23,942 bases of DNA from Candidatus Bathyarchaeota archaeon. Lineage in GTDB: Archaea; Thermoproteota; Bathyarchaeia; Bathyarchaeales; Bathycorpusculaceae. Under the pieces are notes generated by a model. That model made no database searches, was not told the DNA's origin, and saw nothing but the letters and a program-made list of their open reading frames with translations. The DNA is taken from the NCBI GenBank assembly GCA_963772455.1, contig CAVYXJ010000018.1, positions 1-23,942 of the forward strand, read 5' to 3'. Shown in pieces: positions 1 through 23,942 of the stretch. Within the stretch, counting starts at the first letter, position 1. The number at the start of each line of letters is the position of its first letter. A program made the translations under genes and the position numbers.

Positions 1-175
1 GTGAACAAATTTTTCTCAAAATCCGCTTAAACTTAAACCAAGAATTTCAAGATGGACATTGGACGTTAGCCTAAAATGGCATAGGCTTATGTACATTTTT
101 GTACTGATAAGTCTTAAATAAGGCTGCAAAGTCTATTTGTTTACTGAGCATTCGTTACAAAAACAAGGAATCACC

Positions 176-418
176 ATGGCTGCCAATACTCTTGAGATTT
201 GCCTTTCAATAATACAGTTCCTCAACAACCAAGGCCCACAGACACCATGCAAGATAGAAATATCAACAATAAAAAAAACTGACCAGATCAGCAAATACTT
301 TAACCTCCTCATAGAGCAAAAACTAATCGAGAAAACAACAAATCACAACAACCAAGAAACCTACGCAAACACCGACCGCGGCAAAAAAGTTTTAGAATTT
401 TTTCATGTAAAATTTTAA
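176..418 (+). CDS. Small winged helix-turn-helix protein (ArnR1/DUF4364-like)
   Basis: Pattern 'SKYFNLLIEQKLIEK...YANTDRGKKVLEFF' is typical of archaeal wHTH. ATG at 176 follows AAGGA and is preferred to TTG 137. Confidence 0.65.
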   Translation: MAANTLEICLSIIQFLNNQGPQTPCKIEISTIKKTDQISKYFNLLIEQKLIEKTTNHNNQETYANTDRGKKVLEFFHVKF

Positions 419-548
419 CCACAAAGGATACCCAAAATCAAAAGCAACAAAGTCGCCTTTGCCCAAACAATGTACGCTGTATCAGTGAGGTTTTCGCCTT
501 TTAGGAAACCTTTTTAGTAGAACCAGAATTTACTAATAATGTGGTAAG

Positions 549-1136
549 ATGGAACTACTTTTTAGACCAAACACACTTTTTAAAGCAGCGCTAAAAGACC
601 TGAAATTAGCTTCAGATGTGCCAAACAATTGCAAGGTTTACGTGTTTTATTTACCCGCGTTGCTAAAAGATTACACAGATCTTAAGGAAGAGCTATACAA
701 TGCTGGCGTTAGGGCTGAAAATAACATTTTTGTAGGAATATGGAGCATGGGCGCCCCTGACTTAACAAATGTGCTTTCAAATTTTAACGTAAACCGCCCT
801 CCGGCAATAGTGATTTTTGCTGCTCCTGAATTTTCAACTCCTGAAAACAACCCCAAAATATCTGCGTACGCAAGAATTGACAACCAGACGCTCTTAGCTG
901 ACAAGGCAAAAGCATCTGATTGCATTAACGAAACCTGCAGCCTGTTTCTACAAGGTAAAATCAAAAAGGGCGTTTCTAACGTGACAAACGACCAATACAA
1001 AGCAACTCTAGAACACTACCTCCAAAAAGTAAGTGGCGCAATCTCCAAGTTTCTAAATGAACACAGCATAACATTTGACGTCACTAAAGGTCAAGTCATA
1101 ATAGCGCCGTCTGGAAATTCATCCAAGAAAGGATAG
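549..1136 (+). CDS. Hypothetical protein, possible thioredoxin-like fold without CxxC
   Basis: 195-aa ORF preceded by GGT. Alternating strand/helix pattern with 'FNVNRPPAIVIF', which resembles the thioredoxin cis-Pro strand. Confidence 0.6.
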   Translation: MELLFRPNTLFKAALKDLKLASDVPNNCKVYVFYLPALLKDYTDLKEELYNAGVRAENNIFVGIWSMGAPDLTNVLSNFNVNRPPAIVIFAAPEFSTPENNPKISAYARIDNQTLLADKAKASDCINETCSLFLQGKIKKGVSNVTNDQYKATLEHYLQKVSGAISKFLNEHSITFDVTKGQVIIAPSGNSSKKG

Positions 1137-1348
1137 AGAAATCCAGAAATTCCCAGTATTCAATAATAGTTATTTTCCTCGAAAAGAGCTAAAGAATATG
1201 AAAAGCTTCCACTTTCTATTTACATTTATTCTTATTTTATTCATCAAGCGAATTTTTAGCTTCCCAAATTTTTTATCAATTTTTATAAAAGAGAAGAATG
1301 CCCATAGCTAACAATATTAATAATGTGCACAAAGGAATCCTCAAAAGG

Positions 1349-1798
1349 TTAACGCTTGCGTTTTAACGCTCGGCTTTGGAAGGCTTGGCAGGCTGAAAGA
1401 ACTTTTTCATAATTTTCTAACGTGCAATGAATGTGAAATGTTCCTAAACCGCCACCTAAACCGCCGGTGAAAAGCTTCTCCTTCAAGAATATAAGTTGTT
1501 CTTCTGGCTTAGTTTTTACTTCTCGGACGTCTTTCCAGTGTACAATCCAGCCTTTCTTGTTGCTATTTGGCTGGGACATTTTCGTCATTCCCACTATAGT
1601 AATGCCGGGGCTGCCCTTGGCTAACCCGTAGGCTGTCATCAAAGTACCAATTTCTTTTCCGTGTGTTGTGAGCCGGTTCTTAGTGGGTTCAGAATAACTT
1701 GCAATACGCTTATCTATATAGAAACATGCTTCGTCAATCTGCCATTCAAGCGGGCTTGGTAATCCATCTGAGACAGCGCTTGCTTTTTTACTGCCCAT
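1349..1798 (-). CDS. Hypothetical protein
   Basis: 149-aa ORF with ATG start, no competing ORF, and a TTAA-rich TATA-like element about 25 nt upstream. Confidence 0.6.
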   Translation of the reverse strand: MGSKKASAVSDGLPSPLEWQIDEACFYIDKRIASYSEPTKNRLTTHGKEIGTLMTAYGLAKGSPGITIVGMTKMSQPNSNKKGWIVHWKDVREVKTKPEEQLIFLKEKLFTGGLGGGLGTFHIHCTLENYEKVLSACQAFQSRALKRKR

Positions 1799-2172
1799 AA
1801 ATCAAATTTGTCGAATCTAAGTTAAGAACTTGCTGCTTGAGCGTAAAGCGAATATTAGCGATTCTGCAGGGGGTTTGTAACCTGCCATTGGTGCCTTTGC
1901 AGACTTTATACTCACGACCTTGCCTAATGTTTCAAGGGGAATTAACAGTTTAAAATCCATTTTTAAAGCGGTACCCCAAGTTAAGCGTTTTACGATAAAC
2001 TTAAAACGTGAACTTGCTAACTAAGAAATAAGGTCTGTGCATGTCTGAAACGGAAACCATATTGAGACAGGAAGCAGGTGTTAACGAGAAAAGATACATC
2101 TAACAAAAAACTCGCGACAGATTATACTACAAAAATAGATATGCTACTGAAGTTTTATTAATCAATGAGGTT

Positions 2173-3579
2173 ATGCACATGGAAGTTGCATTGAACTACA
2201 AACTCTACGATGAAGAGTCAAACATAAAAAACGAAGGCGAAGCAAGAGCCACTTTCAACGAACAATATCTGACTTTAACCGTCATGTTCGGGGAACCCAT
2301 GCTATTCGCTTATACGGACATTGTCGGAATATCAGACTACGATTACAAAGTTGATCTTTTCTTAACTTCAAAAGAAAAACTAAACCTTTGGGGCATAGGA
2401 TACCAATACGAAGACTTTCTCTTCAAACTATACAAGCTCCGAAATGAGCTCATGCTCAAATATCTGCTCATTGATGAATCACTTCTCAAAAGCGGCTTCG
2501 AAGCACAATACAAACAACTTGATCCAAACGGACAAACAATTCAAACTGGAAACTGTGAAATCCGCCTCTATGAAACTGCAATGGTAGTTCTACCACAAAA
2601 AAGCGACCCCCTCCGCCTCCCATACTGCTACATAACAAACGTAAACAAACAAGATTACACACTAAAAATAACAGATGAATTCTTAGAAAAAATTGAGTTC
2701 CTTCAGCTCGGACAAAACTTCGATCCATTCGCAAAAGCCCTCTCAGACGCCATTAACAAAATGATCCTCAGAACTCAGGAAAACATAAAAAATCTTATTC
2801 CAGAAGCAACTCCCATCATAATAAACAAACTATCCTCTTTGATGAAAGACGGACGGGCAGCAAAAAGAAAGGAAATCGAATTACAGTCACAAGATTTCTG
2901 GCGACACCTAGAAAAGAAAATAGACAAAACAGGTATAACTAAAGAATATGAATTCCTAAACTCATCGGCTGCAAGAGACCAAGTGTGCGTGGGAATAAAA
3001 CGCGGACTCATGGGTGACCTAACTGGCACTTACATATGGATGATGTTCCCACTTCTTAACCCAGGAACCACCAGACTAAGCAACACAATAGCAATAGAAG
3101 CATTCAACGCCCAGGACAATACAGAAGAAAACAATAAACAACAAAGGAACACAGAATATATAATCCCCAAAACCGAGCAAGAAATCAGCCAAAACCCAGA
3201 TGAAGAACAAAAAACCGTCACAACGGGCGCAACCTACTTTTTCAGAACAATGGGGAGAAAAGAATACGCCCAGACAAAAGATGAAGACTTAGTCATAGGC
3301 CTGGAGAATTTTATCAAAAACATCAATCGTGCCATGATCGACGTGAACTTCCGAAGAGAGCCAATATTCCTCTCCACAGAACAAATGGATAGTGCCAAAT
3401 ATGTTCAATACCGATTTGCTGTTGCGAGAATGCCTTCGCTTAGAATGCTGAGAAATCTATTCATCGGAAGGGTAATTCACTCATCACTTGAACAATGGAA
3501 GAGCAATGTAGCTAGTTTATTAGCCTTCAATACTAAAAGTTTGGATGATACAGACAAATGGAAGAAAGGAGACGAATGA
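2173..3579 (+). CDS. Hypothetical protein with two tandem PH/GRAM-like domains
   Basis: 468 aa with GAGG RBS (start 2173 or 2179). Internal repeat 'EGEARATFNEQYLTL...PMLFAYTDI...DYKVDL...EKLNLWGIG' versus 'TGNCEIRLYETAMVV...PLRLPYCYI...DYTLKI...EKIEFLQLG'. Confidence 0.75.
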   Translation: MHMEVALNYKLYDEESNIKNEGEARATFNEQYLTLTVMFGEPMLFAYTDIVGISDYDYKVDLFLTSKEKLNLWGIGYQYEDFLFKLYKLRNELMLKYLLIDESLLKSGFEAQYKQLDPNGQTIQTGNCEIRLYETAMVVLPQKSDPLRLPYCYITNVNKQDYTLKITDEFLEKIEFLQLGQNFDPFAKALSDAINKMILRTQENIKNLIPEATPIIINKLSSLMKDGRAAKRKEIELQSQDFWRHLEKKIDKTGITKEYEFLNSSAARDQVCVGIKRGLMGDLTGTYIWMMFPLLNPGTTRLSNTIAIEAFNAQDNTEENNKQQRNTEYIIPKTEQEISQNPDEEQKTVTTGATYFFRTMGRKEYAQTKDEDLVIGLENFIKNINRAMIDVNFRREPIFLSTEQMDSAKYVQYRFAVARMPSLRMLRNLFIGRVIHSSLEQWKSNVASLLAFNTKSLDDTDKWKKGDE

Positions 3580-3915
3580 ATGCCAGGTTATAAACATCCT
3601 TGTAAATACTGCGGAAAACTCGTACCCGAAGACGACAATGTATGTCCATTCTGTGGAAAAGTTAACCCAGTTGGACCTCAAAGATGCCCAAAATGCAAAA
3701 ACCCAACTGAAACGGGACAAATCAAATGCAGCAACTGTGGCTTGTCACTTCAAATAAACTGCCCGCATTGCACAAAACCTACCTTCTTCGGAGACTACTG
3801 CCAAAACTGTAACCAAAGACTCACGGTTATCTGTGCTAAATGCAAAACGGAGCAGGCGCCTTTAGGAGAGAAATGCATAAAATGCGGTAAGCCCCTAAAC
3901 ATAACAGGGAGATAA
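3580..3915 (+). CDS. Double zinc ribbon (DZR) repeat protein
   Basis: Eight CxxC motifs in 111 aa. Starts immediately after the upstream stop; RBS AGGAG. Confidence 0.9.
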   Translation: MPGYKHPCKYCGKLVPEDDNVCPFCGKVNPVGPQRCPKCKNPTETGQIKCSNCGLSLQINCPHCTKPTFFGDYCQNCNQRLTVICAKCKTEQAPLGEKCIKCGKPLNITGR

Positions 3916-3920
3916 AAAAA

Positions 3921-4580
3921 ATGCCACTTCAACCTTTTACAAGAAACTACCAAGACAACAGCACCGACGCTGGGTTCCAATTCACCTTCAACTGTGATGT
4001 ATGCAATGACGGCTACAAAACAAACTTCATCGCAAGCAAAACCTACAAGAAAAAAAGCTTGTGGAGAGGACTTGGTCAAGTCGCCTCCATAGGATCAGAA
4101 CTAGCTGGGCGCGGAGGCTACTCAATTCAACGAGGCGCAGACGCTATGAGCGAACGATTCCAAGGCATGACACCAGAATGGCACAAAGAACATGAACAAG
4201 CATTCGAACTCGCACAAAATGAAGCTAAAGGGCACTTCCACAGATGCCCAAGATGCCACAAATACGTGTGCGAAAATGACTGGAACGAACAAGAAGGGCT
4301 ATGCACTGACGATGCGCCAAGAGAAAGCACTGAAGTAGCTGCAGCTAGAGCCGAAAAAATGGTCACAGACATAAAACAAAAAGCCGAAACCACCCAAGTC
4401 TACACAGGCGAAATAACACAAAGACAAACAATTTGCCCAGTTTGTGGAAAACCAGCTGGTTCAGGCAAATTCTGCAATAACTGTGGAGCACCGCTAGGAT
4501 TGATTGTTTGCCCTAAGTGTGGAGCTAAAAACCCTGCGGGTACCAGTTTCTGCGGCGAATGCGGCACCAAACTTACCTAA
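3921..4580 (+). CDS. Zinc ribbon domain-containing protein (C-terminal DZR)
   Basis: CDVC, CPRCHKYVC..LC, then CPVC/CNNC/CPKC/CGEC. RBS GGGAG; 5 nt after the previous gene. Confidence 0.9.
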   Translation: MPLQPFTRNYQDNSTDAGFQFTFNCDVCNDGYKTNFIASKTYKKKSLWRGLGQVASIGSELAGRGGYSIQRGADAMSERFQGMTPEWHKEHEQAFELAQNEAKGHFHRCPRCHKYVCENDWNEQEGLCTDDAPRESTEVAAARAEKMVTDIKQKAETTQVYTGEITQRQTICPVCGKPAGSGKFCNNCGAPLGLIVCPKCGAKNPAGTSFCGECGTKLT

Positions 4581-4588
4581 ATAAAAAA

Positions 4589-4621
4589 GCACAGGATCAC
4601 AAATCCTTGTCTTCTTTTTTT
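4589..4621 (+). terminator. Weak hairpin plus oligo-T terminator of the zinc-ribbon operon
   Basis: ACAGGA..TCCT-TGT followed by CTTCTTTTTTT just after the stop at 4580. Confidence 0.5.
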
Positions 4622-4716
4622 ATTCAATAAGATAATCACACATATCCAAACATAGTATCTAAAATAAAAAAAAGAGTTTTTAGAATTTTTGTTTTCTTGT
4701 TGTTTGTCAAAATGCC

Positions 4717-5211
4717 TTAACTAAATCGTTTTTTAGCTTTCTTTGCTACTAAAGCAACTGTGCAAGTTGCCACTGCTATCATAGTCACGATTAAAGCGAG
4801 CAATTCGTTGCTGAATTCTGGCACTGTCGGGCTCGGGGAAGCCGTTGCAGACGTAGTTTTAACGTACACGTTTCCTGTATCGGCTGCTGTGAAACCGTTA
4901 TTTGTGATTCTGAATTCAAAGAATTGACGTCCGCTTACTGTTGTATATGAGACTTCGAAGGCTGTTGCATTGACTATATGCCATATGCCCTCATGTGTGT
5001 CAAATAATGCTGTGCCATCCTCATAAAGAGTTATTATGGATCCTGTTGATGTGTTTGAATAAATGCCAGCCATACTTGACAGAGTCGGGTATTCACTTGC
5101 GCTACTTAAGCAACAAAATGAAGCTGCGCCAACAATTATTACGATTAAAGCAACTGCAATTAATCCAACATTAAGCCTTTTCTTTTTTGGAACTAAATCT
5201 AGTTTGCTCAT
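4717..5211 (-). CDS. Secreted/surface protein with PEF-CTERM-like sorting signal
   Basis: N-terminal basic plus hydrophobic segment, small beta domain, S/T/P linker, then 'VPEF', a TM helix and basic tail KKAKKR. Confidence 0.8.
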   Translation of the reverse strand: MSKLDLVPKKKRLNVGLIAVALIVIIVGAASFCCLSSASEYPTLSSMAGIYSNTSTGSIITLYEDGTALFDTHEGIWHIVNATAFEVSYTTVSGRQFFEFRITNNGFTAADTGNVYVKTTSATASPSPTVPEFSNELLALIVTMIAVATCTVALVAKKAKKRFS

Positions 5212-5404
5212 TTCTTATCCCTTTAATTTATCCTCGTTGCATTGAACTGCTTAAAAGGTTTGGGATTAATCATCATGTGCGGATATAGCAATTATTAATT
5301 AGAAATTTGACTGATGGACTGATCGATTGAGGTTGTTTTACGTACAATAAGTGCAGAAATTCTTAAGTATAACACATGTATAATTAAATATAACAGTGAT
5401 TTAT

Positions 5405-5608
5405 ATGCGTCAATGCTTAACCAAGACCAGAAAAATCGGTGGCTCCATCGTTGTAACCATTCCAAAAGAAATAGTTGACCTCCAACAAATAAAAGAAAAC
5501 GAATATGTCGAAATTACAATAAAAAAATTCCGAAAAGACGGCTTCGGCATCTTAAAAGGCATGGCTTCCTTCACAGTTGAAGACGAGTTGAAATCTTCGC
5601 TTGAGTAA
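5405..5608 (+). CDS. vapB: AbrB/MazE/SpoVT-family antitoxin
   Basis: 'TRKIGGSIVVTIPKEIVD...IKENEYVEI' AbrB signature. Overlaps the PIN gene start. Start is ATG 5405 or GTG 5396. Confidence 0.85.
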   Translation: MRQCLTKTRKIGGSIVVTIPKEIVDLQQIKENEYVEITIKKFRKDGFGILKGMASFTVEDELKSSLE

Positions 5609-5990
5609 CTACATAATTGATGCTTGGACATGGATCGAGTATCTAGTTGGCAGTGAACACGGTGCCAAACTTAACAAAATCTTAGATGAAAATAACAACG
5701 AATTCTACACATGTGCCATAACGCTTGGCGAAATCATTAGCAAAGTCGCCCGAGAAAAAAGAGATATCGAAGCGGCAAGCAGCGTTGTGTGCAGCAACTC
5801 ACAAATTGTAAATGTAGACAAGGAACTTTCAGAGCAGGCAGGGCTTTTGCATTGTGAAATGAGAAAGACCCTAAAAGATTTTGGCTTAGCAGATGCATAT
5901 GTCTTAGCTACTGCTAGAAGATTAAACGCTAAAGTTTTAACAGGAGATTTACACTTCAAGAACATCAAGGACGCAGTGATGATTGAATAA
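5601..5990 (+). CDS. vapC: PIN-domain toxin (VapC)
   Basis: 'YIIDAWTWIEY', 'TLGEI', 'GLADAYVLATA', 'VLTGDLHF' give the PIN acidic catalytic set. Confidence 0.92.
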   Translation: MSNYIIDAWTWIEYLVGSEHGAKLNKILDENNNEFYTCAITLGEIISKVAREKRDIEAASSVVCSNSQIVNVDKELSEQAGLLHCEMRKTLKDFGLADAYVLATARRLNAKVLTGDLHFKNIKDAVMIE

Positions 5991-6307
5991 TCTTTAGGGT
6001 AAATAGTACTTTTTCCAAACTCAATTTTTGAAGTCTGATTTAACCTAAAATTTTGTGGTGGAGCACTGAGTTTTTCTTCTATTTCAGGTTGGCAATCTCT
6101 ACAAAGAGGTTTATCGAAGTTTTTAAGTGAAAATTTGAACTCTCCGTAGGTTATTGTTTGTTTGCATTCACTGCAGATGTAGGTTTTTTTGGGTGTGGCT
6201 GTTTTTTGGTGTTCAATACATAGAGCTTTGCCAAAATGGCTCGTTGAGTATTGATGGATTTCTCCGCTTATTGGTTCTTTGCAGATGCTACAATAATTGC
6301 CTGTCAT
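5705..6307 (-). CDS. Tandem zinc-finger protein; C-terminal half is antisense to vapC and possibly spurious read-through
   Basis: Two repeats CxxC-x~20-LCxx(H/C)Q. ATG 6307 overlaps the upstream TGA (ATGA coupling). Confidence 0.6.
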   Translation of the reverse strand: MTGNYCSICKEPISGEIHQYSTSHFGKALCIEHQKTATPKKTYICSECKQTITYGEFKFSLKNFDKPLCRDCQPEIEEKLSAPPQNFRLNQTSKIEFGKSTIYPKDYSIITASLMFLKCKSPVKTLAFNLLAVAKTYASAKPKSFRVFLISQCKSPACSESSLSTFTICELLHTTLLAASISLFSRATLLMISPSVMAHV

Positions 6308-6690
6308 TCGATCCAAACTGTTCTTATTTCCTTGATTTGGCTAAAATGAGGATCATCTGAAAAGCAAACGGCATTTAAAGACAATGCTGTGGCTGCAATC
6401 ATGCTGTCTCCCATTGAGAGCTTGTATCTTTGGCGCAGTTCCGCGGAGATCTCTGCAATTTGGTTATCGACAGGTATTATTTTGAATTCTTGTTTTAAGA
6501 AAGCAACTTTGAGTTTTGCGGTTTCTCTACCTTCATTAGCTAAGGAAAGCTTGTAGAGCTCATGTATTACTATGGCAGAAACGTATCTTTCACGTCTAGA
6601 TTTTTCTTTCCGAATTTTCTCCAATAATGCGGAATCTTTGGAATTATAATATTCCATGAAGAAGCGAGTATCGTAGACTGCTTTATTCAT
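6304..6690 (-). CDS. vapC: PIN-domain toxin (VapC)
   Basis: 'AVYDTRFF', 'VIHEL', 'LSMGDSMIAATA', 'FSDDPHF'. Confidence 0.92.
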   Translation of the reverse strand: MNKAVYDTRFFMEYYNSKDSALLEKIRKEKSRRERYVSAIVIHELYKLSLANEGRETAKLKVAFLKQEFKIIPVDNQIAEISAELRQRYKLSMGDSMIAATALSLNAVCFSDDPHFSQIKEIRTVWIE

Positions 6691-6913
6691 CTTCTTCCCT
6701 GAGTTTGTCGAGTTGCTTTTTCATTTCCTCAGGTGTTGCAATATGTGAAAATGCTCCGGCCATGTCCCAAAATGATTTCTTAGGTTTCAACAGTATGCCC
6801 TCGTCTGTTTCAACTACTTCAAGCCTTGTTCCTTCTTCAATTTTGAACTTTTTACGTAACCTTACAGGGATGGTTGTCTGACCTTTTCTTGTTACTACGA
6901 CCTCAGAGTCCAA
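6683..6913 (-). CDS. vapB: AbrB/MazE/SpoVT-family antitoxin
   Basis: 'VTRKGQTTIPVRLRKKFKIEEGTRL..VETDEGILLKP'. TTG 6913 is preceded by a GAGGT RBS; overlaps the vapC start. Confidence 0.9.
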   Translation of the reverse strand: MDSEVVVTRKGQTTIPVRLRKKFKIEEGTRLEVVETDEGILLKPKKSFWDMAGAFSHIATPEEMKKQLDKLREEDE

Positions 6914-7117
6914 CTTAAAACCTCGCACTACATTAATGCCATCTTACAAATTAAGCATTTCCATTGAGGATCCAGCAATCATATTTTTTGGGAGTTGAAC
7001 TTAGTTTCATACTAAAAGAGTTTTGAATATAACAATTATTGAATACATTTAATTTCTAAAATAGACTAAGGAAGTGAAGAAATAAAATCTATAAGTAAGT
7101 GAAAGAAGCGTACCTCG

Positions 7118-7402
7118 CTATCGCGGTGTATTATCTGATACTTTTGTTTTTGATTTCTCGATTATCTCACAGATGCGGCAGGCTGCGTCATCGAGAATTT
7201 TCTTGAGTTGCTTCATGTCTTCTTCCACTAATTCGCGATTTTGCAACAGCGGGTAGACACTGAGATGGATCAAGTCGAATGTGGCCTTTATATCAATTTT
7301 TCCGGTTCGCTTCTGATCCATTAATGACTTCATTATTTTTTCTCTTTTGGCGATCTCTTCAATCTTTAGCCTTGGTTTGTCGGTACTAAGACTTCTGCTC
7401 AT
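7118..7402 (-). CDS. Small helical hypothetical protein, last gene of the isoprenoid operon
   Basis: ATG 7402 overlaps the upstream TAA (TAATG) and follows a GAGGTG RBS; 94 aa. Confidence 0.7.
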   Translation of the reverse strand: MSRSLSTDKPRLKIEEIAKREKIMKSLMDQKRTGKIDIKATFDLIHLSVYPLLQNRELVEEDMKQLKKILDDAACRICEIIEKSKTKVSDNTPR

Positions 7403-8613
7403 TACATAACCACCTCTATCTCTGGGATTTTCATCCCACACAAGTTTAACCCCTTGATTTTAATTCCTTTTAACACCAAGCTTAGGTCGAGCTTTTGGGC
7501 GATTGCAGAGCTAGTTGTAACTGTACCCGATAAGTTTGAAAATTCCAATCCCCCCTTGATTCGCATTATAATCTTGGTGATGTTGAGAGTTAATACACCG
7601 TTAATGTGGGCTCTATCGGCGTCACCGATAAGTGTAACACCCGATCCATACATCTTCTTTGATGTTGAAATTGATAAAGCCGTATTGGATTGAGCCTCAA
7701 ACGCTTGGGTTGTGACGGATGGGATAGTTATGTTTAAGGCTTTTATGTCCTTCATGGATGCATAAGGGCTCGATATGCCCATTGAGTCCATTTCGTCAAT
7801 GCTTGTCAGATCCGTTGCAATGTCGTTGGGTCCCGTTGGATTGGGTATAGGCAAGCAGAGTCCAATGTTAATTCCTAAGGGAGTGTCAATGGGGATACTT
7901 GTACATTGCATCTGTATGTTTTCGGCTGTAACTTGGTCAATCTCAGTTTTCCCAATCGGTTCAGCGGTCATAGAGAACGGACCGATATTAGTTGCAGATG
8001 AGAACATCGAAAAGGAACCAGCCCCGAAAACGACATCTCCCAGTGTTTGTTTCTCCACATAGGAGGCAAAATTTACGCCCCCAGATACACCATAACAAAA
8101 GTCCTCCCAACAAAGCGGCCATGGCAAGTCAATGTTTCCCGAAAACGTGGTACTTATGGATAGAGTAATTTCCAACTCTACATTTTTAGCTTTACACGAA
8201 TCATACTTGAATGTTCCACTAAAATCTTTCAACTTAAGACTTGGGATGGATATTTCACCGATTTCTATCTCCCTAATCGAAAGAGGCCCACCGATGCTAG
8301 AAGCAATTTCCGATTTGGGTATAACCGCACGGGCTATCACCTTTTCTTGTCTTGGGCGACATCGCATCTGAGGCGGAGGACAATCACAACCTTTTGTTGG
8401 AATTTTGGGTAAATCAAAACAAACTTTTTGTGTTTCTACCTCAATTTTAGGCAGGTTTACGCAGACTTTTTGTGTTTCCAACTTCGGTAACGGAATGCAT
8501 ATCTTCTCTTCTTTTGATGAGATAGCTGCGTTAGTTTTTTCTACAGAAGTTATTTCTTTATTTTCTAAAACTTTTTTTGTTCTCGAGCTCTTGCTCAATC
8601 GCTTAGTCCCCAT
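7402..8613 (-). CDS. Long beta-strand-rich hypothetical protein with N-terminal Cys/Pro repeats
   Basis: 403 aa, Ile/Ser/Thr/Gly-rich alternating pattern, no obvious signal peptide or TM helix. Confidence 0.8.
   Translation of the reverse strand: MGTKRLSKSSRTKKVLENKEITSVEKTNAAISSKEEKICIPLPKLETQKVCVNLPKIEVETQKVCFDLPKIPTKGCDCPPPQMRCRPRQEKVIARAVIPKSEIASSIGGPLSIREIEIGEISIPSLKLKDFSGTFKYDSCKAKNVELEITLSISTTFSGNIDLPWPLCWEDFCYGVSGGVNFASYVEKQTLGDVVFGAGSFSMFSSATNIGPFSMTAEPIGKTEIDQVTAENIQMQCTSIPIDTPLGINIGLCLPIPNPTGPNDIATDLTSIDEMDSMGISSPYASMKDIKALNITIPSVTTQAFEAQSNTALSISTSKKMYGSGVTLIGDADRAHINGVLTLNITKIIMRIKGGLEFSNLSGTVTTSSAIAQKLDLSLVLKGIKIKGLNLCGMKIPEIEVVM
8423..8478. repeat. Intragenic 14-bp direct repeat encoding ETQKV-C-xx-LPK repeats
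   Basis: ACTTTTTGTGTTTC at 8423-8436 and 8465-8478 (42-nt spacing). Confidence 0.8.
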
Positions 8614-8697
8614 TTCTATTTGGCAGTATTGTTATTTATCGTTTGTGTTGAGTCTGATTAGTCAGCACAACTCAGAATCTAATCATCACTTAATGCC

Positions 8698-9096
8698 TTA
8701 CTTCAGTCTATATGTCAAGAAATAGAAACGAGGCGACAATCTTGAAAGCAACAAAATCTGCTCAAAAATTCTATAGCATTTTAGCAGTGTTGCGGGTTCC
8801 CCATAAGCTTCAATCTTGTTTGTTTGTAGCGATTTATCCAGCGTTATCCTACCTTCAAGAAGGTCAAAGAGACATTTTCTTGAGAGTTTTACTCGAACAT
8901 CAATCATCTTGGGTATTGTTTCACCTTCGATAATAACGTCGTTGGATGTGACTCGAATCAATGTCTTTTCCTCATCGAGGGTTTGAAGCCAAACTAAGCC
9001 CTTAGTGCTATCAATCATTCTTTGAAGATGCTTGGGATAATCTTGTCTCATTAACGCAATTAGCTCTTTTAAAAACTGTTCAAGCGTCAGTTGCAT
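8698..9096 (-). CDS. SCP2 (sterol carrier protein 2)-like lipid-binding protein
   Basis: 'DVRVKLSRKCLFDLLEGRITLDKSLQTNKIEAYGE' matches the SCP2 C-terminal pattern. Likely start ATG 9096 (or 9105), overlapping the upstream gene end. Confidence 0.75.
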   Translation of the reverse strand: MQLTLEQFLKELIALMRQDYPKHLQRMIDSTKGLVWLQTLDEEKTLIRVTSNDVIIEGETIPKMIDVRVKLSRKCLFDLLEGRITLDKSLQTNKIEAYGEPATLLKCYRIFEQILLLSRLSPRFYFLTYRLK

Positions 9097-10207
9097 TGCT
9101 CTCATCTCTCTTTCGCGGTCGAACCGATTCAAACCAGCATGGAAGTACACACTCGTAGGTGCTGCCGCCGATTTCCCCCATCAGGTTTGCTTCACAGTAC
9201 ATTTCATTAAACACAACTTCTGATGAATTGACCATACTAGTATTGACTATGCTGCACACGGCTTTAGGTATGAATACAACCTCAAGTTTGTCCCCACCTT
9301 TGGAAGCAGTAAACGTTCTGGTTTTCGGAATTGCTGGGCGATAATCTGGATATAATAACTGGGTGATTGCTGGCATGATGCTTCGATTACCATCATACTC
9401 TCCTGAGGCAGTGATCTTCATCTTGGCACTGTCGAAGAATTGTCTTTTTCCATCTTTAGTTTCAAAAAAGACGCCGCCGTATGAAAGATCGTTAGTCGCG
9501 CCATAGCGGTAAATCAGAAAATCCACTCTTCCCGGTTCAATAGCAACGCTGGGGTCACAAAAAATAACACCCGTATCCCAACCCCAAGTCATCCCTATGT
9601 CGAAGCAGCCGCCTTCATGATCCTGATATCCCTGATTCGTCTTAATCGCATAGTTTTTCTTGTTAACTTTCAAATTGCCTTCAACGAACAATCTGGGTAA
9701 TTCAACCCAGCTTTCCCATTGACGATTCATTTCTTGGGCAGCCAAGAGCATCTTTGAATTGGGATTCTGCTCCTTGAGAACTTCTATAAAGATGTCTTTG
9801 TCCGTAACAGGCGGAGAAGCAACCTTAAAGTTTAGGTTAAACGAGGACTGCTCCATTTTCCCCACAACATCAAAAGAATTGTCCTCCAACAATTCCACGG
9901 AAAAATTATCGCTGACAAAGTTTGGGTTGTAAGATGTAACTTCAAGTTGATTAATCGGAATCAGCTTTAATTCAGCAAATATCTTTCGAGAAGGGTCCAC
10001 TATGTATGAGAGAACCGAGCCCCAACCGCGTTTGGAATCATAAGGATTTCCGTGAACCCCAAAGTTTAGCAAGCCGAATATGCCCGTTTTTCGGTCAAAA
10101 AAAACAAAGTCGTGCCATTCCTGATAGAACCTAGCTCTTGGATCGAAAAGCGAGGGTAGAGTGAAAGCATCGACGCTAGCCGTGTCTTCTACACGGTAAA
10201 GAGTCAT
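9080..10207 (-). CDS. CrtC/AttH/tocopherol-cyclase-like beta-barrel protein
   Basis: 'YQEWHDFVFFD' and 'GYQDHEGG..WGWD' resemble the EWWYF and GYHDHNWG..WxW motifs of this superfamily. ATGA coupling to the upstream gene. Confidence 0.6.
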   Translation of the reverse strand: MTLYRVEDTASVDAFTLPSLFDPRARFYQEWHDFVFFDRKTGIFGLLNFGVHGNPYDSKRGWGSVLSYIVDPSRKIFAELKLIPINQLEVTSYNPNFVSDNFSVELLEDNSFDVVGKMEQSSFNLNFKVASPPVTDKDIFIEVLKEQNPNSKMLLAAQEMNRQWESWVELPRLFVEGNLKVNKKNYAIKTNQGYQDHEGGCFDIGMTWGWDTGVIFCDPSVAIEPGRVDFLIYRYGATNDLSYGGVFFETKDGKRQFFDSAKMKITASGEYDGNRSIMPAITQLLYPDYRPAIPKTRTFTASKGGDKLEVVFIPKAVCSIVNTSMVNSSEVVFNEMYCEANLMGEIGGSTYECVLPCWFESVRPRKRDESNATDA

Positions 10208-10620
10208 TGGGCTGACTGCTCAGTGGATGTTTCTTCAGGGACTGGTGCTGCTTTTTCTATTATGTCGACTGCTCGATTGGAAACTTTTTGTACAAGGGTT
10301 AGGAGCTCTGTGTTAAACTGGATGTAGAGGCGCATCATGTCACTAACAGAATTGCTGACCAACTCTGTCATTTCTTCGTTGTTTAGTTTACTCATTCGAG
10401 CAGACGCTTTACTTAGCCTTTGAGCAGTCTGAACGGTATTATTAACTGAAGCTTGAGTCAACTTGGTCAATTGCTCTCGAGTTTCAGGATTGTTCAAAGT
10501 GTTTGCAATTTGGTCTATGGCTTTCTGCACAGTTTTTGGGTTAGGCATAACTGTTTTAGGATTTACCTCGGCTGTACCTTTAGCTTTTGAGCCTGTTTTT
10601 TTAGTTGTTTTATTGCTCAC
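10204..10620 (-). CDS. All-helical, low-aromatic hypothetical protein
   Basis: GTG 10620 after GGGGAG RBS. K/T-rich N-terminus followed by amphipathic helices. Confidence 0.75.
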   Translation of the reverse strand: MSNKTTKKTGSKAKGTAEVNPKTVMPNPKTVQKAIDQIANTLNNPETREQLTKLTQASVNNTVQTAQRLSKASARMSKLNNEEMTELVSNSVSDMMRLYIQFNTELLTLVQKVSNRAVDIIEKAAPVPEETSTEQSAQ

Positions 10621-10656
10621 TGTTATCTCCCCTCTCAAGTTATCAGTTAACGCTAT

Positions 10657-11703
10657 TTAATTTTTCCGCTCAACAAGGTAGTTGGTCTGGTCAAGGAAAA
10701 AATCCTTCCACCTTTTCTCAACCATCCAGTCGCATTCATTTAGCAAAACGTCCCTGGCTTTGACAGCGAACTGCTTTGCAATTTCAACAGCGTACTCTAT
10801 GGCTTCGTATTTTTGCATTAGACCTCTAACATACTCGACTTCAGCCTCTGTCTTAACTTCTCGTGGCTTTCCCAAAATCTTTCGAACACAACCCCTCTCC
10901 TTTGCATTGCAAGTTTTGAGAGTGTGTATGAGCATGAGAGTTCTTTTTCCCTCCAAGATGTCACCATCAATTTCTTTACCATAAAGACTCTGCGAAGCTG
11001 TAAGGTTGAGGGTGTCATCAGTTATCTGGAACGCTATTCCCGTATAGAGGGCATATCTAGTGATAGCATCCAACTGCTTAGGGCTAGCTTCATCTAACCC
11101 TATGATGATGCCCGTTCGGCAGGGTGTAATGATTGTGTACCAACAAGTTTTATTCTCACAAATGTTGAAATAATCTTCAGGGGTCAAATCAACCCGGTTA
11201 TCTTTAACAAAAGTCAACTCTTTTATCTGTCCCTCAACACTTCGTCGGGCTGTTTCTTGTATTTCCATAATAATCTGCAATGATTTGCGAACGCCAATCG
11301 ATGATAAGTTGTCTATGAGCGGAGACATAGCGAGGATTTTCACTGCGTCGCCTGCGTTTGCCGCCAAAGCTAGACCGTACTTTCTGTTTAAAGTAAGACC
11401 GCCTCGGCGATAGATTGACTGATCGACAATATCGTCCTTTATTAAGAAAGAATTGTGCAGAAGCTCAATTGAGGTTGCCGTATCGATTGCTTTGTTGTAG
11501 TCGGCGCCAACTGAAGCTGTTGCGGCAAGACAAAACAGAGGACGAATCCCCTTTCCAGGTCTAGTTGGGTAGTCAGCCAAAAGGTCGTAAGCTAATGTTT
11601 TGGATCCAAAGTTCAGTTTAAGATAGTGCTGCATTCGAAGGGTAACTTTTTTCTTCATCGCCGACAAGGTTGTTTTTTCGCTCAAGCGTTGACCATCACA
11701 CAA
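10657..11703 (-). CDS. Polyprenyl diphosphate synthase (trans-IPPS family)
   Basis: 'GKGIRP', FARM 'KDDIVD..RRG', 'GQ..E', 'KT', SARM 'FQITDDTLN', 'GKEIDGDILEGKRT'. Confidence 0.93.
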   Translation of the reverse strand: MCDGQRLSEKTTLSAMKKKVTLRMQHYLKLNFGSKTLAYDLLADYPTRPGKGIRPLFCLAATASVGADYNKAIDTATSIELLHNSFLIKDDIVDQSIYRRGGLTLNRKYGLALAANAGDAVKILAMSPLIDNLSSIGVRKSLQIIMEIQETARRSVEGQIKELTFVKDNRVDLTPEDYFNICENKTCWYTIITPCRTGIIIGLDEASPKQLDAITRYALYTGIAFQITDDTLNLTASQSLYGKEIDGDILEGKRTLMLIHTLKTCNAKERGCVRKILGKPREVKTEAEVEYVRGLMQKYEAIEYAVEIAKQFAVKARDVLLNECDWMVEKRWKDFFLDQTNYLVERKN

Positions 11704-11734
11704 ATATTACTCAGAAATAATAGATAACCTTTCT

Positions 11735-13249
11735 CTATTCAGACTTAAGTGTTCTTTCAAGCCCAAAATTAGTTGAACGCCGCTTCTGAGTGCTTCCAGT
11801 ATAGTTGGAAGATGCCAATGCAACGTTAACTGCACTTGCCACCGACTTAACGGCCCAATCAAAAAGAGCAGAAGGATTCTCTGTCGCTTGAGCAGCTACC
11901 GAAAAGCCCGTTTGTATAGCCTCCAAAGCAGATTTCGCAATCACATTGGGATCCTGCACCATCTCAACCAAATTATTCAATCCAGTCGATAACATTACCT
12001 GCTCGATTGTTCCTCGAGCCACTTCCAAGTTAATTGCTTCGGTTTGAGACACCGTTCCCATTAGGATGCCTCCAACAATGTCAGCGTAACCTGAATCAAC
12101 TCGGGAACGCGCCGCCATAAGTTCCAACGAATGCAACCATAACGGGTTGAAACTTCTATTTCGAATCAACTGAACAATTAAATGTGCAATTGACATCCCG
12201 TATTGAAGTTCCCGCTCAACAATATCTTGGTATGCCGCCAAAGCTTCTTTAGACAAATCGTTGCCAGCTAAGCAGGAAATGGCGACCTCAGAGGCCCATC
12301 TGCCACTTAGAAGTGCATATTGAATTCCCTCACCATTTAATGGATTTATTAAACCCGCGGCGTCACCCACAAGCATAACGTGGTTGTCGACCAATGGCTG
12401 GTTTGGATTGTAGGTTGTTAATGGCCATCCTCCAATTTGCCCGACTAGCTTGGCGTTCTTGAGTCTTCTGCTCAAAGCTTCATCGTTGCTGATGAGTTGG
12501 TTTAGTAGCTCTACTAAGCGGTTGCCAGAAGGTATGGTGTCTAAGACCATTCCCACCCCAACATTAGCTTCGTTTTTGCCTGTAGGGAATAGCCAGCAGT
12601 AACCGGGAAAACTCTCTTTGTTAAAGTGCAGGTCAGCTTGGCTTGACTGTCCCTCAACACTCTTAAAGTATCCGCGTATCGCAATAATTCTGTCGGCACT
12701 AGAAGGAGGTTGACCCCTAACAATTCTGGCGATGGTTGAATTGCTGCCATCTGCACCTATCAACAGACGGGCCTTCAGGGTTCTTTCGCCTTCTGTCCCC
12801 TCCGTTTCTAACTCAACACCTCTATGTTTTACCCTCATGCCTACAGCTCTCATGTTTTCCAAAAAAACAACGCCTTCTCTACAAGCTGATTCTAGGAGCA
12901 GTTTATCCAAAACAAGGCGGGGCACTACACGACCATAACGCGGCAGACCTTGAACCTTCGGGGGGCTTCTAGAAACTATCTTCTTGCCATCAAGATACAC
13001 CGCGGCTTTGCTTATCCGGTTTGCACTCTTGAATTCAGGGGTGCTCGTAATTCCCAATTTGGCAAGCTCAACCTGTGCTACAGGGCTTACAAAGTCGCCG
13101 CAGATTTTGTCACGCGGAAATTTACACTTGTCTACAAGAACCACATCATAACCTGCGGTGGCTAAGTAAAGCGCAGTAGCGGAGCCTGCGGGTCCAGCGC
13201 CCACAACCAACACATCGCAGTCGTATTCCTGTTTATTATTTAACGGAAT
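11735..13249 (-). CDS. Geranylgeranyl reductase family FAD-dependent oxidoreductase
   Basis: GAGPAG Rossmann motif, 'FPRDKICGD', 'GADG', 'GYCWLFP' (YxWxFP), 'GDAAG..NPLNGEGI..A'. Start is uncertain: GTG 13213 or ATT 13249. Confidence 0.92.
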   Translation of the reverse strand: MPLNNKQEYDCDVLVVGAGPAGSATALYLATAGYDVVLVDKCKFPRDKICGDFVSPVAQVELAKLGITSTPEFKSANRISKAAVYLDGKKIVSRSPPKVQGLPRYGRVVPRLVLDKLLLESACREGVVFLENMRAVGMRVKHRGVELETEGTEGERTLKARLLIGADGSNSTIARIVRGQPPSSADRIIAIRGYFKSVEGQSSQADLHFNKESFPGYCWLFPTGKNEANVGVGMVLDTIPSGNRLVELLNQLISNDEALSRRLKNAKLVGQIGGWPLTTYNPNQPLVDNHVMLVGDAAGLINPLNGEGIQYALLSGRWASEVAISCLAGNDLSKEALAAYQDIVERELQYGMSIAHLIVQLIRNRSFNPLWLHSLELMAARSRVDSGYADIVGGILMGTVSQTEAINLEVARGTIEQVMLSTGLNNLVEMVQDPNVIAKSALEAIQTGFSVAAQATENPSALFDWAVKSVASAVNVALASSNYTGSTQKRRSTNFGLERTLKSE

Positions 13250-13629
13250 GATTTTTCACTCCTGACAAGAGAATAGGATATTGGCTTAACTAACCTGGCA
13301 AAAGGCTGGGAAAATCTAGCTAAGCTACCTGCTTTCCCATTCCCATCATGTTAGCTATGACTCACTAGAGATGATTCTCGTTAATAACTTTACTTTTACG
13401 TAAAAAGTCCACCCGTAAAAAGCTTAAACATCAGAAATAAGCAATTCCCATTCTTTTTTTACTGACAGAAAAATCAGGTTTGGTTAGTTATTGAGTGCTC
13501 GGCCCTTTTTGGACTTGAATTCGCGAATTAACATAAATGATTCTTGAAAATATGATTTCCAAAAGTTTATTTTTAAATTAACCAAAACAAACATGCGCTT
13601 ACTCGCTATCTCAAGTCTGGAGTGTTGCT

Positions 13630-13642
13630 AAACGTATATATT
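13630..13642 (+). promoter_or_regulatory. Putative BRE/TATA promoter for the precursor gene
   Basis: AAACG-TATATATT about 37 nt upstream of ATG 13678. Confidence 0.4.
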
Positions 13643-13677
13643 CAATGCTCAATATTACTTACAATAGGTCGATTTTT

Positions 13678-14031
13678 ATGAGTGAAGAAAAAAACTTAAG
13701 ATATATGCTTCTCTGTGCCACCAAAGACCGAGCATTTAGACTAAAATTCCTAAGCAACCCAGAAGCTGTAGCGAAAGAATACAACGTAAAGCTTAAGCCT
13801 GAACATCTTGAAAAAATAAAGAGAGCTGCCGCGTTTATTGATTCTTTGAACGATGTTAGACTACCTCCAGGACCAATCTTCTACCCCATTGACCCCATTT
13901 TAAACACATGGACACTCGGAGAAATCAGGAACGTACTAAGGTACAGTTACCTGACAAAGATAAACTGGATTCTATATTCTGCCCCAGACTTTAATCAAGT
14001 GGGCGCAATTCTCAAAGAAAAGCAAAAATAA
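13678..14031 (+). CDS. Putative RiPP precursor with NHLP-clan (Os1348/Franean1_4349-like) leader
   Basis: 'ATKDRAFRLKFLSNPEAVAKEYNVKLKPEHLEKI' fits the A-x-x-D-x-x-FR-x-x-(F/L)L-x-(N/D)P leader pattern. Lies directly upstream of an rSAM/SPASM gene; RBS AGGT before ATG 13678. Confidence 0.7.
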   Translation: MSEEKNLRYMLLCATKDRAFRLKFLSNPEAVAKEYNVKLKPEHLEKIKRAAAFIDSLNDVRLPPGPIFYPIDPILNTWTLGEIRNVLRYSYLTKINWILYSAPDFNQVGAILKEKQK

Positions 14032-14053
14032 GGCTAATAACCTTATTTTTTTT
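14024..14053 (+). terminator. Hairpin/oligo-T terminator or attenuator between precursor and maturase
   Basis: Perfect 10-bp stem AAAAATAAGG-(7 nt)-CCTTATTTTT running into T8. Confidence 0.7.
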
Positions 14054-14078
14054 ATTACTCAGGTTAAAAGGTATTCCT

Positions 14079-15395
14079 TTGGTTAATCTTTTATTAACGA
14101 TGCGCTGTAACCGCGCTTGTAGCTATTGTTTCGCAAAAGAAAAACTCCATTCTTACAAAGACAAAAATGCTCCAACAGAAATCAGCATTACAAACGTAGA
14201 AAAAACTCTGGCATTTCTCTCCAAAACCCACTGCGACGCAATTCAGCTTGCAGGCGGCGAACCCACAATTCACTCCAAATTCACGGAGATAATGACGCTT
14301 CTACTCAAAAATAACCTCAGAGTCAACCTCCTAACCAACGCACTTTGGAACCCAGAATTAAATGCTTTTTTTGACAAAATATCTCCAGTTTCCCTTGGTT
14401 TTCTATTAAACATAGACCACCCTAAAACATACAAAAACTCAGAGAAAGAAAGACTAGAAGAAAACCTTGCGTTTCTTAGCAAACGAGGAAACATAACATT
14501 AAGCTTCAATTTATTCGAAAAAAAACCCGATTATGACTACATCTTTGAGCTTGTAACAAAGTATGGTTTTAAGAATCTTCGCCTAAGTTTTTCAATGCCT
14601 GTTAGCGTTGAAGGAAAAACAAACACTCACTTACCCATAAAAGAGTATAAACAAGCTGCCAGATACATTATGGATTTCACTCATAGGGCTGAACAGTTAG
14701 GCGCTACGGTTGGACTAGACAACGCTGTGCCCATATGCATGTTCACGCCTCAAGAATTATCAGAACTCATGGTCAAACAGGTTGTTTCACCTCAACGCAA
14801 CTTTGTCTGCAACCCAGCTATCGATATAGGTCCTGATCTCTCCGTTTGGAGATGCTTTGGAACATCTAAGCTATTCAACAAAAAACTCGACGACTTTGAC
14901 TCCTTGGGCGAAATCTTGGAATATTACCAACGGATGAGTAGGCTATATCAATTCAAATTTTATTCCTTAAAAGAATGCGAGACTTGTGAACATGCAAAAA
15001 AAGAGCGGTGCCAAGGGGGCTGCATAGGGTTTGCACAAGCAAAATGTGAAGAGTTGAACCTTTCAGTCTCTGAAATTGACGATAAAGAGCTACTGCAACT
15101 AAAACCTAAGCTGTCTAGTAAAGTCTCTCTTCAAAGATACAATCTACCAGTCGACGTTGCAACAATCAACTTCCATGATGGCTTCGAAATGGAGATTCCC
15201 CCAGACATGGTAGAGTTAATAGCGCTCCTAGATGGAAAAACCACAATTCTGGAGGCCTTGAACGCAAGAATTTCGGGGGCTTCCCAACTTCAAGAACCAG
15301 ATGAAATTAACGAACTTCTAATGGAGATTTCAGCTAAAGAGGTAATGCCAACAATAAGACGGCTTTTAGACAGAAAAGCACTAATTGCCAAATAA
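14079..15395 (+). CDS. Radical SAM/SPASM protein with C-terminal PqqD/RRE-like winged helix
   Basis: CNRACSYC (CxxxCxxC), GGEPT, LLTN; SPASM 'C-x14-C...CxxC-x7-CxxxC'; tail 'LIALLDGKTTILEAL...IRRLLDRKALI'. Confidence 0.9.
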   Translation: MVNLLLTMRCNRACSYCFAKEKLHSYKDKNAPTEISITNVEKTLAFLSKTHCDAIQLAGGEPTIHSKFTEIMTLLLKNNLRVNLLTNALWNPELNAFFDKISPVSLGFLLNIDHPKTYKNSEKERLEENLAFLSKRGNITLSFNLFEKKPDYDYIFELVTKYGFKNLRLSFSMPVSVEGKTNTHLPIKEYKQAARYIMDFTHRAEQLGATVGLDNAVPICMFTPQELSELMVKQVVSPQRNFVCNPAIDIGPDLSVWRCFGTSKLFNKKLDDFDSLGEILEYYQRMSRLYQFKFYSLKECETCEHAKKERCQGGCIGFAQAKCEELNLSVSEIDDKELLQLKPKLSSKVSLQRYNLPVDVATINFHDGFEMEIPPDMVELIALLDGKTTILEALNARISGASQLQEPDEINELLMEISAKEVMPTIRRLLDRKALIAK

Positions 15396-15539
15396 ACTCT
15401 CACGCAAATATTATTCGCTTATAAACTAAAATTAACATTGTTGGCATCTGAAAAAAAGCGATTTATACTCTGTTGCTGTGAGGACCCAATCACAATAGTA
15501 TATTTAGCATCATTACGCCAATAGTTTAGGTGTCGTGTT

Positions 15540-15713
15540 TTGTCGAAAGCTCAACCTCATCCAGGTCATGAAAATCACCTCTGCAAAATGGTAGAGGACA
15601 AAGTTCCAATAGAAAAGATAAAGCCACTTGTGAAAGATGCGAAATACATCTGCAAAAGCTGCATGCGAACTGCTGTTAAAGCAGAAAATCTCTGCGCCCC
15701 AGAAAAACTCTAA
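15540..15713 (+). CDS. Small His/Cys metal-binding protein, 57 aa, absent from the ORF track
   Basis: Manual translation: MSKAQPHPGHENHLCKMVEDKVPIEKIKPLVKDAKYICKSCMRTAVKAENLCAPEKL. TTG start after AGGTG RBS; oligo-T directly after the stop. Confidence 0.85.
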   Translation: MSKAQPHPGHENHLCKMVEDKVPIEKIKPLVKDAKYICKSCMRTAVKAENLCAPEKL

Positions 15714-15717
15714 ACAT

Positions 15718-15730
15718 CTTTCTTTTTTTT
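15718..15730 (+). terminator. Oligo-T terminator
   Basis: CTTTCTTTTTTTT immediately after the stop at 15713. Confidence 0.6.
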
Positions 15731-15908
15731 CGTCTGTTTACTGCTAGTTCTTTGTATCAAACCACAAAATTAAATTCTTTAACGTACTACAACAATAACC
15801 ATAGTTGTCAAGGAAGCTTGAAAATATTCTAGCTTTAGGCGGTTAGAATAAATTTACTTTTTTATGATGAAAAACCTTAAAACTTCATGACATATACTGT
15901 ATTGAGTT

Positions 15909-16100
15909 ATGGAATTAAATAGAATAATAAAGTACATAATCACAATAGGTTACATCTTTCTCGCTGTTTTATTCGCTGCAATTGCATTTAGAAGCTTATC
16001 GAGTGACATTCTTGTTGGATTGACAATAAGTGTTGTTGTTTTCATAGTTGTCATACTTGCGGGTTATTTCCTTTTTGAAAAATTCTTGAAATTTGATTAA
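15909..16100 (+). CDS. Small two-TM membrane protein
   Basis: Two hydrophobic segments. BRE/TATA-like GAAAAACCTTAAAA about 27 nt upstream. Confidence 0.65.
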   Translation: MELNRIIKYIITIGYIFLAVLFAAIAFRSLSSDILVGLTISVVVFIVVILAGYFLFEKFLKFD

Positions 16101-16397
16101 TTTCTTTAATTTTCATTATTTATTTGAAGCAAAGTTTTAGGGCTCCCCAAACACATGCTTCACGCAGCAAAAATCTATCGAAGACTAAGAGGACTATTTT
16201 TTGATGGCGAAAGTATCTAAGATCTGATCTTGGCTTATCATTCTTGATATAATCTGAGAGTTGAAATACGCCTTATATTTTCATTATTAACTAAGTGTTT
16301 AGGTGCTTGGAGTTGGAAGAAATGCAAGCAGTCAATTCTGTTTCCAAGTCATGTGTTAATTGTGGCATTTGTAATCTTTCTTACTTGGTTTGTGACT

Positions 16398-16616
16398 TCA
16401 ATAGGCATGTGGTTTCTTGGGGAACATGCTACCATTGGGTACCGCGTCGAAATAATGTATAGGTCCGCAACCGTCTATTTTGAATCCATGAGGTACTGAG
16501 TTTCGAACTCTGTCAAATTCAGGTTTATCACTTCTGGGAACAGTAAAGTCAATATCTACCGTTGATACTTTGAGGTCGAGGAGTGTCATTGCCGTGCACA
16601 AAACTTTGAGAAACAA
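16398..16616 (-). pseudogene. Fragment of a DUF6036/AbiEii-like nucleotidyltransferase
   Basis: 'TAMTLLDLKVSTVDIDF' matches the GGTA(M/L)...T-x-D-I-D NTase motif but lacks the GG, the N-terminus and most of the C-terminus. Confidence 0.65.
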
Positions 16617-16668
16617 GTCCTACCGATTAATCGCAATGTTAACACCCTAATAAAAATTTAGGATTTCA

Positions 16669-17574
16669 TCATTCAAATAAGTGTAGATAATTCCAAAATT
16701 GCCTTACTCTAATAAAAAAGCTATCTTTAGAGATAAAATCACTTGGTCTAAAGTAATCTATTGTGTTTGGATATAACTTATCAAGTGTTCTCGCATTCTG
16801 TTCTGCAAATCGTATTGTCTCCATTGCCTTGTTTTTGCTTCCCATTAGTTGTTGTATCTGTTCCTCTGGCAGTTCTGCGTACGCTAAAAAACTCTCTACC
16901 GAGCGAGTAAAGCAGAGTGCGTGTAGGATTTCTGTTGTAATAATGGCGAGGAAATGTTTGGCTGGTTTTGTCGCCTTAATTTCAGCAAACAATCGGCTTA
17001 ATTGGGCTTTTAAGCTTGGACCGTAATGGTTAGCTTTAAATTGAATCCATTTTTCTACATCAAAAAATAACAAAAGTTTGTTAACGTAATAATAATTATA
17101 ATAGACATCCAGTTGCTCAGAAATTTTAGACGAGAAATGCGAATCAACATGTTTACTATAATCATTACGGAAACTAAGAAATTGGTCACTTTGACTAAAA
17201 TCATCTGCAGCATAATCTAACAAATGACAAAACTCTTCTAAGATAATAAACTCGCAATTCTCCAATGTTTTATTCATCAAATCATCCGTGTTAATCGCTA
17301 TGGCGCCTCTTTTTTGTTTGGAGGCGTATGCAGAAGCTTGAAGCGGTAACTTGCCTTGGAAATTTCCACCGATTGCTTGCGTGATTTGTTTTTGAAAAAC
17401 CTCAAGCAGGGAAGTATTAGCGATAAATAGAACTCTTAGAGCATTGTAATCTTTAACAACTTGTGTTTTTGTAATCAATCCGTCGCAAATTATTTTGTAA
17501 CGGTGAAAATCATTTTTTGTAATCGTAATGTACAGAGTTTCCATCATATCACATGTTTTAGTTAAGATCGACAA
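16669..17574 (-). CDS. Hypothetical protein with degenerate zincin-like motif
   Basis: 301-aa AT-rich ORF with 'GAIAIN...FIILEEFCHLLD' (EExxH). Start may be ATG 17547 or 17544. Confidence 0.6.
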   Translation of the reverse strand: MSILTKTCDMMETLYITITKNDFHRYKIICDGLITKTQVVKDYNALRVLFIANTSLLEVFQKQITQAIGGNFQGKLPLQASAYASKQKRGAIAINTDDLMNKTLENCEFIILEEFCHLLDYAADDFSQSDQFLSFRNDYSKHVDSHFSSKISEQLDVYYNYYYVNKLLLFFDVEKWIQFKANHYGPSLKAQLSRLFAEIKATKPAKHFLAIITTEILHALCFTRSVESFLAYAELPEEQIQQLMGSKNKAMETIRFAEQNARTLDKLYPNTIDYFRPSDFISKDSFFIRVRQFWNYLHLFE

Positions 17575-17656
17575 GTGTTTGTGATAGTTATCATTCTCGA
17601 TTTATATTGTCTTTGAATGTCAACGACATACGTGACCTTTGCTGAACTAATATCTA

Positions 17657-17705
17657 TGTTCCATTAGATTGAAAAACTTATATAGAATTTCAGTATAATG
17701 GAACA
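17657..17705 (+). promoter_or_regulatory. BRE/TATA promoter embedded in an 18-bp inverted repeat (putative autoregulatory operator)
   Basis: TGTTCCATTAGATTGAAA (17657-17674) and TTTCAGTATAATGGAACA (17688-17705) are 16/18 complementary and flank TTATATA. ATG at 17708 suggests a leaderless transcript. Confidence 0.75.
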
Positions 17706-17707
17706 AT

Positions 17708-18646
17708 ATGAAAACTTCCACTGACGAGTACTCCTTCAGCAAGCAAGAATTACAAATACTCAAAGAAATAGCAAAAGGAAACTATGAGTTGTCCTCAATT
17801 CAAACAAGACTATCCATAAAGCCCTCGCTTTTAACATACACGCTAAAAAAACTGCAAAATAAAGGCATAGTAAAATTTACTCACATAGGAACCAAAAAGC
17901 AGGCATACTTTAGCGAATTAAAACATGCCACACTACTAAGAGATCTACTATCAATCTATGATTATGTGGACTGGGAAAACGTGTTAAACGGTAAATCAAT
18001 CGAAATACTCTTCCAAACCCTAAGCGGCTTCAAAGAGTCTTTGAGCATCCCGAGGAACACTCGTTGGCGCCACATGACAAATTTTAAATCCAGAGGAATA
18101 ATCACACAGGAAGGCAAAATTAATCCTCAGTTCAGAGGTCTATCAGAATTTTTAAAGGAGTACCAAGGTTTTTTTGCTAAAAAGATTGCAAGTACACTTT
18201 CCGAGAACCCTTTAATCCTTTCGCAAGAGGGCATGGACTTTCTATTAAGGACACCTAAAAATACACGGCAAGCAACTGAAAACTTCCATAAAACAGCAAC
18301 TTCTAAATTCAGCGAATATGGGCTACCACTTTTCTCTGAATTTGACACCTACTTTTACTCAAAAAACAAGAAAACAATAAGACCAGAAGATAGTATACTG
18401 CATACGCTACTCATAGAACCAAACAATGTACGATACATAACTTACGCCCTATTATTACTAAAGAAAGTCCACAAACAAATTGATTTAACCTACCTACAAA
18501 AAGAAGCCGAAAGATATGGGTTGAAAAACCAAATAGATGCAATGCTCCAATTTTTAGAAACCCACATACATCCAGAAGGGCAGTCGCTGCCTTCATGGGA
18601 CGAATTTGCCCTCAAAGCCGAGGACTATGGAGTTATGGCTGAATGA
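17708..18646 (+). CDS. MarR/ArsR-like wHTH protein, probable antitoxin-like partner of a nucleotidyltransferase
   Basis: N-terminal 'SIQTRLSIKPSLLTYTLKKLQNKGIV' wHTH, a second HTH-like segment, and C-terminal 'LPSWDEF..KAEDYG'. Confidence 0.75.
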   Translation: MKTSTDEYSFSKQELQILKEIAKGNYELSSIQTRLSIKPSLLTYTLKKLQNKGIVKFTHIGTKKQAYFSELKHATLLRDLLSIYDYVDWENVLNGKSIEILFQTLSGFKESLSIPRNTRWRHMTNFKSRGIITQEGKINPQFRGLSEFLKEYQGFFAKKIASTLSENPLILSQEGMDFLLRTPKNTRQATENFHKTATSKFSEYGLPLFSEFDTYFYSKNKKTIRPEDSILHTLLIEPNNVRYITYALLLLKKVHKQIDLTYLQKEAERYGLKNQIDAMLQFLETHIHPEGQSLPSWDEFALKAEDYGVMAE

Positions 18647-18735
18647 CACAAAGACGCTCATTTGACAAAAACTACCTCCAACAAGAATTCGATAAACTAA
18701 ACGCAACAGCAAAACAGCCCTTTGTTACTGTGTGA
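18643..18735 (+). pseudogene. Truncated 30-aa N-terminus of a coupled gene, probably a DUF6036-type nucleotidyltransferase
   Basis: ATGA overlap and GGAG RBS. MTQRRSFDKNYLQQEFDKLNATAKQPFVTV* ends just before where an 'LIGG' strand would be expected (recalled family pattern). Confidence 0.55.
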
Positions 18736-18809
18736 TAGCAGTCACATGGTTTCTTATAATTCAAGACAATATATTGTATATTATGACATTGTATTGCCAA
18801 GGTTTTAGA

Positions 18810-19343
18810 ATGTTTTGGGAACACCTCAAGAAAACACCAAACAACATCAATAAACGATTAATAAACCTAAAAGCAACCATCGCAACCTCCCACACTCAAG
18901 TCAAAAGAAAAACAATATTCGCTGCAATCTGCGTTTTATTTTTAATAACACTAATTACTGTCATCGAAGATTTCGGTCCAGCCAAAAGTATCGTAAAAGC
19001 AGATTCTATGATTGGAATAGGCGTTGGCGTTTACTGGGACAAAGATTGTAGAAACACAACAAACTCCCTTAGTTGGGGACTCATTAACCCAGATTCAAAC
19101 AATAATTTGACAATATATGTACGAAATGAATACAATTCAGCCGTTTCCCTAGTCTTACATACCTCAAACTGGACTCCATATAATTCTTCAAGTTACATGT
19201 CTCTAAGCTGGAACTACTCAGAGCAAATCCTAAAAACAAATGAAGTAATTCCCATAAAACTAACACTAACAATTAGCCCCACAATAATTGATATAACCGA
19301 TTTCAGCTTTGAAACAATCATAACGACAGTTGCTAAGCATTAG
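18810..19343 (+). CDS. Membrane-anchored Ig-like/beta-sandwich surface protein
   Basis: TM segment 'TIFAAICVLFLITLITVI' then 'GVGVYWDKDC...LSWG.I.P...LTIYVRNE'. Start uncertain (18732, 18783 or 18810). Confidence 0.7.
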   Translation: MFWEHLKKTPNNINKRLINLKATIATSHTQVKRKTIFAAICVLFLITLITVIEDFGPAKSIVKADSMIGIGVGVYWDKDCRNTTNSLSWGLINPDSNNNLTIYVRNEYNSAVSLVLHTSNWTPYNSSSYMSLSWNYSEQILKTNEVIPIKLTLTISPTIIDITDFSFETIITTVAKH

Positions 19344-19388
19344 CCTAACAGATTCAACAGTTTTGAGCGTCCCTTACGTTTTATATCT

Positions 19389-20411
19389 TTAATTCTTTTT
19401 TAATATACATTCATCGCCCAAACACCAACCATACCTTTCGATGGTTTTACAGCTGTAGGGTCTTACTTCGTTTTTGTTTACTTTGTTTGTAAAAAACCAG
19501 TTGACTTGATAGCGAGTTATGGAGTCGTCAAAATCGTTAAGACACCTGAAAATATCGATTATGCTCTCAGGGCTATGGAACCCCAGGGAGTAAGCTTCCT
19601 GCAAAAGAGCCAGACGCTGCTGATGACACATCTCTCCTGAGTTGAGGGCTTTAACAAAACAAGACCTAATTCCATCAGAACTCTCAAAGGACAAGGTTCT
19701 TGGCATATACTTAATTCTTTTTTCTTTAAGTGCTTTCCTAAATTCATGCGCCCTATCCATAGCGGCCAAGATGTCTTTTTGCTTGAGTCCATAGAGCTTG
19801 AAGTATTCGACACTTCTAACTTTGTCCGCTTCAAGTTGCCTATTGACTACTATGCATTCTTCGCCCGATTTCTCATGAATAGAAAAGGGAATGCGACACA
19901 TCCGATTAATGTCGCCAACAACAGCATAATCAATGAAGCGATAATTATAATCCTGTAAAAGTGCAAGCTGAAGCTGCTTGTAAACCTGTTTCCAAAACTC
20001 AAGCTCCTGATTAATTTCATAGACAGAGTCAAAGAAAACATGCACATGGTAACCCCGTCGCGTCTTAATAACCAGCGGTTTAATGTTTAGGGTGCCCAAT
20101 TGTTTTAGAAAATATTTCACTTCATCTCGCAGTTCGAACTTTCGTTTTTGGATTTCTGCTTCATCAAGTACTTCGCTCTTTTTACAAAAGTCAAAGTCGA
20201 AAAATACCTTCTCTATACCTAAAGGTTGAGCTTTGTCTTTCTCTGGTTGAACACTGATAAATGCAGGTGCCTTATTTTCTGCGCATTCCTCAATAAACGA
20301 AAATACATCATCAGGGTTGTCGGTGAACCATCTTTCAGGATTTCCCAAATCTCGACCAAAAGCGCCAAAAAACTCTAAAAGAAACTGCTCTTTTGTTATG
20401 TGGTTCTCCAA
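19389..20411 (-). CDS. Archaeo-eukaryotic primase with fused PriL-CTD-like Cys domain
   Basis: AEP motifs 'VFFDFD', 'TRRGYHVH', 'GDINRMCRIPFSIHEKSG'. C-terminus 'RSCF...HQQRLAL...FDDSITRYQV...PYSCKTIERYGWC...C'. Confidence 0.8.
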   Translation of the reverse strand: MENHITKEQFLLEFFGAFGRDLGNPERWFTDNPDDVFSFIEECAENKAPAFISVQPEKDKAQPLGIEKVFFDFDFCKKSEVLDEAEIQKRKFELRDEVKYFLKQLGTLNIKPLVIKTRRGYHVHVFFDSVYEINQELEFWKQVYKQLQLALLQDYNYRFIDYAVVGDINRMCRIPFSIHEKSGEECIVVNRQLEADKVRSVEYFKLYGLKQKDILAAMDRAHEFRKALKEKRIKYMPRTLSFESSDGIRSCFVKALNSGEMCHQQRLALLQEAYSLGFHSPESIIDIFRCLNDFDDSITRYQVNWFFTNKVNKNEVRPYSCKTIERYGWCLGDECILKKN

Positions 20412-20434
20412 TATACTAACCCAGTCTTATAGTA

Positions 20435-20920
20435 TCATTTGACTATTAGGACGGCGCATTTTGCCTGGTGAACGACTCTTTCGCTTGTGCTGCCAAGAAG
20501 GAATTCTTTGATTTCGCTTTCTCCCAAATGACCCAGAACTATTAAATCAAACCCGCCATCTGAAGCAGTAGCAATAATCTGGGACGGAGTGTTTCCTTCT
20601 TTGAGTTCAGTAGTAATTTTAAGCATGGGTTTTAACTTAATCGCCCTTTTAGCAGCTTTGGATAAAACTGCTTCATGTATTTTTCGAAGATCTTTGATAA
20701 AAGCAGACAAATTCGGCTGATTACCAATTGTATCTTGAGGATATCCAGGTGTCGAAAATTGTGAAGGTATATTTACTGGGTAGCCAAATTCTGGAGGCGG
20801 CTGAAAAACGTTAATCATTAGAATAGATGCCGAAAACTTTTCAGCGATTTCAAGAGCATAATCCAAAGCCTTTTCCGAGTTCTTAGAACCGTCTACTCCC
20901 ACAAGAATTTTACTTATCAA
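20435..20920 (-). CDS. Universal stress protein (UspA family)
   Basis: 'KILVGVDGSKNSEKALDYA', 'DLIVLG..G...LLGSTSERVV..AKCAVLIVK'. Confidence 0.95.
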   Translation of the reverse strand: MISKILVGVDGSKNSEKALDYALEIAEKFSASILMINVFQPPPEFGYPVNIPSQFSTPGYPQDTIGNQPNLSAFIKDLRKIHEAVLSKAAKRAIKLKPMLKITTELKEGNTPSQIIATASDGGFDLIVLGHLGESEIKEFLLGSTSERVVHQAKCAVLIVK

Positions 20921-21011
20921 AACAAGTTCCTCTACTATTTAATTCACATTAGAAGTTCATAGCTTTTTCGAAAAATACTTACGGCTATTAAAAATTAATA
21001 CGATTGCAGCT

Positions 21012-21641
21012 TCAATAGAAACAGGGAATGTATTCCCTGACATTAAATAAAACCCCTAAACCGTCAGCAACCGCCTTTACCTTAACCAAATCAACTTCAG
21101 GAAGCCGAACTGCTGTGACCTCAACGTCAAGCAACAGCTTGGTTTTCTGAATAAAATCCAGCACAACTTCGTAGCCCTCTTGGAAAATGGGTCTGCAAAT
21201 TTCGTTATAGGTTTCTTTGTCACCAGAATTCAAGCTTACGCTAACTCTATCAACACCAGCAGCCTTCAATTCAGCAGCAACATCCCTACCCGGATTCAAC
21301 ATGTAACCATGCCCATTAGTGTCTAAACGAATTTGCAGAGGTCTACCATAATGCTTCTTAACATACTTTGCAACTTCAAGCAGAACATCAAGTCGCTCAG
21401 TAGGTTCCCCAAAACCGCAAAAAACCAACTCATCCCAAATCTGCTTATGCAAAACCTCTGTTAGGTCAGCAATGATTTGTGCAACACTTGGCTCTGCCTC
21501 AAGTCTGAGATCGAAGTCGCCTACACCACGCTTATAGCGTTTGAGGCAAAAATAACAACTGTTAGAACAATGATTTGTTATGTTTAGATAGAGTGTTTTG
21601 TCTAGCCAGTAAACGGTTGTAGGTTTTCTATTCGCAGCCAT
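21012..21641 (-). CDS. TatD-family nuclease-associated radical SAM protein
   Basis: 'LYLNITNHCSNSCYFC', 'L..EPS', 'ELVFCGFGEPTERLD', 'IRLDTNGHG', 'VSVSLN'. Start is ATG 21641 or TTG 21653. Confidence 0.9.
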   Translation of the reverse strand: MAANRKPTTVYWLDKTLYLNITNHCSNSCYFCLKRYKRGVGDFDLRLEAEPSVAQIIADLTEVLHKQIWDELVFCGFGEPTERLDVLLEVAKYVKKHYGRPLQIRLDTNGHGYMLNPGRDVAAELKAAGVDRVSVSLNSGDKETYNEICRPIFQEGYEVVLDFIQKTKLLLDVEVTAVRLPEVDLVKVKAVADGLGVLFNVREYIPCFY

Positions 21642-21831
21642 TGTTCCCAACAAAACAAAACGTGCTAACCTATAAAAAACTACACCCTCAACACTTCTCG
21701 CTCAAACTTTTCTTTGTAATTACTGACCTATTGATGAGACTATTCAAGCTATCAGATTTAGGAAATCCAACCTTCATGCTTGAAAAAGTTATTAAAGTTT
21801 AACTCTTCATGTTTCAAATGGGATTTATCTC

Positions 21832-22818
21832 ATGATATTACCTTCCAACCTTGAAAACAAAGAAGTTAACTGGGAAGTTGACGACATTCCAGTTTACGGA
21901 ACAATCACCCGCCCAAAAGGAGAAGTTGCAAAACAGTCAATAGTTTTTGTGGCAGGAAGTGGTCCAACCGATAGAAATTGGTGCTCGCCACTCTTACAAG
22001 GAAAAAACGGCAGCGCAAAATTATTGGCAGAAACACTCGCAAACCAAGGATTCCTGACCTTACGCTACGATAAAAGAGCTTCGGGACCATATGTTCAAGA
22101 AAATATTCCAAAGATGATAGGCAAAATAAGTATGCAAAGTCACCTTGATGAATTGTCTGGTGCAGTTAAAATTCTACTTTCAAAAAAGTATGCAGACGAA
22201 AATAATCTTTTTGTTCTTACAAATAGTGAAGGCGCAATTCACGCATTAAACTACCAATTGAGCTCGAAGATCAGATTCAAAGGGATGATACTCACAGGTG
22301 CACCTGGCCGCTCAATTGGTCAAGTAGCACGCACACAAATCATCAACCAACTTGCCTCAATCCCAAACAAAGAAACGATCATCAAACAATACGACGACGC
22401 AATTGACTCATTTGTAAAAGGTAAACCAATTTCGCCAGACGATAATCTTCCAGTAGGCATAAAACAACTTCTTCTTTCTTTAGCAACTCCAGCCAACTTA
22501 CCTTTTATCAAAGAACTATGGAGTTACAATCCCAGCAAAGTTATCTCTAAAGTTAAGGAGCCAATATTAGTTATGATCGGAAAAAAAGACATTCAGGTTG
22601 ATTGGAGAATTGACGGCAAAGCCTTAGAGGATGCGACTGCCAAGGAAAATCAAGTTACTTTTATCTACCCACAAAACGCAGACCACGTCTTAAAACATGA
22701 AGAAAAACCTCGAGAAAACCTAACTGCCGAGAATGCTCTTCGCTACAATTCAGGAGATCGAATATTAGACCCAGAAGCCACCCAAGCAATCCTAAACTGG
22801 CTCAACAAAATGAGATAG
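21832..22818 (+). CDS. Alpha/beta hydrolase
   Basis: 'VAGSGPTDRN', 'LRYDKR', nucleophile 'TNSEG', acid 'GKKDIQV', base 'ADHVLK'. Confidence 0.9.
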   Translation: MILPSNLENKEVNWEVDDIPVYGTITRPKGEVAKQSIVFVAGSGPTDRNWCSPLLQGKNGSAKLLAETLANQGFLTLRYDKRASGPYVQENIPKMIGKISMQSHLDELSGAVKILLSKKYADENNLFVLTNSEGAIHALNYQLSSKIRFKGMILTGAPGRSIGQVARTQIINQLASIPNKETIIKQYDDAIDSFVKGKPISPDDNLPVGIKQLLLSLATPANLPFIKELWSYNPSKVISKVKEPILVMIGKKDIQVDWRIDGKALEDATAKENQVTFIYPQNADHVLKHEEKPRENLTAENALRYNSGDRILDPEATQAILNWLNKMR

Positions 22819-22953
22819 AATACTATCAGCTCAAGAACACATCATCCATGCCTTATTTTTTCTTACAATCACCGTTAGTGGCGATAAAAAATATATATTT
22901 GAAATTATAAAACAGACGACCGCAAATTAGGCATCAAAACAAGAGGAAATAAA

Positions 22954-23700
22954 ATGAATCTATCAACTAAACTCATCATCCTTCTCACAGTCATAGTGGC
23001 AGTCGTCGTCATATTCACTGCTTATACTCTTCTTAACAGTGGACTAGCTCCCTTGGAACAAAGAGAAGATAAAACAACCACTCTTGCAACTCAAAACGTT
23101 ACAATAAATGCAGAAACCTTCAACGGAAACATAGTACTTGCAGCATCCACAGATGACCAAATTGAAGTGGTCTTCAACGTAGAAGCACCTCAGGGACATA
23201 TTAGCGAGATAACAACAACCACTACCAACCAAACTCTGAATGGAAAAACAGAAATAATCACGCAAGCAAAACTCGTTAATCCAAACGGCCAGCTTAAGGT
23301 AAACTATAGAGCAAGCATAACAATTAAGCTGCCAAATACCAGCCAATACAACTTGACTCTAAACACCTTAAACGGCGATATAATAAAGCCTCAGCTAAAT
23401 GATACGATTCTTAAAGCAACAACTAACAACGGCTACGTTGACATTAAAGATGATAATGCCACTTCAATCGAAGCTTCAAGCTTAAACGGAAACGTGAAGG
23501 TAAGCCTCTTGGAAGGAACATTATTCCAGGTAGATGCCAACACAGCAAACGGACATATAACTTACCAAGGCATCGCAATGAACACAAGCATCTACACAGA
23601 AACTCACTTAAAGGGGGCTACAACAGCTGGATCAGGGAACCTCAACTTAAATCTATCAACCGCAAACGGAAACATAACAATAGAATATTACACAAAATAA
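22954..23700 (+). CDS. DUF4097-family beta-strand repeat protein, membrane-anchored
   Basis: N-terminal TM; repeated 'TxNGxI' units (TFNGNI, TLNGDI, TNNGYV, SLNGNV, TANGHI, TANGNI). Confidence 0.88.
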   Translation: MNLSTKLIILLTVIVAVVVIFTAYTLLNSGLAPLEQREDKTTTLATQNVTINAETFNGNIVLAASTDDQIEVVFNVEAPQGHISEITTTTTNQTLNGKTEIITQAKLVNPNGQLKVNYRASITIKLPNTSQYNLTLNTLNGDIIKPQLNDTILKATTNNGYVDIKDDNATSIEASSLNGNVKVSLLEGTLFQVDANTANGHITYQGIAMNTSIYTETHLKGATTAGSGNLNLNLSTANGNITIEYYTK

Positions 23701-23821
23701 CAAAAAAACCTTTTTTGATTCACAACACTTGTAACAGGTGCAGCAGGTTTTTTCAATTACAATTTTCTTACTCTAGCCCAAAGAAAATTTTTTTAACAGT
23801 TTAAAATACCTGCTTCAATTG

Positions 23822-23941
23822 CTACAACTGCATCGGAGAAAGTTTGTCTGTTCCATAAACATGAGATGCCTTTTTGATAACTAACACAACTACTATTGAC
23901 AATCCGAAAACCAACGCAACTGAAAATACACAATAGGGGAT
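23822..23941 (-). CDS. Probable C-terminus (TM helix plus KK tail) of a gene running off the window edge
   Basis: Open frame from the edge: IPYCVFSVALVFGLSIVVVLVIKKASHVYGTDKLSPMQL*. Confidence 0.45.
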   Translation of the reverse strand: MPYCVFSVALVFGLSIVVVLVIKKASHVYGTDKLSPMQL

Positions 23942-23942
23942 T

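Follow-up and report, generated by a model that had tools for sequence, protein, structure and literature searches.

A conserved archaeal gene cassette as a candidate pathway for a dedicated short isoprenoid

Organization of the locus

The window analyzed here (the whole stretch of 23,942 nt, from a soil Bathyarchaeota genome) contains seven co-directional genes, g1 to g7, that are closely spaced or overlapping on the minus strand between 7118 and 13213. The block starts with a geranylgeranyl-reductase (GGR)-family, FAD-dependent flavoprotein (g1, 13213..11735, 492 aa from the GTG at 13213), followed after a gap of 31 nt by a GGPPS-like trans-isoprenyl diphosphate synthase (g2, 11703..10657, 348 aa) and, after another 18 nt, by a small helical protein (g3, 10638..10204, 144 aa). 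The gene for an AttH/CrtC-fold double-lipocalin protein (g4, 10207..9080, 375 aa) overlaps g3 by 4 nt, and the gene for an SCP2-like protein (g5, 9096..8698) starts within the end of g4 with an overlap of 17 nt. A gap of 84 nt separates g5 from a beta-rich protein of a small unnamed family (g6, 8613..7402, 403 aa), on whose stop codon a second small helical protein starts (g7, 7402..7118, 94 aa from the Met at 7402; overlap 1 nt).

Alignment with relatives (A3) favors the internal Met at 9096 as the start of g5, giving 132 aa, over the longest ORF (9150..8698, 150 aa); the longest ORF of g7 is 7441..7118 (107 aa), and relatives of g2 begin about 7 codons downstream of the g2 start in the window. 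The annotated GTG of g1 reads GTA in locus L007, and the in-frame codons upstream of it vary synonymously among relatives. Judging from these codons, the true start of g1 probably lies upstream, near 13252/13249, and the block probably reaches about 13252 at this end. Nucleotide homology among Bathyarchaeota loci also marks out the cassette's conserved 5' leader with its promoter region on the same strand (13214..13418), which contains a GGAGTGA motif and an inverted repeat (approximately 13396-13384 and 13329-13317; AAAGCAAAG...CTTTGCTTT) that is kept in 9/9 sequences and has a weak consensus fold (-6.75 kcal/mol). Homology to these loci, 12 in number, begins at 7117-7119 (at 7393 for L007) and extends to 13263-13418, where it ends, with no repeats, integrase or tRNA at the borders of the block.

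These coordinates bear out the co-directional, tightly spaced or coupled seven-gene block of the initial annotation, and all seven of its gene identifications stand, including the CrtC/AttH-like call for g4, made from sequence only and now supported by Foldseek. As had been noticed by eye, the block is richer in GC than the rest of the window, although the difference is modest (43.2% vs 38.0%). Core ether-lipid genes, phytoene/squalene synthase and UbiA are missing from the window as claimed, with no match to the GGGPS, DGGGPS/UbiA, CarS or squalene/phytoene synthase families among the 27 ORFs scanned. Checks for a phage or defense-system signal found none. None of the seven proteins has a predicted membrane span or a hydrophobic stretch of sufficient length (highest 19-residue Kyte-Doolittle mean <=1.47 in 7/7), and several carry basic, disordered N-terminal tails.

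The synthase and the reductase

The g2 protein belongs to the trans-prenyl diphosphate synthases (183.6 bits against PF00348, cut-off 27), and its best PDB match is the Thermus GGPPS 1wmw (E 1.7e-44), with which it has the DDxxN variant of the second motif in common. Both Asp-rich motifs, DDxVD and DDTLN, are intact and invariant in 14/14 family members (mean column identity 82%). In trans-prenyl synthases the residue ahead of the first motif informs product length, and since an aromatic residue stands 4 positions ahead of that motif in 14/14 members, the product would be short by this established rule. For all this likeness to short-chain synthases such as archaeal IdsA and 1wmw, g2 differs from them in its low scores on its best NCBIfam models (GGPP_syn 163.6 and IdsA 163.0 bits, with far higher cut-offs of 500 and 468), in an identity of 65-72% across the three phyla that carry it (in Methanoperedens and Nitrososphaerota), and in the strong conservation of a C-terminal block (ECDWM.EKRWK.FF.DQT.YL), which varies little or not at all among 14/14 members. 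There is also some resemblance to Family 2 encapsulin systems with polyprenyl-transferase cargo, namely the basic disordered tails noted above and 143 bits for g2 on the cargo model NF041169. However, this score is well under the 450-bit cut-off and lower than the GGPPS scores, no window protein matches an encapsulin or HK97-type shell family, and g6 is modeled as all-beta.

The g1 protein passes the GGR superfamily model (TIGR02032, 215.4 bits, cut-off 158.8) and has the GGR catalytic domain (PF22578 GGR_cat, 36.4 bits), with archaeal DGGGPL reductase 3oz2 as its best PDB match (E 9e-25, residues 2-335). Its best NCBIfam score after the superfamily model is for the menaquinone reductase MenJ (151 bits), far under the cut-off of 700, and it reaches 104 bits on the DGGGPL reductase model, under the cut-off of 580. 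It differs from these reductases further in about 150 extra C-terminal residues and in its linkage to the cassette, seen in Bathyarchaeota only. Both g2 and g1 are far under every housekeeping equivalog cut-off, which supports the initial annotation.

The AttH/CrtC-fold protein and its neighbors

The AlphaFold model of g4 (pLDDT 82.5, pTM 0.86) has the AttH fold, and its significant Foldseek matches are of this fold only (ranks 1-21), for example AttH NE1406 (2ich, E 2.2e-13, TM 0.56/0.64), kievitone hydratase (7a0t, E 5.9e-11), the 25-phosphosteroid lyase 9fzn (E 1.6e-10) and fungal Diels-Alderases (E about 1e-8). Although g4 shares the double-lipocalin fold with CrtC and kievitone hydratase, the Pfam models for CrtC and AttH matched 0/20 family members, nor did the g4 sequence match any PDB sequence. 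Since the fold covers Diels-Alderases and a phospho-lyase, and AttH-fold proteins also include lipid carriers, g4 need not be a hydratase. CrtC is found in carotenoid clusters that include CrtE, and g4 likewise lies beside a GGPPS-like synthase gene, whereas its other partners are an SCP2-like protein and proteins without a named family. A carotenoid was dropped as the g4 substrate because the gene has no linked phytoene synthase or desaturase.

The g4 family has 64 invariant columns, including W167, Y194, D196, H197 and E198; Y194-x-D196 lies inside the most conserved block, and W167 stands 27 residues upstream. CrtC is described as requiring Y266, D268 and W241 (PMC4717167), which the Y-x-D and upstream Trp of g4 resemble in a comparison made by similar spacing rather than by residue-level alignment. 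AttH-fold enzymes are described as handling prenyl groups by carbocation chemistry that needs no cofactor (PMC6013536; bioRxiv 10.1101/2025.10.20.683597), and the modeled structure makes g4 probably a hydratase, lyase or cyclase that works on an isoprene double bond by acid catalysis. Hgs, an archaeal AttH-like hydratase with homologs in Bathyarchaeota and ANME archaea, is described as making hydroxy-GDGTs, turning isoprenoid double bonds into tertiary alcohols (bioRxiv 10.1101/2025.10.20.683597). Set beside g4 by that description, it is likewise an archaeal AttH-fold protein of overlapping lineages. In contrast to g4, however, its gene overlaps ted, which encodes a B12 radical-SAM desaturase, it acts on finished membrane lipids, and Nitrososphaerota, which carry g4, are not named for it in that account (bioRxiv 10.1101/2025.10.20.683597); the g4 gene itself lies downstream of a synthase, between the helical-protein and SCP2-like genes.

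In the g5 family, matches to SCP2 (14/15 members, best E 2.4e-6) and Alkyl_sulf_C (15/15 members, best E 1.1e-5) are weak; g5 of the window reaches 19.1 bits where the cut-off is 27, and the family profile finds SCP2 4uei in the PDB at E 0.12. A search for g5 in fused form came up empty, although as evidence this is weak. For g3, g6 and g7 there is no Pfam family above cut-off. The g3 protein, which has an N-terminal tail rich in Lys/Ser/Thr and is encoded between g2 and g4 in each locus with a long enough contig, has no Pfam match at E <= 0.01. It is weakly phasin-like, a likeness under any significance threshold: Phasin_2 appears in 3/15 family members at E about 0.03, short of significance, and the nearest named Atlas clusters by language-model features, to be taken as leads only, are Phasin_2 (0.83), PHB_acc (0.80) and PHA_synth_III_E (0.78). 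Together with the SCP2-like g5, this fits the carrier or storage function suggested in the initial annotation.

The conserved core of g6 comprises residues 95-403 (alignment A2), and its first 95 residues form a Cys-rich extension with 14-residue repeats that occurs only in Bathyarchaeota and, in shorter form, in Methanoperedens; a tandem repeat of 42 nt lies within the gene at 8401-8483. There is no Pfam or NCBIfam match to g6, and a profile search of 1.84 billion representatives retrieved 65 proteins at E <= 0.001; 0/36 distant members reached a Pfam cut-off. The model, of low confidence overall (pLDDT 55.2; strands at 120-220 and 285-380 reach 80-90), is almost all beta-strand, with long strands poorly packed as a monomer, and Foldseek returned nothing usable (TM <= 0.14). 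No family match was found for g7, which lies beside g6 in 23/28 loci (phmmer). These two genes are inherited as a pair, sometimes inverted relative to g2-g5 but still together.

Distribution and evolutionary history

The order g2-g3-g4-g5, with g6 and g7 alongside, recurs in 28 genome loci from three archaeal phyla, comprising 12 Bathyarchaeota, 10 non-ammonia-oxidising Nitrososphaerota and the rest Methanoperedens, with many source isolate names indicating soil, peat, bog or groundwater. A gene order not conserved elsewhere had been named beforehand as grounds for refuting the initial annotation, and this test came out in favor of the annotation. The recurrence of the block as a unit implies that it is not a chance arrangement. 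The g1 gene adjoins the cassette in 12/12 Bathyarchaeota loci and in 0/16 of the others. Instead, 4/10 Nitrososphaerota loci have a different adjacent GGR-like protein (350-357 aa, TIGR02032 46-50 bits), and no reductase was found within the flanks examined of the Methanoperedens loci. Hence the proposed seven-gene unit holds for g2-g7, the six genes that are conserved across phyla, whereas g1 is a lineage-specific addition, and a reductase has been recruited twice.

The Bathyarchaeota copies form one clade (support 100/100), within which nucleotide identity has fallen to about 75%. Of the suggestion that the pathway was acquired, an older transfer of the cassette between phyla is plausible, whereas recent acquisition is unsupported because the Bathyarchaeota copies form a single clade, and so also in view of their divergence and the bare borders of the block. 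The similar bacterial gene strings mentioned in the initial annotation were not found: 28/28 loci are archaeal, and among 112 g4 homologs only one partial protein bears a bacterial label.

Possible functions of the cassette

We consider it about an even bet (roughly 50%) that the cassette encodes a self-contained soluble pathway making and tailoring a dedicated short acyclic isoprenoid. It should be noted that no enzyme consuming a prenyl diphosphate (prenyltransferase, terpene synthase or squalene/phytoene synthase) was found in the window and flanks examined, which counts against this pathway. Further points on that side, as described above, are the lack of a CrtC/AttH sequence-model match for g4, the spacing-based character of its Y-x-D comparison, the non-hydratases among AttH-fold proteins, the subthreshold phasin likeness of g3, the three of six core proteins without a family match, the lack of a reductase within the flanks examined of the Methanoperedens loci and, weakly, the lack of fused g5 forms.

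It is unlikely that the cassette serves membrane-lipid tailoring instead, supplying a hydroxylated, partly saturated C20 chain from which ether-lipid enzymes encoded elsewhere build hydroxyarchaeol- or hydroxy-GDGT-type polar lipids, in place of the Ted/Hgs and Has routes. Methanoperedens makes hydroxylated ether lipids and carries the cassette. The AttH fold of g4 and the described activity and distribution of Hgs are consistent with such a role, yet Hgs is defined by its overlap with ted (bioRxiv 10.1101/2025.10.20.683597), a gene absent here. In addition, the radical-SAM genes of the window have no B12-binding domain, GGGPS, DGGGPS and CarS are absent from the window and flanks examined, and tailoring in place would need neither a dedicated synthase nor an SCP2-like protein nor soluble g3, g6 and g7. 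Such soluble proteins, in 7/7 cases without a membrane span although the product must be hydrophobic, would suit a cytoplasmic droplet or particle of apolar isoprenoid, with the g6/g7 pair and the phasin-like g3 as its coat and g5 loading it. The nearest families of g3 by language-model features are all associated with PHA granules, and the joint inheritance of g6 and g7 and the poor packing of g6 as a monomer point the same way. Nevertheless, every g3 signal is under significance, the g6 model is of low confidence and without a usable structural match, and our literature search found no isoprenoid droplet in archaea, making an inclusion body quite improbable.

Two further proposals fare worse. 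In mycobacteria, a reductase gene and a synthase gene are neighbors, and MenJ gives g1 its best specific score, so to speak casting g2 as the source of a side chain for a prenylated cofactor such as quinone and g1 as a MenJ-like reductase. This is very unlikely given the distance of g1 from the MenJ cut-off, the resemblance of g2 to short-chain enzymes, the absence of UbiA/MenA prenyltransferase or any other quinone gene from the window, and the absence of g1 from the cassette outside Bathyarchaeota. Most doubtful of all is a catabolic or scavenging role, in which isoprenoid alkenes from the environment (anoxic peat or soil) would be taken up and hydrated by g4 and the carriers, as the opening step in their use. 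The source habitats would agree with it, and in anaerobic sterol side-chain breakdown an AttH-fold lyase is described as adding water to isoprene double bonds, which yields tertiary alcohols, and as carrying out the reverse elimination (PMC8449060, PMC11061730). However, conservation within the unit is highest for the biosynthetic synthase g2, with its motifs intact, and the window and flanks examined show no linked gene for a transporter, an oxidoreductase or beta-oxidation.

In the preferred reading of a soluble biosynthetic pathway, g2 would condense IPP with an allylic primer, and the resulting short prenyl diphosphate would most likely be geranylgeranyl diphosphate (C20). An acidic residue of g4 would then donate a proton to a trisubstituted double bond of an isoprene unit. 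The most likely result would be a tertiary alcohol, formed by adding water as CrtC, kievitone hydratase and Hgs do, while g5 may solubilize the hydrophobic substrate or product. The remaining double bonds would be saturated by a flavin reductase, g1 in Bathyarchaeota and the unrelated GGR-like protein in some Nitrososphaerota, and g3, g6 and g7 may act as non-enzymatic partners (coat, scaffold or carrier) for the apolar product. The recruitment of a reductase on two occasions argues for a polyunsaturated prenyl chain as the product of this archaeal cassette.

Gene content and layout of the cassette

The window is archaeal, with Bathyarchaeota MAGs as its nearest relatives, and its minus strand carries seven co-directional open reading frames (7118 to 13213). 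These genes, g1 to g7, encode a geranylgeranyl-reductase-family flavoprotein (g1, 492 aa), a polyprenyl synthase (g2, 348 aa), a predicted helical protein (g3, 144 aa), a predicted AttH/CrtC-fold protein (g4, 375 aa), an SCP2-like protein (g5, 132 aa), a beta-rich protein (g6, 403 aa) and a small helical protein (g7); g3, g4, g6 and g7 are without Pfam or NCBIfam matches above cut-off. The start of g5 was placed at 9096 from an alignment of relatives, and the length of 94 aa given for g7 in the initial annotation is reproduced with the Met at 7402. With these two starts, the genes from g1 to g7 are spaced by gaps of 31 and 18 nt, overlaps of 4 and 17 nt, a gap of 84 nt and an overlap of 1 nt. 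By the 19-residue Kyte-Doolittle mean (1.47 at most), all seven proteins lack a hydrophobic segment of the length needed to cross a membrane, and the GC content is 43.2% in the block versus 38.0% elsewhere in the window.

The annotated GTG start of g1 reads GTA in one Bathyarchaeota locus (L007), 13 in-frame codons upstream of the GTG show synonymous changes among relatives, and the stretch from the upstream stop codon (13258-13256) to the GTG contains no ATG, GTG or TTG, observations that together point to a possible non-canonical start. Ahead of the 13 codons stand the codon pair ATC ATT and a GGAGTGA motif that is conserved (13213-13265, minus strand), and g1 may begin at the ATC or ATT near 13252/13249. 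An inverted repeat in the cassette leader, at about 13396-13384 and 13329-13317 (AAAGCAAAG ... CTTTGCTTT), is kept in 9/9 Bathyarchaeota sequences; it has weak fold energy and almost no covariation, and could be a candidate regulator binding site or RNA stem.

Several neighbouring features were also recorded. Divergent from g1 lie two plus-strand genes. The product of one, of 128 aa, weakly matches an NHLP-clan leader-peptide family (NF038399, 30.1 bits versus a cut-off of 40); the other encodes a radical-SAM protein of 438 aa that has a 4Fe-4S cluster domain (Fer4_12) and several weak NCBIfam matches to SPASM-type peptide maturases. This pair (13645-15395) resembles a RiPP precursor with its maturase, and it is absent from 28/28 related loci. 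It is followed by a 1.27 kb AT-rich stretch (15400-16668, GC about 0.35) with no open reading frame longer than 72 aa, only short ones, including a hydrophobic one of 63 aa at 15909-16100. Directly downstream of g7 is a toxin-antitoxin patch (5601-6928), in which a MazE/AbrB-type antitoxin gene (6928..6683) overlaps a PIN toxin gene (6690..6304) and a second PIN gene (5601..5990) lies on the opposite strand to the first.

A conserved six-gene core joined by different reductases

Related loci were collected by searching one genome per species for g4 relatives, with gene presence called by tblastn and phmmer. This yielded 28 loci, namely 12 from Bathyarchaeota, 5 from Methanoperedens, 10 from non-ammonia-oxidising Nitrososphaerota and 1 from an unclassified archaeon (L028). 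The gene order is strongly conserved among them: g2 lies upstream of g4 in 27/28 (the remaining locus is on a contig of 2 kb), g3 occurs in 28/28, g5 lies downstream in 26/28 (the two exceptions end at g4), g6 is found in 25/28 (the three exceptions are cut off), and g7 stands beside g6 in 23/28. Seven loci, six from Nitrososphaerota and L028, have g6 and g7 inverted together. Cassette genes are split into at least two tblastn pieces in L001, L011, L026, L009 and L028, and these splits are probably assembly frameshift errors in MAGs rather than real pseudogenes.

The reductase gene g1 adjoins the cassette in 12/12 Bathyarchaeota loci and in none of the others. Four Nitrososphaerota loci have a distinct, well-conserved GGR-like protein of 350-357 aa adjoining the cassette instead (TIGR02032 46-50 bits; L020:14302-15354, L021:13437-14510, L024:7371-8435 and L027:12061-13134), with an SRPBCC (Polyketide_cyc) lipid-binding protein beside it in two of the four, L021 and L027. 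The conserved unit therefore consists of six genes, g2 to g7, and a reductase has joined it independently at least twice. The window g1 scores above the TIGR02032 cut-off (215.4 versus 158.8 bits) and contains the GGR catalytic domain PF22578 (36.4 versus 27), and it falls below the equivalog cut-offs for DGGGPL reductase and MenJ (103.9 versus 580, 101.2 versus 780 and 151.1 versus 700).

Borders and evolutionary history

When the window was compared with the 12 Bathyarchaeota loci, nucleotide homology began at 7117-7119 (7393 in L007) and stopped at 13263-13418, the extent of the cassette plus its leader; beyond this the window aligned to these loci only by two short stray matches (L004 and L009). 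The cassette alone is likewise common to most pairs of the Bathyarchaeota loci. No tRNA, recombinase, flanking repeats of note or Rfam family mark the borders. A phage, plasmid or defence origin was rejected: there was no PHROGs match, g6 had no match among phage proteins, and g4 had none among plasmid sequences.

Unrooted trees of g2, g4 and g6 (24 rows each; rows shorter than 320, 360 and 280 aa, respectively, left out; g6 from a quick search only) place the Bathyarchaeota copies in one well-supported group and the Methanoperedens copies in another. Within Bathyarchaeota, nucleotide identity falls to about 75%. This divergence, together with the single tree group, indicates that the cassette has long been resident in Bathyarchaeota and is not a recent arrival. 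The identity of g2 across phyla is 65-72%, well above what is expected of vertically inherited enzymes of the synthase family, which makes an older transfer between phyla plausible, with a donor that cannot be named from unrooted trees. The view in the initial annotation that the pathway was acquired is thus not supported as a recent arrival, since the Bathyarchaeota copies form one group, and survives only as a plausible older transfer. For the similar gene strings in bacteria that it mentions, no counterpart was found apart from a single partial protein, labelled as bacterial, on a contig of 1.6 kb.

The prenyl synthase and the AttH-fold protein

The synthase g2 matches PF00348 at 183.6 bits against a gathering score of 27. 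Its first Asp-rich motif (DDxVD) is invariant and the second reads DDTLN in 14/14 members, a variant also present in the solved GGPP synthase 1wmw; GGPP synthases are its closest relatives of solved structure, and an aromatic residue stands four positions ahead of the first motif. On the basis of these motifs, relatives and the aromatic residue, we expect g2 to make a short product, most likely C20. The protein lies below the IdsA and GGPP synthase equivalog cut-offs (163.0 versus 468 and 163.6 versus 500; NF040698 and NF041003), its relatives in L013 and L021 score 143-172 on the same housekeeping models, and the best 120 homologs listed all fall inside its own family. Assignment of g2 as a family 2 encapsulin cargo was rejected (143.3 versus 450 on the cargo model, with no shell family among the 27 open reading frames of the window).

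For g4, an AlphaFold model built from 20 family members reached high confidence (pLDDT 82.5, pTM 0.86), and Foldseek against the PDB retrieved the AttH protein NE1406 (2ich; E 2.2e-13, TM 0.56/0.64), followed by kievitone hydratase (7a0t; 5.9e-11) and 25-phosphosteroid lyase (9fzn; 1.6e-10). Fungal decalin-forming cyclases were also among the significant matches, and the AttH fold is common to every one of them. By this model, g4 is predicted to have the two-domain lipocalin-like fold of the AttH/CrtC superfamily. The CrtC/AttH call of the initial annotation is thereby upheld for the fold but not for the sequence, where superfamily models match 0/20 members: the CrtC and AttH Pfam models are absent at E <= 5 in 20/20, and only DUF2804 appears (3/20 members, best E 0.0077). 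Profiles of g3 and g4 had no match among PDB sequences.

In the alignment of the g4 family 64 columns are invariant, among them the block GYQDHEGG.FD.G..WGWD. Y194, D196, H197 and W167 are all invariant, with W167 located 27 residues upstream of Y194-x-D196. According to PMC4717167, CrtC of R. gelatinosus requires H239, W241, Y266 and D268, the Asp being catalytic and the Tyr, His and Trp its partners. Judged from spacing alone, the g4 residues look like an arrangement similar to this catalytic set.

Lipid-binding and structural candidates

The window g5 protein matches Alkyl_sulf_C (PF14864) at 19.1 bits versus 27. Matches across the g5 family are weak but consistent, with SCP2 (PF02036) in 14/15 members and Alkyl_sulf_C in 15/15 (best E 2.4e-6), and its profile retrieved SCP2 from PDB sequences at E 0.12 and nothing stronger; this pattern suggests that g5 is SCP2-like. 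A search for fused forms of g5 found none, which is weak evidence. For g3, all phasin-type signals are sub-threshold: assignment as Phasin (PF09361) was rejected at 14.9 bits versus 24.9, with 3/15 members at E about 0.03, and an Atlas score for phasin of 0.83 is taken as a lead only.

The g6 family is very small, with 65 proteins at E <= 0.001 among 1.84 billion representatives, and 0/36 of the distant members tested reach a Pfam cut-off. A conserved core of ~310 residues is preceded by a lineage-specific Cys-rich repeat extension, which is shorter in Methanoperedens and missing in Nitrososphaerota; in the window, a 42 nt tandem repeat at 8401-8483 encodes 14-residue Cys-containing repeats (QKVC..LPKI) of this extension. 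The protein is predicted to be all-beta, its AlphaFold model is poor (pLDDT 55.2), and Foldseek matches to secretins, capsids and others among PDB and viral structures (TM <= 0.14) were judged meaningless. A three-copy complex prediction for the core scored 0.01, which speaks neither for nor against binding, and Atlas gave no usable match. Profile comparisons (hhalign probability <= 8.4%) found no relation of g6 to the DUF4097 protein of the window, to g4 or to g5, between the two halves of g6, between g3 and g7, or between g4 and g5. A PADLOC match of g7 (E 0.0066, 13.5 bits) was treated as noise.

Eight loci (seven Nitrososphaerota and L028) contain an extra Cys-rich gene of ~100 aa between g5 and g7, for example at L017:3182-3502 and L021:11583-11876, both on the minus strand. 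Its motifs VCLTFD and FPKIQ loosely recall the g6 extension of Bathyarchaeota; comparison with that part of the window protein was not significant (best E 0.75).

Proposed pathway and alternatives

The known enzymes with the AttH fold work without a cofactor and start their chemistry on prenyl double bonds with an acid, and the AttH-fold 25-phosphosteroid lyase eliminates phosphate. CrtC and kievitone hydratase hydrate prenyl double bonds to tertiary alcohols, CrtC converts geranylgeraniol to some extent (PMC6013536), and the archaeal hydroxy-GDGT synthase Hgs likewise hydrates to tertiary alcohols (bioRxiv 10.1101/2025.10.20.683597). From the families, folds and linkage of the cassette proteins we infer a pathway in which g2 would make a short prenyl product, most likely C20, and g4, given AttH-fold chemistry and the use of geranylgeraniol by CrtC, would hydrate this product or a derivative of it. 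The SCP2-like g5 would serve as a lipid-holding partner of g4, the reductases (g1 or the GGR-like protein) would saturate remaining double bonds, and g3, g6 and g7 would accompany an apolar product as partners without an enzymatic role.

That the cassette makes hydroxylated membrane lipids is plausible, although it is linked to no ether-lipid gene and the hallmark of Hgs, the B12 radical-SAM desaturase gene ted, is absent. The hgs gene overlaps or adjoins ted, whereas g4 has g3 and g5 as its neighbours, and the radical-SAM proteins of the window show no B12-binding domain. One Bathyarchaeota locus does have a B12-binding radical-SAM gene, ~1 kb beyond g7 on the downstream side (L007:14251-15372, plus strand), the only one among 40 flank open reading frames scanned, and this gene is noteworthy because of the pairing of Hgs with such a desaturase. 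Supply of quinone side chains is a further alternative, but no prenyltransferase is linked and g1 stands outside the core; catabolism of external isoprenoids is at odds with g2, the best-conserved gene of the unit, being biosynthetic. The boldest reading is that the six core genes build a type of archaeal cell structure not known before, a particle or droplet in the cytoplasm that consists of an apolar, hydroxylated or saturated isoprenoid. Gene transfer would then have carried the cassette between Bathyarchaeota, Methanoperedens and Nitrososphaerota of soil and peat. The synthase and AttH-fold enzyme would make the contents, g5 would load them, and a phasin-like g3 and the beta-rich g6 with its partner g7 would form the coat. 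This reading leans on the weak g3 signals, and we consider it improbable.

Implications for archaeal isoprenoid biology

The cassette enzymes belong to known superfamilies, yet none passes an equivalog test, and three core proteins belong to unnamed families; a literature search for this gene combination found no description of the cassette. We rate it as a kind of terpenoid biosynthetic cluster. The routes to several archaeal isoprenoids, including hydroxylated lipids and the apolar hydrocarbons used as sediment biomarkers, are only now emerging. A synthase at 65-72% identity across three phyla, always linked with an AttH-fold protein, an SCP2-like protein and three proteins of unnamed families, points to a discrete, testable pathway in abundant uncultured archaea of soils and wetlands. 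Identification of its product could add a new archaeal lipid or terpenoid, and possibly a new biomarker source, could assign functions for the first time to three protein families that are so far uncharacterised, and could reveal how archaea deal with a hydrophobic compound outside the membrane.
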